Assembly (NCBI GenBank): GCA_965238075.1
Contig: OZ250173.1
Coordinates: forward strand, 2,272,001-2,336,000
Direction: 5' to 3'
Length of the DNA stretch: 64,000 nucleotides
Source of the DNA: Candidatus Entotheonellaceae bacterium
Lineage (GTDB): Bacteria > Tectomicrobia > Entotheonellia > Entotheonellales > Entotheonellaceae
Shown: one piece after another, positions 1 to 64,000 of the stretch
Position numbering within the stretch: the first letter of the stretch is position 1
Layout of the letters: the number at the start of each line of letters is the position of its first letter
Notes under the pieces: generated by a model
Database searches by the model: none
Told to the model about the DNA's origin: nothing
Seen by the model: the letters and a program-made list of their open reading frames with translations, nothing else
Program-made: the position numbers and the translations under genes

Positions 1-570
1 CGCTTGTCCATAAGTCCTGAACAGCATCAGGTCGGCCTCCCAGTGGCCGGGTGTGCGGCGCTCAGCGACCTCGGTCGGACGCTCCGCCAGGGGTCGTCTG
101 AGTTTGATGAAGGACGCCGGACTGCGGCCTTTGCGCCGCCGTCTGCCGCGTTTCGATTTGGCAAAGGGCAGATAGTGGCGCCAGGCGTAGTCGTTCTTGC
201 GGGCGAGTTGGGCATAGATGAAGCGGTAGATGGTCTCGTATGAGATAAGGCACTTGGTGGCCTGGCGGGCGAGCCTGCCGGCCACCTGTTGGGGCGACCA
301 GCCGAGCTTGAGGCAGGCCAGGAGGCGGTGTCGCAGGGCTGCATCGCGCTCAAGCTTTGAGCCGCGCCAACGCCTGGCGCGGGCCTGCTGGTCGGCATAG
401 CGGGGCTGGTAGCCGTGGGTCTTTGAGCCATGGCGTTTCAGCTCACGAGTAAGGGTTGATGGCTTGCGATCCAGACTTGCCGCGATTTGGCGCACTGAGT
501 GCCCCTCGGTACGTAATCGGGCAATGTGACATCGCTCCTCGATGTTGAGGTGTGTGTAGCAGAGTCCCAT
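1..570 (-). CDS. IS30-family transposase, N-terminal 190 aa (truncated by window edge)
   Basis: Manual translation, not in the ORF track: MGLCYTHLNIEERCHIARLRTEGHSVRQIAASLDRKPSTLTRELKRHG...GWSPQQVAGRL...ISYETIYRFIY...RRTPGHWEADL. Shows the HTH plus the WSP, ETIY and GHWEAD motifs typical of IS30. Confidence 0.93.
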   Translation of the reverse strand, partial: MGLCYTHLNIEERCHIARLRTEGHSVRQIAASLDRKPSTLTRELKRHGSKTHGYQPRYADQQARARRWRGSKLERDAALRHRLLACLKLGWSPQQVAGRLARQATKCLISYETIYRFIYAQLARKNDYAWRHYLPFAKSKRGRRRRKGRSPASFIKLRRPLAERPTEVAERRTPGHWEADLMLFRTYGQA

Positions 571-614
571 GGCAACACCTTAACAAAGTGTTGCACTTCG
601 TTTGTGATTCTAGG
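1..614 (-). mobile_element. IS30-family insertion sequence, partial (runs off window start)
   Basis: Transposase ORF plus a terminal sequence at about 588-614 that reads CCTAGAATCACAAACGAAGTGCAACAC on the minus strand, resembling the IS30 end TGTAGATTCAATTGGTCAACGCAACA. Confidence 0.85.
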
Positions 615-698
615 GAATCCAGCGGCCTTGATTTCAGTCTGGGTACAGGTTCTTGGTCGCCGGAAAGCCGCTGGACTCCGGCCTTCGCCGGAGTGACG
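615..698. repeat. CGTC-type REP doublet, left arm truncated by IS30
   Basis: Left remnant GAATCCAGCGGC; right arm CTGGACTCCGGCCTTCGCCGGAGTGACG. Same family as the copies at 10095, 17384 and 32975. Confidence 0.8.
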
Positions 699-718
699 GC
701 ACAGACTCTGGAGACCAC

Positions 719-1014
719 TCACACCAGATCATCATACAAGTCTTGCCAAGTCGGGTTCTGCTTCTCTATAAGCGTCACTTTCCACTTCCGTTGCCAGTTC
801 TTGATCTGTTTTTCCCAGCTGATGGCTGAGGCCATCTCGTCGTGCAGTTCAAAGTACACCAATGTATGGACGCCGTATTTCTTCGTGAACCCTTCGGTCA
901 CATCGTTTCTGTGCTGCCACACACGTGCGGGCAGGTTGCTGGTTACGCCTGTGTAAAGCGCGCCGTTACGGCGGTTGGCCAGGATATAGACGGCGGGGGC
1001 TGTTTGTTGGTCAC
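719..1014 (-). pseudogene. Small GIY-YIG nuclease, frameshifted at a 5-nt run (995-999)
   Basis: VTNKQP / AVYILANRRNGALYTGVTSNLPARVWQHRN...FTKKYGVHTLVYFE...EKQIKNWQRKWKVTLIEKQNPTWQDL. There is no in-frame start upstream of the AVY segment, so the GTG at 1014 needs a frameshift. Confidence 0.85.
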
Positions 1015-1058
1015 GCGATGCCTTGTGGATATCGGAGGACGCGCGCCGCTATCAATGG

Positions 1059-1715
1059 TTATGGCGGAAGCTCAAGACCTTGCCGGGCGCAGAAGTCGGC
1101 CAAGTCGCGCAGGGTGCGGACGCGGGCCTGGGCTTGCGGGTTGTCTTGCCGGCGCCGGTGGTGCGCCTCCGGGTCGGTGTCGAGGATGAGGGCGCCGTCT
1201 ACCAGGCTGACGTATTGAACACGGCGGCGGTCGGCAGCCGCAGGGGCAGCATTAGATTCGACCCGGCCGTCGGCAAGAATCGGCGGCTTGCCGGCGGCGA
1301 AACCACTGGCGATTTCGTCGGCGCGGTCGTTGCCGGGGTCGCCGCTGTGGCCGCGCACGTGCCGCCACTTGACCCGCCCGGGATCTTCGGCGTCCAACTG
1401 CCTCCACAGGTCGCGATTCTTGACCGGTGTGCGGCTGGCGGTCACCCAGCCCTTGCGTTTCCAGCCGGACAGCCATTTCGTCAGGCCGTTGATGACGTAT
1501 TGGCTGTCTGAGTACACGATGGCTGCCGCGCCCGGTTCGATGGCCTGCAGGGCCGCCAGCGCCCCTTGCAGTTCCATGCGGTTGTTGGTGGTCGCCGCCT
1601 CGCGGCCGCCCAGTTCGCGCACGGTGCCGTCGGGGTAGAGGATGCGCACGCCCCAGCCGCCGGGGCCGGGGTTGCCCAGGCAAGCGCCGTCGGTATACAC
1701 GAGGATGTCAGGCAT
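1059..1715 (-). CDS. rnhA: Ribonuclease HI with C-terminal extension
   Basis: Motifs YTDGACLGNPGPGGWG, TTNNRMEL, SDSQYV, VKNRDLW, HVRGHSG..GNDRADEIA. Confidence 0.95.
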   Translation of the reverse strand: MPDILVYTDGACLGNPGPGGWGVRILYPDGTVRELGGREAATTNNRMELQGALAALQAIEPGAAAIVYSDSQYVINGLTKWLSGWKRKGWVTASRTPVKNRDLWRQLDAEDPGRVKWRHVRGHSGDPGNDRADEIASGFAAGKPPILADGRVESNAAPAAADRRRVQYVSLVDGALILDTDPEAHHRRRQDNPQAQARVRTLRDLADFCARQGLELPP

Positions 1716-1877
1716 CGTTTTGTCACCTTGGCTCTTGCGAGCCGGCTGGGTTTGTGGGGTTTGGAGCGGCCTGGTTGACGACGACAAAGGGCTTGAAAAA
1801 CGGCAGAACCTGTATATCTTGAGGCGTTTTCCGAACCATCAGCACCGGACAGAAGACCATCAGAGGAGCTTACGCGA

Positions 1878-2390
1878 ATGGCGATTCGAACCGCAAACGT
1901 AATTATGCCAGGAAACGAGAACGCGTTCGACACGGGGGCGCGGGGCGCCTTGCCCAAACTGGCAGACCTCGAAGACAAATACCGCACCCTGCTGGAAGGG
2001 CCGGTCACCTGCACCCTGGCGACCATGATGCCCAATGGCAGGCCCCAGTTGACCCCCATCTGGGTGGCCCATGACGGCACGCATATCCTGGTGAATACCA
2101 AGAAGGGACGGGTCAAGGACGAGAACATGCGCGCCCGACCGCAGGTCAGCATCATGGCGGTGAACCCGGAGAATCCATACCACTGGATGACGATCAACGG
2201 CCGCGTCGTCGATATGATCGAAGAAACCGATCCTCAGCGGGGACATGAGGCCACGACCAACGTAAACGCCTTGTCCAAGCGCTACATCGATCAAGACCCC
2301 TATCCGTTGCGTGATCCGCGCGGCGAAGTGCGGGTGCTGTTCAAGGTGCTGCCGGAGTACATTATGACCTTCGGCCCGCCGCCGAGCTGA
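1878..2390 (+). CDS. PPOX-class (pyridoxamine-phosphate oxidase-like) putative F420-dependent oxidoreductase
   Basis: LATMMPNGRPQLTPIW...NTKKGRVKDENMRARPQVS pattern; AGGAG RBS upstream. Confidence 0.8.
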   Translation: MAIRTANVIMPGNENAFDTGARGALPKLADLEDKYRTLLEGPVTCTLATMMPNGRPQLTPIWVAHDGTHILVNTKKGRVKDENMRARPQVSIMAVNPENPYHWMTINGRVVDMIEETDPQRGHEATTNVNALSKRYIDQDPYPLRDPRGEVRVLFKVLPEYIMTFGPPPS

Positions 2391-2536
2391 GTTGGGGAAA
2401 CGCGCCAGGGGGCCGACATCGCGGTGCTTCTCAACGTGGTTCCTATGATGAAAACCGGTTCCCTGGGTTCCCGCCATAGGATTCCCTTGCGGGGACCGAA
2501 GATGTCGGACGAGACCGCGGGCCGGGAATTGCCCTC

Positions 2537-2842
2537 ATGAATTTTGAACCGGGCTTTGAATGGGATGAGGACAAAGATAGAGCAAATCAAGCCAAGCACG
2601 GCACCAGCTTCGAGGAAGTTTTGCCTATCTTCGACGGACCCACCCTCACGAAAATTGATGACCGGAGAGATTATGGCGAAATACGCCGGATCACCACGGG
2701 TATGCTCTTGCCGGATATCGTGTTAGTAGTGGCCCATCCGGACCGCGGCGGGAAGATTCGGCTCATTTCAGCCCGCAAAGCCAGTCGCCAGGAAAGGCAG
2801 GCATTTTATGACTATCTCGCGAAAGCGTCTGAAGGAAATTGA
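2537..2842 (+). CDS. brnT: BrnT-family toxin
   Basis: FEWDEDKDRANQAKHGTSFEE...DYGEIR...IRLISARKA. Confidence 0.9.
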   Translation: MNFEPGFEWDEDKDRANQAKHGTSFEEVLPIFDGPTLTKIDDRRDYGEIRRITTGMLLPDIVLVVAHPDRGGKIRLISARKASRQERQAFYDYLAKASEGN

Positions 2843-3062
2843 AGCCATACGGGACGAGGATATTGACTATAGCGATATCCCTGAAACCGATGCAGCGTTC
2901 TGGGCGGATGCGGAATTCCGTATGCCCCCGGCCAAGCAGGGTGTGTACGTGCAATTGGATCAGGACATCCTGACATGGCTCAAGGGCCAAGGACCCCATT
3001 ATCAGACTCGGATCAACACCATTCTGCGGGCCTATATGGAAGCCGACCGGCCGTCGTCATAA
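2808..3062 (+). CDS. brnA: BrnA-family antitoxin
   Basis: IDYSDIPE...LDQDILTWLKGQGPHYQTRINTILRAYM; overlaps the toxin gene. Confidence 0.9.
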   Translation: MTISRKRLKEIEAIRDEDIDYSDIPETDAAFWADAEFRMPPAKQGVYVQLDQDILTWLKGQGPHYQTRINTILRAYMEADRPSS

Positions 3063-3110
3063 CTGGACCATCTCCTCCGCCCCTTCCCGTGCGGCCACTG
3101 TGGCCCCCAA

Positions 3111-4157
3111 TCATTCCGCTTCCTCATTGATCCCGCGAACCAGGTCAATCGCACGACCCAGCGTTTCCAGCCGTTCGGCGAGGGTGTTGCCGGCGGGGTA
3201 GACGCGCAGCGTGGTGATGCCCGCGTCGCGCCAGGCGCGCATGCGCCCCCGGACCATGGTCTCGGGGCCGATCATCGTCGTTTCCAGCACCATCTCGTCA
3301 GGGACGCACGCGGCGGCTTCCTGGCGTTTGCCCGTCACCCACAGTTGCTGCACGCGGGTCGCCACGTCGGGCCAGCCTTGGCGGCTGTAAGCGTCGTTGT
3401 AGAAATTGGTGCTCGCCGAGCCCATGCCGCCGAGGGAGAACGCCAGGCCGCGTTTGCGCTCGGCGACCAAGACGTCGACGTCGTCGCTGAAGGCCACGTC
3501 GCCGCTTTGCGACAGATCCAGATCGGCAAGGTGACGTCCGGCGCGGGCGGCTCCGGCGGCCAGATGATCGGTGTAGGCCGTGGCGCCGCGCGGGATGAAG
3601 CTGGTGCCGATCCAGCCGTCGGCGAGCTCGCCGGTCAGTTCGAGCATTTTCGGCGCCAGGGTCGCCAGGTAGATGGGGATGTTGGGATTTGCCGGCTGGC
3701 TGAGGCGCAGCGCCTTGCCCTCGCCGCCGGGCCGCGGCAGGGTGAAATGCCTGCCCTGATAGGTGAGGCGCTCGCCGGCGAACGCCAGGCGGATGATGTC
3801 GATGGTCTCGCGCATGCGGCCCAGCGGGTGCGCGAACGGCTGGCCGTGCAACCCCTCGATGACCTGCGGGCCGCTGACTCCGAGGCCGAGGATGAAGCGG
3901 TTGTTGCACAGGCTGCTCAGGGTGAGGGCGGTCTGGGCGACCAGGGCGGGGGTGCGGATGCCGATTTGCAGGATGCCGCTGGCCAGCAGGATGCGCTCGG
4001 TTTTCGCCGCCAGGTAGCCCAGCGGGCTGACGCCGTCGGTGCCCCAGGCTTCGGCGACGAAGCACACCGCGGCGCCGAGGCGCTCGGCTTCCTGCACGTA
4101 GGTGACGGCGTCGTTCCATGAGCCGCCTGCGGCGCCAAGCTGGATGGCCACGCGCAT
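3111..4157 (-). CDS. LLM-class (luciferase-like) putative F420-dependent oxidoreductase
   Basis: AEAWGTD, RFILGLGVSGPQVIEGLHG, IPIYLATLAPKMLELTGELADGW. Confidence 0.88.
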   Translation of the reverse strand: MRVAIQLGAAGGSWNDAVTYVQEAERLGAAVCFVAEAWGTDGVSPLGYLAAKTERILLASGILQIGIRTPALVAQTALTLSSLCNNRFILGLGVSGPQVIEGLHGQPFAHPLGRMRETIDIIRLAFAGERLTYQGRHFTLPRPGGEGKALRLSQPANPNIPIYLATLAPKMLELTGELADGWIGTSFIPRGATAYTDHLAAGAARAGRHLADLDLSQSGDVAFSDDVDVLVAERKRGLAFSLGGMGSASTNFYNDAYSRQGWPDVATRVQQLWVTGKRQEAAACVPDEMVLETTMIGPETMVRGRMRAWRDAGITTLRVYPAGNTLAERLETLGRAIDLVRGINEEAE

Positions 4158-4159
4158 CG

Positions 4160-4654
4160 TCAGGCCCCTTGCTCGGCGGCGGCCTTCAGACCTTCGAGAG
4201 TGGCTTGCATGTTGCGGCGGATCTCGGCGCAGCGGGCGGCAACGATGTCTTCTTCCCGGTCGGGCCGTTCGGCAATGCGCGCCGTCAGGCCGGAGGGTCC
4301 CGGCCCCAGGCGCACGTGCTGCCGCACCCGCGTGCCGTCACCCTCGGGCTGCAGATCGAATCGCCACGTCGCGGCGGCGTTGCCGGGATCACTCACCGCC
4401 CAGGCGAGCGCTTGTCCCGGCACCGATTCGATGACCGTGGACTCACTTTCCCACGCCCGCTCGCCGCGCCTGTTGCGGCCCTTGAAACGCGCCCCGACGG
4501 CGGGCCCGGCGGCGCCGTCGAGCCAGTCGCCGCCCTGGTACTCGGGGCTCCACTCGCCCATGAGCGCGAGGTCGCCCACCAGTTCCCACACCCGCACCGG
4601 TGCTGCCTCTACCCAGATATTCACTTCAACGGCCGGTCCGTCCTGCATTCGCAT
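4160..4654 (-). CDS. SRPBCC / polyketide cyclase-like protein
   Basis: VWELVGDL..MGEWSPE...GARFKGRNR...W pattern. Confidence 0.8.
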   Translation of the reverse strand: MRMQDGPAVEVNIWVEAAPVRVWELVGDLALMGEWSPEYQGGDWLDGAAGPAVGARFKGRNRRGERAWESESTVIESVPGQALAWAVSDPGNAAATWRFDLQPEGDGTRVRQHVRLGPGPSGLTARIAERPDREEDIVAARCAEIRRNMQATLEGLKAAAEQGA

Positions 4655-4670
4655 GTTCGGCTTCCTTACA

Positions 4671-5762
4671 TCATCTTATCCGCGCTGCCATGACCACGCT
4701 GCCGGCCGCGAGACAGCCGTTGGCGCTCCAGGCCGCCAGCAACGGCGGGAGTTGCCCGTTGACGCCGAGAGCGATGGCGAAGGAGTGCAGAATCCAGTAG
4801 CTGAAACCGGCGGCCAAGGTCAGGGCGACGGCGCGAATCATGCCGCCGCTACGGTTGGAGAGCAGGGAAAGGGGCAGGCCGAAGCAGGCCATGAGGACGC
4901 CCACCGCGGCGAAGGCGATCTTGCCGTGGAACGCCACCCGATACAGGCGGTCCGGCACCCCTTGCTGCTGCAGGCGCCGGGCGTGCGCAAGGCTCTCCTG
5001 CAGGCTCATCTCGTCCGGTTCCTTGCGTACCGCGCCGATGTCCTCGGCGCGTTCCGTGAAGTCGACGCGCCGGACGCTGAACACCTCCGGGCTGGCGGCG
5101 AAATGGCCCTCCTCGTCGAAGGTGTGCCGCTGGCCCTCGTGCAGCGTCCAGCCGTCGGCGTCCCAGCGCGCCTCGGCGGCATCGTAACGCTGCCGAACGC
5201 GCCCAGTGTCGTCCACCTCGAAGATAGTAACGTTGAGCAGGCGTTGTTCCAGCGGCAGGCCGCGCTTGATGCTCCAGATTCGCTGGGCGCTACGATACCA
5301 GATGTGCCCGCGCTGAAACAGGCCCTGGCCCAGGTCCATCTTGGCGTGGCGAACGCGGGTGCGCCAGATCAGGTTGGCGGTGTGATTGGTGTGCGGCACC
5401 AAGTAGACCTGCGCCAGCAGCATGGCCAGGCACACGGCGCCGCCCGGCACGACCAGCGGCCAGGCGAGGCTCAGGGGGGAGCGGCCTGCCGCGCGGATCG
5501 CCACGATTTCGTTGTTCTTGTTGAGGGTGCTGAAGGTGAGCACCGAGGCGAGCAGACAGCCGATCGGCGCCATCTGGTAGAGAATGCCGGGCAGCTTGAA
5601 TGCCAGGTAGCGCGCCGCGTCGTACCACAGGACTTGCCGCTCGATGAATTCGTCGATGCGGTCGAAGATTTCCACGACCAGAAACAGGGCCGTGCACAGG
5701 CCCAGGCTGGCGGCGAAGTAGGTCACGAAGTAGCGGCAGACGTAGCGGCTGAACAACGACAT
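4671..5762 (-). CDS. lptG: LptF/LptG-family LPS export permease
   Basis: Multi-TM protein of about 363 aa with LNKNNEIVAIRAAG and PPLLAAW motifs; start chosen at MSLFSRY. Confidence 0.85.
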   Translation of the reverse strand: MSLFSRYVCRYFVTYFAASLGLCTALFLVVEIFDRIDEFIERQVLWYDAARYLAFKLPGILYQMAPIGCLLASVLTFSTLNKNNEIVAIRAAGRSPLSLAWPLVVPGGAVCLAMLLAQVYLVPHTNHTANLIWRTRVRHAKMDLGQGLFQRGHIWYRSAQRIWSIKRGLPLEQRLLNVTIFEVDDTGRVRQRYDAAEARWDADGWTLHEGQRHTFDEEGHFAASPEVFSVRRVDFTERAEDIGAVRKEPDEMSLQESLAHARRLQQQGVPDRLYRVAFHGKIAFAAVGVLMACFGLPLSLLSNRSGGMIRAVALTLAAGFSYWILHSFAIALGVNGQLPPLLAAWSANGCLAAGSVVMAARIR

Positions 5763-5847
5763 GGGGGATTCCGTTTCGGCTTTCGGAATGGTGGGGACGT
5801 TGGCGGCTGTTGTAGGTCGGATTAGCGCAGCGTAATCCGACATTCCG

Positions 5848-6498
5848 CTATGCGCTGCGGCAGACGCAATAGATGACCTTGACGTTGTCGGCGTAATCCG
5901 CATTGCCGGGCAGATATACCTGGGGCTCGGAGACCGAAACCGGCGTCCATGTCCCCTCATCGGCCAGCGTTTGCATCACGCCGGCGACGTCACGTTCGTT
6001 GAACAGATCCTGCCGCTGCGTAAAGGCCACCAGGCCGCCCGGTTGTACGACCCGGCAAAATTCCCGCATGATGGTGGCCGTGTCCGGGATGTAGGTCAGC
6101 ACGCCCACACACTGCACGGCGGTGAATTCGTCGGTCTCAAGCGGCAGGGGCATCTGTTGCAAGTTGACCTGGAGCAAACGCTCGTAGACTCCGGCTTGCG
6201 CGGCCACGTCGAGCGACGCCTGGGAGATGTCAATACCCGTCAGGCGCCGGAAACCGGCGGCGTGCAGCGCTTTGCCGGACAGGCCGGTGCCGCAACCGGC
6301 GTCCAGAACGCGACCATCCGGCGGCACCTCTTGCTTGAGCATCGTTGCCACAATCGTAGGACTCTGGTAATTCCATTGCGCCAGGGTCTGGTCGTAGTTT
6401 CCGGCCCAGGCATCGTAATACGCCGCGGTTTCCTGACTGTCGGTGCTGAGCTTGGTGAGCCAACTGTGGTCGTTGGGCTTGGGAGGTGATGCGGTCAT
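5848..6498 (-). CDS. Class I SAM-dependent methyltransferase
   Basis: YYDAWAGNYD and VLDAGCGTGLSG motif I. Confidence 0.88.
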   Translation of the reverse strand: MTASPPKPNDHSWLTKLSTDSQETAAYYDAWAGNYDQTLAQWNYQSPTIVATMLKQEVPPDGRVLDAGCGTGLSGKALHAAGFRRLTGIDISQASLDVAAQAGVYERLLQVNLQQMPLPLETDEFTAVQCVGVLTYIPDTATIMREFCRVVQPGGLVAFTQRQDLFNERDVAGVMQTLADEGTWTPVSVSEPQVYLPGNADYADNVKVIYCVCRSA

Positions 6499-6605
6499 AG
6501 CGTCTCCATGCGCCGTAGCGTCCTGTTTTCTGTGCGTCGTCCTCGTGCCATATTACCCAGGGTTCAAGAATCCGGTCAAACTTCCGATTCGAGAGGCATG
6601 TTTTC

Positions 6606-7217
6606 ATGAACCAGCCCCGCTCGCCCGTGTTTACCATCGGACACTCGAATCACGCCGCCGAGGTGTTTCTGGGTCTCCTGCTCAGGCACGAGATTGAAGA
6701 GGTCGTGGATGTCCGGTCATCGCCGCATAGCCGGTACAATCCCCAATTCAACCGGAAGACCTTGCAGGCTGCGCTGTCGGAAGCGGGTGTCGGCTATGGG
6801 TTCATGGGCGTGGAACTTGGCGGGCGGCCGACGGACCCTTCGTGCTACGACAGCGAGGGGCGGGTTCAATACGACCGGTTGGCGGAAACGGATGCGTTCA
6901 AGGAGGGTATCCGGCAGGTCATCCAACGAACGGGCGAACGCCGCATCGCGCTGATGTGCAGCGAGAAGGAGCCACTGGATTGTCACCGGACGCTGCTGAT
7001 TGCCCAGGTTTTGACGGCGCGAGACCTTGGCATTGGGCACATTCTCGCCGACGGTGATCTGGAAAGCCACGCCGCTGCCGTGGACCGCTTGTTGGACAGG
7101 TTCAAATTACCCAGAGAAGGTGACATGTTCCGCTCCAGGGAACAGCTCATTGCGAACGCGGTGAGCAGACAGGCGGGGAAGGTGGCGTATGTCGGCAGAC
7201 CGCCGGGCATCGTTTAA
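6606..7217 (+). CDS. DUF488 domain protein
   Basis: FTIGHSNH, VDVRSSPHS, LGGRP, ALMCSEKEPLDCHR. Confidence 0.88.
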   Translation: MNQPRSPVFTIGHSNHAAEVFLGLLLRHEIEEVVDVRSSPHSRYNPQFNRKTLQAALSEAGVGYGFMGVELGGRPTDPSCYDSEGRVQYDRLAETDAFKEGIRQVIQRTGERRIALMCSEKEPLDCHRTLLIAQVLTARDLGIGHILADGDLESHAAAVDRLLDRFKLPREGDMFRSREQLIANAVSRQAGKVAYVGRPPGIV

Positions 7218-7226
7218 TTTCAATGC

Positions 7227-7263
7227 ATAGTTTAAAGCTATTATAGAGATAGTTATTATGTAT
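7227..7263 (+). promoter_or_regulatory. OxyR-type operator upstream of katA
   Basis: ATAG-tttaaag-CTAT-tatagag-ATAG-ttattat-GTAT matches ATAG-N7-CTAT-N7-ATAG-N7-CTAT with one mismatch, inside an AT-rich island. Confidence 0.85.
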
Positions 7264-7380
7264 TTTACTTATAATTGATGTATCGCTACCTTCCTCCTCA
7301 GCACAACAACGTGACCCCCGACAGCTTCGACCCAGGGGCCTTGCAACCGCGTGATTCTCAACCGCTGAGGAGACGACATC

Positions 7381-8874
7381 ATGAGTCACCATCATCATAT
7401 CCTGACCACGGCCGACGGTTCGCCCATTGCCGATAATCAAAACGCCCTGACCGCTGGGGCGCGCGGCCCGCTGCTCATGCAGGACGTGCAGCTTCTGGAG
7501 CAAATGCAGCATTTCAACCGCGAGCGCATCCCGGAGCGCGTGGTGCATGCGAAGGGCTCTGCGGCGTACGGCACCTTTACGGTCACCAACGACGTGACGC
7601 GCTACACGCGCGCCGCGTTTCTCTCCGAGGTCGGCAAGGAAACCGAGACGTTTCTGCGCTTTTCCACCGTGGCCGGCGAGCGCGGCGCGGCGGACGCGGA
7701 GCGCGACGTGCGCGGCTTTGCGCTGAAGTTTTACACCGAGCAGGGCAACTGGGACATGGTGGGCAACAACACCCCGGTGTTCTTCGTCCGCGACCCCTAC
7801 AAGTTCGCCCAGTTCATCCACACCCAGAAGCGCCATCCGCAAACGAACCTGCGCGACATGAATATGCAATGGGACTTCTGGTCCCTGTGCCCGGAATCCC
7901 TGCATCAGGTGACGATCCTCTTTTCGGACCGCGGCCTGCCCAGGTCGTACCGGCACCTCAACGGCTACGGCAGCCATACGTACAGCCTCATCAACGCGGC
8001 CGGCGAACGGGTGTGGTGCAAGTTCCATTTCAAGACGCTGCAGGGCATCGCGTGCCTCACTGACGCCGAGGCGGGCGCCTTGACGGCAAGGGACCGAGAG
8101 TCGCACCAGCGCGACCTCTTCGAGGCCATCGAGCGCGGTGATTTTCCGCGCTGGCGTTTCTCCATTCAGGTCATGACTGAGGCGCAGGCCGAGGCGTTTG
8201 CGTGGAATCCGTTTGATCTCACGAAGGTCTGGCCGCACGCGGACTTTCCGTTGATCGAGGTGGGTATTCTGGAACTCAACCGCAACCCGCAAAACTATTT
8301 CGCCGAGGTGGAGCAGGCGTCGTTCAGCCCCAGTGCGACCGTGCCCGGCATCAGCTGGAGCCCCGACAAAATGCTCCAGGCGCGCCTGATGAGCTACGCC
8401 GACGCCCACCGCTACCGGGTCGGCAACAACTATCAGCAGCTGCCGGTCAACCGCCCGCGCTGCCCGGTGATGCATTACCAGCGCGACGGCGTCATGTCGC
8501 TGGGACAGGGCGGCAGCGCCACCCATTACTTCCCCAACAGCGACGACACGGCACCGAAGGATCAACCGGAATACAAAGAGCCGGCGCTGCCGCTGGGCGA
8601 CGTGGCGGTGGACCGCTACGACTCGCGTGAAGATCATGACGATTTCACCCAGGCGGGCAATCTCTACCGCCTCATGCCGCCGGACGAGCAGGAGCGGTTG
8701 CACAAAGCCATCGCCGGGGCGCTCGGACAGGCAAGGCCGGATATCCAAATGCGCCAGCTCTGCCACTTCTTCCGGGCCGATACCGACTACGGACGCGGGG
8801 TGGCGCAAGCGCTCGGTCTGGACATCACGGAGATCGAATCGAGGCTGGTGGCGGATGCCATGGCCCTGGTCTAG
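7381..8874 (+). CDS. katA: Monofunctional heme catalase
   Basis: [15 protein letters not shown] (distal His), [33 protein letters not shown] (proximal Tyr). Confidence 0.97.
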
Positions 8875-9022
8875 GGAGGTGTGAGCAGGTCGCCAAAACG
8901 CGACCGGGTTCCGTATGAATAGCCGATGCCTTCTGTTGGCCAGCCCGGGACACGACCTCTCCGCCGGGATAAGGTAAATTGGCCGACAGGGGTTAGCATC
9001 GGTGGAACTTCATCGGACCTCT

Positions 9023-10024
9023 CTAGCCTCGGCTTGGCGAGTCGTCCGGTGCCCCAGCGCCGGACGACTCGGGCGTTCCCGACGACGCGATCAATTCCAC
9101 CCCGTGGGGCGCACAGCGTTTGATCAGCTCGGCGAACGCCCGCACCATCTCCATGCGGGGAAAGCCTCGCCGCGCGGCCAGGCCAATCGTGCGGTAGGGG
9201 ACCGGAGCCGCGAAGGAGCGCAGTTCGATCAGCTCCTTGCTAGCAAGCTTTGTGCTGGCCAGCTTTGTCCCGCCCACCCCGGCGGCGTTGGCGGCCAACG
9301 CCGGCAGGAGCGTGCAGCCCACGCCGGCCGCCACCATCTGCCGCAGCGTCTCCAGGCTGCTGGCGCGGAAATCTTCGGCGCCGCGCGGTTGCGGCAAGCC
9401 GCAGACCGCCAGGGCCTGGTCGCGCAGGCAATGCCCGTCTTCGAGCAACAACAGCGGTACACCCACCAGATCCGTTTCCATCACCTCCGACTTGCCGGCC
9501 AGCGGGCTGTCCTTTGGCAGCGCCATCACGAACGGTTCCCGGAACAGCTCGATGAGTTCCAGCCCGTCGGTCTGAATGGGCAACGCCAACAGGATCGCGT
9601 CCAGCAATCCGGTGCGCAGCCGCTCGATCAGATTGGCGGTCAGATCCTCTCTCAGATACAAGCTCAGGTCTGGATAATCCGTGCGCAGCTGGGGCACGAG
9701 ATGGGGCAGGAGATAAGGTCCCAAGGTGGGGATGACGCCGAGCCGCAGCGGCCCGGCCATCGGGTCGAGGGCCTGGTGCGCCATTTGGCGAAGCTTCTCC
9801 GCTTCCTCTAACACGATCCGCGCCTGCGCAATCAACTCAACACCCGCTGATGTCGGCATGACGCGCTTGTTGGTGCGCTCGAACAGGGCGAGGCCCAACT
9901 CCTCTTCGAGCTTCTTGATCTGCGTGCTCAACGTCGGCTGGCTGACGTGGCAGGCTTCCGCGGCGCGCGCGAAATTTCGGGTCTCCGCCAGCGTCACGAC
10001 GTAACGCAAGTCCTGCAATGTCAT
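9023..10024 (-). CDS. oxyR: H2O2-sensing LysR regulator OxyR
   Basis: LysR HTH (VSQPTLSTQIKKLE), GVIPTLGPYLLP, EDGHCLRDQALAVC with both redox Cys, SLETLRQMVAAG; AAGGAG RBS. Confidence 0.93.
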   Translation of the reverse strand: MTLQDLRYVVTLAETRNFARAAEACHVSQPTLSTQIKKLEEELGLALFERTNKRVMPTSAGVELIAQARIVLEEAEKLRQMAHQALDPMAGPLRLGVIPTLGPYLLPHLVPQLRTDYPDLSLYLREDLTANLIERLRTGLLDAILLALPIQTDGLELIELFREPFVMALPKDSPLAGKSEVMETDLVGVPLLLLEDGHCLRDQALAVCGLPQPRGAEDFRASSLETLRQMVAAGVGCTLLPALAANAAGVGGTKLASTKLASKELIELRSFAAPVPYRTIGLAARRGFPRMEMVRAFAELIKRCAPHGVELIASSGTPESSGAGAPDDSPSRG

Positions 10025-10094
10025 TGCCATCTCCTTTTGCGTAGGTCGGATTAGAGAATTTTCGGTTCTGAATGAACCAACCAACGCCCAAAGT

Positions 10095-10193
10095 GTCATT
10101 CCGGTCTTGACCCGGAATCCAGTGACCCTGGAACAGTCCGGGCCAGTTTTTTATCCCAGACGAACTTCTGGACTCCGGCTTTCGCCGGAGTGA
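10095..10193. repeat. CGTC-type REP doublet
   Basis: GTCATTCCGGTCTTGACCCGGAATCCAG ... CTGGACTCCGGCTTTCGCCGGAGTGA in inverted orientation. Confidence 0.85.
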
Positions 10194-10250
10194 TCTTGAG
10201 CCGTTATGATCCGAAGGAGCTCTAATCCGGCCTACTTTCCATCAATCCCG

Positions 10251-12011
10251 TTACCTCCCAACAACTCCCCCATCAGGCGCCAGCTCCTGCGTCCGGAATT
10301 GCAGGTCGTACAGGCGGCGGTAGGGGCCGGACGCGGCGAGGAGGTCGTCGTGGCAGCCGCGTTCGACGATGCGGCCCTCGTGGAGGACGACGATGAGGTC
10401 GGCGTGGCGAACGGTGGAGAGGCGATGGGCGATGATAAAGGTGGTGCGGTCCTTCATGAGGTTTTCGAGGGCGTGTTGCACCATGCGTTCAGCGGCGCTG
10501 TCGAGGGCGGAGGTGGCCTCGTCGAGGATGAGGATCGGGGCGTTGCGCAGCAGGGCGCGGGCGATGGCCAGGCGTTGTTTTTCGCCGCCGGAGAACTTGA
10601 CGCCGCGTTCACCGATCTTCGTGTCGTAGCCGTCCGGCAGTTGCGTTACGAAGTCGTGCGCGTAGGCCGCGTGGGCGGCTGCGATGACTTGCTCATCGTC
10701 GGCCTGCGGGTCGCCGTACAGAATGTTGCGCCGCACGGTGTCGTCGAACAGGATGACATCCTGCGAGACGACGCCAATCTGTGACCGCAGCGACGCCAGG
10801 GACACCTCCCGGATATCCCGCCCGTCAATGGTGATGCAGCCGCTCTCCGGCTCGTAAAAACGCGGGATCAGGTGCACCAGCGACGTCTTGCCGCCGCCGC
10901 TTGTGCCGACTAGTGCCACGACGCTGCCTACCGGCACCTCCAGCGACACGTTGTCGAGCGCCAGGGCCGCGTTGGGTTCGTAGCGCATCGACACGTTGTT
11001 GAACGCCAGCCCGTGCCGGATCGACGTCAGCGCCGGCGTGCCGTTTTCTTCCACCGCCTCGCCCGGCGCGTCCAGCAGGCCGAAGACCCGCCCCGCCGCG
11101 GCCAGGGCGTTCTGGATGGTGCTGTTGATCCGGCTCAATCGCCGCACCGGCTCGTAAATCATGAAGATAGCCGTCAGGAACGAGAAGAACGTGCCCGGCG
11201 TCGTCGTGCCGGCGATGACCTGCGAGCCGCCGTACCAGACCACCGCCGCGACCCCCACCGCGGCCAGGAACTCCATGATCGGCGAGCGCATCTCGTCGGT
11301 GCGCACCGACCGCAACATGACATTGTAGTACGCCTCGTTGCCGTGCCGGAAGCGCGCGTTTTCGTAGCCCTCGCGCCCGAAGCCCTTGACCACCCGGATG
11401 TTGCCCAACACCTCCGCCACCAGCGCGTTCAGGGCGCCGAGGTGCTCCTGCGCCCGCCGGCTCAGCCGCCGCAGGGCGCGCCCGAGTTGCACGATGCACA
11501 GGCAGGCGAACGGCAGCACCAGCAAGGCCCACGTCGCCAGCACCCAGTCGCGGTAGAGGGCCACGCCGATCAGCGCCAGCAGCGTCAGGCCCTGCCGCAG
11601 ACCCGTGGACACCGCATCGGTGACGGCGCGCTCGATCAGCGTGACGTCGTGCATGATCTGCGACATCAGCACCCCGGTATGCTGGCGATTGAAATACGTC
11701 ATCGGCAGCCCCTGCAGGTGCGCAAACATCTGCTGCCGCAGGTCGCGGATGACCCGCTGCCCGACCGACCGCATCAGGTACGCCTGCCCGTACAGCAGAA
11801 AGCCCCGCGCGATGTACAGCAACATCACCAGCAGCGGAAAGAACGCCAGCCGTGTGGTATCGCGCGCCACGAAAATCTCGTCCAGAATCGGCTTCACCAG
11901 CAGCGCCGCGTAACCCGTTGTGCCCGACACGGCCACACTGCACAGGATGGCCGCCATCAGCCGGTGCCGATACGGATAAACGTATGACAAAAGGCGTCGG
12001 TACAGGGTCAT
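10251..12011 (-). CDS. msbA: MsbA-like lipid A ABC exporter
   Basis: N-terminal TM domain plus GTSGGGKT, FSGGEKQR, LILDEATSALD, IAHRLST; adjacent to lptD. Confidence 0.85.
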   Translation of the reverse strand: MTLYRRLLSYVYPYRHRLMAAILCSVAVSGTTGYAALLVKPILDEIFVARDTTRLAFFPLLVMLLYIARGFLLYGQAYLMRSVGQRVIRDLRQQMFAHLQGLPMTYFNRQHTGVLMSQIMHDVTLIERAVTDAVSTGLRQGLTLLALIGVALYRDWVLATWALLVLPFACLCIVQLGRALRRLSRRAQEHLGALNALVAEVLGNIRVVKGFGREGYENARFRHGNEAYYNVMLRSVRTDEMRSPIMEFLAAVGVAAVVWYGGSQVIAGTTTPGTFFSFLTAIFMIYEPVRRLSRINSTIQNALAAAGRVFGLLDAPGEAVEENGTPALTSIRHGLAFNNVSMRYEPNAALALDNVSLEVPVGSVVALVGTSGGGKTSLVHLIPRFYEPESGCITIDGRDIREVSLASLRSQIGVVSQDVILFDDTVRRNILYGDPQADDEQVIAAAHAAYAHDFVTQLPDGYDTKIGERGVKFSGGEKQRLAIARALLRNAPILILDEATSALDSAAERMVQHALENLMKDRTTFIIAHRLSTVRHADLIVVLHEGRIVERGCHDDLLAASGPYRRLYDLQFRTQELAPDGGVVGR

Positions 12012-12027
12012 CAATCAGCCCGTCCAT

Positions 12028-14118
12028 TCAGAAATACAAGAGATTCGCTTCCACCAGGAACGTCCGGTCGCCATTGTGGCGCAGGCGCAGGCTACCATTG
12101 ATGCTCCAGCACTGAGCCTGGTAGAGCAGGGTGGTGACGTGGTCACGGAACTGGCCCCGTGAGCCGTTGTAGCGGGTGTTGTAACCCATTTTGAGCCCCT
12201 TGAACACCGACACGCTGATGCCGCCGATGACGTAGAGCACCTTCGGGTTCCGACGGTAGTTGCTATGCAGGAAGAGCGATCTGCCGTGCGGCAGGTTGAC
12301 GGCGATCCGCCAGTTGGCCGTTTGCAATTCGCCCGTCTGCGGTGCCACGCGCAGCACCGATTCCAGCGACCAGAACCGCCACAGACGCACGCCCACGTCG
12401 ATGTCCAGTGGTCCCATCTCCCCTGCATGTTCACCAGGATTACCGTCTCCGACATGAAAACCCTGCACGATGATCAGATGGGCCGCCTCGCGTATCTGCC
12501 CCGCTCCGTTGCGGGCAAAAAAGCGGTTGGACAGCCGTAGCTTGACGTAGTTTGCCGGGCCGATGCGGTCCAGCAGGGTCAGTGTTTCCAGTGGATCGAG
12601 AACGTGCTCGTTGGCGTCGAGGGTTTCGTAAGCCGGCAAGTCGTCTTGATCCACCTCGGGAACGTACCGGTAATCCAGCCCCGTTGCCAACAGGTGGATC
12701 AAGGCGCCGCCGCTGCGCGTGTAGCGCCGCTGCCAGGCGGGTCCTTCCACCGCGGCGCGCACGTCGACAACGGTCCGGGACGCCTCGCCCTCCGCCATTC
12801 CCTCGCGCTGGTAATACGTCTGCCGCAGCCCGGCGCTGCCGGTGATCTGCAGCCACGGCGCCACCCGCAGCGGCACGCTGAGTTGCGGAAATAGGTCGAA
12901 ACGCTGCACGACCGCGTTGTCGCGTATGGTGGACGCCCGCATCCGGTCGGCCGCGGCGCTTACCGAGAAGTAGGCCCGTCCCAGCAGCGGGGTCAGAAAC
13001 TGCTCCAGGTGCAGGCTCGGCAGGCGTGCGAACGTCTCGTCGCTGCCGCTGTCCGGGATACCCTCGAAGGCGTCCGCCTGCAGCGTCACGCGGCTGTTGG
13101 CGAAGCGCTTGCTGAGGCTGGCGAACGACGCGGTATGCGTCGTGGATTCTTGCTGAATGTTACGCGCAAAGCGCCGCTGAATGTCGCGCTCACTGCGCAA
13201 GTCAAGCTGCGTGACGCCGTTGATGCCCCAACCGAATGTCTGCCGCTGTTGCAGGAAGATTTGCCACAGGTCCTCGCCCGTTCTGCGGTCGTGAATGAAG
13301 CTGCTCTGCGCCTGCCCATCGGACTGCGGATCGAGGCTGTAGCGGTACTCCACGTACGGCCGGTAACCGCGCTCGCCAAAGTATTCGAGGCCAAACGTGC
13401 TGTCCATCCACTCCGTCATGGCCCAGAAAAACTCGCCCCTGACGACGGCCCCGTGGTTGCTGTCGCTGCCCAGATGCGGCGGCAGGAAGCCGGTGGTGCG
13501 CTCGTCCCGGTAGGGGAAGACGGCGTACGGCAGGTAGAACACCGGCACGCCCTTGATGCGAAAGGACGGGTGCTGCAGGGTCACGTAATTGCCCGCGCCG
13601 AGGCGGGCCTGCCGGGCGCGAAACTCCCAGGCGGGGACCCGCCCGGTGCACGTCGTGAGCCGACCGCGCCGTGCCACAAAGCGCTGCGGTCCGAGGCGTT
13701 CCAGACGCTCGCTGCTGACGCGATACGTGTTGCCGATGAGGCCGCTGGCGTCGTAAGCCAGGCCGCGCTCGTTGGTGAGATCGAAGTCCATCCGCGACGC
13801 CCGCAGCTGGTCCTCGGGGGTGGACAGCCGCACGTCGCCCGTGGCGGTGCCGACGCCGCTTTCCGTGTCCATTTCCAGGCGGTCGGCCAGCAGCAGCGTG
13901 TCGCCATAGACCACCGACACCTTGCCGGTCGCCTCCAGCCGGTTCTCGGCTTCAAAGTATTCCAGCTTCTGCGCCTGCAGGATGATTCCCGGGTCTTGTG
14001 TGCGGCCGGCGGGTGCCATGCACGGCTGCTCGGTAGGTGTCTGGCAATCAGCGGGGAGGAGACAGCACGTCAGCAACCAAAGCAGGGTTGCAACGGCGGA
14101 TAAACGGGGTTTTCTCAT
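12028..14118 (-). CDS. lptD: LPS-assembly outer membrane protein LptD
   Basis: Signal peptide, OstA-like N-domain, TTC..P.W, GVPVFYLPY..P....R.TGFLPP, C-terminal Y..QCWS and terminal Phe. Confidence 0.88.
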   Translation of the reverse strand: MRKPRLSAVATLLWLLTCCLLPADCQTPTEQPCMAPAGRTQDPGIILQAQKLEYFEAENRLEATGKVSVVYGDTLLLADRLEMDTESGVGTATGDVRLSTPEDQLRASRMDFDLTNERGLAYDASGLIGNTYRVSSERLERLGPQRFVARRGRLTTCTGRVPAWEFRARQARLGAGNYVTLQHPSFRIKGVPVFYLPYAVFPYRDERTTGFLPPHLGSDSNHGAVVRGEFFWAMTEWMDSTFGLEYFGERGYRPYVEYRYSLDPQSDGQAQSSFIHDRRTGEDLWQIFLQQRQTFGWGINGVTQLDLRSERDIQRRFARNIQQESTTHTASFASLSKRFANSRVTLQADAFEGIPDSGSDETFARLPSLHLEQFLTPLLGRAYFSVSAAADRMRASTIRDNAVVQRFDLFPQLSVPLRVAPWLQITGSAGLRQTYYQREGMAEGEASRTVVDVRAAVEGPAWQRRYTRSGGALIHLLATGLDYRYVPEVDQDDLPAYETLDANEHVLDPLETLTLLDRIGPANYVKLRLSNRFFARNGAGQIREAAHLIIVQGFHVGDGNPGEHAGEMGPLDIDVGVRLWRFWSLESVLRVAPQTGELQTANWRIAVNLPHGRSLFLHSNYRRNPKVLYVIGGISVSVFKGLKMGYNTRYNGSRGQFRDHVTTLLYQAQCWSINGSLRLRHNGDRTFLVEANLLYF

Positions 14119-14492
14119 GACCCTTCTCGGAAGGCGTGGCGGCGGGAAGACGGCATCTGAAGCGGATACTATATACTATTAAGTGCTGATCAGCGCTTTC
14201 AGGCAAGGTAGAAACGTCGCCGATTGAATTCCATGAAGAATAGAGCATCCAGACCATATAGCCGAGGACTTGGCGAGGGAACCCAGGCGTTCGCTCAATG
14301 GCACTTGGCCGCTATCCGCCCTGATGTATCTTGCGCGTGTGTCCCACATCCATGTAAACATCGACGACGAAGCTTGTGCGGAGGACCGGCTGGCGACGAA
14401 GCGCGAGGCGATCAACTTCGCGTTGCGGTCCGGCCTACATTCTTTCCGCAATTTCCCCGCCATTCAGTTCCCAAAACCCATCGGAGAGAACC

Positions 14493-15359
14493 ATGCCAGT
14501 GCTCAGAAGCCTGCTGTTCGTTCCGGGCAACCGCGCCAACATGCTGCAAAAGGCGATGGGCAGCGCCCCGGACGCCTTCATTCCCGACCTGGAGGACTCC
14601 GTTCCCGCCGACGAGAAAACGCAGGCTCGCAACGTGACGGCGTCGTTTCTGCCGCAACTCGCCCAAGCCGGACCGCGGGTCATCCCGCGCGTCAATTCTC
14701 TGGATACCGGCCTGTTGGAGGAGGACTTGGCAGCGGTTGTCGGCCCACACGTTTATGGCGTTTCGGTGGGCAAAATTTCCACCCCTGCGGACGTGGCGGC
14801 GGTGGACGGCGTGTTGGAGAAGCTTGAAGCCAAGGCCGGTCTGCAGCGCGGCCACGTCAAGCTGGTGCCGTGGATCGAGACGGCGCTGGCCATCGTCAAG
14901 GCCTACGACATCTGCACGGCGTCGCCGCGCATCGTCGGGGTGGCGTTCGGGGCGGAGGACCTGACGCACGACATGGGCATCGAACGCAGCGAGGACGACG
15001 CCGAGGTGGCGTATTCGCGCAACGTCATGTGCGTAGCGGCACGGGCCGCCGGGGTGCTGGCGCTGGATACGCCGTACTTTGGTTTCCGCGATCCTGAAGG
15101 GCTGAAGCGCAACGCACAGGCTTCCCGCAAGATCGGCTTCAAGGGCAAGTTCGCCATTCATCCGGCGCAGGTGGACCTTATCAACGCCGCCTTTTCGCCC
15201 TCCGATGCCGAGGTAGCGCACGCCCGCCGCGTGGTGGCGGCTTTCGAGGAGGCCGAGCGGCAGGGCAGGGGATCAACGTCGCTGGACGGCCAGGTAGTGG
15301 ACGTGCCGGTGGTGAAGCGCGCCCGCGCCCTGCTGGAAGTGGCGGACAGCCTGAGGTGA
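14493..15359 (+). CDS. CitE/HpcH-family CoA-ester lyase
   Basis: RSLLFVPGNR, DLEDSVP, IETA, FGAEDL, GFKGKFAIHPAQ. Confidence 0.9.
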   Translation: MPVLRSLLFVPGNRANMLQKAMGSAPDAFIPDLEDSVPADEKTQARNVTASFLPQLAQAGPRVIPRVNSLDTGLLEEDLAAVVGPHVYGVSVGKISTPADVAAVDGVLEKLEAKAGLQRGHVKLVPWIETALAIVKAYDICTASPRIVGVAFGAEDLTHDMGIERSEDDAEVAYSRNVMCVAARAAGVLALDTPYFGFRDPEGLKRNAQASRKIGFKGKFAIHPAQVDLINAAFSPSDAEVAHARRVVAAFEEAERQGRGSTSLDGQVVDVPVVKRARALLEVADSLR

Positions 15360-15366
15360 GGGCGGC

Positions 15367-15825
15367 TTATTCGAAGCCCTTCTCGGCGAGCCTTTCCTGC
15401 ACGGCGCGGGCGAATTCCCGGCCCCAGATCTCACCGGCGGTCCGACTTTCGTGGTGCATCTGCGGCATGACGGCCAGCAGTTTGCGGCCGACCGGCGTTT
15501 CGTAGAACGCGATTAGATCCTCGATGTCCGCGTGCGTCAGGTGCTTGTCGTAAATCGGCACCAGCATTTCCATGACGAAGGCATCCACCTTCGTTTCCGC
15601 CTCGCTGATCATCTCCATCCACACCGCCTCGGGCACATCGCTGTGCGCGCGTTGGAACATGCCGATGACTTGGCTGAACACCCGCAGGCCGGTGTTGGAG
15701 GCGCCGGTGATGCCGAGCAGTCTCTTGATGTCGGCTTGCTTGGCTGTGGTTTCCTCCTGCCCGTAGACCGAGCCGAAGCCGAGTCCCAGCACCAGCGCCA
15801 GGACCACGAAATAGGAACGCTTCAT
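15367..15825 (-). CDS. Exported DUF2059 protein
   Basis: Signal peptide; IYDKHLT..DI..LIAFYETPVGRKL...P. Confidence 0.8.
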   Translation of the reverse strand: MKRSYFVVLALVLGLGFGSVYGQEETTAKQADIKRLLGITGASNTGLRVFSQVIGMFQRAHSDVPEAVWMEMISEAETKVDAFVMEMLVPIYDKHLTHADIEDLIAFYETPVGRKLLAVMPQMHHESRTAGEIWGREFARAVQERLAEKGFE

Positions 15826-16087
15826 GTAACCTTTCCCTTCTGAGCGCCGCGGCCCCCGCAGATCGGGGCGTAGGCGTTCGGTTTTGATTCGTACGCTGCA
15901 TCAACGGCGTCCTTCGCATGCCGGACGCCGCCACCCCTCCCAGTTGTGGGAACCGCCCGACCCTGCCTTGCATAAGGTATTGAAATCCATTGAGTTTGTA
16001 CACGCGCTTGTCAAGGGGCCATGGCCCAAAGTAGAATGCCCCGTTTGCTCGGCATCGTATCAGCCCTGACAGGGAGCATCAGGCTCT

Positions 16088-17332
16088 ATGGCTCACTTGG
16101 CAATCGCGGGTGGGACAGCGCTGCGACAGGCGCCTTTTCCAGCTTGGCCGGTCTGGGATCAAAGCGACGTGCAGGCGCTGCAGCGGGTGTTGCAAAGTGG
16201 CCGTTGGGACGCCCTCAAGGGCGAGGAAGTGAGTCACTTCGAGGCCGAATTCGCCGCCTACCAAGGCGCGGCGCACGGCGTGGCGGTGACCAACGGCACG
16301 GTTGCCCTCAAGCTGGCGCTTGTCGCCGCCGGGGTGGGGCCGGGCGACGAAGTGATCGTGCCGGGCTACACCTTTATCGCCACCGCCACCGCTGCCCTGG
16401 AACTTGGCGCCATTCCCATCTTTGCCGACGTCGATCCGCAGACCTACACCCTTGATCCCGACAGTGTGGCGGCGAATATCACCCCCCGCACGCGCGCCAT
16501 TGTGCCCGTACACCTCGGCGGTTGCCCGGCGGACATGGACGGCCTGCTGGCCCTGGCCCGGCGGCATGGGCTCGCCGTGGTGGAAGACGCGGCGCAAGCC
16601 TGGGGCGCCTCGTGGAAAGGCTGTCGCGTCGGCACCCTCGGGCAGTGTGGCATCGTCAGCTTTCACGCCTCGAAGAACCTCACCGCCGGCGAGGGCGGCA
16701 TGGTGCTTTGCAACGACCCCGACATCGCCGCGCTGGTCCGTTCGCTGAGCAATTGCGGCCGCCAGCCCGACGGACTGTGGTACGCCCACTACCTGCTGGG
16801 CGGCAACTACCGCCTCAGCGAGTTCCAGGGCGCTGTTCTGCGCAGCCAGTTGCAGCGCTATCCCGAGCAGTTCGCCCGTCGCCAGGCCAACGCCGCCTAC
16901 CTCACCGAGGCGCTGGCAGCCATTGACGGCGTCACCTCGCTTTCCGCCGACCCCCGCGTCACCGCCAACGCCTACCACATGTACTTCCTGAAATACGATA
17001 ACGAGCGCTTCGGCGGCATCGGCAAACTGCGCTTCATCGCCGCTATGCGGGCCGAGGGCATCACCGACGTGCACGCCGGGTACTCGTTGCCCGCTTACCG
17101 TCAGCCTGTTATGCTGGCCAAAAATTTCGGTCTGGCCAAACCGCCGTTTCTCAACGGGTCGCACGCGGCAGTGCCGGACTACGGCGCCGTGGCCTGCCCG
17201 GTCACGGAATACGCCTGTGACCACGAGGCGTTGTGGCTACGGCAGAACGTGCTGCTGGGTGAGCGGCGCGACATGGACGACATCGTGGCCGCGATGGACA
17301 AAATTCAACGCCATTTGGATGAAGTCCCGTAA
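16088..17332 (+). CDS. DegT/DnrJ/EryC1/StrS PLP-dependent aminotransferase
   Basis: NGTVAL, GDEVIVP.YTFIAT, EDAAQAWG, SFHASKNLTAGEGG. Confidence 0.92.
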   Translation: MAHLAIAGGTALRQAPFPAWPVWDQSDVQALQRVLQSGRWDALKGEEVSHFEAEFAAYQGAAHGVAVTNGTVALKLALVAAGVGPGDEVIVPGYTFIATATAALELGAIPIFADVDPQTYTLDPDSVAANITPRTRAIVPVHLGGCPADMDGLLALARRHGLAVVEDAAQAWGASWKGCRVGTLGQCGIVSFHASKNLTAGEGGMVLCNDPDIAALVRSLSNCGRQPDGLWYAHYLLGGNYRLSEFQGAVLRSQLQRYPEQFARRQANAAYLTEALAAIDGVTSLSADPRVTANAYHMYFLKYDNERFGGIGKLRFIAAMRAEGITDVHAGYSLPAYRQPVMLAKNFGLAKPPFLNGSHAAVPDYGAVACPVTEYACDHEALWLRQNVLLGERRDMDDIVAAMDKIQRHLDEVP

Positions 17333-17383
17333 CTGCTGCCGAATTACCGGCCCTACAGGCCGCGTAAATAACGAAAATGATAC

Positions 17384-17485
17384 CGTCACCCCGGCGAAAG
17401 CCGGGGTCCAGGGTTTTTGACGGACTATAAGCCTGCTCCGGGCTGGAACCAAGGTCGCTGGATTCCGGCATGTGCCGGAATGACG
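17384..17485. repeat. CGTC-type REP doublet
   Basis: CGTCACCCCGGCGAAAGCCGGGGTCCAG ... CTGGATTCCGGCATGTGCCGGAATGACG. Confidence 0.88.
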
Positions 17486-17555
17486 ATTTGGGGGCTTTTT
17501 GGATGTCTATTCTCCCAATAAGGGTGCTTATACCCGCACGGGCGGAGCGAGGCGC

Positions 17556-18845
17556 ATGCAGATCACACGCATCAAAGACTTGGCACCGGACGCTTACGAG
17601 CGGTTGATGCGGCGGGCGGGGGCGGACGTGCAGCGCGTCATGCCGCAGGTGCAGGAGATCATGGCGGACGTGCGCGAGCGCGGCGATGCGGCGCTGCGAG
17701 AATACGCCGCGCGGTTCGACGGCGCTGCCGTGGATGAGATACGCGTCAGTGACGACGAGATTGCCGAGGCCAAGCGCCAGGTGGCGCCGGAGTTGCTGGC
17801 CAGCCTGCACCAGGCCAGAGACAACCTCGAACGCTTCCACCGCCAGCAACTTCCTGCCGAAGACCTGCACGAGTTGCAACCCGGTGTGCGCACCGGGCGC
17901 ATGTGGCGGCCCATCGAAAGGGTCGGTCTCTACGCCCCCGGCGGCAAGGCCCTGTACCCCTCCACGGTGCTGATGCTCGGGGTGCCGGCCATGGTGGCGG
18001 GCTGCGAGCGGCGGGTGTTGTGCATGCCGCCACAGAAAGACGGCAGCCTGCCCGCGGTCATGCTGGTCGCCGCTGCCTGCGTCGGCATCCGGGATATCTT
18101 CAAAGTGGGCGGCGCCCAGGCCATCGCCGCCATGACCTTCGGCACCGAGAGCGTGCCGCAGGTCTACAAAGTGTTCGGCCCCGGCAGCGTGTACGTGGTG
18201 GCCGCCAAAATCTGCGCCGCCAGCAGCGGCCTGCCGATTGCCATCGACTGCCCCCCCGGCCCGTCGGAAGTGCTGATCATCGCCGATCATACCGCCCAGC
18301 CGGCCTTCGTGGCTGCCGACCTGTTGTCCCAGGCCGAGCACGGCGAGGACTCGGCGGCTATCCTGCTCACTCCCAGCGAACCCCTGGCCCAGGAGGTGCA
18401 GGCGGCTGTCGAGCGACAGATACCCGAGTTGCCCAAGGCCCGGCGCATCCAGGCGGCCATCGACCGGTACGGGATGATCCTCGTTGCCGCCGACTTGCAA
18501 GCCTGCACCGATTTCGCCAACGCCTACGCACCCGAGCACCTGGAAATCATGACCGAGGACCCGTGGGCCGTGAGCCGCGATGTCGTCAATGCCGGATCGG
18601 TATTTCTCGGCCACTACTCGCCCGTCGCCATGGGCGATTACCTGTCGGGAACCAATCACGTCATCCCGACGGGCGGCTACGCCCGCATGTTTTCGCCGCT
18701 GTCGGTCGACGAATTCATCAAAAAGGTGGAAGTACAGGAACTGACGCCGCAGGGCTTGCAGGCGCTGCAAGAGCCGCTGCGCGTCCTGACCGCCGCGGAA
18801 GGCTTTACCGCGCACCAGCGGGCGGTGGACGTCCGCTTTAGCTAG
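17556..18845 (+). CDS. hisD: Histidinol dehydrogenase
   Basis: VGLYAPGG..YPSTVLM, GGAQAIAAM..GT, GPSE, DLLSQAEH, APEHL, GDY.SGTNHV.PT. Confidence 0.92.
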   Translation: MQITRIKDLAPDAYERLMRRAGADVQRVMPQVQEIMADVRERGDAALREYAARFDGAAVDEIRVSDDEIAEAKRQVAPELLASLHQARDNLERFHRQQLPAEDLHELQPGVRTGRMWRPIERVGLYAPGGKALYPSTVLMLGVPAMVAGCERRVLCMPPQKDGSLPAVMLVAAACVGIRDIFKVGGAQAIAAMTFGTESVPQVYKVFGPGSVYVVAAKICAASSGLPIAIDCPPGPSEVLIIADHTAQPAFVAADLLSQAEHGEDSAAILLTPSEPLAQEVQAAVERQIPELPKARRIQAAIDRYGMILVAADLQACTDFANAYAPEHLEIMTEDPWAVSRDVVNAGSVFLGHYSPVAMGDYLSGTNHVIPTGGYARMFSPLSVDEFIKKVEVQELTPQGLQALQEPLRVLTAAEGFTAHQRAVDVRFS

Positions 18846-18855
18846 GAATCACGCC

Positions 18856-21800
18856 ATGAGCCAGGAATACCGCTTTTTTGCCAAGTTCGTGCGGCGGGTG
18901 CAGCGCCGCCTCTATCAACGCCGTCTGGTACAGGGCGGCGTGCTGACGGGCACGGTGGTTCTGGCCCTGTTGCTGTTGGGCGTCGCGGTGCAGCCGCTGA
19001 TCGCCCGGCTGCCGCTGACCGCCGTGGTCTACAGCGCCGTGGCCCTGCTGGCCGTGTTGGCGCTGATCGTCTACGTGCTGCGACCGGCGATGCGCTGGGT
19101 GACGCAGAAGCAGGCTCTGGCGCGCATTGAGGAGACCTATCCTGGTTCGCACGACGACCTGCGCAACGCTCTGCAACTGGACGCCGAGGCACTGAGCCGC
19201 GCCAACCCGCACGGTGTGGCGCTTGAACTGGTGCAGGCGCTGCACCGGCGCGTCGCTCGTCAGATAACCGATTTCACGGCGCGCACCGTGGTACGACAGC
19301 GACGCCTGCAGGGCGTGGCCTGGTGCGCCATGCTGGTGCTGGCCGCGGTTGGCGTCAGCCGCCTGCAGCCCGGCGCCCTGGGCGAGTCGTGGCTTATGCT
19401 GACCCGACCCCTGTCCTACCTGCCGGCGCGCGCCATGCACATCACCATCGAGCCCGTTCAGGCGGTCATCGCGCGCGGCAGCAACCTCGACGTGCAGGCG
19501 CAGGTGAGCGGCCGTTTGCCGCGCAGTATGCAAATCCGCCTGCAACGCGACGGTGAGGCCGCGCAATCGTATGACATGGAAGGCCAGGAGCCCGGCGTCT
19601 TCCGCTACACCATTCTCGAACCGCAGGCGTCGCTGAGCTTTCAGGCCGTCAGTGGCGGTTACGCCTCCGAAGCCGGCGCGTTGCAGGTGGTGCCCGCCCC
19701 GGCCGTTGGCCAACTGGTGCTGCGCTACCTGTTTCCCGACTACACCGGCCTGCCCGAACAGGTGCAGGAGGGCGGCGGCGACATCCGGGCGCTGCCCGGC
19801 ACCCAGGTGCGCCTCAGCATGCGCGCCAACGTTCCTCTGGCCAGCGGCCGCATGCGTTTCGAGGTCGGCGATGAAGTCCCCCTCGCTATTACCGACGGCC
19901 AGGAACTGCGCGGCGAGTTGCTGGTCATGCAGAACGACGCCTACGTCATCGAGGTCGAAGACCTGCACGGCCTGAAGAACTCCCGCCCGCCGCGCTTTGC
20001 GGTGCACGTGCAGCCCGACGCAGTGCCCACCGTTGAGGTGATCGAACCCGGCGACGGTGTTGAAGTAGACGAAACCACCGCCCTGAGCATCCGCTACGAG
20101 GCGGCGGATGATTTCGGCCTGCAAAACGCCGCCCTGGTCTACTTCGGCCCGGCCGCCGGCGAGCAGCGTGTGCCGATGCACCAGGGCCGCTTCGACCGCT
20201 CGTCCGTCTTCGAGACCTTCACCTGGAACATGCAGGACTGGGTACTGCCGGACGGCGACACCCTGCAGTTCTACGTCGAGGTGTACGACAACGACACCAT
20301 CAGCGGCCCCAAACGCGGCGTGTCGGAGACCGTGACCCTGCGCATGCGGAACCGTGAACAGGAGCACGATGAGCTGGAGCAGTTGCAGGAAGAGGTGGCC
20401 GACGCCATGCTCGATCTGCTCGCCGACCACCTCGACCTGGCCGCCGAATTCGAGGAGTGGCAGGAGCAGGCCGAAGCGGATGAGGAACTCGACCCCAACG
20501 CTCTGAAACAGGCCCAAGAGCGCCAGCAGGAGGCTGAGCAGCGCGCCGAGCAGCTCGCCGAGCAGGTGGATGAGGCCCTCGCCAGGGTTCAGAACGACCC
20601 GTACAGCTCGTACGAGAGCTTTGCCGATTTGCAGGCTCTGCAGCGGAACATGGAGCGTATGCAGAACAATCTGATGCCGGCGCTGCAGCAGAGCATGCAG
20701 GCCATGCCGCAGCAGAACGCCTCGCCGTCGCAAATGTCCGAACCACAGGAGCGGCTTGAAGACGTACTGGAGGAGTTGGAGCGCATGGCGTCGCTGTCCG
20801 AGCAGATCGCCGATAGCGAGAAGATGCAGGACCTGAAGCGCCTCAGCACCAAGATGATGGAGGAGCAGAATTCCCTGCTGTCGGCGCTCGACGATCTGCC
20901 GCCGGATTTTCAGGGCGGTGAGTTGCCGCCGGAACTCCAGGAGATGCTGGACAACCTGCAATCCATGATGCAGCAACTCATGGAGGCCATGGCGCAGATG
21001 CCCACAGCCATGTCCGACGAGTTTCTCAACAGCCAGCTCGAAAATCTGCCGCTGGACGACATGGCGCAGCAAATGCAGGAGTTGCGGGAAAAACTGGCCG
21101 AAGGCGATCTTGAGGCCGCCAAGAAATTGGCCGAGGACCTGTTGAAGAACTTGTCGGCGATGGTGGCCGCCATGCAGAACATGCAGCAACAGGCGAACGA
21201 GGGCACGATGGACGCCATGGGGCAGCAGTTGATGGAGTCGGCCAATCGCCTGCAGGATTTGGTGCAGCGTCAGGAGGACATTCTGGACGACACGCAGCAG
21301 ATCGACCAGGACGCGGTGAAGCGGCTCAACGAGGCGCAGCAGCAGGCGTTCGAGTCGGCGCGTCAGACGATTGAGGATGAGTTGAACGCGCTGTCGCGGC
21401 AGTTGGCGGAATGGGCGCAACGCTCGCGCCGGCAGCCGGACGCCGACCGCATGTTCGAGGAAGTTGCGCGGCATACGCTGCGGCCGGTGTTCGACGCTAT
21501 GAAGCACCTGGACGAGCCCGACGTGCCAAAGGCGCGGCAGGCTATGCAGGATGCCCAGGAACAACTCGATTGGCTGCAGCAGCGCGCCGCCCAGACGATG
21601 CCGGACGATGCCGGCCTGCAGCAGCAAACGGCGCAGGCGCAGCAGCGCATGCAGGCCGCGCAGCAGGCCCTCGACAGCCTGCCGCAGGACCGCCACGCCA
21701 TGCTGACGCCGCCGCAGCGCGAGCAACTCGGCGGCCTGTCGCAGCAGCAGGCTGGGGTGCAGGCAGACGCGCAGCAATTGGCCGAGGAACTGGCGCAGAT

Positions 21801-22257
21801 GATGCCGTTGCTGCCGTCGCTGCCGGGCGACATCAGCCAGAACGTGCAGGACGCCGTGCCCTTCATGGGTCAGGCCCGGGACGCCCTCGGCAACCAGCAA
21901 AGCCAGCCCGCCATTCCGCCCGAGCAGGCCGCCCTGGAGCGCCTGCGCAGCGCCAACACCAGCATGCAGCAGGCCATGCAGGGCATGCAGCAGCGCGGCC
22001 AGATGATGGGCATGTCCATGCCCATGCTGCAGCAGGCCGGCCGCATGCCCATACCGGGGATGATGCAGCAGATGCGCGTTGACGAGCAGGAGGCGGGCCG
22101 GATGGGGACCAGCGTGCGCAATTTCCAGTTGCCCGACAAGGAGGCGTACAAGGTGCCGCGCATGTTCCGCGAGGACATCATGGAGGCGCTGCAAGAGGGC
22201 TACCCGGAACGCTACAAGGAACGCATCGAGCAGTATTATCGGGATATCGTCCGTTGA
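18856..22257 (+). CDS. Large membrane-anchored protein with Ig-like region and Gln/Met-rich coiled coil (DUF4175-like)
   Basis: N-terminal TMs, YLFPDYTGLP, DDFGL, DNDTISGPK, long Q/M-rich helical tail ending P..Y...IEQYY. Confidence 0.7.
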   Translation: MSQEYRFFAKFVRRVQRRLYQRRLVQGGVLTGTVVLALLLLGVAVQPLIARLPLTAVVYSAVALLAVLALIVYVLRPAMRWVTQKQALARIEETYPGSHDDLRNALQLDAEALSRANPHGVALELVQALHRRVARQITDFTARTVVRQRRLQGVAWCAMLVLAAVGVSRLQPGALGESWLMLTRPLSYLPARAMHITIEPVQAVIARGSNLDVQAQVSGRLPRSMQIRLQRDGEAAQSYDMEGQEPGVFRYTILEPQASLSFQAVSGGYASEAGALQVVPAPAVGQLVLRYLFPDYTGLPEQVQEGGGDIRALPGTQVRLSMRANVPLASGRMRFEVGDEVPLAITDGQELRGELLVMQNDAYVIEVEDLHGLKNSRPPRFAVHVQPDAVPTVEVIEPGDGVEVDETTALSIRYEAADDFGLQNAALVYFGPAAGEQRVPMHQGRFDRSSVFETFTWNMQDWVLPDGDTLQFYVEVYDNDTISGPKRGVSETVTLRMRNREQEHDELEQLQEEVADAMLDLLADHLDLAAEFEEWQEQAEADEELDPNALKQAQERQQEAEQRAEQLAEQVDEALARVQNDPYSSYESFADLQALQRNMERMQNNLMPALQQSMQAMPQQNASPSQMSEPQERLEDVLEELERMASLSEQIADSEKMQDLKRLSTKMMEEQNSLLSALDDLPPDFQGGELPPELQEMLDNLQSMMQQLMEAMAQMPTAMSDEFLNSQLENLPLDDMAQQMQELREKLAEGDLEAAKKLAEDLLKNLSAMVAAMQNMQQQANEGTMDAMGQQLMESANRLQDLVQRQEDILDDTQQIDQDAVKRLNEAQQQAFESARQTIEDELNALSRQLAEWAQRSRRQPDADRMFEEVARHTLRPVFDAMKHLDEPDVPKARQAMQDAQEQLDWLQQRAAQTMPDDAGLQQQTAQAQQRMQAAQQALDSLPQDRHAMLTPPQREQLGGLSQQQAGVQADAQQLAEELAQMMPLLPSLPGDISQNVQDAVPFMGQARDALGNQQSQPAIPPEQAALERLRSANTSMQQAMQGMQQRGQMMGMSMPMLQQAGRMPIPGMMQQMRVDEQEAGRMGTSVRNFQLPDKEAYKVPRMFREDIMEALQEGYPERYKERIEQYYRDIVR

Positions 22258-23858
22258 GCCGTGTCAATTTTCAACACCTCGTGGCTATCGTCGTTTGCCT
22301 CTGTTTGTTGCCGGCTGCTGCCTGGGGCATGCGGCAGGGCAAGGAAGGCGAGGCTCGTTTGGCGAACGAGGGCGAGGTGCTGCTGGACCGCTGGCAGGCA
22401 GACGCCGCCCTTGACTGGGTGGAAGCCAAGCTGGCCGCCGAACCGATGCAGCCCGCGTGGCGGTTCCTTCACGGTCGCGCGCTGTTTTACCAGGGCCGCT
22501 ACCAGGAAGCCCTCGACATCTTCGACGCCTTGCTCGACGTGTTGCCGCATCCGCGGTTTCAGGCCTACCGTGACTTTGTCGCCGAAACCCAGCGCAGCAC
22601 GGCGGACCTGGAACTTCTGGAAACGCCGCACTTCCGCATCTACATCGACCCCCAGCGCGACGCCGCCTTGATGCCGTACGTGGCCGACGTGCTGGAGCGC
22701 AGCTATCAACGCTTGGGTGGTACCTTTCAGTTCTTCCCCGCGGAAAAGATTCGCGTCGAGATTTTTCCCACCACCTCGACCTTCTACCCGGCGTCCAGCC
22801 TCTCCGCCCGCGACATCGAGGTGTCGGGCGCCATCGGCATCTGCAAATTCAACAAGATCATGCTGTTGTCGCCGCGCAATTTGGCGCGCGGGTATCGTTG
22901 GACGGACTCCCTGAGCCACGAATACATTCATTACATCCTGGTGCATCTGAGCCACAACCGGGCGCCGATCTGGCTGCACGAGGGCATGGCGCGCTACTTC
23001 GAGGGCGTCTGGCGGGCCGACTCCAGGGCGCAGCCGGGCTGGCTGAACCGCCGCACCGAGTCGCTGCTGGCGCACGCCCTGGCCAACAACAGCTTCGTGG
23101 GCTTCAAGAACATGGAGCCCTCGCTGGTCAAGCTGGAGACGACCTACCAGGTGCAGCTTGGGTACGCCGAGGCCGCCTCGGCCATCGACTTCATCGTGCA
23201 GCGGCTCGGCTTCGAGGGGTTGCCGTTGTTGCTGCAAGAGCTGCAGCAGGCGCCGGAAGGGGCGGGCGCCGCGGAAGCGATCGCGCGCCTGATGGGCCTT
23301 GGGTTCGATGCCTTTGAAACGCAGTGGCGTCAGTTTCTGATGGCGCGTGATCTAAAGGCGCACGACGGCGTGCGCATGCCCCGGTTCGACCTGAAACAGG
23401 ACGGCAAGACGACGGCGGCCGATCTGCGCCGCGAAATCAGCTCCGGCAGGGCGCGCATGCACAGCCGCCTGGGCGACCGGCTGCGCCGCCGCGGGCGCCT
23501 GCCGGCGGCCGCCATGGAGTATCGCCGCGCCCTGGAGCAGGAACCGCAGTCGCCGTTCCTGCTCAACAAGCTGGCCACGGCGTTGATGGCGCAGGGGCGG
23601 CGGCAGCAAGCCCTGCGGCACCTGCTGCGGGCCAGCGAGCTGGAGACGGATTACGTCGCCACGTACACCAATCTGGGCGGGTTGTACATCGTCTTGGGCG
23701 AATACGAGCAGGCGTGCGAGGCGTTGGCGGAGGCGACCCAGATCAATCCGTTTGACCCCACGGTGCACCTGCATCTGGCCACCTGCCACGCGCAGTTGGG
23801 CCAGGAAGACAAAGCGCAACAGGAACGGCAACTGTTCGAGCAACTTAAGGGAAGCTGA
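22254..23858 (+). CDS. Exported TPR protein with zinc metallopeptidase (MA-clan) domain
   Basis: Signal peptide; LSHEYIH (HExxH) and PIWLHEGMA third-ligand motif; C-terminal TPRs. Confidence 0.8.
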   Translation: MSRVNFQHLVAIVVCLCLLPAAAWGMRQGKEGEARLANEGEVLLDRWQADAALDWVEAKLAAEPMQPAWRFLHGRALFYQGRYQEALDIFDALLDVLPHPRFQAYRDFVAETQRSTADLELLETPHFRIYIDPQRDAALMPYVADVLERSYQRLGGTFQFFPAEKIRVEIFPTTSTFYPASSLSARDIEVSGAIGICKFNKIMLLSPRNLARGYRWTDSLSHEYIHYILVHLSHNRAPIWLHEGMARYFEGVWRADSRAQPGWLNRRTESLLAHALANNSFVGFKNMEPSLVKLETTYQVQLGYAEAASAIDFIVQRLGFEGLPLLLQELQQAPEGAGAAEAIARLMGLGFDAFETQWRQFLMARDLKAHDGVRMPRFDLKQDGKTTAADLRREISSGRARMHSRLGDRLRRRGRLPAAAMEYRRALEQEPQSPFLLNKLATALMAQGRRQQALRHLLRASELETDYVATYTNLGGLYIVLGEYEQACEALAEATQINPFDPTVHLHLATCHAQLGQEDKAQQERQLFEQLKGS

Positions 23859-23861
23859 TAA

Positions 23862-24917
23862 ATGGAACACGCAAGCGGGGCTGAGGAAGCGGTGGCAACG
23901 GTCGACGAGAACGGCAACATCGAGGAGGTGGAGGCGGTCGCCGAGATTGCCAGGCAGCGGCAGCTCATTCTCCAAGAAATCAAGAAGGTCATCGTCGGGC
24001 AGGACGCCGTCATCGAGGAACTGTTGATCGCCCTGTTGGCACAGGGGCACTGTCTGCTGGTCGGGGTGCCGGGATTGGCCAAGACGCTGCTGGTGAGCAC
24101 GCTGTCCGACGTGCTGCACCTGAGCTTCAACCGCGTGCAGTTTACCCCCGACCTGATGCCCTCGGACATCACCGGCACCGACCTGCTGGAGGAAGACCCG
24201 GAGACGCGCCAGCGGCGCTACCGCTTCCTGCGCGGCCCCATTTTCGCCAACATCTTGCTGGCCGACGAGATCAATCGCACGCCGCCCAAAACGCAGGCCG
24301 CGCTGTTGCAGGCGATGCAGGAATACCGCGTCACCGCCAGCGGTCAGACGTACGGGCTCGACCTGCCCTTTTTCGTGCTGGCGACCCAGAACCCCATCGA
24401 GCAGGAGGGCACCTACCCGCTGCCGGAGGCGCAGCTCGACCGCTTCATGTTCCACATCGGCATCGACTACCCCGACCTGGACGACGAGGTGGACATCGTT
24501 CTCAACAGCACCTCGGCCTACAAGCCGCAACTGGAGCGAGTCCTCAGCGCCGACACCATCCTGCGCCTGCAGGACCTGGTGCGGCGGGTGCCGGCGACCC
24601 GCTCGGTGGTGCGCTACGCGGCGCAATTGTCGCAGCGCTCGCGGCCCGGGCATCCGCAGGCACCGGACTTCGTGCGCGACTGGGTCAACTGGGGCGCCGG
24701 GCCGCGCGCTTCGCAGTACCTCATCCTGGGGGCCAAGGCGCGTGCCATCATGCACGGGCGTTTCGCCGCCTCGGCGGAGGACGTCAAGGCGCTGGCGCCC
24801 TCGGTGCTGCGGCACCGCATCCTCACCAATTTCAATGCTGAGGCCGAAGGCATGACCTCGCTCGACATCGTGCAGCGGCTGCTGGACGATGTGCAGCTCG
24901 AAGGGAACGAGGCGTGA
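23862..24917 (+). CDS. moxR: MoxR-family AAA+ ATPase
   Basis: GVPGLAKT, RVQFTPDLMPSDITG, LADEINRTPPKTQAALL, ATQNPIEQEGTYPLPEAQLDRF. Confidence 0.95.
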   Translation: MEHASGAEEAVATVDENGNIEEVEAVAEIARQRQLILQEIKKVIVGQDAVIEELLIALLAQGHCLLVGVPGLAKTLLVSTLSDVLHLSFNRVQFTPDLMPSDITGTDLLEEDPETRQRRYRFLRGPIFANILLADEINRTPPKTQAALLQAMQEYRVTASGQTYGLDLPFFVLATQNPIEQEGTYPLPEAQLDRFMFHIGIDYPDLDDEVDIVLNSTSAYKPQLERVLSADTILRLQDLVRRVPATRSVVRYAAQLSQRSRPGHPQAPDFVRDWVNWGAGPRASQYLILGAKARAIMHGRFAASAEDVKALAPSVLRHRILTNFNAEAEGMTSLDIVQRLLDDVQLEGNEA

Positions 24918-25837
24918 GAGGCACAACGCCGCGAGTTGCCCGTCAACAGCTTGGCCGTAGCTATTTTGACCCCCTGGTTCTCGCCAAAATCGCCAACATG
25001 TCGGTGCGTGCCCGGCACGTCGTCGAGGGTCTGCTGAGCGGCATGCACAAAAGCCCGTACCGGGGCCACAGCGTCGAGTTCGCCGAGCACCGCGAGTACG
25101 TGCCGGGGGACGAAATTCGCCGCATCGACTGGAAGGCGTACGGCAAGTTCGACCGCTATTACATCAAGGAATACGAAGAGGAAACGAACCTGCGGGCGTA
25201 CCTGCTGCTCGACGCCAGCGCCTCGATGGACTACGCCGCCGACGAGTCGGTGCTGCGCAAGTTCGATTACGCCGCCACCCTGGCCGCTTCGCTGGCCTAT
25301 CTGATGCTGCGGCAGGGCGACGAGGTGGGACTGGTGACCTTCAATGCCGAAATGCAGCGCTACATTCCGCCGCGCAGCGGCATCCGGCACCTGCGGGAGT
25401 TGGCCGGCCACCTGGAGAGCGTGCAGCCGCAGGGCGAGACGCACCTCGGCCCGGCGCTGCGCGAGCTGGCGGGCAAGATCAGGCAGCGTGGCTTGGTGAT
25501 CGTCATTTCGGATTTATTCGACGATCCGGAATCCGTTCTGCGCACCCTGCGTTCGTTCCGCCACCGGCGGCACGAGGTGCTGGTGTTCCAGGTGCTGGAC
25601 CGCAACGAGCTTGAATTTCCCTTCCAACGGCTGACGGTGTTCGAGGACATCGAGCAGGCGAGCAGCCGCATTCTGTCGGAGCCGAGGAGCATCCGGGCCG
25701 CCTATCTGCAACAACTGCAGACGTTTCTGGGCGACTACCAGCGGGTCTGCAGGCGCGATGCGATCGACTATCACCTGTTTCCGACGACAACCCCGCTGGA
25801 CGTGGCGCTGACGCGGTACCTGGCGCGGCGGCAGTAG
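24914..25837 (+). CDS. DUF58 (VWA-related) protein
   Basis: G.HKS..RG.SVEFAEHREYVPGDE.R.IDWK, LDASASM, ISDLFD. Confidence 0.92.
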   Translation: MRGTTPRVARQQLGRSYFDPLVLAKIANMSVRARHVVEGLLSGMHKSPYRGHSVEFAEHREYVPGDEIRRIDWKAYGKFDRYYIKEYEEETNLRAYLLLDASASMDYAADESVLRKFDYAATLAASLAYLMLRQGDEVGLVTFNAEMQRYIPPRSGIRHLRELAGHLESVQPQGETHLGPALRELAGKIRQRGLVIVISDLFDDPESVLRTLRSFRHRRHEVLVFQVLDRNELEFPFQRLTVFEDIEQASSRILSEPRSIRAAYLQQLQTFLGDYQRVCRRDAIDYHLFPTTTPLDVALTRYLARRQ

Positions 25838-25846
25838 GGAGGCAGC

Positions 25847-27976
25847 ATGTTTGGCTTGATGTTTCTGCAGCCGGCGTTCCTGCTGGCCGGTCTGGCGGCC
25901 GGTGTGCCGATTCTGATCCACCTGATCAATCGGCACCGGGCGCTGGTACACCGCTTTCCGGCGCTGCGCTTCCTGCTGATGGCGGACCGGCGCACGGCGC
26001 GCAAGTTCCGCTTGTACCAATTGCTGCTGCTGGCCCTGCGGGTACTGGCGATTCTGCTGCTGGCGCTGCTCCTGTCGCAGCCGCGTTGGGGCGACGAGGC
26101 GAGTGCGGCCCTGGCGTTGCCGCCGCAGGCGACGGTGTTGCTGGTGGACAACAGCCTCAGCATGCAGTTGCGCGACGGCCAGGAGACCCGACTGGAGCGC
26201 GCCAAGACGCTGGCGGGTCAGTTGCTGGATGGGATTGCGGCGCCGGACAGCGCGGTTGTGCTGCCGCTGGTGACGGATGATGCCGATACCGATGCGAAGC
26301 CGCCCCTGTTGGGTGCCGATGCGGCGGCGTTGTGGGATCAGGTGCGCGCCATTTCGGCCAGCCACGCGGCGGTAGACATCGCGGCTGCGGTGCAGCGGGC
26401 CATCGAGATATTGCAGGCGAGCACGGCGCCGAGGCGGCGGCTGATGCTGCTGACCGATCTGACGGTGCATGGCTGGGAAGGTTTTCGGGTGTCGGATCTG
26501 CCGCGGGTACCGGAAGACCTGGTTGTGCACGTAATTCGCCTCGGCTCGCCGCAGCGCGACGCCAACGCCCTGATCAGCGGCGTGCGCGTTACCGAGCCGC
26601 CGTTTATCGAGCAGACGCCGTTGGACGTCACCGTGTGGGTCCGCAATCACAGCGACGAGCCGGTGCGCAGCCTGCGGGTTGATCTGTTGCTCGGCGGCGA
26701 GACGGTTGGCCAGCAACTGGCCGACCTGGCTGCCGATGAGGAGGTAGCCGTTCCCTTCCGCATCGTGGCGCCGCAGGCGGGGCTGCACTGGGGCGAGGTG
26801 CGTTTGCAGGGCGACGCGTTTACCGAGGATGATCGGTTCTACGTCGCGCTGCAGACGGTGGCACCGGCGCGGGTGCTGGTGGTGGACGGCGATCCGGGCA
26901 CGTCGCTGTTCGACAGCGAGACGTTCTACCTGCTCAGTGCCCTGCAGCCGCGCGGCTCGCTGGGGTCGCCGCTGTTCCACCCGAAGCCGCTGATCTGGGA
27001 GGGCCTGGAGCAGGAGCGGCTGAGCGATTACAGCGTCATCGTCCTGTGCAACGTCGAGGCGCTGTCGCCGCAGGTGCGCCAAGGGCTGCACCAGTTCGTG
27101 GCCGACGGCGGCGGGCTGATTTTCTTCACCGGTCATCAGGTGGACGCGACGCGTTACAACGCCCTGTTTTACGGCTCGGACACGCCGCTATTGCCGGTGG
27201 CTCTGGGCGAGCCGGTGCAGCTACCCGAGGAAGCGCCGGTGACGCTGCAACTGGCCGACAACGCGCACGAGGCCGTGGCGGTCTTCACTGGTGGCGCGGC
27301 GGACATGCTGACGCGCAGCCGGGTTTATCGCTATTTCTCAGTGGCCGAGGACGAGGCGGCAGGTGCGGACGTGTTGCTGTCGTACGACGACGGCCGACCG
27401 TTCCTGCTCGAACGCTCCCTGGGCCGCGGGTATGTGCTGCTGTTCACCTCCACCGCCGACCGCGACTGGACGGACCTGCCGACGCGGACGGCATACGTGC
27501 CTTTGATGCACAGTCTGGTCGGATACGCCGCGCAGCTTTCCAAGGCGGCGCAGCGTCCGCAGGTGTTTCTGCCCGGCCCGACGTCGGTGCGTATCCAGGG
27601 GGCGCAGGAGGGCGGCAGCCTCACCATTCTCACCCCGGACGGCAAGGAGTTTCTGAGCCGTTTCGTGACTCAGGAAGGCGTCATTGGGGCGCCGGTGACG
27701 GACTACACCGTGCCGGGCATTTACCGCCTCAGCAGCAGCGCCGACACCGACTACCTCGCCGTGAATGCTACGCGGGCGGAGTCGAACTTTGCCAAATTGC
27801 AGCAGGCCGATCTGCAGGCGCGCTGGCAGCCGTTGTCCGTTATATTGGAGGAAGAAGCGGCGCTCGGCCAACAGGCCGACGGCACGGCGCTGCCGGGCCG
27901 CGAGATCGCCGGGATACTGCTGCTTTCCCTGGTGGCGGTGTTGATGGTCGAGAACGTCTGCGCCAACCGTTTGTGA
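25847..27976 (+). CDS. BatA N-terminal / VWA domain membrane protein
   Basis: FLQP..L.GL...VPILIHL...FPALRFL (BatA-type N-terminus), DNSLSM MIDAS, LTD, C-terminal TM. Confidence 0.85.
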   Translation: MFGLMFLQPAFLLAGLAAGVPILIHLINRHRALVHRFPALRFLLMADRRTARKFRLYQLLLLALRVLAILLLALLLSQPRWGDEASAALALPPQATVLLVDNSLSMQLRDGQETRLERAKTLAGQLLDGIAAPDSAVVLPLVTDDADTDAKPPLLGADAAALWDQVRAISASHAAVDIAAAVQRAIEILQASTAPRRRLMLLTDLTVHGWEGFRVSDLPRVPEDLVVHVIRLGSPQRDANALISGVRVTEPPFIEQTPLDVTVWVRNHSDEPVRSLRVDLLLGGETVGQQLADLAADEEVAVPFRIVAPQAGLHWGEVRLQGDAFTEDDRFYVALQTVAPARVLVVDGDPGTSLFDSETFYLLSALQPRGSLGSPLFHPKPLIWEGLEQERLSDYSVIVLCNVEALSPQVRQGLHQFVADGGGLIFFTGHQVDATRYNALFYGSDTPLLPVALGEPVQLPEEAPVTLQLADNAHEAVAVFTGGAADMLTRSRVYRYFSVAEDEAAGADVLLSYDDGRPFLLERSLGRGYVLLFTSTADRDWTDLPTRTAYVPLMHSLVGYAAQLSKAAQRPQVFLPGPTSVRIQGAQEGGSLTILTPDGKEFLSRFVTQEGVIGAPVTDYTVPGIYRLSSSADTDYLAVNATRAESNFAKLQQADLQARWQPLSVILEEEAALGQQADGTALPGREIAGILLLSLVAVLMVENVCANRL

Positions 27977-27994
27977 GGCGGGGAGGTGAGACCG

Positions 27995-28822
27995 ATGTCT
28001 GACGATACGCAATTGATCATCCCACATGCTGGGTCCGACCCTCACCCGGCCACCCTGTCGCGGCGGGCGCTGTTGAACCGCGCGGCCCGCGGCTTGGCCG
28101 CCATTCCCGCTCTGTTGGGGTTGCGGACGCCGCCGGCTGCCGCCATGCCGGCCACCAACACCTTCGTGCTGGCACAGTTGCAATATCGCGGCGGCCAGTG
28201 GGACCCGCGGCCCTTGGCCGTCGCCCCTCTGATGCAGGAAATGCGCCAGCGCACCAGCGTCGAGACCCAGAACGAGCGCCGTATCCTCACCCCGCGCGAC
28301 CCGGCGCTGTTTTCCCACCCCTTCCTGTACATGACCGGTGAGCAGGCTTTCGAGCCCTTCGACACCGAGGAACTGGAAATCCTGCGCCGCTACCTGCGCT
28401 TCGGCGGCTTAATGCTCATCGACGACGCACGCGGCAACAAGGGGCAGGACTTCGACGCCAGCGTGCGGCGCGAAATCGCCCGCCTGTTCCCGGCCCGCGC
28501 GCTCAAAATCCTGGCGCCCGACCATTCCGTGTTTCGCACCTACTACCTTATCCGTACCATGGGCGGCGTGCGCATCGTCAATCCCTACCTCGAAGGCGTG
28601 CACATCGGCGACCGCACCCCGCTGCTCTACTGCCAGAACGGCCTCGGCGCCGCCTGGGAGCGCGACTACCTCGGCAACTGGGTGTCCGCCTGCCATCCCG
28701 GCGGCGAAGTCCAACGCCTGCAAGCCTTCAAGCTCGGCGTCAACGCCATCATGTACGCCCTCACCGTCAACTATAAACAGGACCTCATCCACCTCCCCTT
28801 CATTCGCCGGAAGCTCGGGTGA
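27995..28822 (+). CDS. DUF4159 protein with twin-arginine signal
   Basis: LSRRALL Tat-like motif; PFLYMTG, LRRYL..GG..LIDD, GVN..MYALT..YK.D. Confidence 0.85.
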   Translation: MSDDTQLIIPHAGSDPHPATLSRRALLNRAARGLAAIPALLGLRTPPAAAMPATNTFVLAQLQYRGGQWDPRPLAVAPLMQEMRQRTSVETQNERRILTPRDPALFSHPFLYMTGEQAFEPFDTEELEILRRYLRFGGLMLIDDARGNKGQDFDASVRREIARLFPARALKILAPDHSVFRTYYLIRTMGGVRIVNPYLEGVHIGDRTPLLYCQNGLGAAWERDYLGNWVSACHPGGEVQRLQAFKLGVNAIMYALTVNYKQDLIHLPFIRRKLG

Positions 28823-29019
28823 GACACCGGGGTTTCTCCATGGGTAGATGTGGCGTTTGTCTTGACATACCATCTGTATAAGTTGGCCCCGCTTATGTTG
28901 TGAGTTTTTCAGACCTCTGTCATTCCGGCCTCCCATTGTGACATGTTGCATGTTTTCCAGACTCATCTCCGGCACCCTGCGTATGAAAATGCTGAAGTTC
29001 TTCGATTGATGGGGTCCAT

Positions 29020-30087
29020 ATGAAGCGCGAAGCGAAACTCCTACTCGAGAAGGCCTGCGATTCTCTGGTGCTTTCCATCGAGTTATTCAACCGGCCATAC
29101 GAGCGGGGACGTGTATGTGGAACTCTCATCCAACTCCATCATGGATTTGAAATGTTGATGAAGGCCGCGATTTTGTATAAGGGCGGGCGAATCCGTGATT
29201 GGCAGACTAAGGAAATGATTGGCTTTAGTACCTGCGTACGACGTTCGTTGAGCGACGGGACAATTAGGTACCTGACTGACGAACAGGCCCCCTCCTCCAA
29301 GCAATCCGGGAATTGCGAAATGCCGCCCAGCACTACTTGCTGGATATTTCGGAGGCACAGTTCTACATACAGGTACAATCGGGGGTTACACTGTTTCGAG
29401 ACATTCTGGTAAGTGTCTTTGATCAGGATCTGTCCAGTTTTCTGCCGGCCCGTGTGCTTCCGGTATCGATAGAGTTCCCAACAGATCTGGTAACACTTTT
29501 CGATTCTGAGATCGGCCAAATTAGAAAACTCCTGAGCCCTGGCCGACGTCGTCGAATTGAAGCCATGGCAAGGCTTCGACCGCTCGCTATTCTTGACGCC
29601 GCATTTCAAGGTGAAATGGGTCATCCGAGCGACGAAGAATTGGTGCGCCTTGGTGAGCAATTGATGGCGGGTCAATCCTGGGAAGTAGTTTTCAAGGGTG
29701 GCAGCCGTTGACACCAAAGCCGAGGGAAATGGCCCCAGCTTGTCACTTAGGATCTCGAAGAAGGAGGGCATGCCTGTACGGCATGTCCCTGGAGGGACAC
29801 CCGGTGCGTCTGTGGTTGCTGTTAGACGCGTTAGCGAGTTGAGTTTTTATAATCTTGGGGCGAAGGAACTTGCGACTAAATTATCGCTGACAATGCCAAA
29901 ATTGATAAACATCGTGGAGCACTTGGGTATCCGTAATGACGAGGACTTCTACAAGGAGTTCAAGCTTAGTGGAGTTCTCCACAAGCGGTACTCGCAAAAT
30001 GCGATAAAGGTGATTGAGTCAGCGTTGATCAAAGAAAGTGCCGATGAGATGTGGGCGAAGCGGCGCGGCTTGCGGGCAAGCTCCTGA
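29020..30087 (+). pseudogene. DUF3644-like HEPN-motif protein split by two frameshifts
   Basis: Three ORF pieces (29020, 29313, 29698) join at C5 (29288-29292) and G3 (29696-29698). Contains IELFNRP, FEMLMKA and RNAAQH (RxxxxH); lower GC than its flanks. Confidence 0.7.
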
Positions 30088-30565
30088 GTGTAGGTATTTT
30101 CTCGGAGGCCGTGTCGAATCCTTCGCTCTCGCCCGGCTCCAACGACACGATTGGTCTGTTACCTACTACCGAGCGATTCCAACGTGTCATACGCCGAGAG
30201 TGCCGGCACGGCGAGATTGCGCTGGCGGGACATAACCCTCGACGGCTGAACCTTTCATTTGGCCGAAGTATAAGCTTGCGATCAGCCGTGTTGATTCAAG
30301 GTAAGATAGACCGAAACGCCTTGGCGAGTGGGTCATCGAACCGATTGTCGTAGAGGGACCCACCGGCGCTGCAGCGTCCAACCCTCCGAGGGCAAATTAA
30401 CTGTTATCGCGATTGTGTCGCCGCGCTGATTTAGCGCAACGTGCGTGACGTGACGCGCATCGCCGAGACTAACTTACTCCGTCACCCCTGGTTGTATCAT
30501 GCAGACCTTGACGGTAAACTAGCGGCTCCTTTTATCCCTCCAACCCCAACCGGCAAGAAACTCCA

Positions 30566-32875
30566 ATGACCTTGTGGCCCTTTTCTCCGTTGCTGTGGAA
30601 TACCCAGGCAGGAACATTCAGGAGCAGTTTGACGTGGGAGGCGACGTTTCCCGTCGTCGTGGTGGTCGTCATTGCGTTGGCCTTCGTTGCGCTGCTGGTG
30701 CGGCAGTGGCTCGACCTGGGGCCGCGCACCTCGAGGCGCGCGCGGTTGGGGCTGACGGCGCTGCGATTCGGGGCCTACGCGGTGGTTCTGGGCATGCTGC
30801 TCAACCCTGCCCTGTTGATCCAGAAGGTGATGATGATTCTGCCGCAGTTGGCGGTGCTGGTGGATACCTCCGGCAGCATGGGGCTGGGCACGGACGGCGA
30901 GCCCACGCGCCTGCAGGGGGTGGTCGATTATCTGCACGATGAGCAGCGCTCGGCGTTGGACAAGCTGGCCGAGCGGTATGAAATCGCGCTGTACCAGTTC
31001 GACGACACGGTGCGGATGCTGCCGCGTGAAGACCTGCCGCAGGTGCAGCCAGGCGGCCAGCGGACGGACTTGATCGGCGCCGTTACCCACGTGCTCGACG
31101 ACAACCGCAGCGCGCCGCCGGTTGGCATCATGGTGCTCAGCGACGGCGTTCATCACGGCTCGGACACCGGCCTCGGCTACCTGCGCCGGGCGGGCGTGCC
31201 CGTGGTGGCCGTCGGCGTGGACAACCTGGACACCTACCGGGACATTCGTGTTGTTGACGTGCAGGCGCCGTCATTGACCTTCCTGCATTATCCGGCGGAC
31301 GTTACTGCCACCATCCAGGTCTGGGGCTATGCCGAGGAAACGCTGGCGGTCGTCTTGCAGCGCGACGGCCGTGTCGTGGCGACGCAGCGAATGTTGGTCG
31401 CGTCGGACGCCTCCGAGCAGCAAATGACCTTCCCCTTGGAGCCGGACGTGATCGGCGAATTTGCCTATACGGTCAGTATCGCCCCGCGGCTCGGCGAGGC
31501 GCTCACCGACAACAACCGCGTCGATTTCCCGCTCTCCGTGGTGCGCGACAAAATCCGCGTGCTGCTGGTGTGCGGCAGCCCCACCTGGAATTACCGCTTC
31601 CTACGCCAGGCCCTCAAGCTCGACCCCAGTATCGACCTGCTGTCGTTCGTCATCCTGCGTACTGCCAACGACGTGGTGAACGTGCCCGAGAGCCAGCTCA
31701 GCCTCATCCCGTTCCCCACCGAGCGCCTGTTTACGCGGGAGCTGAGGAACTTCGACCTGATCATCTTCGAGAACTTTGATTCGCGGCGTTATTTCCCGGT
31801 GACCTATTTGCAGAACGTGGCGCGCTACGTCATGGACGGTGGCGCCTTTGCGATGATCGGCGGGCCGCTGGCGTTTTCGCAGGGCGGCTACCTGGGCACG
31901 CCCATCGAGGCCATCCTGCCGGTCTCCCTGCTCCGCGAGCGCCGTGATTATCAGCAGGCCACGCACCAGATGATGCTGACCGAGGCAGGCCGCACGCACC
32001 CGATCACGCGGCTGTCGTCGGACGACCGGGAAAACGAGCGCATCTGGGAGTCCATGCCGGAGCTGGATGCCCTCAATCGTGTCGGTAAGGCAAAGCCCGG
32101 CGCCACCGTCCTGGCCGTGACCGGCGAGTCCTCCGAGGATGGCTCCGGGGCGCCACTGCTGGCCATGCAATCCGTTGGCGAGGGCCGTACCCTGGCGCTG
32201 ATGAGCGATTACACCTGGAAGTGGAATTTCCAACTGGCCGGCCGCATGGACTCGAACCAGTACTACCTGCAGTTCATCCGCCAGATGGTGCGCTGGCTCA
32301 TCCACGACCCGGTTCTGAAACAGGTCCGCAGCATGGCCGACGCCCGCGAATTCCCCGTCGGCAGCGAAGTCACCGGCCTGTTCCAGGTGCTGCAGGACGA
32401 TTACCGCCCCGCCACGGAGGCCGTTTTGCGCCCCACCTTGCGCACCCCTAGGGGGCAGGAGATGGCCGTGCCGTACCGCCCGACCGGCAATCCGGGTGAA
32501 TACCGTTATCGCTTCCGGGCCGAGGAGGAGGGGCTGTACGAGCTCGACGTGCAGGCGCAGATTATGGACAAAACGCACGAGGCCAACCGGTTGCTGCTGC
32601 CCGTCCGACGTCCGGGCAACGAAAACCATCACGGCGCACCGAACCACGACCTGCTGCGCGACATCGCCGACCGCACGGACGGCACCTTCTTTACCCTGGA
32701 CGACCGCGCCCGGCCCACCCTCGCCAGTCTGGCGCAGTTCTTCGGCGGCGAGCCGGATTACCGCGTGCTGGAAGAGAGCCGACTGCGCTTGCGCGAATCC
32801 CTGCCGCTGTTCCTGGTGCTTCTCACCGTTTTGGCCGTCGAGTGGTGGTGGCGGCGGCGTGTTGGGTTGCTGTAG
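30566..32875 (+). CDS. Membrane VWA / GATase-like domain protein of the MoxR-BatA cluster
   Basis: N-terminal TMs, DTSGSM...SDG, P.W.YRFLR, LSLIPFP..LF, GG..MIGGP..F, C-terminal EWWWRRR.GL. Confidence 0.8.
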   Translation: MTLWPFSPLLWNTQAGTFRSSLTWEATFPVVVVVVIALAFVALLVRQWLDLGPRTSRRARLGLTALRFGAYAVVLGMLLNPALLIQKVMMILPQLAVLVDTSGSMGLGTDGEPTRLQGVVDYLHDEQRSALDKLAERYEIALYQFDDTVRMLPREDLPQVQPGGQRTDLIGAVTHVLDDNRSAPPVGIMVLSDGVHHGSDTGLGYLRRAGVPVVAVGVDNLDTYRDIRVVDVQAPSLTFLHYPADVTATIQVWGYAEETLAVVLQRDGRVVATQRMLVASDASEQQMTFPLEPDVIGEFAYTVSIAPRLGEALTDNNRVDFPLSVVRDKIRVLLVCGSPTWNYRFLRQALKLDPSIDLLSFVILRTANDVVNVPESQLSLIPFPTERLFTRELRNFDLIIFENFDSRRYFPVTYLQNVARYVMDGGAFAMIGGPLAFSQGGYLGTPIEAILPVSLLRERRDYQQATHQMMLTEAGRTHPITRLSSDDRENERIWESMPELDALNRVGKAKPGATVLAVTGESSEDGSGAPLLAMQSVGEGRTLALMSDYTWKWNFQLAGRMDSNQYYLQFIRQMVRWLIHDPVLKQVRSMADAREFPVGSEVTGLFQVLQDDYRPATEAVLRPTLRTPRGQEMAVPYRPTGNPGEYRYRFRAEEEGLYELDVQAQIMDKTHEANRLLLPVRRPGNENHHGAPNHDLLRDIADRTDGTFFTLDDRARPTLASLAQFFGGEPDYRVLEESRLRLRESLPLFLVLLTVLAVEWWWRRRVGLL

Positions 32876-32974
32876 GGCGTGCCTGGGTTTGAGGGAATTG
32901 CCAATGGCTCCCGTTCAAGCTGGAGGCGGGTTCTGCCGGGCCGCATACAGAATAATGGAAATAGATTCCCAGAG

Positions 32975-33064
32975 CGTCACTCCCGCGAAAGCGGGAGTCC
33001 AGGGTTTCTGGGGGCCGGGAGCCGAGCCGGAATCACTGGTTTTCGGGTCAAGCCCGGAATGACG
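32975..33064. repeat. CGTC-type REP doublet
   Basis: CGTCACTCCCGCGAAAGCGGGAGTCCAG ... CTGGTTTTCGGGTCAAGCCCGGAATGACG. Confidence 0.85.
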
Positions 33065-33104
33065 CTTTGGGTGCTGGATAGGCTCTCTTCATAGGATCGA
33101 GGAG

Positions 33105-33305
33105 ATGATGACGCCCGAGGAAATTCAGGCTCTGCGCGAGCATACGGAAATGACCCACGTGCAGATGGCGCAACTCTTTCGCGTGCGGCCGGCGGATGTG
33201 ATCGCCTGGGAGAACGGCGAGTTGGAACCCAGCGATGAGGAGTTGGAGAAGTTGCAGCGGTTGTCGGCCTCCGGGGCCAAGAAGGCCCGGTTCAAATTCA
33301 ATTAG
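33105..33305 (+). CDS. Small XRE-type helix-turn-helix protein
   Basis: MTPEEIQALRE..EMT..QMA......V..WENG...PS; GAGGAG RBS. Confidence 0.8.
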   Translation: MMTPEEIQALREHTEMTHVQMAQLFRVRPADVIAWENGELEPSDEELEKLQRLSASGAKKARFKFN

Positions 33306-33456
33306 GTCGCGGGCCGACATTCTTTTCCTTTTGAAGGACATTTTTGTTACGCTTGACACAAAAATGCCCCGACCCAGTGATGGTGTTTCCTACCCCGAGC
33401 CGTCCGCAAGGCCGCCAAGCCGCTATCTGCGAGGTTTTGGGCCATGTCATCGTTTG

Positions 33457-33472
33457 TGGCATGGATATTGCT
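33457..33472 (+). promoter_or_regulatory. Sigma54 (-24/-12) promoter of glnB-glnA
   Basis: TGGCATGGATATTGCT fits TGGCA-N6-TTGC, about 150 nt upstream of glnB. Confidence 0.75.
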
Positions 33473-33493
33473 GATTTGTTGTTTGACTCATAG

Positions 33494-33964
<471 letters not shown>

Positions 33965-34020
33965 GCGATGTCGGCTGGCGCTGCATCCGTTGGTGTACGT
34001 TAAGAAAGGAGGCAATTGTT

Positions 34021-35433
34021 ATGACACCGAGTGAAGTACTCAAATTGGCTGCGGACAAGGGGGCCAAGGTCTTCGACTTGCGTTTTCTGGATTTCCCGGG
34101 CCTGTGGCAGCACATGACCCATCCCATCAGCGAGCTCACCGAGGACGTGTTCGCCGAGGGCCTTGGCTTCGACGGCTCCAGCATCCGCGGCTGGCAGGCG
34201 ATCGACGCCAGCGACATGCTGGTGATGCCCGATCCCACCACGGCCCGCATGGACCCGTTCATGAAAGAGCCCACCCTGGTGATGATCTGCGATATCGTGG
34301 ACCCGTTGACTTACGAGCGCTACACCCGCGACCCGCGCAACATCGCCAAGAAGGCCGAGGCCTACGTGAAGGCCGGCGGTCTCGCGGATACGGCCTACGT
34401 GGGGCCGGAAGCGGAATTTTTCATTCTGGACGACATCCGCTACGACAGCAACGAGCATTCGGCGTATTACTTCGTGGATTCGGTGGAAGGGCAGTGGAAC
34501 ACCGGGCGCGTCGAGGGGCCCAACCTGGGTTACAAGCCGCGCTTCAAGGAAGGCTACTTCCCGGTGCCGCCCGCAGACAGCATGCACGACATCCGCACCG
34601 AGATGATCCTGACCATGGAGAAGCTGGGCATCCGCGTCGAGACGCATCACCACGAGGTCGCCACCGCCGGTCAGGCCGAGATCGACATGCGTTTCAACTC
34701 GCTGGTGACCATGGCCGACAATCTCATGTGGTACAAGTACATCATCAAGAACGTGGCGCGGCGCCATAATAAGACGGTCACGTTCATGCCCAAGCCGCTA
34801 TTCAACGACAACGGCAGCGGCATGCATGTGCACCAGAGTCTGTGGAAGGACGGCGAGCCGTTGTTTGCGGGCGACGGCTATGCCGGGGTCAGTCAGATGT
34901 GCCTCAACTACATCGGCGGCATCCTCAAACACGCCCCGGCGCTGTGCGCCTTCGTGGCGCCAACGACCAACTCGTACAAGCGCCTGGTGCCGGGTTTCGA
35001 GGCGCCGGTGAACCTGGCGTATTCCAGCCGCAACCGCAGCGCGGCGGTGCGCATCCCCATGTACTCGTCGAGCCCGAAGGCGAAGCGCATCGAGGTGCGC
35101 TTCCCCGATCCGTCCTGCAACGGCTACCTGGCCTTTTCCGCCATGCTGATGGCGGGCCTGGACGGCATCGAAAACCGCATCGACCCCGGCGAACCGCTGG
35201 ACAAGGACATTTACGCCCTCACGCCTGCGGAACTCAGCAAGGTTCCCTCCGTGCCGGGTTCGCTCGAAGGCGCCCTCGACGCTCTGGAACAGGACCACGA
35301 CTTCCTGCTCAAGGGCGACGTGTTCACCGCCGATGCCATCGACACGTGGCTCGATTACAAACGCACGAATGAAGTGAATGAGGTCCGCCTGCGGCCGCAT
35401 CCGTTCGAGTTCAAGCTGTACTTCGATATCTAG
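34021..35433 (+). CDS. glnA: Glutamine synthetase type I
   Basis: [45 protein letters not shown] adenylylation site. Confidence 0.98.
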
Positions 35434-35483
35434 AATACGTTTGGATCAAGACGGCTTAACTTAGGGCTTTCCCCCTTCCGATT

Positions 35484-35519
35484 CCCTCCCCCCTTGAGGG
35501 GGAGGATTAGGGTGGGGGG
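35484..35519. repeat. C/G-rich hairpin-plus-tail repeat (copy 1)
   Basis: CCCTCCCCCCTTGAGGGGGAGGATTAGGGTGGGGGG; related copy at 38344. Confidence 0.7.
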
Positions 35520-35566
35520 TCGCTCCCGCTGGCACCCGATCCCGCCTTTTGAGGAGAGGGGGGGTA

Positions 35567-35740
35567 TCACGCCTCCTTCTTGCCGGCGAAATGCCGCAGC
35601 AGGAACGCCGCATCGGCGGGAGAGAGATCGAAACGCAGACTGGCTTCATCCACCACCTTCACCGAGAAGGTCCCCTGTTCGGAAATCCACCGCACCGCCC
35701 GCCGCAGGTTTTCCTTTTCCGGTAGTATTGTTTCACCCAT
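35567..35740 (-). CDS. Small hypothetical protein (57 aa)
   Basis: MGETILPEKENLRRAVRWISEQ...EASLRFDLSPADAAFL; AAAGGA RBS. Resembles small conserved deltaproteobacterial proteins (recollection, unverified). Confidence 0.65.
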   Translation of the reverse strand: MGETILPEKENLRRAVRWISEQGTFSVKVVDEASLRFDLSPADAAFLLRHFAGKKEA

Positions 35741-35831
35741 AATCATCCTTTCCATGACATGGCCGCCATCTGCAGGCCGCCCGCTCCGCTCTGATTGAAC
35801 CCGACGTGCTGGCACGGAGACCCCACCAACC

Positions 35832-37031
35832 ATGACCGCAGCCCTGCAGGGCATCCGGGTGCTGGACCTTTCGCGCTACGTGGCCGGCGCCTATTGCGCC
35901 AAGTTGCTGGCGGCGTTCGGGGCCGAGGTGATCAAGGTCGAGCCGCCCGGCACGGGCGATCCGGCGCGCGCCATGGGGCCGTTTCTGCATGGCCGGCTCA
36001 ACCCGGAAACGAGCGCGCTGTTCCTCTACCTCAATCCCGGCAAGCAGGGCCTGACGCTCAATCTCAAGCACCCGCAGGGCCGGGACATTCTCCAGGCACT
36101 GGTTCGGGACACCGACGTGTTGGTTGAAAATTTCACGCCGCGTGTGATGCCGGCGCTCGGTTTGGATTACGCTACCCTGAGCGCCGTCAACCCGCGCTTG
36201 ATCATGGTGTCCATCAGCAGCTTCGGGCAGAGCGGACCGTATCGCGACTACAGGGCCAATGACATGATCTCGTACGCCTTGGGGGGTTACATGTACCTCA
36301 ACGGCCACCCGCAGCGACCGCCCTTGAGCGGGGGCGGCCATCAGCCGGCCTATCAGGGTGCCCTGCATGGCTACAGCGGCGCCATGGCGGCGCTCATGTC
36401 GCGGGAACAAAGCGGGCAGGGCCAGCACGTGGACATCTCGATCCAGGAATGCATGGCCTCCATCCACCAGTTTACCATCAACCGCTATGTGTACGTCGGA
36501 CGCATTCAGAAACGCCTTGGGAACCGCTATCAACGCGCTCATCCGATTACCATCTATCCCTGCAAGGACGGCCTGATCTCCCTGGCCGTCAGCACGCAGG
36601 AGCAATACGAGCGGTTCCTGGCCCTGGCCGGTCTGACGGCCTTGCTGGAGGATGCGCGGTTTGCCACGCCGTTCGCGTGCTCCGAGCATGCCGCGTCGTT
36701 TGACGAAAGTCTTGCCCCCTGGTTGCAGGCGAACGGCAAGCACGACATCGTGCATCGTTGTCAGGAAAACCGTATCCCGGCGGCCTTCGTCAACGACGTT
36801 GCCGAGGTGATGGACGACCCGCAGTACCAGTTCCGCGGCTTCTGGCACGATTTGGACCACCCCGTCGCCGGTCGTCAGACGTACGCCGGCTTTCCCTTCC
36901 ACATGACCGCAACGCCGCCGGTGCTGCAGCGGGCGTGTCTGTTGGGCGAACATACCCAGGACATCCTGGCCGCGCGGCTGGGCTGCAGCCACGTTCAACT
37001 GGCCGACTGGCGGACGCAGGGGGTCATCTAG
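35832..37031 (+). CDS. CaiB/BaiF family III CoA-transferase
   Basis: LQGIRVLDLS..VAG, GAEVIKVEPP..GD..R, DVLVENF.P, SISSFGQSGPY. Confidence 0.93.
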   Translation: MTAALQGIRVLDLSRYVAGAYCAKLLAAFGAEVIKVEPPGTGDPARAMGPFLHGRLNPETSALFLYLNPGKQGLTLNLKHPQGRDILQALVRDTDVLVENFTPRVMPALGLDYATLSAVNPRLIMVSISSFGQSGPYRDYRANDMISYALGGYMYLNGHPQRPPLSGGGHQPAYQGALHGYSGAMAALMSREQSGQGQHVDISIQECMASIHQFTINRYVYVGRIQKRLGNRYQRAHPITIYPCKDGLISLAVSTQEQYERFLALAGLTALLEDARFATPFACSEHAASFDESLAPWLQANGKHDIVHRCQENRIPAAFVNDVAEVMDDPQYQFRGFWHDLDHPVAGRQTYAGFPFHMTATPPVLQRACLLGEHTQDILAARLGCSHVQLADWRTQGVI

Positions 37032-37051
37032 GGCGAGGAAAGGGGCCTGCC

Positions 37052-38316
37052 ATGAACGGTGCGCTGCACGGTGTGCGCATGATCGATATGACCCGGGTAT
37101 GGGCCGGTCCTCACGCCACCCGGATGCTGGCCGACGTGGGAGCCGAAGTGATCCACGTCACCAGCCGCAAGCTGGTCGGCCCCCTCACCGTTACCCGGGA
37201 GACGGCCCGTATTCTGGGGGTCTATCCCGACGACGAGCCGGGCGAGCGGCATTGGAACCGTAACTCGCAAACCAATGACCTGATGCGCAACAAGTACGAC
37301 ATCACACTGGAGCTGGATACCCCCGACGGCCTGTCGTTGTTGCGCCGCCTCATCGCCATCAGCGACGTGGTGATCGAGAACTACAGCCCGCGCGTCATGC
37401 CCAAGTTTGGCCTGGATTATCCCCGCCTGCAGGAATTGAACCCCCGGATCATCTTGTGCTCGATGCCGGGCTACGGTTCCCAGGGACCCTACCGCGGCTT
37501 CATCTCCTACGGTACGAACGTGGACCCGGCAGCGGGACTTGCCAGTCTGATGGGCTACCCCGGTGAAGCGCCGCACATGAGCGGCAATGCCTACCCGGAT
37601 CCGGTGGCCGGCCTGTTCGCCGTCGGTGCCATCTTGACGGCGCTGTATCACCAACGGCGCACCGGGCAGGGGCAGCACATCGACCTCTCCCAGGCCGAGG
37701 CGACCACCGCCCTGCTGGGTGAGGTTTCGCTTGGCACCCGGCTGAACGACGTCGTCCCGCCCCGCATGGGGAACCGTCATCCGCGCCAGGCGCCGCATGG
37801 ATGCTATCCTTGCGCGGTGACGACACCTGGGTGGCCATTGCCGTGCGCAGCGACGAGGAATGGCACGCCTTTACGCGTGTCCTGGGCCATGCGGCCTGGT
37901 GTGCTGAGGCTCGTTTTGCCACGTTGCCCGGGCGCTTGCAACACCACGATGAGTTGGACCGCCATATCACCGCCTGGACGGTGAAACAGGACGCCTACCA
38001 CGTGATGCACACCTTGCAGAACGCCGGTGTGCCGGCCGGCGTGGTCGTCAACGCCGAGGAGTTGGTCAACGACCCGCACTTACACGCCCGCCATTTCTTC
38101 TGGGACATCGATCATCCCGAAGCGGGTATGCGACGTTACGCCGGTCAGCCGGTGCGGTTATCGGCGACCCCGGCACGGCTCTATCGCTCGGCGCCTTGTC
38201 TGGGGCAGCACAATGACCAGGTGCTGGGCGGATTGCTCGGGCTGTCAGCCGACGAACTCGCCGCCCTGCGCGACAAAGGCGTGATTGGCGATCATCCTTT
38301 GCCGCGAAATGGATGA
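37052..38316 (+). pseudogene. CaiB/BaiF CoA-transferase with a 1-nt frameshift near 37813
   Basis: N-part ends APHGCYPC; the C-part continues GDDTWVAIAVRSDEEW...APCLGQHN in another frame. Confidence 0.85.
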
Positions 38317-38343
38317 CCCGCCGTCACGCCGTTGGTTTATGTT

Positions 38344-38380
38344 CCCTCGCCCCTGGAGGGAGAGGGTTGGGGTGAGGGGG
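38344..38380. repeat. C/G-rich hairpin-plus-tail repeat (copy 2)
   Basis: CCCTCGCCCCTGGAGGGAGAGGGTTGGGGTGAGGGGG. Confidence 0.7.
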
Positions 38381-38478
38381 AAAGCGGAAGTGAGACACGA
38401 TCCAGATGCGAGCCGTCATAATCCGAAAACGATCTGGCGAGCGCGCCTCAGAGTGGATGTTTCAAGGAGGGTAAGACA

Positions 38479-39378
38479 GTGATCGAGATACGACCCATGT
38501 CGATTCATATCGGCGCGGAAATTCACGGTGTCGATCTGACCCAACCGCTGGCGTCGGAAGCGGTGCAAGAGATTCGCGCGGCCCTGCTGCAGTGGAAGGT
38601 GGTGTTTTTTCGCGACCAACACCTCAATCATCAACAGCAGACCGACTTTGCCCGGCAGTTCGGCCAACTCACCCCTGGGCACGTGGTGTTTGGCAACGAC
38701 GCCACCTATCCGGCCGTTTACTCGGTGGCCAAACACCGCATGGCGAATCGCCACCAACGCCAAGGGGTGATGAAGCCCTGGACGGGTTGGCACACCGACA
38801 TCACCGCCGCCATTAACCCACCAGCCGCCTCCATTTTGCGCGGCGAGATTGTTCCACCCTACGGCGGCGACACGCAATGGACCAACCTGGTGGTCGCCTA
38901 TGCGAACCTGTCGCCCACCTTGCAGGGCTTTATCGACGAGTTGCGCGCCGTGCACCGCTATGCCGCCCCGCAAACCGCCCAGGATACCGAGGAATATAAC
39001 GAACTGGTGCGCCGCTGTACGCTGGTGAGTGAGCACCCGCTGGTGCGGGTCCATCCCGAAACGGGCGAGCGCGCCCTGTATTGCAGCCCGTCGTTTCTCA
39101 AGTCAATCGTTGGCCTGACGCCGCGCGAGAGCGAGCAATTGCTGGAACTCCTATGGGAACACGCCATCCGGCCGGAATTCACGGTGCGCTTCAAGTGGGA
39201 ACCGGGCAGCCTGGCGTTTTGGGACAATCGCTCGACCGCCCACCTCGCCCCGCGCGATATCTTTGCGACCGATTTTGATCGGCAGTTCTACCGCATCACC
39301 CTCATGGGCGACATCCCGGTGGGGGTTGACGGCAAGGAGTCCGTGTCGGTCGCCGGCGATCCCATCACGTCTGTATGA
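38479..39378 (+). CDS. TauD/TfdA-family Fe(II)/2-oxoglutarate dioxygenase
   Basis: IGAEIHGVDL, WHTD, GGDTQW, HPLVRVHPETG, WDNRSTAH. Confidence 0.93.
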   Translation: MIEIRPMSIHIGAEIHGVDLTQPLASEAVQEIRAALLQWKVVFFRDQHLNHQQQTDFARQFGQLTPGHVVFGNDATYPAVYSVAKHRMANRHQRQGVMKPWTGWHTDITAAINPPAASILRGEIVPPYGGDTQWTNLVVAYANLSPTLQGFIDELRAVHRYAAPQTAQDTEEYNELVRRCTLVSEHPLVRVHPETGERALYCSPSFLKSIVGLTPRESEQLLELLWEHAIRPEFTVRFKWEPGSLAFWDNRSTAHLAPRDIFATDFDRQFYRITLMGDIPVGVDGKESVSVAGDPITSV

Positions 39379-39416
39379 AAGGCGCCTGCCACAGCCATTG
39401 CCCGGCGTTTGGGCAC

Positions 39417-39448
39417 AAAAAAACCCCGGAGGCGGGATGCCTCCGGGG
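39417..39448 (-). terminator. Intrinsic terminator
   Basis: 10-bp stem CCCCGGAGGC/GCCTCCGGGG with a 5-nt loop and a U7 tail on the minus strand. Confidence 0.85.
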
Positions 39449-39574
39449 TCGCGGTGGGCTGCTTGGACTAGCCGAGGCACGTGTGTGCCGACGCCTATGC
39501 GCCCAAGCCGATGCCTCAAGCCTCAGCCACCTCGCTGATCGTGTGTTGCATTAGATCACCTCCTTTCTTGCGTG
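39417..39574 (-). ncRNA. Candidate small RNA / micro-mRNA with 11-codon ORF (MQHTISEVAEA, 39516-39551)
   Basis: Bounded by a sigma70-type promoter and an intrinsic terminator; AGAAAGGAGGTGATC SD directly before the ATG. Confidence 0.6.
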
Positions 39575-39579
39575 CCGCA

Positions 39580-39607
39580 AGCATACCATTCCGCAACGTC
39601 GTGTCAA
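39580..39607 (-). promoter_or_regulatory. Sigma70-type promoter
   Basis: TTGACA-16nt-TATGCT with extended -10 TG. Confidence 0.7.
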
Positions 39608-39772
39608 GCGCCATTTAGGTGGCCCGCGGGCGGCCCTGCAAGCGGGTTCCGGGACGCCTGGACATGCCATTGACTCGACTCCTAATCGCGTCTAGGATAA
39701 ACGCCGCTCACGATCAGCCGCGGGCGGAGCCGGCTCCGCCCGCTTGCCATGGTTCAAACGGAGGACGTACTG

Positions 39773-40756
39773 ATGCCAGTTGAAGCTCCCTCGGCGGAAA
39801 AGCTTCTCGACATGTACGCGCGCATGTGGCGCATTCGCCTGTTCGAGGAACAAGCGGAATACCAGTCCAGCCAGGGTAAGGTGATGGGAGCCCTGCATAC
39901 CTACATTGGTGAAGAAGGCGTGGCAGTGCCCGTCTGCGCGCACCTGCAGGACACGGATTACATCACCAGCACCCACCGCGGCCACGGCCACTGCATTGCC
40001 AAGGGCGCCGATATCAGTCGCATGATGGCCGAGCTCTTTGGCCGCTCCACCGGTTATTGCAAGGGCAAGGGCGGCTCCATGCACATTGCCGATTTCAAGA
40101 TCGGCATGCTGGGAGCGAACGGCATCGTGGCCGGCGGGTTCGGGATCGCCACCGGCGCCGGTCTGGCGGCCCAGTTGCGCGGTAGCGGGCAGGTGGCGGT
40201 GTGCTTTTTCGGCGACGGGGCGGCCAATCGCGGTCCGTTTCACGAAAACATCAACATCGGCGCCGTATGGAAGCTGCCGGTGGTGTACGTGTGTGAGAAC
40301 AATCAATTTGCGCAGTGGACGCCGCAGAAGGACGTGACGCTGGTGACCGACATCGCCAACATGTCGCCCGCCTACGGCATCCCGGGCGTGCAGGTGGACG
40401 GCATGGACTCCCTGGCCGTGTACGAGGCGGCCGGCGAAGCGATCGACCGCGCGCGCCGGGGCGAAGGGCCGACCCTGCTGGAGTGCAAGACCTACCGCTT
40501 CCACGGCCACAATTTCGGTGACCCGCAACAGTACCGTACCCGAGAGGAAATCGCCGAGTGGTCCGACAATCGCGATCCCATCAAACAACTGGCGGCGCAC
40601 ATGCGCGACGCCGATGTGCTCAGCGACGAACAGGATCAGGACATCCAGAACACCGCGCAGGAAGAGATCACCGCAGCGGTGCGCTTTGCTGAGAGCAGCC
40701 CGTATCCAACACCGGACGAACTGTACAAAGACGTCTATTCCTACGATATCGGTTGA
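39773..40756 (+). CDS. acoA: TPP-dependent dehydrogenase E1 alpha (acetoin/pyruvate type)
   Basis: STHRGHGH, GKGGSMH, FFGDGA..ENN, TYRFHGH; GGAGGA RBS before ATG 39773. Confidence 0.85.
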   Translation: MPVEAPSAEKLLDMYARMWRIRLFEEQAEYQSSQGKVMGALHTYIGEEGVAVPVCAHLQDTDYITSTHRGHGHCIAKGADISRMMAELFGRSTGYCKGKGGSMHIADFKIGMLGANGIVAGGFGIATGAGLAAQLRGSGQVAVCFFGDGAANRGPFHENINIGAVWKLPVVYVCENNQFAQWTPQKDVTLVTDIANMSPAYGIPGVQVDGMDSLAVYEAAGEAIDRARRGEGPTLLECKTYRFHGHNFGDPQQYRTREEIAEWSDNRDPIKQLAAHMRDADVLSDEQDQDIQNTAQEEITAAVRFAESSPYPTPDELYKDVYSYDIG

Positions 40757-40799
40757 TGACACCCGGCCTGCAGGCCGGGCCTGGAAGGGGAGCTAGCTG

Positions 40800-41771
40800 A
40801 TGCCGAAAAAGAACATGCGTGACGCGCTGCGTGAGGCACTCCACGAAGAGATGGCGCGGGATGACAGCATTATCGTGCTGGGCGAGGACGTGATTGCCCA
40901 CGGCGGGCCGTATGCCGTGACGCGGGGCATCGACGAGAAATTCCCTGGACGAATTCGCCAGACGCCGATCTCCGAGGCGGGCATTGTCGGCACTGCCCTC
41001 GGCGCGGCGCTGTGCGGCATGCGTCCGGTGGCGGAGATCATGTACGTCGATTTTGCCACCTGCGCCATGGACGAGGTGGTCAATCAGATGGCCAAGGTGC
41101 GCTACATGTTCGGCGGCCAGACCGACGTGCCCGTAGTGCTGCGACTGCCGTCGGGCTCGGCGCGCTTGCTGGCGGCCCAGCATTCGCAGTGTCTGGAGGC
41201 GTGGTTCCTGCACGTGCCCGGCCTGCAGGTGGTGGTGCCGTCGACGCCGTATGACGCCAAGGGCCTGCTGAAAACCGCCCTGCGCGGCAAGGACCCGGTG
41301 CTGTTCATGGAGTACAAACGGCTGTACACCAATGAGGGCGAGGTGCCGGACGAGGACTACACGGTGCCGTTCGGGCAGGCGGACGTGAAGCGCGAAGGGC
41401 GCGACGTGACCATCGTGGCCACCGGACCCATGGTGCCGAAGGCGCTGGAAGCGGCCGGCATGCTGTCGCAAGAAGGCATCGAGGCCGAGGTGGTGGATAC
41501 TCGCACGCTGGTGCCGTTTGACAAGGCGACGGTGTTTGCTTCGGTTGAAAAGACCAACCGGGTGATCGTGACCGACGAGGAGGTGAAGCGCGGCGGCACC
41601 AGTGCCGAGATCGCTTCGCTGATTGCCGAGGAGTGTTTCGACGCGCTGGACGCGCCGGTGAAGCGCGTGGCGGCGGCGGAAGTGCCGATGCCGTTCAGCC
41701 CGGAACTGGAAAAGCTGGTGGTGCCAAAGACCGAGCATCTGGTCGCCGCGGCCCGCGAACTCGTCGGCTAG
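40800..41771 (+). CDS. acoB: TPP-dependent dehydrogenase E1 beta
   Basis: LGEDV, TPISEAGIVG, RPVAEIM, AAQHSQ, PSTPYDAKGLL. Confidence 0.85.
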   Translation: MPKKNMRDALREALHEEMARDDSIIVLGEDVIAHGGPYAVTRGIDEKFPGRIRQTPISEAGIVGTALGAALCGMRPVAEIMYVDFATCAMDEVVNQMAKVRYMFGGQTDVPVVLRLPSGSARLLAAQHSQCLEAWFLHVPGLQVVVPSTPYDAKGLLKTALRGKDPVLFMEYKRLYTNEGEVPDEDYTVPFGQADVKREGRDVTIVATGPMVPKALEAAGMLSQEGIEAEVVDTRTLVPFDKATVFASVEKTNRVIVTDEEVKRGGTSAEIASLIAEECFDALDAPVKRVAAAEVPMPFSPELEKLVVPKTEHLVAAARELVG

Positions 41772-41784
41772 AGGAGACGGGTGG

Positions 41785-43182
41785 ATGGCCATCACATTCG
41801 GTATGCCCAGCCTCGGGCATACGATGGAAAAAGGCAAGATCATCGAGTGGCTGAAGCAGGAAGGCGACGCCGTGGCCAAGGGCGAGCCGCTGGTGGTGAT
41901 TGAAACCGACAAGGTGATTACCGAGGTCGAATCGCCTGTCGACGGCGTGGTGTTGAAGATCGCCGTTGGCGCCGAGGAGGAACGGCCGATCGGGTCACCG
42001 CTGGTGTTGCTGGGGTCTGCTGACGAACAGCTCAGCGAGGCTGATATTCAGCAGTTGCTCGGCGATGCGGCAGCCGAGGCGCCGGCTGCGGCGCCAACCC
42101 CGCCACCCGTGCCGGCTGCGGCTGCGCCAGGGAGGGCGGGGCAAGGCTTGCCAGCTCGGGCCTCCGGTGAGCGTGTGAAGATTTCCCCGATCGCCCGCAA
42201 GTTATGCGACGAGTTGGGCATCGATCCGGCCACCGTGACCGGCACCGGGCCGGGTGGCAGAATTACCCGCGAGGACGTGCAAAAGGCTGCGCAAGCTGCT
42301 CCAGCGCCGGCCGCTGCCGAGCGCGTCAAGATTTCTCCGGTGGCGCGCAAGTTGTGCGACGAGTTGGGTATCGATCCGGCCACCGTGACCGGCACCGGAC
42401 CGGGCGGCAGAATTACCCGCGACGACGTGCTGAAGGCTGCCGAGGCGGCGAAGGCGGCGCCCGCTCCGGCCGCCGCGTCGTTGGGTGCCGGCAGCACCGT
42501 GCCGCTGCGCGGCATGCGCGGGCGCGTTGCCGAGCGCATGTTCCAGAGCTGGAACACCATTCCGCGGGTCACCGAGGTCATGCTCGTCGACATGAACGCC
42601 ACGGTGACCTTCCGCCAGGCCATGCTGGGGCAGTGGGAACAGCAGTATGGGGTTCGCATTTCGTTGAACGACCTGATCACCAAGGCGGTCGCCGCGGCCC
42701 TGCGGCGCCATCCCAGGCTGAACGCCACCCTCGTGGATCAGGAAGTGCGCCTGCACGAAAGCGTTAACGTCGGTGTCGCCGTCAACCTCGATGAGGGGCT
42801 CATTGTGCCGGTGATTGCTGACGCCGACCGCAAGGACCTCGGTCAGATCGCCCATGAGAGCCGCGAGCTAGCCGAGAAGGCCCGCGCCGTGCCGATGCGC
42901 CTGTCGCCGGACGAGGTCAGCAACGGCACTTTCACCATTACCAATCTGGGCACTACCGGCATCGACCTTTTCACACCCATTATCAATCCGCCGCAGGTCG
43001 CCATTCTGGGGGTGGGCATGGTGCAACGCCGGCCCGTGGTCGTCGGGGACGCCTTGGCGATTCGCCCCTCGGTTTACCTCTGCCTGGTGTTCGATCACCG
43101 CGCCGTGGACGGCGTGCCGGCGGCCAATTTCCTGCAAGAACTGCAACGTCTGTTCGAAAAACCCCAGGAATTCTTACTCTGA
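41785..43182 (+). CDS. acoC: Dihydrolipoamide acyltransferase E2 with two subunit-binding domains
   Basis: Lipoyl ETDKV, two GTGPGGRITR.DV domains, FDHRAVDG catalytic motif. Confidence 0.88.
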   Translation: MAITFGMPSLGHTMEKGKIIEWLKQEGDAVAKGEPLVVIETDKVITEVESPVDGVVLKIAVGAEEERPIGSPLVLLGSADEQLSEADIQQLLGDAAAEAPAAAPTPPPVPAAAAPGRAGQGLPARASGERVKISPIARKLCDELGIDPATVTGTGPGGRITREDVQKAAQAAPAPAAAERVKISPVARKLCDELGIDPATVTGTGPGGRITRDDVLKAAEAAKAAPAPAAASLGAGSTVPLRGMRGRVAERMFQSWNTIPRVTEVMLVDMNATVTFRQAMLGQWEQQYGVRISLNDLITKAVAAALRRHPRLNATLVDQEVRLHESVNVGVAVNLDEGLIVPVIADADRKDLGQIAHESRELAEKARAVPMRLSPDEVSNGTFTITNLGTTGIDLFTPIINPPQVAILGVGMVQRRPVVVGDALAIRPSVYLCLVFDHRAVDGVPAANFLQELQRLFEKPQEFLL

Positions 43183-43215
43183 GTCGGCGATGGGGGCTCG
43201 TATAACCGAGTCCCC

Positions 43216-44298
43216 TCAGCCGGCGTTCCCCTGCATGCGCTCGTAATCGCGCACAGCCTCCAGCACCTTATGGTTGGCCTTGGGGAGCGGGTAGGCGCCG
43301 ATGTCTTGCAGACTCACCCAGCGCACCTCGTCGCTTGTCAGCGCCTTGGCCTTGCCGCTGCGCCATTCGCAGTGATAGGCGGTCAGGGTGATTTTGAAGT
43401 GGGTGTAGCCATGCTCAACTCGACAGTATGGGAAGCCGACACGGACGCGCAAGCCGGTTTCCCTCCTGAACTCGCGGCGCAGCGTGTCGGCGGGGGCTTC
43501 ACCGGGCTTTGACTTGCCGCCCGGAAACACCCACAGCCCGCCGAGCATCTGATCCTGCCGCCGCCGTGCCAGCAGAAATTTTCCGTCCTTCCAGACGATC
43601 CCGGCTACGATCTGGTAATGCGGTACCGGCTTGCGGGCGCTCTTCACCGGCAACTCGGCGGTGCGTCCGGTCTGAAAGGCCACACAGTCCGCCTGCAGCG
43701 GGCAGGCTTCGCAGCGCGGCGCCTGCGGGCGGCAAACCAGCGCGCCGACCTCCATCATCGCTTGGTTGAACGCCGACGGCGGCGCCGCGGCGATGAAGGG
43801 CGTCAAGCGGGTCTGCAACTCGCTGCGCAGGCGGGGCTGGCGGATGTCGGTCTCGATGCCCCAGAAACGACAGAACACCCGCAGGACGTTGCCGTCGACC
43901 ACTGGCAACGGATGCCCAAATGCAATGCTGCCGACGGCGGCCGTCGTGTATGGACCGAAACCGGGCAGGCGGCCCAGCGCCTCGACATCTCCGGGCAATT
44001 CACCGTCGTGCTGCGCCACGAGCAGTTGGGCGGTCTTATGCAGGTTGCGGGCGCGCGAGTAGTAGCCCAGTCCTTCCCATAGCTTGAGTACCGCCTGCTG
44101 GTCCGCTGCCGCCAGGGTCGGCACGTCCGGGAAGGCCCGGACGAAGCGCTCGAAATAGGGGATGACGGTGTCCACCTGGGTTTGTTGCAGCATCACCTCG
44201 CTGAGCCATACGTAGTAAGGCCGGCTGTCGTCCCGCCACGGCAGGCGGCGTTGGTGCTGCCCGAACCAGTTCAGCAACCGTGTCACCCAATCGGTCAT
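43216..44298 (-). CDS. mutY: A/G-specific adenine glycosylase
   Basis: RRLPWR, SEVMLQQTQV, WEGLGYYSRARNL, LPGFGPYT, VDGNV.RV, 4Fe-4S Cys motif, Nudix-like C-terminus. Confidence 0.96.
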   Translation of the reverse strand: MTDWVTRLLNWFGQHQRRLPWRDDSRPYYVWLSEVMLQQTQVDTVIPYFERFVRAFPDVPTLAAADQQAVLKLWEGLGYYSRARNLHKTAQLLVAQHDGELPGDVEALGRLPGFGPYTTAAVGSIAFGHPLPVVDGNVLRVFCRFWGIETDIRQPRLRSELQTRLTPFIAAAPPSAFNQAMMEVGALVCRPQAPRCEACPLQADCVAFQTGRTAELPVKSARKPVPHYQIVAGIVWKDGKFLLARRRQDQMLGGLWVFPGGKSKPGEAPADTLRREFRRETGLRVRVGFPYCRVEHGYTHFKITLTAYHCEWRSGKAKALTSDEVRWVSLQDIGAYPLPKANHKVLEAVRDYERMQGNAG

Positions 44299-44468
44299 TG
44301 CGCTTCGTTCCTGATTTCCGACACGGTTATCAAAGGCAAGAGGCTTTGCACAAAATGTCAGGCGTGTTTCACGCCGTTGCGGGCAGGAACCGTCTGAGTT
44401 GGATGAGCTTGCGGTGGGTTCTTCAGGGCGAGGGCGTGTCTGCAGCCTGAATTTGTTCCCGGATGACG

Positions 44469-44759
44469 TCAATTTCCCTCGTTCCTTGAAACGCGCTCGC
44501 TGATGCTGACGGAGAGCTTGCGGAGTTCGGAGACTTCCTCGGTGAGGCGGTCGATGCGCTTGTCCATCGCGTCAAAGCGTTGGTCGACGGCGTCAAAGCG
44601 TTGATTGATGTGTCTGTCCTGGGCATCAAAACGCTGGCTGATGAGTTCGTCTTGGGCGTCCAGGCGCTGATCGACGATGGTGACCAGTGCGGCGAAAGCG
44701 ACGATGATGGTCGCGATGGTGATGAGGGTGTCGCTGTGTTTCTCGATCCAGCTGGGCAT
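44469..44759 (-). CDS. Small single-TM protein with QRFDA coiled-coil repeats
   Basis: TM ITIATIIVAFAALVTIV followed by QRLDA/QRFDA x4; possible frameshifted tail to 44423. Confidence 0.65.
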   Translation of the reverse strand: MPSWIEKHSDTLITIATIIVAFAALVTIVDQRLDAQDELISQRFDAQDRHINQRFDAVDQRFDAMDKRIDRLTEEVSELRKLSVSISERVSRNEGN

Positions 44760-44924
44760 GGAACGTAGCCTCCAAGGCCGGCCGCATGATTTGAGGGAGT
44801 GTATCACAGTTGGACTGGGGCGGGGAGCGCTGACGCCTCAACCGCAACACAGGCCAGCGAGCCCCTGCTATACTGGTCAAATTCGATTGGCAGACCAACA
44901 CGTTACGGAGAGAAAGGGACGCAC

Positions 44925-45995
44925 ATGCCACGCTTTAACCCGGCCGATCTGAGGACAGTCGGCTACACCCTGTTCGCCGCCCTCGGATGCCGGCCCGAGG
45001 ATGCCGAAGCAGTCGTCGATCACTTGGTCGAGTCCAACCTGTTCGGCCACGACTCGCACGGCGCCATTCGGTTTTACGAGTATGCCCAGGCGATCCGCGA
45101 GGGGCGCTTTCAGCCGCAGGCGGTGCCCAAGGTGGTGCGCGACAAGCCGTGCCTGGCGGTGGTTGACGCCGGCGGCGCCATGGGACAGGTGGGCGCCACT
45201 TTCGCCACGCGGCTGGCCATCGACAAGGCCCGGCAGCACGGCGTCGGGGCGGTGTCGCTGCGCAACACCAGCCACATCGGTCGGGTCGGTGCGTACCCGC
45301 TCATGCTAGCGCGCGAGGGGCTGATCGGGCAGATATTCGTCAACGCTGGGCACATGGGCCATCAGGCTGTCCCATTTGGCGGCATCGACGGCAGGCTGAG
45401 CACCAACCCGATTGCCTTCGCGGCCCCGCGGCGCGACGCCGAGCCACTGCTCGTGGACATGACGACGTCGGTGGTTGCCGAGGGCAAAATCCGCGTGGCG
45501 CTCAACAAGGGCGACCGGGTGCCCGAGGGTTGGATCATTGATTCGCAGGGCAATCCCACCACCGATCCGAAGGATTTCAAGGGCGACCCGCCGGGGGCCA
45601 TGTTGCCCATGGGCGGCGTCGTGGCCCACAAGGGCTATGCCCTGAGCCTCATGGTCGAGATTCTCGGCGGCGCCCTGAGCGGCCTGGGATGTGCCAGCGG
45701 CGCGCCCACCATGATCAGCAACGGCGTGTTCCTGCAGGCTTACAACATCGAGCATTTTGTCGACATGGAAGATTACTACCGCGAGGTGGAGTCGCTGATC
45801 GCGCACGTCAAATCGAGCCGCCTGGCGCCGGGCTTCAGCGAGATCATGTTGCCGGGCGAGCCGGAATTCCATAGCGCCGAGCGGCGCTCACGCGACGGCA
45901 TCGAGGTGGACGACACCACATGGTCGCGCATTTGTAAGGAGGCCGAGGCGGTCAACGTGGACGTAGGCCAGTGGGAGACCCTGCTGACCGCCTAG
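44925..45995 (+). CDS. LDH2-family (malate/lactate/ureidoglycolate) oxidoreductase
   Basis: GHDSHG, SHIGRVG.Y, STNPIAF, DMTTS.VAEGK, HKGYAL, PGEPE. Confidence 0.9.
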   Translation: MPRFNPADLRTVGYTLFAALGCRPEDAEAVVDHLVESNLFGHDSHGAIRFYEYAQAIREGRFQPQAVPKVVRDKPCLAVVDAGGAMGQVGATFATRLAIDKARQHGVGAVSLRNTSHIGRVGAYPLMLAREGLIGQIFVNAGHMGHQAVPFGGIDGRLSTNPIAFAAPRRDAEPLLVDMTTSVVAEGKIRVALNKGDRVPEGWIIDSQGNPTTDPKDFKGDPPGAMLPMGGVVAHKGYALSLMVEILGGALSGLGCASGAPTMISNGVFLQAYNIEHFVDMEDYYREVESLIAHVKSSRLAPGFSEIMLPGEPEFHSAERRSRDGIEVDDTTWSRICKEAEAVNVDVGQWETLLTA

Positions 45996-46017
45996 GCGTC
46001 GAAGGGAGCCCGTGTGC

Positions 46018-47244
46018 TCAGCTTGGCAGCGGCGCGGCCACGGCCCGTTGCGCCAGCGGCTGCGGATACCAGTGATCCTCGTAATCGCTCCACAGGCCGC
46101 GCAGGTGCGGCATGACGTCCTGGGCAAAGCGCTGGGTGTTTTCGCGTGTCAGCTCGTCGCCCATGTTGCCGATCTGGCACAGCAGCATGGCATTGCCGAC
46201 GCGCATGCTGGTGAACGCCTCGCGCAGGGTGTCGCGCACGGTGGCGGCGCTGCCGGCCACCACGTAGCCGTGCTCAATGAAGTCCTTCCATTTCAACTGC
46301 TGGCGTGCCGCCGAGGCGATACCGCCGACTTGCGGGGTGAATCCCGCCCGCATGGTGGCCATGGTGCGGTAGCCTGGCGCGTCGGCGAAACCGGGGTGGA
46401 CGTGTAGGCAGCGGTTGAAGAAGTAATCGATGTGCGGTGCGTACAGCCGCTCGGCTTCCTGATCGCTGTCGGCCACGCAGACGATTTGCGCGTAGCCGGC
46501 GCGGTAGGGGTTGTCGTCCTTGCCGAGCGCCGCGGCCCGCTCCCAATAGCCGTCCATCACCTTCTGCGCCCGCTTGTAGCCGTAATAGCTGAGGTTGGAG
46601 TAGTTGTAGTCGTGCTGCAGGCAGAAGTCCCAGGTTTCGACGCTACCGCCGCCGGGAATCCAGATGGGCGGGTGCGGTTGCTGCAAGGGCCGCGGCCAGA
46701 TGTTCACATAGCGCAACTGGGTGTACTTGCCGTTGAAGCTGAACGGTTCCGGACGCGACCATGCCTGGATGATCAGGCGGTGCGCCTCGTCGTACTTGTC
46801 GCGTAGCGTGGCGGGTGGTTCCCCGTAGCAGAAATTGGTGTCCATCGATGTGCCGACCGGGAACCCGGCGATGAGCCTGCCGCCGCTCATCACGTCGAGC
46901 ATGGCAAACTCCTCGGCCACGCGAATCGGCGGGTTGTACAGGGCGATACTGTTGCCCATCACCACCAGCGCCGCCTTCGACGTGCGGCGCGTCAACGCCG
47001 CCCCCATGATGTTGGGCGAGGGCATGAGGCCGTAGGCGTTCTGGTGATGCTCGTTCACGCAGATACCGTCGAACCCGAGACCGTCGGCGAACTCCAGCTG
47101 ATCCAGATATTGGTGGTACAGATGGTGACCCCGTTCGGGATCGAACAGCGCACTCGGCACGTCCACCCACACGCTACGGTACTTGTCCTTGAAATCATCC
47201 GGCAAATCCGGGTACGGCATTAAATGGAACCAGTGAAAACGCAT
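46018..47244 (-). CDS. LLM-class flavin-dependent oxidoreductase
   Basis: GFDGICVNEHHQ, P.RVAEEFAMLD.MSGGRL, PRPLQQPHPPIW. Confidence 0.9.
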   Translation of the reverse strand: MRFHWFHLMPYPDLPDDFKDKYRSVWVDVPSALFDPERGHHLYHQYLDQLEFADGLGFDGICVNEHHQNAYGLMPSPNIMGAALTRRTSKAALVVMGNSIALYNPPIRVAEEFAMLDVMSGGRLIAGFPVGTSMDTNFCYGEPPATLRDKYDEAHRLIIQAWSRPEPFSFNGKYTQLRYVNIWPRPLQQPHPPIWIPGGGSVETWDFCLQHDYNYSNLSYYGYKRAQKVMDGYWERAAALGKDDNPYRAGYAQIVCVADSDQEAERLYAPHIDYFFNRCLHVHPGFADAPGYRTMATMRAGFTPQVGGIASAARQQLKWKDFIEHGYVVAGSAATVRDTLREAFTSMRVGNAMLLCQIGNMGDELTRENTQRFAQDVMPHLRGLWSDYEDHWYPQPLAQRAVAAPLPS

Positions 47245-47439
47245 GAACGGTTCTCTCTCTGTTAAGGTTATGGTAGCGGACTCGCGTGCCCGTTTGGCGC
47301 TTCAAGCCGATACAGGAGAACCCAGCACGGTATCGACGAGGTGGAGAGCAGCCCCATCCTACCAAAGAATAGGGAATGAGGCACAAGTGCGTGAAGCTTT
47401 ATTGACAACCGTAACGTTCTTATTTCTGGAGCCATCACC

Positions 47440-49815
47440 ATGACAGACAATCCCGATCACCTTTCCGGCATGCTGCAAGGCGTGCGCGTTCTGGAAGTCA
47501 CCGAGCCGCTGGGCGCTCTCGTTGGCCGCTTTTTGGCTGACCTGGGCGCCGACGTCATCAAAATCGAACCGCCAGAGGGGGATGGAGGGCGCCACGCCTC
47601 GCCGTTCGTCGGCGCGGGCGACGAGCGCCTCAGCCTGCCCTTTGTGCGGGCCAACGTGAACAAGCGCAGTGTCATTCTCGATCTCACGCAACACCGCGAT
47701 CAGGAACGCTTTCGCAGCTTGGCCGAGCGGGCCGACGTGGTGGTGAGCACCGACGGTATCGCCGCCTGGGCGGCCAGGGGCGTTGATCTGAACGCGCTGG
47801 CCACGGTTTACCCGCGCCTGGTGTGGCTGTCCATATCCACCTTCGGCCTCAGCGGGCCGCACAGCGGCTACGCCGGCAACAACATCATCGCCGAGGCCAT
47901 GGGCGGGCTGACGTACATTCAGGGCGACGATGCCAAGCCGCCGTGTGTGTCGCCGTGCGAGCAGGGCGTCTATCTGGCCAGCCTGCACGCCGCCTTTGGC
48001 GCCCTGATGGCGCTGTGGGAGTGCCGCGCCAGCGGTCGGGGGCAGCTGGTGGAGACGAGTGTACAGGAGGTGCTGGCTAGCCTGTATTTCCTGATCGTGA
48101 ATTACGGCTTGCAGAGCGACATTCCGTACCGCATCGGGGCGCGCAATTTCATGCCGCCGAACGGCTATTACCGCTGCCGGGACGGCCACGTGTTCATTGC
48201 CACCCTGATGTCGGGCCTATGGGAGAAGCTGGCCGGCGCGGTTGGCGATCCCCGGCTGGCGGATGATGCCCTGCGCAACGCCGATTACCGCAACGAGCAC
48301 CCGGAGCTGGTCGATCCGATTCTGGAGGAATTCGCGTCGGGTTTCGATCGTTGGGCGTTCACCAGTTTGCTGCAAAGCCACGGCGTGCCGGCTGCACCAT
48401 GGTCCAGTGTGGCGGACGTGGCGGACAACGAGCATCTACGCGCGCGCGAGTTTTTCATTGATTTCGAGCAACCGCCGGTTGGCCGCCTGCGCAGCGCCGG
48501 GCCGATGTTTCTCGCCCCTGCCGCGCCGCTGCGCATTCGGCGCCCGGCGCCGCGAGCCGGGGAGCACCAGGACGAGGTGCTGGCCGAGATTGAGGCGCCA
48601 CCGCAACGGTTCTCGACCCCTGCCGGGGGCATCGGGCGCCGTCTGCCCCTGGAAGGTATCCGCATTCTGGACCTCAGCCGCGCCTGGGCCGGCCCCTACG
48701 GAACCCGCTACCTGGCGGATTTCGGCGCCGATGTCATCAAGGTAGAAACCGGCAAGTACCCCGACGGACGGCAGCCCGACAACCCCGGATACGGCGAGGT
48801 CAATCGCAACAAGCGCTCGGTGACGCTGAATTTTCAGACGCCCGAGGGCCAGGACCTGCTGCGGCGTCTGGTGGCCGTCAGCGATGTGGTGGTCGAAAAT
48901 TTCAGTCCGCGCGTCATGGTCAAATACGACCTGGGTTACGCCCATCTGAAAGAGGTGCGGTCCGACCTCATCATGGTCAGCCTGCCGGGCTTTGGGCGCC
49001 AGGGGCCGCACGGCGGCTTCGTCAGCTTCGGCGGCCCGCTGATGGCCTATACCGGCATGTCGTACCTGTGGGGTCACCCCGACTCGCCGCCGAACGCGCG
49101 CGTGAAGGTGGCGCAGCCGGACTACATCGCGGCCGCCACACAGACGCTGGCGGTGATGGCGGCCCTCCATCACCGGGCGGCTACGGGCGAGGGACAGCAC
49201 ATCGAAATCGCCCAGGTGGAGACGACGATTGCCGCCATGGAACTGGTCTACCTCGATTACTTCGCCAACGGCACAGTGGCCGGGCCCATGGGCAACCGCG
49301 ATCCGAATGCGGTGCCGCAGGGCTGCTATCCGTGCCTCGGGCACGAGGCATGGTGCGTCATCAGCTGCACCACCGACGCGCAGTGGCGCACCCTGGCGAC
49401 AGTGATTGGCGGCGAGGCGCTGGCTGATGATGCCAGCTTGGCGACGGCAGAACAACGCTGGCAGCGGCACGACGAACTCGACGAGTTGATCGGCAACTGG
49501 ACGCGCGACCGAACCCCGTACCAGGTCATGCGCGACCTGCAGGCCGCCGGGGTGCCGGCCGGCGCCATGCAGACGTCTGAGGACCTATGGCGGGACGTGC
49601 ATCTGCGAGCGCGGGATTATCCGGTGATGATGGCGCATCACGACCTCGGCACCCTCGAGCACGCCGGTATGTCGGTGCGGCTGCACGCCACGCCGGGCCA
49701 GATTCAAAGACCCGTGGGGCCGATGGGCGAGGCAAACGCGGAGGTGTTTCACGGGCTCCTGGGGCTCTCGGAATCCGAACTCGGCAGGCTTATGGCAGCG
49801 GGCGTCATTGCGTAG
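47440..49815 (+). CDS. Double-domain CaiB/BaiF CoA-transferase
   Basis: Two tandem family-III units (LQGVRVLE...GADVIKIE; LEGIRILDLS..GADVIKVE); 791 aa. Confidence 0.92.
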   Translation: MTDNPDHLSGMLQGVRVLEVTEPLGALVGRFLADLGADVIKIEPPEGDGGRHASPFVGAGDERLSLPFVRANVNKRSVILDLTQHRDQERFRSLAERADVVVSTDGIAAWAARGVDLNALATVYPRLVWLSISTFGLSGPHSGYAGNNIIAEAMGGLTYIQGDDAKPPCVSPCEQGVYLASLHAAFGALMALWECRASGRGQLVETSVQEVLASLYFLIVNYGLQSDIPYRIGARNFMPPNGYYRCRDGHVFIATLMSGLWEKLAGAVGDPRLADDALRNADYRNEHPELVDPILEEFASGFDRWAFTSLLQSHGVPAAPWSSVADVADNEHLRAREFFIDFEQPPVGRLRSAGPMFLAPAAPLRIRRPAPRAGEHQDEVLAEIEAPPQRFSTPAGGIGRRLPLEGIRILDLSRAWAGPYGTRYLADFGADVIKVETGKYPDGRQPDNPGYGEVNRNKRSVTLNFQTPEGQDLLRRLVAVSDVVVENFSPRVMVKYDLGYAHLKEVRSDLIMVSLPGFGRQGPHGGFVSFGGPLMAYTGMSYLWGHPDSPPNARVKVAQPDYIAAATQTLAVMAALHHRAATGEGQHIEIAQVETTIAAMELVYLDYFANGTVAGPMGNRDPNAVPQGCYPCLGHEAWCVISCTTDAQWRTLATVIGGEALADDASLATAEQRWQRHDELDELIGNWTRDRTPYQVMRDLQAAGVPAGAMQTSEDLWRDVHLRARDYPVMMAHHDLGTLEHAGMSVRLHATPGQIQRPVGPMGEANAEVFHGLLGLSESELGRLMAAGVIA

Positions 49816-49849
49816 CGCGCAAGCCTGGGGTGGCATGCGGCCGGGGGAA

Positions 49850-49922
49850 TGGAGAATGCGGGATTCGAACCCGCGACCTCCGCCTTGCAAGGGCGGCGCT
49901 CTCCCAACTGAGCTAATTCCCC
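49850..49922 (-). tRNA. tRNA-Ala(UGC), CCA not encoded
   Basis: GGGGAATTAGCTCAGTTGGGAGAGCGCCGCCCTTGCAAGGCGGAGGTCGCGGGTTCGAATCCCGCATTCTCCA; cloverleaf with G3:U70. Confidence 0.97.
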
Positions 49923-49965
49923 AACAGCAGGGTAAGGGGTGGACAAGGGAGTGAAGCAGGGGGGA

Positions 49966-50039
49966 TGGGCCTGGGTAGAGTCGAACTACCGACCTCACGC
50001 TTATCAGGCGTGCGCTCTCACCAGCTGAGCTACAGGCCC
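49966..50039 (-). tRNA. tRNA-Ile(GAU), CCA not encoded
   Basis: GGGCCTGTAGCTCAGCTGGTGAGAGCGCACGCCTGATAAGCGTGAGGTCGGTAGTTCGACTCTACCCAGGCCCA. Confidence 0.97.
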
Positions 50040-50077
50040 CGGAACCATGTTGTCTTCGTGGTATAACAAGGAGGCAA

Positions 50078-50106
50078 AATCTAGCAACTCGCCCCGGATG
50101 TGTCAA
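50078..50106 (-). promoter_or_regulatory. Sigma70-type promoter for the tRNA pair
   Basis: TTGACA-17nt-TAGATT, about 40 nt upstream of tRNA-Ile. Confidence 0.7.
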
Positions 50107-50193
50107 GCGCGTTCAGGGCCAACATCTCCAATCATATCCTCCAATGGAATGCCACATCATGCCCCCGAAAGGGCGGCTAAGGGAAGCGTCAGC

Positions 50194-51378
50194 ATGCCGC
50201 AGCCACGTCTGATTCTGCGCACAGGCCGCGAACAGCGCCAATTGCAAGGCCACCCGTGGGTCTACGAGGGCGAAATTGCCCGCGTCAAAGGCACGCCGCG
50301 CGACGGCGGGGTGGCGGATTGCTACAGCCACGATGACGTGTTCCTTGGGCGCGGCTACTTCAACAGCCGCTCCAAGATTCGCCTGCGGGTGCTCACCCGT
50401 CACATTGCCGAGGACGTTGACGACGCGCTGCTGCGCCGCCGTCTCGTGGCCGCGTTGGGGCGCCGACGGCGCCTGTACCCGGAGGCGACCAGTCTGCGGC
50501 TGGTACACGCCGAGGGAGACGGACTGCCAGGTCTGACGGTGGACCGCTACGGGTCGGCTCTGGTGCTGCAATATGCTTCGATGGGTCTTGACCGGCACCG
50601 GGAAACCATTGAGCGGTTGTTGCAGGAATTGACGGGCCTCGATTGCCTCTATGCGCGCAACGATCTGACACCGCGGCGTCTCGACGGCTTGGAGCTGGGT
50701 AAGGGATTCATCGCGACGCCGTTCGAGACCACCGTGTCCATACAGATGCATCAGGTTAGCCTCGAAGTGGACGTGGCCGGCGGGCACAAGACGGGGTTCT
50801 ATCTGGACCAGGCCGATAACCACCTCGTCCTGGGCGCCTTGGTTCCGGCTGCCGGCACGGTGCTGGATGCTTTCTGCTACACCGGCGCCTTCAGCCTGCA
50901 CGCCGCGGCGGCCGGGGCGGCCGAGGTGCTGGGCGTGGACAGCTCGACGCCGACCCTGGAGCAGGCGCGGCGCAACGCCGAATTGAACGGCCTCGGCGAC
51001 CGTTGCCAGTTCGAGAACGGCAATGTGTTCAACTGCTTGAGGCATCTGCAGCGGCAGGGGCGGCGGTTCGACGTCGTGGTGCTCGACCCGCCCTCTTTCA
51101 CCCACCAGCGCGGCGCCGTGGACAAGGCCCTCGACGGCTACAAGGAAATCAACCTGCAGGCGCTCAAGCTGCTGCGCCAGGGCGGCGTCCTGCTGACCTT
51201 TTCATGCTCGCACCACATTTCGCGCGAGCGCTTCGAGGCGATGGTGCAGGCGGCCGCCCGTGACGCCCGCCGACAACTCATCGTGCGGCAGCGTCTGAGC
51301 CAGGCGGCGCACCATCCGGAGGTCATGGCAATCCCCGAAACGAGTTACCTCAAAGGGCTCGCCGTCGAGTCGTGGTGA
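50194..51378 (+). CDS. rlmI: RlmI-like SAM-dependent rRNA methyltransferase
   Basis: GHPWVY PUA domain, EGDGLPGLTVDRY, GHKTGFYLDQ, VLDAFCYTGAF, LDPPSF, ETSYLK. Confidence 0.85.
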   Translation: MPQPRLILRTGREQRQLQGHPWVYEGEIARVKGTPRDGGVADCYSHDDVFLGRGYFNSRSKIRLRVLTRHIAEDVDDALLRRRLVAALGRRRRLYPEATSLRLVHAEGDGLPGLTVDRYGSALVLQYASMGLDRHRETIERLLQELTGLDCLYARNDLTPRRLDGLELGKGFIATPFETTVSIQMHQVSLEVDVAGGHKTGFYLDQADNHLVLGALVPAAGTVLDAFCYTGAFSLHAAAAGAAEVLGVDSSTPTLEQARRNAELNGLGDRCQFENGNVFNCLRHLQRQGRRFDVVVLDPPSFTHQRGAVDKALDGYKEINLQALKLLRQGGVLLTFSCSHHISRERFEAMVQAAARDARRQLIVRQRLSQAAHHPEVMAIPETSYLKGLAVESW

Positions 51379-51504
51379 ACCCTTTTGCTCCGCCCGCGGC
51401 GGTTGGCCCGCCCGCGGCGAATTGTGTATAGTGGCTGGCCCGCCGCGACCCATACCGCCGTGCGGGGCGGATGGTGATTTCGTTGCCGAGACGGAGGACG
51501 ACGC

Positions 51505-52500
51505 ATGCCCGCCAACCTCACACCGCAATACATGGAAGCCGAGCAACGCTTCAAGCAAGCTGCCACACACCAGGAGAAAGTGGCTTGCCTGGAGGAGATG
51601 TTGCGGGTTATTCCCAAGCACAAAGGGACGGACAAGCTCCAGGCCGACTTGAAGCGGCGGTTGTCCAAGCTGCGTCAGGAGGCTCAGAAATCGGGGGGTG
51701 CGCGGCGGGCTGCCGGCCCGTCAGTCGTGAAGGAGGGCGCCGGGCAGATCGCCCTGCTTGGACTTCCGAACGCCGGTAAATCCGCGCTGTTGGGGATGCT
51801 TTCCAAGGCCGTCACGGAGGTCGCCGATTACCCGTTCACGACCCGCAAGCCTATTCCCGGCATGGTGATTTATGAGAACATCCAGATCCAGCTCGTCGAT
51901 CTGCCGCCCATCTCCCGCGATTACATGGAATCGTGGCTGCAGCAGATCGTGCGCAATGCGGACGCGCTGCTCCTGGTCGTGGATTTGAGCGACGCCGAGG
52001 CGCTCGAGGCGGTCGAGTTCGCCTGCGCCACATTGGCCGAGTGGAAGGTGTTGCCGGTCGCTCCCGGTATGTTATCAGACCCGGACGACCTGCCGGTCGG
52101 CGTAGTGGAACGGCCAACGATGCTGCTGGGGACGAAATACGACAGCCCGGACGGCGAGGACTCCTGGGCGATGGTCGAGGAGCTATACGGCGAGCGCTGG
52201 CCGCGGCTGGCGGTGTCGGCCTTTGACGGGCATAACCTTGAGGAATTGCGCGCCGCGTTGTACGCCTTGCTGGATAAGATTCGGGTGTACACCAAGGCGC
52301 CGGGCAAGAAGCCGGACCTCACGGCGCCGTTCACCCTGCCGCGCGGCAGCACGGTGTCGGACGTGGCCGCCACGGTGCACAAGGATTTCGCGGTGCGGCT
52401 CAAGTTCGCGCGCATCTGGGGCAAGGAAAAGTACGACGGACAGATGGTGCAGCGCGACTACGTGGTGCAGGAAGAGGACGTGATCGAACTGCACGTTTAA
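51505..52500 (+). CDS. DRG/Obg-related GTPase with TGS domain
   Basis: [47 protein letters not shown]. Confidence 0.85.
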
Positions 52501-52528
52501 CACCGGGACAGCCTGGGAAGGGGACATT

Positions 52529-53536
52529 GTGGCTTGCGTCGGCATCATTGCCAATCCGGCTTCGGGAAAGGACATCCGGCGCCTGGTCGCCCACGGATCG
52601 GTGTTCAACAACTACGAGAAGGTGAACATCGTGCGCCGCGTCATGCTCGGTTTGGACGCGGTGGGGGTGGACCGCATCGTTACCATGCCCGACACGTTCA
52701 ACATTTGCGGCAAAGCCCAGGATAATCTCAAGCTGAGCGCCGACGTGCAGCCGCTCGACATGCCGATCGACGACACCCAGGCGGACACGACGCGGGCTGC
52801 CGGGCGCATGCGCGACCTCGGCGTCGATTGCCTCGTCAGCCTTGGCGGCGACGGCACCAACCGTGCGCTCGCCAAGACGTGCGGCTCGGTTCCGCTCCTA
52901 CCGCTGTCCACCGGCACCAATAACGTGTTTCCGTACATGCTCGAAGGCACCCTGGCGGGCTTGGCGGCGGGCTTGGTAGCGAGCGGCGCGGTTGCGGCCG
53001 CCGAGGCGGTCGAGCAGCGCCCCTACCTGGAGGTGGAAATCAACGGCGAGGCGGCGGACATGGCCTTGATCGACGCCGTGGTGTGCGATGACCTTTACAT
53101 CGCCTCGCGCGCCGTGTGGGACATGAACAAGGTTCGCATAGTCATTGTGACCCAGCGCGTGGCGGCGCAGATCGGCTTCATGGCGCTGGCGGGCAATCTG
53201 CCGCCGCCCAGCCCGCCCCGGTGCGGCGGCATGGTTATTGAGACCGACCCGCAGGCGCCGCCGGTTCTGGCGCCGATCGCGCCCGGTCTGATCCAGCCCG
53301 TCGGCGTGCGGCGCTATGCGCACCTAGACTTCGATGAACGGGTGGAGTTGCCGGCGGGGAGGGGGACTATCGCTCTGGACGGCGAGCGGGAAATCGTGAT
53401 GCGGTCGCATGACTGTATTGCGGTGTGCCTGCGCGCCGCCGGGCCGCGCGTCGTGCAGCCGCAGAAGGCGTTGGCGTTGGCGGCCGAACAGGGATTTTTC
53501 ATGAGCGGACGGCAAGGGCGCTGTCTGGAAACGTGA
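52529..53536 (+). CDS. acoX: AcoX-like ATP-NAD kinase family protein
   Basis: VGIIANPASGKDIRRLVA, LGGDGTNR, STGTNNVFP, ALDGERE. Confidence 0.8.
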   Translation: MACVGIIANPASGKDIRRLVAHGSVFNNYEKVNIVRRVMLGLDAVGVDRIVTMPDTFNICGKAQDNLKLSADVQPLDMPIDDTQADTTRAAGRMRDLGVDCLVSLGGDGTNRALAKTCGSVPLLPLSTGTNNVFPYMLEGTLAGLAAGLVASGAVAAAEAVEQRPYLEVEINGEAADMALIDAVVCDDLYIASRAVWDMNKVRIVIVTQRVAAQIGFMALAGNLPPPSPPRCGGMVIETDPQAPPVLAPIAPGLIQPVGVRRYAHLDFDERVELPAGRGTIALDGEREIVMRSHDCIAVCLRAAGPRVVQPQKALALAAEQGFFMSGRQGRCLET

Positions 53537-53553
53537 GGGGCGGGGAGGACGAC

Positions 53554-54432
53554 ATGCCTGTCGAATATATAGAACGCATCCGGGAGAAATACGAATCGCT
53601 GAGCTATGGCGCCTATCAATGGGTGTTCAGTGCGGACACCCCGTCGTGGCATCCTTTGCCGAAGCCGCTGTCCGAGTGTCGGTTGGGTTTGGTCGCCTCG
53701 GGCGGCATCTACGTCAGCGGTCAGGTGGCGTTCCACTACCGCGACGACACGTCTCTGCTGTCGATTCCGATGGACGTACCGACCAGTGAGTTGCGGGCGA
53801 CGCATTTTGCCTATGACCTGACCGACGCCCGCCAGGATCCGAACGTCGTGTTTCCCATCGACACGCTGCGTGGGCTGGTTGGCGAGGGCGTCATTGGCAG
53901 CCTGGCCGCGAACGCTTACACCTTCATGGGTGGCATTTATTCGTCCCGGCGCGTGCGGGAGGAATTGGCCCCGCGCGTCACCGAGTGCCTGTTGGCTGAA
54001 GAGGTCGATGCCGTCCTGTTCGTGCCGGCTTGACCCGTGTGCCATCAGTCCGTCGGACTGCTCGCCCGCCACGCCGAGGCCGTGGGGATATCAACCCTGT
54101 GCATGACCAGCGCGCTGGATATCACGCAGGCGGTGAATCCGCCGCGCGCCGCCTTCCTCGATTACCCACTGGGGCACACCACCGGCAAGCCGTACCAACC
54201 GGTTCTGCAGCGCGAGATCCTGCTTGCAGCGCTTGCGGGGTTCGGCGAGCTCACCACCCCGGGGATGGTAAAAATGCTTCCCTTCAAGTGGTCGGATGAC
54301 CGGACGTGGCAGGAAACCGCGCAACGCGGGCCGGATGACCGGCGTCCGCGCTATGATACGCCACAGTACCAGTACGAGGAGGACCGCGACCGCGCCGAAG
54401 CGCATGTCTTGGCGGTTCAATTCACCGGGTAA
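53554..54432 (+). CDS. GrdB/PrdB-like selenoprotein (Sec at TGA 54031-54033)
   Basis: Two in-frame ORFs joined by TGA give VLFVPA-U-PVCHQSVGLLAR (UxxC); also PL.KPLSE..L.LV..GG, DPNVVFP and V.PPRA motifs. Confidence 0.85.
54046..54060 (+). promoter_or_regulatory. SECIS-like hairpin
   Basis: CAGTCC-GTC-GGACTG; loop G lies 19 nt after the UGA. Confidence 0.65.
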
Positions 54433-54472
54433 CCAACGGTGGGCTGGGGGAGCGCCGTCTACGAGCGCGGTT

Positions 54473-54510
54473 AGGAAAACCCCTCCGGGATATCCCGGAG
54501 GGGTTTTCCT
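54473..54510. terminator. Long palindrome, probable bidirectional terminator
   Basis: AGGAAAACCCCTCCGGGATATCCCGGAGGGGTTTTCCT, a perfect palindrome between convergent genes. Confidence 0.8.
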
Positions 54511-54575
54511 ACTGGAAGCCGAAAATTGACTCCAGTAGAAGCTGAGGAAGGAGTTGCGGGGCGATTAGGGATTGC

Positions 54576-56126
54576 TCAGCTTGCCTTGGCTTTGGCTCTC
54601 GACTTAGCCTTGGCTTTGGCAGCCGGTGCCGGCATGCTCTCCAGGGTTTCCAGCAGCAGGCGGATGCCCCAGCCGGTTGAGCCTTTGGGCACGTACGGCT
54701 TGCCCTCGCGTGTCCAGGCCAGGCCGGCGATGTCGAGATGCACCCAGGGGGTGTCGCCGACGAATTCCTTGAGAAAGGCACCGCCGATGATCGAGCCGGC
54801 CTCGCGCCCGCCGGTGTTCTTGATGTCCGCGAAATCGCTTTTGATCTGCTTGCTGTATTCGTCGAACAGGGGCAGTTGCCAGACCCGTTCCGCGCAGCGC
54901 TCACCCGCTTCGCGCAGCCGCGTCATCATGTCGTCGTCGGTGCCCATCATGCCGGTGGCCTGGCTGCCCAAGGCGACCACCACGGCACCGGTCAGGGTGG
55001 CCAGATCGATGATGCAGGCGGGCTTGTATTTTTCCACGGCATACGCCAAAGCATCGGCGAGAATCAAACGGCCCTCGGCGTCGGTGTTGATCACCTCGAC
55101 GGTTTTGCCCGACATGGCGCGCAGGATGTCGCCGGGTTTAACGGCTGTGCCGCTCGGCAGGTTTTCCGAAGCGGGGACCAGACCCACCACACGGCGGGGA
55201 TAATTCAGGCGTGCCAGTGCCTGCATGGTTCCGAGCACCGCGGCGCCGCCCGACATGTCCATCTTCATGTCTTCCATGCCGCCCGCCGGCTTGATCGAAA
55301 TGCCGCCGCTGTCGAAGGTCAGCCCCTTGCCAACCAGCACGATCGGTGCGCCGCTGGTACCCCGGGGCGTGTGTTCCAGAATGATGAAGGCCGGCGGTTG
55401 TGCGCTGCCCTGCGCGACGCCCAGCAGGCAGCCCATGTTCAGTTCTTTCATTTCCGCCGGATCTAGGAGCCGGCAGCCCAGCGACGTGGTTTCCGCCAGG
55501 GTCTGGGCGGTAGCCGCCAAGTAGGAAGGATTGATGTCGTTGCCCGGGCTGTTGCCCAGGTCGCGGGCCAAAGAGACGGCCTCGGCAATCACTTGGCCCC
55601 GCTCGGCGCCGCGTTGTAATTCCTTTTGGGCCGACGCGCTGGTGGCCAGGAGGGTCAGTTGCTCCAGGGCGTTCTGGCTGGCCTCGTCGTCCGCTGTTTT
55701 ATACTTCTTTAATGTATATAGACCCAGGAGGGCGCCTTCCGTAATGGCCTGTGCAAGCTCGGAGGCAGTGGCAGATATGGCGGGTGGCAATACCGCGAGG
55801 CTGGCGCCGAGCTTGCGGGCCGTGGTTGCGGCGCTGGCGCTTGCCTGGCGCAAGTGCTCCAGTTCGCGCGGCTGAGATTTCTCACCCAGACCCACCAGCA
55901 GGACCCGCGGCGCCGCTATCATGCCGCGTGTGCGGAGCAGCGCCGTGCTGTTCAGCGTGCCCTTGAAATCGCCGCTCTCGATATAGTCGCCGATCAGCCC
56001 CTCAAGGCGCGCGTCGAGTTGGGCCGCCGCGCCCCTCGTGCCTACTGTCGCGCCCTGCCAGAGTGGCACTGCTAACACGTCCGCCGCCACCGCCTCGGGT
56101 TTGTCTCGTTTAATCTCGATAAGCAT
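54576..56126 (-). CDS. pepA: Leucyl aminopeptidase (M17)
   Basis: VGKGLTFDSGGISIK, MKMDMSG, NTDAEGRLILAD, ATLTGA, HLDIAG. Confidence 0.96.
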   Translation of the reverse strand: MLIEIKRDKPEAVAADVLAVPLWQGATVGTRGAAAQLDARLEGLIGDYIESGDFKGTLNSTALLRTRGMIAAPRVLLVGLGEKSQPRELEHLRQASASAATTARKLGASLAVLPPAISATASELAQAITEGALLGLYTLKKYKTADDEASQNALEQLTLLATSASAQKELQRGAERGQVIAEAVSLARDLGNSPGNDINPSYLAATAQTLAETTSLGCRLLDPAEMKELNMGCLLGVAQGSAQPPAFIILEHTPRGTSGAPIVLVGKGLTFDSGGISIKPAGGMEDMKMDMSGGAAVLGTMQALARLNYPRRVVGLVPASENLPSGTAVKPGDILRAMSGKTVEVINTDAEGRLILADALAYAVEKYKPACIIDLATLTGAVVVALGSQATGMMGTDDDMMTRLREAGERCAERVWQLPLFDEYSKQIKSDFADIKNTGGREAGSIIGGAFLKEFVGDTPWVHLDIAGLAWTREGKPYVPKGSTGWGIRLLLETLESMPAPAAKAKAKSRAKAKAS

Positions 56127-56343
56127 GCCGTTCCCTCGCTATGCCGCGTTGTGAACCCTGTAAACGAAGGCACCCACTATACGAACTGGCATACGGCAAT
56201 TCAAGGCGCCGGAGGCTTGATCCGGTGGCTGCCGGCAGGTTTGCGCCGCGCGCGTTTCGGTCTTTCCAGGCGGCTCCGATTCAGCGCCGGAAAAGGAGAC
56301 TCCTATCCTTGTAACTATCTAATTTTTGTGGGTTAACGCTTCC

Positions 56344-56373
56344 TTGACAAAGGTTTTGGGGCGTCGCTATAAT
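56344..56373 (+). promoter_or_regulatory. Consensus sigma70 promoter of the yceD-rpmF-fab operon
   Basis: TTGACA-18nt-TATAAT. Confidence 0.8.
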
Positions 56374-56437
56374 GGGCGCTACTAACTCAACAGCCCGCAC
56401 TTCTTCTTATCCTGTTGATATCCAATGACTTGCAGAG

Positions 56438-57022
56438 ATGAGGGCAGAGCCCGTGGCGCTGTCACAGCAGGGTAGTGTTGCCGCTTTAGCGGTGGATATT
56501 CTTCGCATTCCGGATGAAGGGTTGCCGCTGGACGTGGAGGTCGGCGTGGAAGAATTGCGCTTGCCACAGGTGGCGGAGATTACCTTCCCGATTCCGGTGC
56601 GCATTCTCGGGCGCCTGACTCGGGTTGCCGAGCAGGTTTATTTTCAGGGCGCGATCTCCGGTACGATGAGCGCGCCGTGCAGCCGTTGCGTGGAGTCGGC
56701 GGCGCACGATTTTGAGGTTGAGACGCAGGTTATGTTTCTTCGGCCGAGCGCCGCTGACCCCCATGAAGACGCCGAGGCGGTAGGTCTGGAAGACGAACCC
56801 GACATCTACGTGCATGACGGGATGAAGCTTGACTTGGCGCCCCCGGTCTACGATCAGGTTGTTCTCGCCTTTCCCGTTCAGCTTTTGTGTCGTCCTGATT
56901 GTGCAGGGCTCTGCCAGATCTGCGGGGGCAATCTCAACGAAGCGTCGTGTGCGTGCCGCACCGAGAGCGGCGATCCGAGGTTTGCCCTGCTGAAAAACCT
57001 TTCATTTTCCGAGCCATCATAA
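56438..57022 (+). CDS. yceD: DUF177/YceD protein
   Basis: CSRC, LC..DC.GLC..CG.NLN...C.C, DPRF..LK; sits upstream of rpmF. Confidence 0.9.
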   Translation: MRAEPVALSQQGSVAALAVDILRIPDEGLPLDVEVGVEELRLPQVAEITFPIPVRILGRLTRVAEQVYFQGAISGTMSAPCSRCVESAAHDFEVETQVMFLRPSAADPHEDAEAVGLEDEPDIYVHDGMKLDLAPPVYDQVVLAFPVQLLCRPDCAGLCQICGGNLNEASCACRTESGDPRFALLKNLSFSEPS

Positions 57023-57056
57023 CGAGGCGCTACGCCGTCTGAAGGATATATTCCAA

Positions 57057-57233
57057 ATGGGTGTGCCAAAACGCAAGACATCAAGGTCGCGTCGTGACAA
57101 GCGGCGCAATCATCAACGTATGCACGTGCCGAGCCTGAGCACCTGCCCTCAATGCGGCGCGGCGCAGCTTCCCCATCGCATTTGCCCAAGTTGCGGGTTC
57201 TATAAGGAACGCGAGATCATTGCCGCGCAATAG
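57057..57233 (+). CDS. rpmF: 50S ribosomal protein L32
   Basis: Manual translation (58 aa, not in track): MGVPKRKTSRSRRDKRRNHQRMHVPSLSTCPQCGAAQLPHRICPSCGFYKEREIIAAQ. Confidence 0.97.
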   Translation: MGVPKRKTSRSRRDKRRNHQRMHVPSLSTCPQCGAAQLPHRICPSCGFYKEREIIAAQ

Positions 57234-57303
57234 GACCCTGGCTGCGGGGAAGGCGAGCGGGTTTCGAGTTCTCGGCGCCTGCCCTCGCAAGGTGTCATGA
57301 TCA

Positions 57304-58410
57304 ATGAAAATCGCGGTCGACGGCATGGGTGGAGACTTCGCCCCTCAGGCGATAGTCGAGGGCGCTGTCCTTGCCGCGCAACAGCACAACGCCAACATTA
57401 CCCTGGTGGGCGACGAGGGGCAGCTGGAGCGCGAATTGGACCGCTTACAGGCTCACGCGCTGCCCATCACCATCTGCCACGCCTCGGAAGTCGTGCACAT
57501 GGACGAGACGCCGGCCATGGCGCTGCGCAAGAAACGGTTTTCCTCCATCCGCGTGGCCATGGAGTTGGTACGAAGCGGAGAGGCGCAGGCGGTTGTCAGC
57601 GCCGGCAACACTGGTGCCGCCCTGGGCGCGGCGACGATGATCCTGCGGCCTCTGCGCGGCATCGACCGTCCAGCCATAGCGACGCTGTTGCCCACTCAAA
57701 AGGGCGCCTCGATCCTTCTCGACGTTGGCGCCAACGTGGATTGCAAGTCAACCCAGCTTTTCCAGTTCGGGATCATGGGGGACGTTTTTGCCAAGTACAT
57801 TCTGGATAAGCCAAACCCCGCCGTCGGCCTGTTGGCAATCGGCGAGGAGGATACCAAGGGCAATGACGTAACCCGAGAAGCCTTTCTCATGCTGAAGCAA
57901 AGTGACCTCAATTTCATCGGCAACATCGAAGGCAAACCTTTTTTCCACGGTGTCGCTGACGTGGTGGTGTGCGACGGGTTTATTGGCAACGTGGCGCTGA
58001 AGATGTGTGAGGGGGTTGCCGAGATGTACGGGCAGGCCCTCAAGACAGCCTTGACGCGAACGCCGTGGCGGCGCTTGGCGGCGACGTTGTTGCGTCCCGC
58101 CTTGCAGGACATTCGCCGCCGTGTGGATGCTTCCGAATATGGCGGCGCGCCGCTTCTTGGCGTCAACGGCACGTGTATCATCGGTCACGGCAACTCGACC
58201 CCCAAGGCCGTCAAGAATGCCATCCACATGGCGCAGCGCTTCCTCGAAGAACGGGTCACGGAGCGCATCCAGGAAGAGGTCGAACGCAACAGCGACATCC
58301 AGGATGCCAGCGGCGTCCGCGGCCGCAACATCTGGCGCCACATCCGCAGCACCATGTCATTCCGCGGCGAGCGTGAGGAAGAGGACGAGGAGGTCACGTC
58401 CGAACCTTAG
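57304..58410 (+). CDS. plsX: Phosphate acyltransferase PlsX
   Basis: IAVDGMGGDFAP, SAGNTGA, LDVGANVD, CDGFIGNVALK, YGGAPLLGV. Confidence 0.96.
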   Translation: MKIAVDGMGGDFAPQAIVEGAVLAAQQHNANITLVGDEGQLERELDRLQAHALPITICHASEVVHMDETPAMALRKKRFSSIRVAMELVRSGEAQAVVSAGNTGAALGAATMILRPLRGIDRPAIATLLPTQKGASILLDVGANVDCKSTQLFQFGIMGDVFAKYILDKPNPAVGLLAIGEEDTKGNDVTREAFLMLKQSDLNFIGNIEGKPFFHGVADVVVCDGFIGNVALKMCEGVAEMYGQALKTALTRTPWRRLAATLLRPALQDIRRRVDASEYGGAPLLGVNGTCIIGHGNSTPKAVKNAIHMAQRFLEERVTERIQEEVERNSDIQDASGVRGRNIWRHIRSTMSFRGEREEEDEEVTSEP

Positions 58411-58460
58411 CCGCCTCGCGCCGTTTTTTCTCCAGGTTGCAACAAGAGGGTCACGCCATT

Positions 58461-59372
58461 ATGGCCAGGCGCATCATCTGCGTTTTCCCGGGTCAAGGTT
58501 CACAATACGTTGGCATGGGCAAGGACCTCTGTGAGGTCGATGCCGAGGTGCGGGCCCTGTACGAAGAGGCCAACGAGGTTTTGGGCTACGATCTGCAGCG
58601 CTTGTGCTTTGAGGGGCCGGAAGACGAGTTGCGGCTGACGCAGAACACCCAGCCCGCCATTCTGGTGCATAGCGTGGCGACGTGGACCCAAGTGGTAAAG
58701 GGGGGGCTGAAACCCACGTTACTGGCCGGGCACAGCCTGGGCGAATACTCGGCGCTGGTGGCGGCCGGTGTGCTGACGTTTGCCGATGCGGTGCGCACGG
58801 TGCACAAGCGGGGTTTGTTCATGCAGGAAGCGGTGCCGCCGGGCGCCGGGAGCATGGCGGCGCTCCTCGGCGTGGCACGGCAGGACGTGGACGCGCTGTG
58901 CGCCGAGTTCGGTAGCGACGACGTTCTGCAGGCGGCGAACTACAACGATCCGGGTCAGACCGTCATTGCCGGCGAGACGAGTTGCGTCAAGGCGGCCACC
59001 GCTGCCGTCAAGTCGCGGCGCTTGGGCCGCGCGATTCCTCTGAAGGTAAGCGCGCCATTTCACTGCCGCATGCTGGCGCCGGCGGCCGAGCGCTTGGCTG
59101 ACGTATTGGCGCCTGTGGGTTGCGGAGACTTCGCGTATCCTGTCATATCGAACGTCACGGCGGCCCCGCACCCGTCTCCCGACGCCGTAAAGGAGCTTCT
59201 GATCGAGCAGGTCTGCGCGCCGGTACGCTGGGAAGAATCGATGTGTTATGCGGTCTCGCAGGGCTGCGCCGCGCTGCTCGAAGCGGGACCGGGGAAAGTG
59301 CTCGGCGGCATGATGGGGCGTATCGCGCCGCAGGTTGAGGTGATGACGGTGTCGGAAGCGGCGGCAGGCTGA
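58461..59372 (+). CDS. fabD: Malonyl-CoA:ACP transacylase
   Basis: FPGQGSQ, GHSLGEYSA, VSAPFH. Confidence 0.96.
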   Translation: MARRIICVFPGQGSQYVGMGKDLCEVDAEVRALYEEANEVLGYDLQRLCFEGPEDELRLTQNTQPAILVHSVATWTQVVKGGLKPTLLAGHSLGEYSALVAAGVLTFADAVRTVHKRGLFMQEAVPPGAGSMAALLGVARQDVDALCAEFGSDDVLQAANYNDPGQTVIAGETSCVKAATAAVKSRRLGRAIPLKVSAPFHCRMLAPAAERLADVLAPVGCGDFAYPVISNVTAAPHPSPDAVKELLIEQVCAPVRWEESMCYAVSQGCAALLEAGPGKVLGGMMGRIAPQVEVMTVSEAAAG

Positions 59373-59381
59373 GCGGGAAGC

Positions 59382-60128
59382 ATGACGGAATTGCAGGGTA
59401 AAGTAGCCGTTGTAACGGGTGGCTCGCGCGGCATCGGACGCGCCATCGCGCTGGCCTTGGGCGGTGCTGGTGCGCGCGTCGCCATTACCTGCACGCAGCA
59501 GTATCAGGCGGCCGAGGAGGTGGCGGCGGCCCTGAAAGACATGGGCGGCGAAGGGCGTGTGTATCAGTTCGACATTGCTGACTTTGAGGCCACGTCGCAG
59601 GCTTTTGACCGGATCGGCAGCGATTTCGGCGGCCTCGATGTGTTGGTGAGCAATGCCGGTGTCACGCGCGACCAACTCCTGGTGCGCATGAAACCGGCGG
59701 AGTGGGATATCGTTCTGCAAACCAATCTGTCGGGGACGTTCAACTGCAATCGCGCCGTGGTGCGAACCATGTTGCGCCAGCGTTCCGGGCGCATCATCAA
59801 CATTACCTCGGTCGCCGGGTTGACGGGCAACCCCGGCCAAACGAATTATGCGGCTTCCAAGGCCGGCATCGTGGGGTTTACCAAGGCGTTGGCCAAGGAA
59901 TTGGCGCCGCGCAACGTCACGGTTAACGCGGTGGCGCCGGGATTCATTGATACCGATATGACGCAAGTGCTGCCTGACGCGCAACGGCAGGCGGTGTTGC
60001 AGCAGATCCCGGCAGCGCGCTTTGGCACCCCGGAAGACGTTGCGGCGTGCGTGCTCTTTCTTTCTTCTGAGGGTGCGCAGTATATTACCGGGGAGGTTAT
60101 TCGGGTAAGTGGTGGCTTGGCCATCTGA
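59382..60128 (+). CDS. fabG: 3-oxoacyl-ACP reductase
   Basis: [29 protein letters not shown]. Confidence 0.96.
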
Positions 60129-60154
60129 TTCCATCCGTATGGGGGAGAAAACGT

Positions 60155-60400
60155 ATGAGCGTTGAGGCAAAGGTGCAAGGGATTATCGCCGAGCAGCTCG
60201 GTGTGGATGAAAAAGAAGTCACCGAGTTGGCGTCATTCATCGATGATTTGGGGGCCGATTCGCTGGACACCGTCGAATTGGTCATGGCCTTTGAGGAAGA
60301 GTTCGACATCGAGATATCGGACGAGGACGCCGAAGAGATTACAACCGTGGCCGACGCCATCCGATACATTACCGAGAAGACCTCCGAAAAGACGTCCTGA
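60155..60400 (+). CDS. acpP: Acyl carrier protein
   Basis: [20 protein letters not shown]. Confidence 0.97.
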
Positions 60401-60472
60401 GCGTGGCGCAAGCTGCCAGCCGGGTCGCCGTCGGAGCGAGCATCGGAGGCTGACGTAAGGACGGCCATCAGC

Positions 60473-61752
60473 ATGGCGAACAGCAACGAGCACAACAGGG
60501 CGGTGAGGCGTGTGGTCATCACGGGTCTAGGAGCCGTGACCCCCCTTGGCACGGACGTCCCGACCTCCTGGCAAGCCGCGCTGCGCGGCGACAATGGCAT
60601 CGGCGGGATCCAATGTTTTGATGCCAGCGCGTTTCCGTGCCGGATTGCCGGCGAGGTGAAAGAAGATTTCCAGCCGCTCGACTACATCGACAAAAAAGAA
60701 GTGAAGCGCATGGACCGCTTCGTGCAGTTTGCCTTGGCCAGCGCGGACATGGCGGTGGCCGATGCCGAAATGCGCTTTGCGCCCGACGAATCACAGCGCT
60801 CCGGGTGCCTGCTGGGCGTAGGGCTCGGTGGCATGGCGACGTTCGAACGCAACCATGAAAGTCTGTTGCGGACGGGTCCGCAGCGCGTTTCCCCTTTCTT
60901 CATTCCCATGCTGATCGGCAACATGGCGGCGGGGCACGTCTGCATGCGCTACGGGCTGCGGGGTCCGAATTCCTGCGTGTCCACGGCGTGCGCGGCCGGC
61001 ACACGCACGCCATCGGCGATTCCTTCAAAATCATTCAACGCGGCGACGCGGACGTGATGCTGAGCGGGGGTTGTGAGTCCGTTGTCACGCCGCTGGGGGT
61101 TGGCGGCTTCTACGCCATGCGCGCCCTCTCTACCCGTAACGACGAGCCCGACCGTGCCAGTCGTCCTTTTGACGAGCAGCGGGATGGCTTCGTGTTGGGC
61201 GAAGGCGCCGGTATCCTGGTGCTGGAAGAACTGGAGCGGGCGCGGCAGCGGGGCGCGGCGATTTATGCTGAAGTCGTGGGCTATGGCATGAGTGCCGATG
61301 CCTACCACATGACGCAGCCCGACCCCGAAGCCAAGGGAGTCGCCATCTGTATGCAGCGGGCGCTCGACGATGCCGGGCTGGAGCCGGACGAGATTGCCTA
61401 TATCAATGCGCACGGCACCTCGACGCCGTACAACGATAAGTATGAAACGCTGGCGATCAAGAAGGTCTTCCGGGGCCAGGCCTATCGTCTTGCCGTGAGT
61501 TCTACGAAATCGATGACGGGCCATTTGCTGGGCGCCGCCGGCGGCGTCGAAGGGGTTTTCACCGCGCTCGCCGTGCGGCATGGCGTGGTGCCACCGACCC
61601 GGAACTGGGAGCATCCGGACGCGGATTGCGATCTCGACTACGTCCCGAACGAGACGCGGACGATGCCCGTGGGTGCGGCCATGTCCAACTCCTTGGGCTT
61701 TGGCGGAACGAATGCGTGCGTGGTCTTCAAACAATATACGGAGCCGATGTGA
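60473..61752 (+). CDS. fabF: 3-oxoacyl-ACP synthase II with an apparent 2-nt insertion near 61001
   Basis: RRVVITGLG...STACAAG, then HAIGDS...INAHGTST...[14 protein letters not shown]...GFGGTN in another frame. Confidence 0.92.
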
Positions 61753-62450
61753 TAGCCCCCGAGCGTGCGGAACGTCTGGCCTTGTTTCAACGGCGGCTGG
61801 GATATTACTTTACGGCTCCTCAACGGCTGGACCGCGCGCTGACGCATCGTTCATACACCGCCGAGACAGCCGAGGACACAGGGGACTACGAGACCCTGGA
61901 GTTTCTGGGTGATGCCGCACTGGGGCTGATTTTGGGGACCTACCTGTACGAACGCTATCCCGGCTGCAACGAGGGCCAACTGTCGCAAATGCGCTCGCGC
62001 CTGGTAAGCGAGACCAGCTTGGCCGGTTTGGCGCGTCAGATCGATCTGGGGGATTTCCTGCTGCTCGGACGGGGCGAAGAGAGGTCCGGCGGACGTCACA
62101 AGGATTCCTTGCTGGCCGCTTCGCTTGAGGCCGTGGTTGCTGCCTTGTATCTCGACGCCGGCTTGCAGCGCACCCAAGATGTTTTTCTGAACTGCTATGC
62201 CGAGGCTATCGAGCGGCGCTTGGCCTCGCCTCAGGGTCAAGATTACAAGGGGCTTCTCCAGCAAAAGGCGCTAGGGGCTTTCGGCTGTGTACCGACCTAT
62301 CAGACCGTCCGCGAAGAAGGCCCTCCACATCAGAAGACGTTTCACGTACGGCTGAGCCTGACACCCGAGTATGACTGTATCGGGATAGGCCCGAGCAAAA
62401 AAGCCGCCGGGCAACACGCTGCTCAGCAGCTTCTCGGACTGCTGTGCTAG
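61749..62450 (+). CDS. rnc: Ribonuclease III
   Basis: [24 protein letters not shown], dsRBD DYKG.LQ...GPPHQK.F...G.SKK.A. Confidence 0.93.
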
Positions 62451-62541
62451 CATGGCGCCTGATCCTGACCCACCTTGTTTCCTGAAACAGGTGCTGCCTT
62501 AAAATGGACGGCGGCGGTTTGCACCAACAAAGACGCGCGGA

Positions 62542-63486
62542 GTGGAGAAGAATGTGGCGTCGGGAAGCGGTTTTTTACAGCGTTTGCGCAGCGGGTTGCA
62601 GAAGACCCGGCAGAGCCTCATGGGGAGTCTCGAGGCCGTTTTCAGTCGCAAGCGGCTGGACATCGACACCCTTGAAGAATTGGAAGAGGCCCTGATTCTC
62701 GCCGACCTCGGGGCGCGTACTGCCGACAAGGTGTTGCAAGAAGTCAACGTTCGCGTGAAGAACAAGACGATTGAGGCGGGGGACGGCCTGCGGGACGGGG
62801 TGATCGACATTTTGCGCGACATCATGACCGGGGCGATGCCGTCGGCGGCGGAGACAATCGCCCAACCGCGGCCGTGGGTGCTGATGATGGTGGGGGTGAA
62901 TGGGGTCGGCAAAACCACCACCCTGGGCAAGCTCGCGCATCATTTTCGCCAGCAGGGCGGCAAGTCGTTGCTGGTGGCGGCTGATACTTTCCGTGCCGCG
63001 GCGATTGAGCAGGCGGCGATCTGGAGCGAGCGTGCCGGTGTCGATGTCATCAAGGGCCAGCCGGGCGGCGACGCCGCGGCCGTTGCCTTTGATGCGGTTC
63101 AGGCCGCCTGTGCCCGGCGCATGGACCGGGTGCTGATCGACACCGCGGGGCGCCTGCACACCAAGGCGCCGTTGATGGAAGAGTTGAAGAAGATGCAGCG
63201 CGTGCTTGGGCGTGCCTTGCCCGATGCGCCGCATGATATCTGGCTGGTCCTGGATGCTACCACTGGGCAAAACGGCCTCGCCCAAGTGCGCCAGTTTCAC
63301 GAGAGTCTTGGCCTCACCGGGCTGGTGCTGACCAAGCTGGACGGCACCTCGAAGGGCGGCATCGTCATCAACGTCGCCCAGGAATTTCAGTTGCCGATCC
63401 GCTACATCGGCGTCGGCGAAGGGGTGGACGATTTGCGGCCGTTCGACGTCGCCGAATTTACGGCGGCCCTTTTTGACAAGGTATAG
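62542..63486 (+). CDS. ftsY: SRP receptor FtsY
   Basis: GVNGVGKTTT, DTFRAAA, DTAGRLH, DATTGQNG, TKLDGTSKGG. Confidence 0.96.
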   Translation: MEKNVASGSGFLQRLRSGLQKTRQSLMGSLEAVFSRKRLDIDTLEELEEALILADLGARTADKVLQEVNVRVKNKTIEAGDGLRDGVIDILRDIMTGAMPSAAETIAQPRPWVLMMVGVNGVGKTTTLGKLAHHFRQQGGKSLLVAADTFRAAAIEQAAIWSERAGVDVIKGQPGGDAAAVAFDAVQAACARRMDRVLIDTAGRLHTKAPLMEELKKMQRVLGRALPDAPHDIWLVLDATTGQNGLAQVRQFHESLGLTGLVLTKLDGTSKGGIVINVAQEFQLPIRYIGVGEGVDDLRPFDVAEFTAALFDKV

Positions 63487-63512
63487 GTATAGATGGAAGA
63501 AGGATACGAAAC

Positions 63513-64000
63513 ATGAATGTCGATGAACTGCGCCAACAATTGGCCGATCTGCAAGGTACGCTTGACGCGCTCCGAGGTCATCTTTGATCTTGACAAGCGG
63601 CAGGCGGAAATAGCGGTTCTGGATGCCCAGATGAGCCGCGGGGACTTCTGGGACGACATAGAGGATGCCCAAGAGGTTGTGAAACGACGGGCACTGCTGC
63701 ATTCGCCCGCACAGCGCTGGCAGGGGTTGAGGGACCGGGTAGAGGATACCGTCGGACTACTTGAGTTGGCGGCGGAGGAAGGTGATCTTGACGTACTGCG
63801 GGATGTCGAGGCGGAAACCCGCGCGCTCATCGAGGAAGGCGAACGTTTCGAGGTCGAGGCGTTGTTGTGTGGTGAGATGGATACGTCGAACGCCATTATC
63901 CATCTACATCCGGGCGCCGGCGGTACCGAGTCGCAGGATTGGGCCGAGATGCTGATGCGGATGTACATGCGCTGGGTTGAGTCGCATGGGCACAGCGTCG
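63513..64000 (+). CDS. prfB: Peptide chain release factor 2, programmed +1 frameshift, partial
   Basis: MNVDELRQQLADLQGTLDALRGHL, then CTT TGA at 63582-63587; the +1 frame gives DLDKRQAEI...DFWDD...HPGAGGTESQDWAEMLMRMY. Confidence 0.95.

What the first reader, a model, noticed from the sequence alone, without database searches (positions are those of the whole stretch)
39417..39607. Self-contained small transcript with a 15-nt perfect Shine-Dalgarno and an 11-codon ORF
Seen on the minus strand: TTGACA-16-TATGCT promoter; AGAAAGGAGGTGATC, complementary to the conserved 16S 3' tail GAUCACCUCCUUUCU; ATG 7 nt after GGAGG; MQHTISEVAEA-TGA; a structured segment (GCTTGG..CCAAGC enclosing GGCAC-acac-GTGCC); a strong terminator. 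The nearest same-strand gene downstream is about 3.7 kb away behind opposite-strand genes, so it is not a leader or attenuator, and the peptide is not hydrophobic like type I toxins. Inference: an undescribed dual-function sRNA, a ribosome-binding/sequestering RNA, or a micropeptide mRNA. Because the genome appears to recode UGA, a readthrough product MQHTISEVAEA-U-GIGLGA is a lower-probability alternative.
Basis: partly seen in the sequence, partly recalled or inferred. Interest (0 to 1): 0.75.

Follow-up and report, generated by a model that had tools for sequence, protein, structure and literature searches.

The report
Translated small RNA, Ms_IGR-5 family
This is a real, self-contained gene for a roughly 157-base small RNA that carries the best ribosome-binding site in its genome and a tiny conserved reading frame; it is a distant member of an already listed but uncharacterised RNA family (Ms_IGR-5) and probably works by engaging ribosomes, not through its peptide.

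Summary
The 15-mer AGAAAGGAGGTGATC is the exact complement of this genome's own 16S 3' end. It occurs only there and at the rDNA itself.

The unit is not undescribed. It is a divergent member of Rfam RF02471, Ms_IGR-5:
- The Rfam model gives 25.3 bits, below the 45-bit cut-off, but this is the best hit in the genome.
- My model R1, built without this element, gives 48.9 bits, E 1.9e-10, one copy.
- The copy in a sister class of the same phylum passes Rfam's cut-off at 67.5 bits.

The family reaches well beyond Actinobacteria. Four helices covary. A reading frame is kept: the start is in frame in 106 of 114, and a stop lies exactly five codons after an invariant GAGGUG in 113 of 114, using all three stop codons. 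Only Glu-Val is conserved in the peptide, and those two codons are the GAGGUG.

Best reading: a translated regulatory RNA in which ribosome loading and termination reshape the fold. Its function is unknown in print. The selenocysteine read-through idea is rejected.

The parts
39602..39607 (-). -35 hexamer TTGACA
   Evidence: A TTGNNN-16..18-TANNNT promoter stands at this position in 105 of 119 distinct family upstream regions and in 0 of 116 control regions.
39580..39585 (-). -10 hexamer TATGCT, preceded by TG
   Evidence: Across the family the -10 ends 13-17 nt before AAGGAGG.
39573..39573 (-). Predicted transcription start (A), 7 nt after the -10
   Evidence: Inferred. The Rfam alignment starts here. 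M. smegmatis IGR-5 is reported to start with A and to carry an NAD cap (bioRxiv 10.1101/2021.12.14.472595, passages read).
39570..39572 (-). Helix P0, 5' strand (CGC), pairing with 39535..39533
   Evidence: Pairs verified. In the family P0 is 93-96% paired and 3 of its 4 pairs show changes on both sides.
39554..39568 (-). SD1: AGAAAGGAGGUGAUC, a 15-nt complement of the 16S 3' tail
   Evidence: Predicted duplex -25.1 kcal/mol, against -7.0 for GGAGG alone.
39536..39558 (-). Hairpin P1 (UGAUC 39558..39554 with GAUCA 39540..39536); the start codon lies in its loop
   Evidence: Pairs verified. The equivalent helix is GGUCC:GGAC in actinobacteria and GUGAU:AUCAC in Pyrinomonadaceae.
39516..39551 (-). 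Mini-ORF: ATG, 10 more codons (MQHTISEVAEA), then TGA
   Evidence: Frame and stop position are conserved across the family.
39524..39533 (-). SD2: GAGGUGGCUG (codons Glu-Val-Ala). The first G closes P0 and GGUGGCUG is the 5' strand of helix H3
   Evidence: GAGGUG is present in all 34 model-found copies examined. The rest of the stretch covaries with the 3' strand.
39513..39519 (-). Helix P2, 5' strand UUGAGGC, containing the stop codon; pairs with 39478..39472
   Evidence: P2 is 70-80% paired in the family, with changes on both sides in 6 of 9 pairs (A2) and 8 of 9 pairs (A3).
39479..39512 (-). Variable domain (20-160 nt in relatives), holding the local hairpin GGCAC/GUGCC
   Evidence: Indels occur within the genus. 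Ours has no internal anti-SD (z about 0).
39472..39478 (-). Helix P2, 3' strand GCCUCGG
39465..39470 (-). Conserved unpaired motif UAGUCC (family consensus GAAUCC or CAAUCC)
39453..39461 (-). Helix H3, 3' strand CAGCCCACC, an anti-SD-like CACC that masks SD2
   Evidence: Compensatory variants in relatives: GGUGAUUG:CAAUCACC, GGUGGCGU:ACGCCACC, GGUGCCUG:CAGGCCACC.
39417..39450 (-). Intrinsic terminator: 12-bp stem plus 7 U

Best explanation
The unit is a stand-alone gene, with its own promoter and terminator, for an RNA of about 157 nt running from about 39573 to 39417 on the minus strand. It is a divergent, non-actinobacterial member of the Ms_IGR-5 small-RNA family.

The RNA is built to be bound and translated by ribosomes. 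A 15-nt complement of the 16S 3' tail (SD1) sits unpaired between helices P0 and P1. The start codon lies in the P1 loop. The 11-codon frame runs through the 3' strand of P0, through a second Shine-Dalgarno-like GAGGUG (SD2) that is normally masked by an anti-SD-like CACC in helix H3, and into helix P2, which holds the stop codon.

Inferred mechanism: a ribosome loaded at SD1 unzips P0, H3 and P2 as it translates. When it reaches the stop codon, SD2 lies 6 nt behind the P-site codon, the same geometry as at initiation. The terminating ribosome can therefore be held by SD2, and the 3' strand (UAGUCC...CAGCCCACC) is freed. The RNA thus switches between a closed form and a ribosome-bound open form. 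It acts by tethering or sensing ribosomes, or by exposing its 3' strand. The peptide is a by-product.

Shown by computation: the gene, its family, the fold and the selected frame. Inferred: what ribosome engagement achieves.
For: Family membership:
- RF02471 is the best Rfam hit and the top hit in the genome: 25.3 bits, E 1.1e-3 genome-wide.
- Model R1 was built from 38 other sequences. It finds this element alone at 48.9 bits, E 1.9e-10.
- RF02471 passes its cut-off in 9 of 10 actinobacterial loci of the set and in L134 of this phylum, at 67.5 bits.

Own transcription unit:
- The promoter is at a fixed position in 105 of 119 family members and in 0 of 116 controls.
- Nearly all genomes with a match hold one copy.
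- No neighbouring gene is conserved across phyla.

Fold:
- On A2, 85.4% of cells are paired against 29-43% when partners are slid. The covariation score is 0.220 against at most 0.058, and 0 of 500 shuffles reach it.
- On 32 non-actinobacterial sequences (A3), 81.1% are paired against 34-38%. The score is 0.370 against at most 0.062, and 19 of 27 pairs change on both sides.

Reading frame:
- An in-frame ATG, GTG or TTG is present in 106 of 114, against 6 and 16 in the other two frames.
- Where there is a single ATG, it is in frame in 60 and out of frame in 5.
- A stop triplet lies 15 nt after GAG in 113 of 114.
- The stops are TAG 93, TGA 24, TAA 9.
- All 34 model-found copies examined keep the layout.

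Peptide incidental:
- The third residue after Glu-Val is A, I, V, P or T.
- It changes together with the partner strand of H3.

Ribosome pairing:
- At least 15 contiguous Watson-Crick or G-U pairs with the 16S tail are possible in 77 of 77 pattern-chosen and 15 of 21 model-found copies. The other six have 10-13.

Literature (passages read):
- Ribosome footprints on Ms_IGR-5 homologues in M. abscessus and M. smegmatis (PMC4974804).
- Transcripts seen in S. lividans (PMC8079986), S. avermitilis (PMC8780764) and M. smegmatis (PMC10454040).
Against: - Below Rfam's cut-off: 25.3 bits against 45. Sub-threshold RF02471 hits at E up to 10 also appear in 7 of 14 control genomes.
- Circular seeds: they were gathered with a pattern that fixes 20 nt of SD1 and SD2 and was taken from this element and the Rfam consensus. 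Invariance of those bases in the 118 pattern loci is therefore circular. Only the 34 model-found copies relieve this, and the model itself favours the consensus.
- A3 is fitted to the model's structure.
- P0 is only 3 bp in this element. The family fold is 7 kcal/mol above the unconstrained optimum (-63.0 against -70.2).
- No strand-specific or end-resolved RNA data exist for this organism. Metatranscriptome contigs cover the locus but also the flanking genes.
- No experiment anywhere shows what the RNA does. The passages read call IGR-5 'uncharacterized'.
- The output step of the mechanism, holding ribosomes or releasing the 3' strand, rests on geometry alone.
- The 16S tails of the other genomes were assumed, not read.
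Confidence: 0.55

Rival explanations
1. A micropeptide gene: the 11-residue peptide MQHTISEVAEA is the functional product and the RNA is only its messenger.
For: The frame, the start and the stop are under clear selection. All copies end in E-V-x-x-x-stop.
Against: - Only Glu-Val is conserved, and these codons are the SD-like GAGGUG.
- Other residues follow RNA pairing. R-T, T-I-S and N-H-S are the 3' strand of P1 in three clades.
- Ala changes to Ile, Val, Pro or Thr together with compensating changes in the H3 partner strand.
- Length varies from 11 to 19 residues.
- The rare codon GCU is kept in high-GC genomes.
- Four covarying helices are not needed for a plain messenger.
Confidence: 0.1
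2. An untranslated structured small RNA. The long SD1 acts as a decoy for the 16S tail or for an RNA-binding protein, or the RNA pairs with target messengers. The open frame is a side effect of the structure.
For: - Strong covariation.
- Complementarity of 15-16 nt is far longer than translation needs. From recall, not from a call: very long SDs are reported to slow ribosome clearance.
- Some lineages carry an internal anti-SD that could mask SD1.
Against: - Structure alone does not explain a stop triplet of three different kinds at one fixed position (113 of 114).
- It does not explain a start codon in the right frame (106 against 6 and 16) across loop lengths that differ by whole codons.
- Ribosome footprints are reported on homologues (PMC4974804, passage read).
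Confidence: 0.2
3. A cis-acting element for its neighbours: a leader or attenuator, or an antisense regulator of the convergent TauD-like gene or the divergent 2-oxoacid dehydrogenase operon.
For: - A mini-ORF followed by a terminator looks like a leader-peptide attenuator.
- The terminator lies 39 nt from the end of the TauD-like gene.
- One RNA contig spans both.
Against: - There is no same-strand gene downstream. The next genes, to at least 35832, are on the + strand.
- No neighbour is shared across phyla among about 118 loci. The largest cluster covers 31 loci, all actinobacterial.
- The element does not overlap either neighbouring coding region.
Confidence: 0.04
4. A selenopeptide messenger: UGA is read as selenocysteine with the following stem as a SECIS, giving MQHTISEVAEA-U-GIGLGA.
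For: The genome has tRNA-Sec (73.9 bits, cut-off 47) and SelA (512.6 bits). A stem-loop follows the UGA.
Against: - The same codon is TAG or TAA in relatives, including relatives in this phylum.
- Indels of 2 nt within the genus destroy the downstream frame.
- No SECIS family appears even at E up to 10.
- The apical loop ACAC has no G. From recall, not from a call: bacterial SECIS loops usually have one.
Confidence: 0.01

Closest known systems
Rfam RF02471, Ms_IGR-5 ('Actinobacteria sRNA'; IGR-5 = ncMSMEG15794c of M. smegmatis)
   Same: - The order of parts matches: 5' ACAC/ACGC, a long SD, a hairpin holding the start codon, GAGGUGGCUG, a stop five codons later, a variable domain, GAAUCC..CAG.CACC, and a terminator.
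- It is a stand-alone gene in one copy.
- Function is unknown in the passages read.
   Different: - It scores 25.3 bits, below the 45-bit cut-off.
- The host is not an actinobacterium. Its phylum has 17 genomes in the held set.
- It is shorter than the 184-position model.
- The register of P1 is shifted by 1-2 nt.
- The 3' strand of H3 has one extra base.
- The terminator is a classical U-tailed one.
Leader-peptide attenuators and the trans-acting attenuator RNA rnTrpL of Sinorhizobium (recalled, not from a call)
   Same: A short frame with a strong SD, followed by structure and an intrinsic terminator. A ribosome on the frame would remodel the downstream helices.
   Different: - There is no downstream gene.
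- There are no regulatory codon runs.
- No antiterminator alternative was seen.
- The frame ends at a fixed distance from an internal SD.
Dual-function small RNAs with small ORFs: SgrS/SgrT, RNAIII/hld, SR1/SR1P (recalled, not from a call)
   Same: A small RNA that is both structured and translated.
   Different: Their peptides have 26 or more residues and are conserved as proteins. Here only two residues are conserved, and they coincide with an RNA motif.
SD-like sequence before a stop codon: the prfB frameshift site and termination-reinitiation junctions (recalled, not from a call)
   Same: An internal SD is placed so that the 16S tail can pair with it while the ribosome sits at a stop codon.
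   Different: - There is no second frame and no nearby restart codon.
- All three stop codons are used, so the element is not specific to one release factor.
- The spacing is 6 nt to the P-site codon rather than 3.

Membership tests
Rfam RF02471 Ms_IGR-5 | Infernal score at or above the curated cut-off of 45 bits | tested here: not met
   25.3 bits, covering the full model 1-184. E is 6.3e-4 on the 451-nt stretch and 1.1e-3 genome-wide, where it is the top hit.
Rfam RF02471 Ms_IGR-5 | Homology to members that pass the cut-off | tested here: met
   - Model R1 came from 34 actinobacterial and 4 other sequences, without this genus. It gives 48.9 bits, E 1.9e-10, one hit in 3.35 Mb.
- Nine of the 10 actinobacterial loci tested score 48.8-189.5 bits with RF02471.
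- L134, from the same phylum, scores 67.5 bits.
Rfam RF02471 Ms_IGR-5 | Stand-alone intergenic unit with its own promoter and terminator | tested here: met
Rfam RF02471 Ms_IGR-5 | Seen as a discrete small transcript | tested here: inconclusive
   RNA-library contigs at 95-99% identity cover the locus in 4 runs of 2 studies. They give no strand or ends and also run into the flanking genes.
Rfam RF02471 Ms_IGR-5 | Actinobacterial host, as the family is named | tested here: not met
   The host's phylum has 17 genomes in the held set, of which 12 carry the RNA. I did not name the phylum.
Leader-peptide transcription attenuator | A regulated gene downstream on the same strand | tested here: not met
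   The next genes, to at least 35832, are on the + strand. No downstream gene is conserved across the family.
Leader-peptide transcription attenuator | An antiterminator that competes with the terminator | tested here: inconclusive
   The free and the constrained folds both keep the 12-bp terminator intact. Alternative folds were not searched exhaustively.
Micropeptide gene or dual-function small RNA | Peptide conserved beyond what the RNA requires | tested here: not met
   Only E-V is kept, and it equals GAGGUG. Other positions follow helix covariation.
Type I toxin | A hydrophobic peptide of about 20 or more residues with an antisense RNA | tested here: not met
   The peptide has 11 polar or acidic residues. 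No antisense unit was seen.
Bacterial selenoprotein messenger | UGA kept at the site and the frame kept after it | tested here: not met
   Relatives have TAG or TAA. The frame is broken by 2-nt indels within the genus.
Bacterial selenoprotein messenger | Selenocysteine machinery in the genome | tested here: met
   tRNA-Sec 73.9 bits and SelA 512.6 bits.

The most novel reading that the evidence does not exclude
Ms_IGR-5-like RNAs are a class of ribosome-targeting RNA found in several bacterial phyla. They capture the whole 16S 3' tail with a 15-16-nt SD and let the ribosome translate a frame whose only fixed content is a second SD placed 9 nt before the stop. They thereby park or count ribosomes, or release an anti-SD-like 3' strand only while being translated. 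This would be a translation-status sensor with no described counterpart.
Probability: 0.3. Interest if true: 0.85.

Novelty: new member of a known kind. Interest (0 to 1): 0.58.

Why it matters
The family is listed as an actinobacterial small RNA of unknown function. This element and its relatives show three things.

- **Range.** Copies are found in a small non-actinobacterial phylum (12 of 17 genomes) and in part of the Acidobacteriota-centred sample (18 of 151). Single metagenome bins labelled Zixiibacteriota and Sumerlaeota also carry it.
- **Two layers of selection.** An RNA fold and a reading frame are both kept, while the peptide is not conserved.
- **The longest SD.** It holds the longest complement to the 16S tail in its genome.

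This makes a concrete hypothesis about ribosome engagement testable in model organisms such as M. smegmatis and Streptomyces, where the RNA is already known to be expressed and to carry ribosome footprints.

Tried and rejected
- **Rfam at curated cut-offs** found only two tRNAs in the window. The family link appeared only in E-value mode.
- **RNAalifold on the MAFFT alignment** gave only 9 pairs. I wrote the helices by hand and then tested them.
- **An internal anti-SD masking SD1 as a family-wide feature.** The median z is -0.43. Only 12.5% of 112 copies are below -2, mostly Pyrinomonadaceae/Blastocatellia and a few actinobacteria (Acidimicrobiia lie just above that line). This genus is at z about 0. 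I rejected it as general.
- **A conserved neighbouring gene.** Synteny holds only within actinobacterial orders.
- **Literature searches:**
  - The peptide-string search returned only surname noise.
  - The searches 'Ms_IGR-5', 'IGR-5 smegmatis sRNA' and the ncMSMEG/ncRv names gave five different papers in all. None reports a function in the passages read. Supplementary tables, which may hold expression values, were not seen.
- **RNA-library contigs** give presence only, with no strand, ends or level.
- **The protein atlas** was uninformative for naming the host phylum.
- **The 122-codon frame 39151..39519 (-)**, which starts at the TTG overlapping the TGA, runs through the terminator. The genus indels do not keep it. 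I treated it as spurious.
- **Earlier scan notes:** nothing by place or by sequence. A search by words found two reports on the same family.
Full report
**Observation**

- TTGACA (39607..39602), a 16-nt spacer, then TG-TATGCT (39585..39580).
- AGAAAGGAGGTGATC (39568..39554).
- ATG (39551), then MQHTISEVAEA, then TGA (39518..39516).
- A 12-bp terminator stem (39450..39422) with seven T.

The promoter and terminator scans pick out exactly these sites. The RNA folds better than all 200 shuffles, with z = -3.6. The genome's single 16S gene ends GGATCACCTCCTTTCT, so the 15-mer is a perfect complement of the last 15 bases. That 15-mer occurs only at the rDNA and here in 3.35 Mb, with no one-mismatch sites. 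The predicted duplex is -25.1 kcal/mol, against -7.0 for GGAGG alone.

**What it belongs to**

At curated cut-offs Rfam finds nothing at the locus. In E-value mode the best match is RF02471, Ms_IGR-5, 'Actinobacteria sRNA'. It scores 25.3 bits against a cut-off of 45, aligns over the whole model, and starts at 39573. It is also the top RF02471 hit in the whole genome at E 1.1e-3. Weak hits of this kind are common, though: 7 of 14 control genomes show one.

The element is kept at 89-97% identity in 5 of 5 other genomes of the genus, and in part in one other genus (alignment A1).

I scanned one genome per species with AAGGAGGTGRT-N12..40-GAGGTGGCTG. They are mostly Actinomycetota. They also include:
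- Pyrinomonadaceae, Blastocatellia and Terriglobales (Acidobacteriota).
- Single metagenome bins labelled Zixiibacteriota and Sumerlaeota.
- Bins labelled Heliobacteriaceae and Syntrophobacter. Bin labels can be wrong.

Seven of the 120 are chance matches without the layout: L042, L050, L060, L072, L081, L082 and L124.

I built covariance model R1 from 38 of these, 34 actinobacterial and 4 others, leaving out this genus. It finds the window's element as the only strong hit in the genome: 48.9 bits, E 1.9e-10. The next hit, at 14.5 bits, is the antisense of the 16S tail.

RF02471 itself passes its cut-off in 9 of the 10 actinobacterial loci I tested, at 48.8-189.5 bits. It also passes in L134, the copy in a sister class of this organism's own phylum, at 67.5 bits. 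It does not pass in L125, L051, L023, L028, L094, L098 or L142. So the element is a divergent member of the Ms_IGR-5 family. It fails the formal threshold but is linked to it through relatives.

**Distribution**

All counts use R1 at E up to 1e-3. Samples over 40 genomes were scored with stricter filters.

| Sample | Genomes with a match |
|---|---|
| Own phylum | 12 of 17 |
| Phylum-wide sample around a Pyrinomonadaceae genome | 18 of 151 (one unpublished genome among the hits) |
| Phylum-wide sample around a Mycolicibacterium genome | 73 of 151 (six unpublished genomes among the hits) |
| Genomes of other families in the domain | 9 of 84 |

At least one of the 9 is an Acidobacteriota genome already counted (L176 equals L159), so these 84 are not all further phyla. 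Nearly all genomes with a match have one copy. No sequence from the unpublished genomes is used.

**Anatomy**

Window coordinates, pairs verified:
- Predicted start: A 39573.
- P0: CGC 39572..39570 with GCG 39535..39533.
- SD1: unpaired core between P0 and P1; its last five bases form P1's 5' strand.
- P1: UGAUC 39558..39554 with GAUCA 39540..39536. The AUG is in its loop.
- SD2: GAGGUGGCUG 39533..39524.
- H3: GGUGGCUG with CAGCCCACC 39461..39453, with one bulged C.
- P2: UUGAGGC 39519..39513, which contains the UGA, with GCCUCGG 39478..39472.
- A variable domain.
- An unpaired UAGUCC at 39470..39465 (family consensus GAAUCC or CAAUCC).
- The terminator.

With these helices enforced the RNA folds at -63.0 kcal/mol, against -70.2 unconstrained.

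**The fold is selected**

| Measure | A2 (38 sequences) | A3 (32 non-actinobacterial sequences aligned to R1) |
|---|---|---|
| Cells paired | 85.4% | 81.1% |
| Cells paired when partners are slid | 29-43% | 34-38% |
| Covariation score | 0.220 | 0.370 |
| Covariation score when slid | at most 0.058 | at most 0.062 |
| Shuffles reaching the score | 0 of 500 | 0 of 500 |
| Pairs with changes on both sides | 13 of 27 | 19 of 27 |

A3 is fitted to the model, which favours its structure. Clear compensations in H3 come from copies that the pattern did not choose:
- GGUGAUUG:CAAUCACC (L134, L135).
- GGUGGCGU:ACGCCACC (L169-L172).
- GGUGCCUG:CAGGCCACC (L156).
- GGUGACUG:CAGAUCACC (L164-L168, L173).

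That genus keeps UGAGGC:GCCUCG instead.

**The frame is selected, the peptide is not**

- Of 126 loci, 118 have a stop exactly five codons after GAG. Seven of the other eight are the chance matches, and L071 has six codons. Over all 126 loci the stops are TAG 93, TGA 24 and TAA 9. Frames of the family copies are 11-17 codons.
- Among 114 distinct 5' modules, an ATG, GTG or TTG lies in frame in 106, against 6 and 16 in the other two frames.
- Where there is exactly one ATG, it is in frame in 60 and out of frame in 5.
- A stop triplet stands at +15 in 113 of 114, and almost never at neighbouring offsets.
- Eight copies, chiefly Acidimicrobiia, have no ATG, GTG or TTG and use an in-frame CTG at a fixed spacing.
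- All 34 model-found copies I read keep the layout. They are 12 from this phylum, 17 from the Acidobacteriota-centred sample and 5 from other families.

The peptides end E-V-[A/I/V/P/T]-x-x. The only invariant residues are the two encoded by GAGGUG. The residues before them spell the 3' strands of P1 and P0, which differ by clade. So ribosomes are meant to read this frame, but the product is unlikely to matter.

**Pairing with the 16S tail is a family trait**

Five positions of the 16-nt complement are not fixed by my pattern.

| Position | Bases seen | Copies (of 77 distinct) |
|---|---|---|
| -2 | G | 77 |
| -1 | A or G | 77 |
| +12 | C or U | 77 |
| +13 | C or U | 70 |
| -3 | A or G | 68 |

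So the changes are mostly transitions that keep a Watson-Crick or G-U pair with the tail. Of 21 model-found copies, 15 allow 15-16 contiguous pairs and the rest 10-13. I assumed the canonical tail for those genomes and read it only in this one.

**Transcription unit and expression**

A TTGNNN-16..18-TANNNT promoter ends 13-17 nt before AAGGAGG in 105 of 119 distinct upstream regions. It appears in 0 of 116 control regions. No neighbouring gene is shared across phyla. In this window the element lies between a convergent TauD-like gene and a divergent E1-alpha, E1-beta, E2 operon.

For this organism I have only contigs from RNA libraries. They come from four runs in two studies at 95-99% identity. 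They cover the locus but show no strand or ends.

For the family, passages I read report:
- The transcript in S. lividans (PMC8079986), S. avermitilis (PMC8780764) and M. smegmatis (PMC10454040).
- Ribosome footprints in M. abscessus and M. smegmatis (PMC4974804).
- An NAD cap on a +1 A in M. smegmatis, where IGR-5 is called 'uncharacterized' (bioRxiv 10.1101/2021.12.14.472595).

My searches found no paper that assigns a function. I could not see supplementary tables.

**How it most likely works (inference)**

- SD1 recruits a 30S subunit very tightly.
- Translation of the short frame must open P0, H3 and P2.
- With the stop codon in the A site, SD2 (GAGGUG 39533..39528) lies 6 nt behind the P-site codon. 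SD1's GAGGUG lies 5 nt before the AUG, so the geometry is nearly the same.
- The 16S tail can therefore re-pair at termination, in competition with the internal CACC.
- The RNA would alternate between a closed state and a ribosome-held open state. It would either tether or report ribosomes, or expose its conserved 3' strand.

I put about 0.9 on family membership, about 0.8 on translation in vivo, and about 0.35-0.4 on this output mechanism.

**Rivals**

- *Micropeptide gene (0.1).* The peptide's lack of conservation argues against it.
- *Untranslated decoy or base-pairing RNA (0.2).* It does not explain the frame and stop statistics.
- *Cis element for the neighbours (0.04).* There is no conserved neighbour and no same-strand downstream gene.
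- *Selenocysteine read-through (0.01).* The genome has tRNA-Sec and SelA. But the codon is TAG or TAA in relatives, the downstream frame is broken by 2-nt indels within the genus, and no SECIS model matches.

**Caveats**

- The seed set was gathered with a pattern taken from the element itself. Invariance of SD1 and SD2 in those loci is therefore circular.
- R1's E-values are rough.
- Related genomes are not independent.
- The internal anti-SD seen in some lineages is absent here.

**Verdict**

This is a real feature and a new, divergent member of a known but uncharacterised family. The finding is interesting for what the family's design implies, not for being undescribed. Two earlier reports of this scan (e1-5202622 and e1-755541) reached the same family from other genomes. 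I tested their claims independently here.

Noticed in passing
window 36758-38316 (+): A CoA-transferase family III gene appears split. ORF 36758..37984 matches profile positions 1-236 and the overlapping ORF 37801..38316, in another frame, matches 236-366. This could be a frameshift, a sequencing error or a broken gene.
   Followed up: no
window 49850-50039 (-): Two adjacent tRNA genes are the only Rfam matches in the window at curated cut-offs.
   Followed up: no
G000 outside the window (C1:617194-617286 and C1:1027456-1028553): The genome carries tRNA-Sec (73.9 bits) and SelA (512.6 bits).
   Followed up: partly
window 39151-39519 (-): A 122-codon frame starts at the TTG that overlaps the mini-ORF's TGA. 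It runs through the terminator, antisense to the end of the TauD-like gene. The genus indels do not keep it, so it is probably spurious.
   Followed up: partly
L023, L033, L116, L051, L130 (Acidobacteriota); L024, L092, L118 (Acidimicrobiia); L178: In some lineages the variable domain holds a 10-12-nt mimic of the 16S tail that could mask SD1, for example CUCCUCCUUUCC or GGACCACCU. Only 12.5% of 112 copies have z below -2, and this genus lacks it.
   Followed up: partly
L157:1501-1653: One copy from the Acidobacteriota-centred sample has a longer frame, MSYHSTSEVNYRTREVVAT, with two GAGGUG motifs. This may be an internal duplication of the SD2 segment.
   Followed up: no
G000:C1:1694143-1694181 (-): The only other R1 hit in the genome (14.5 bits) is the antisense of the 16S 3' end. 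This shows how closely SD1 mirrors the tail.
   Followed up: yes
L016:93-145 and L016:2059-2653: In one actinobacterial locus a Guanidine-II riboswitch and a Sernc389 antisense RNA lie near the Ms_IGR-5 copy. They are unrelated to this finding.
   Followed up: no
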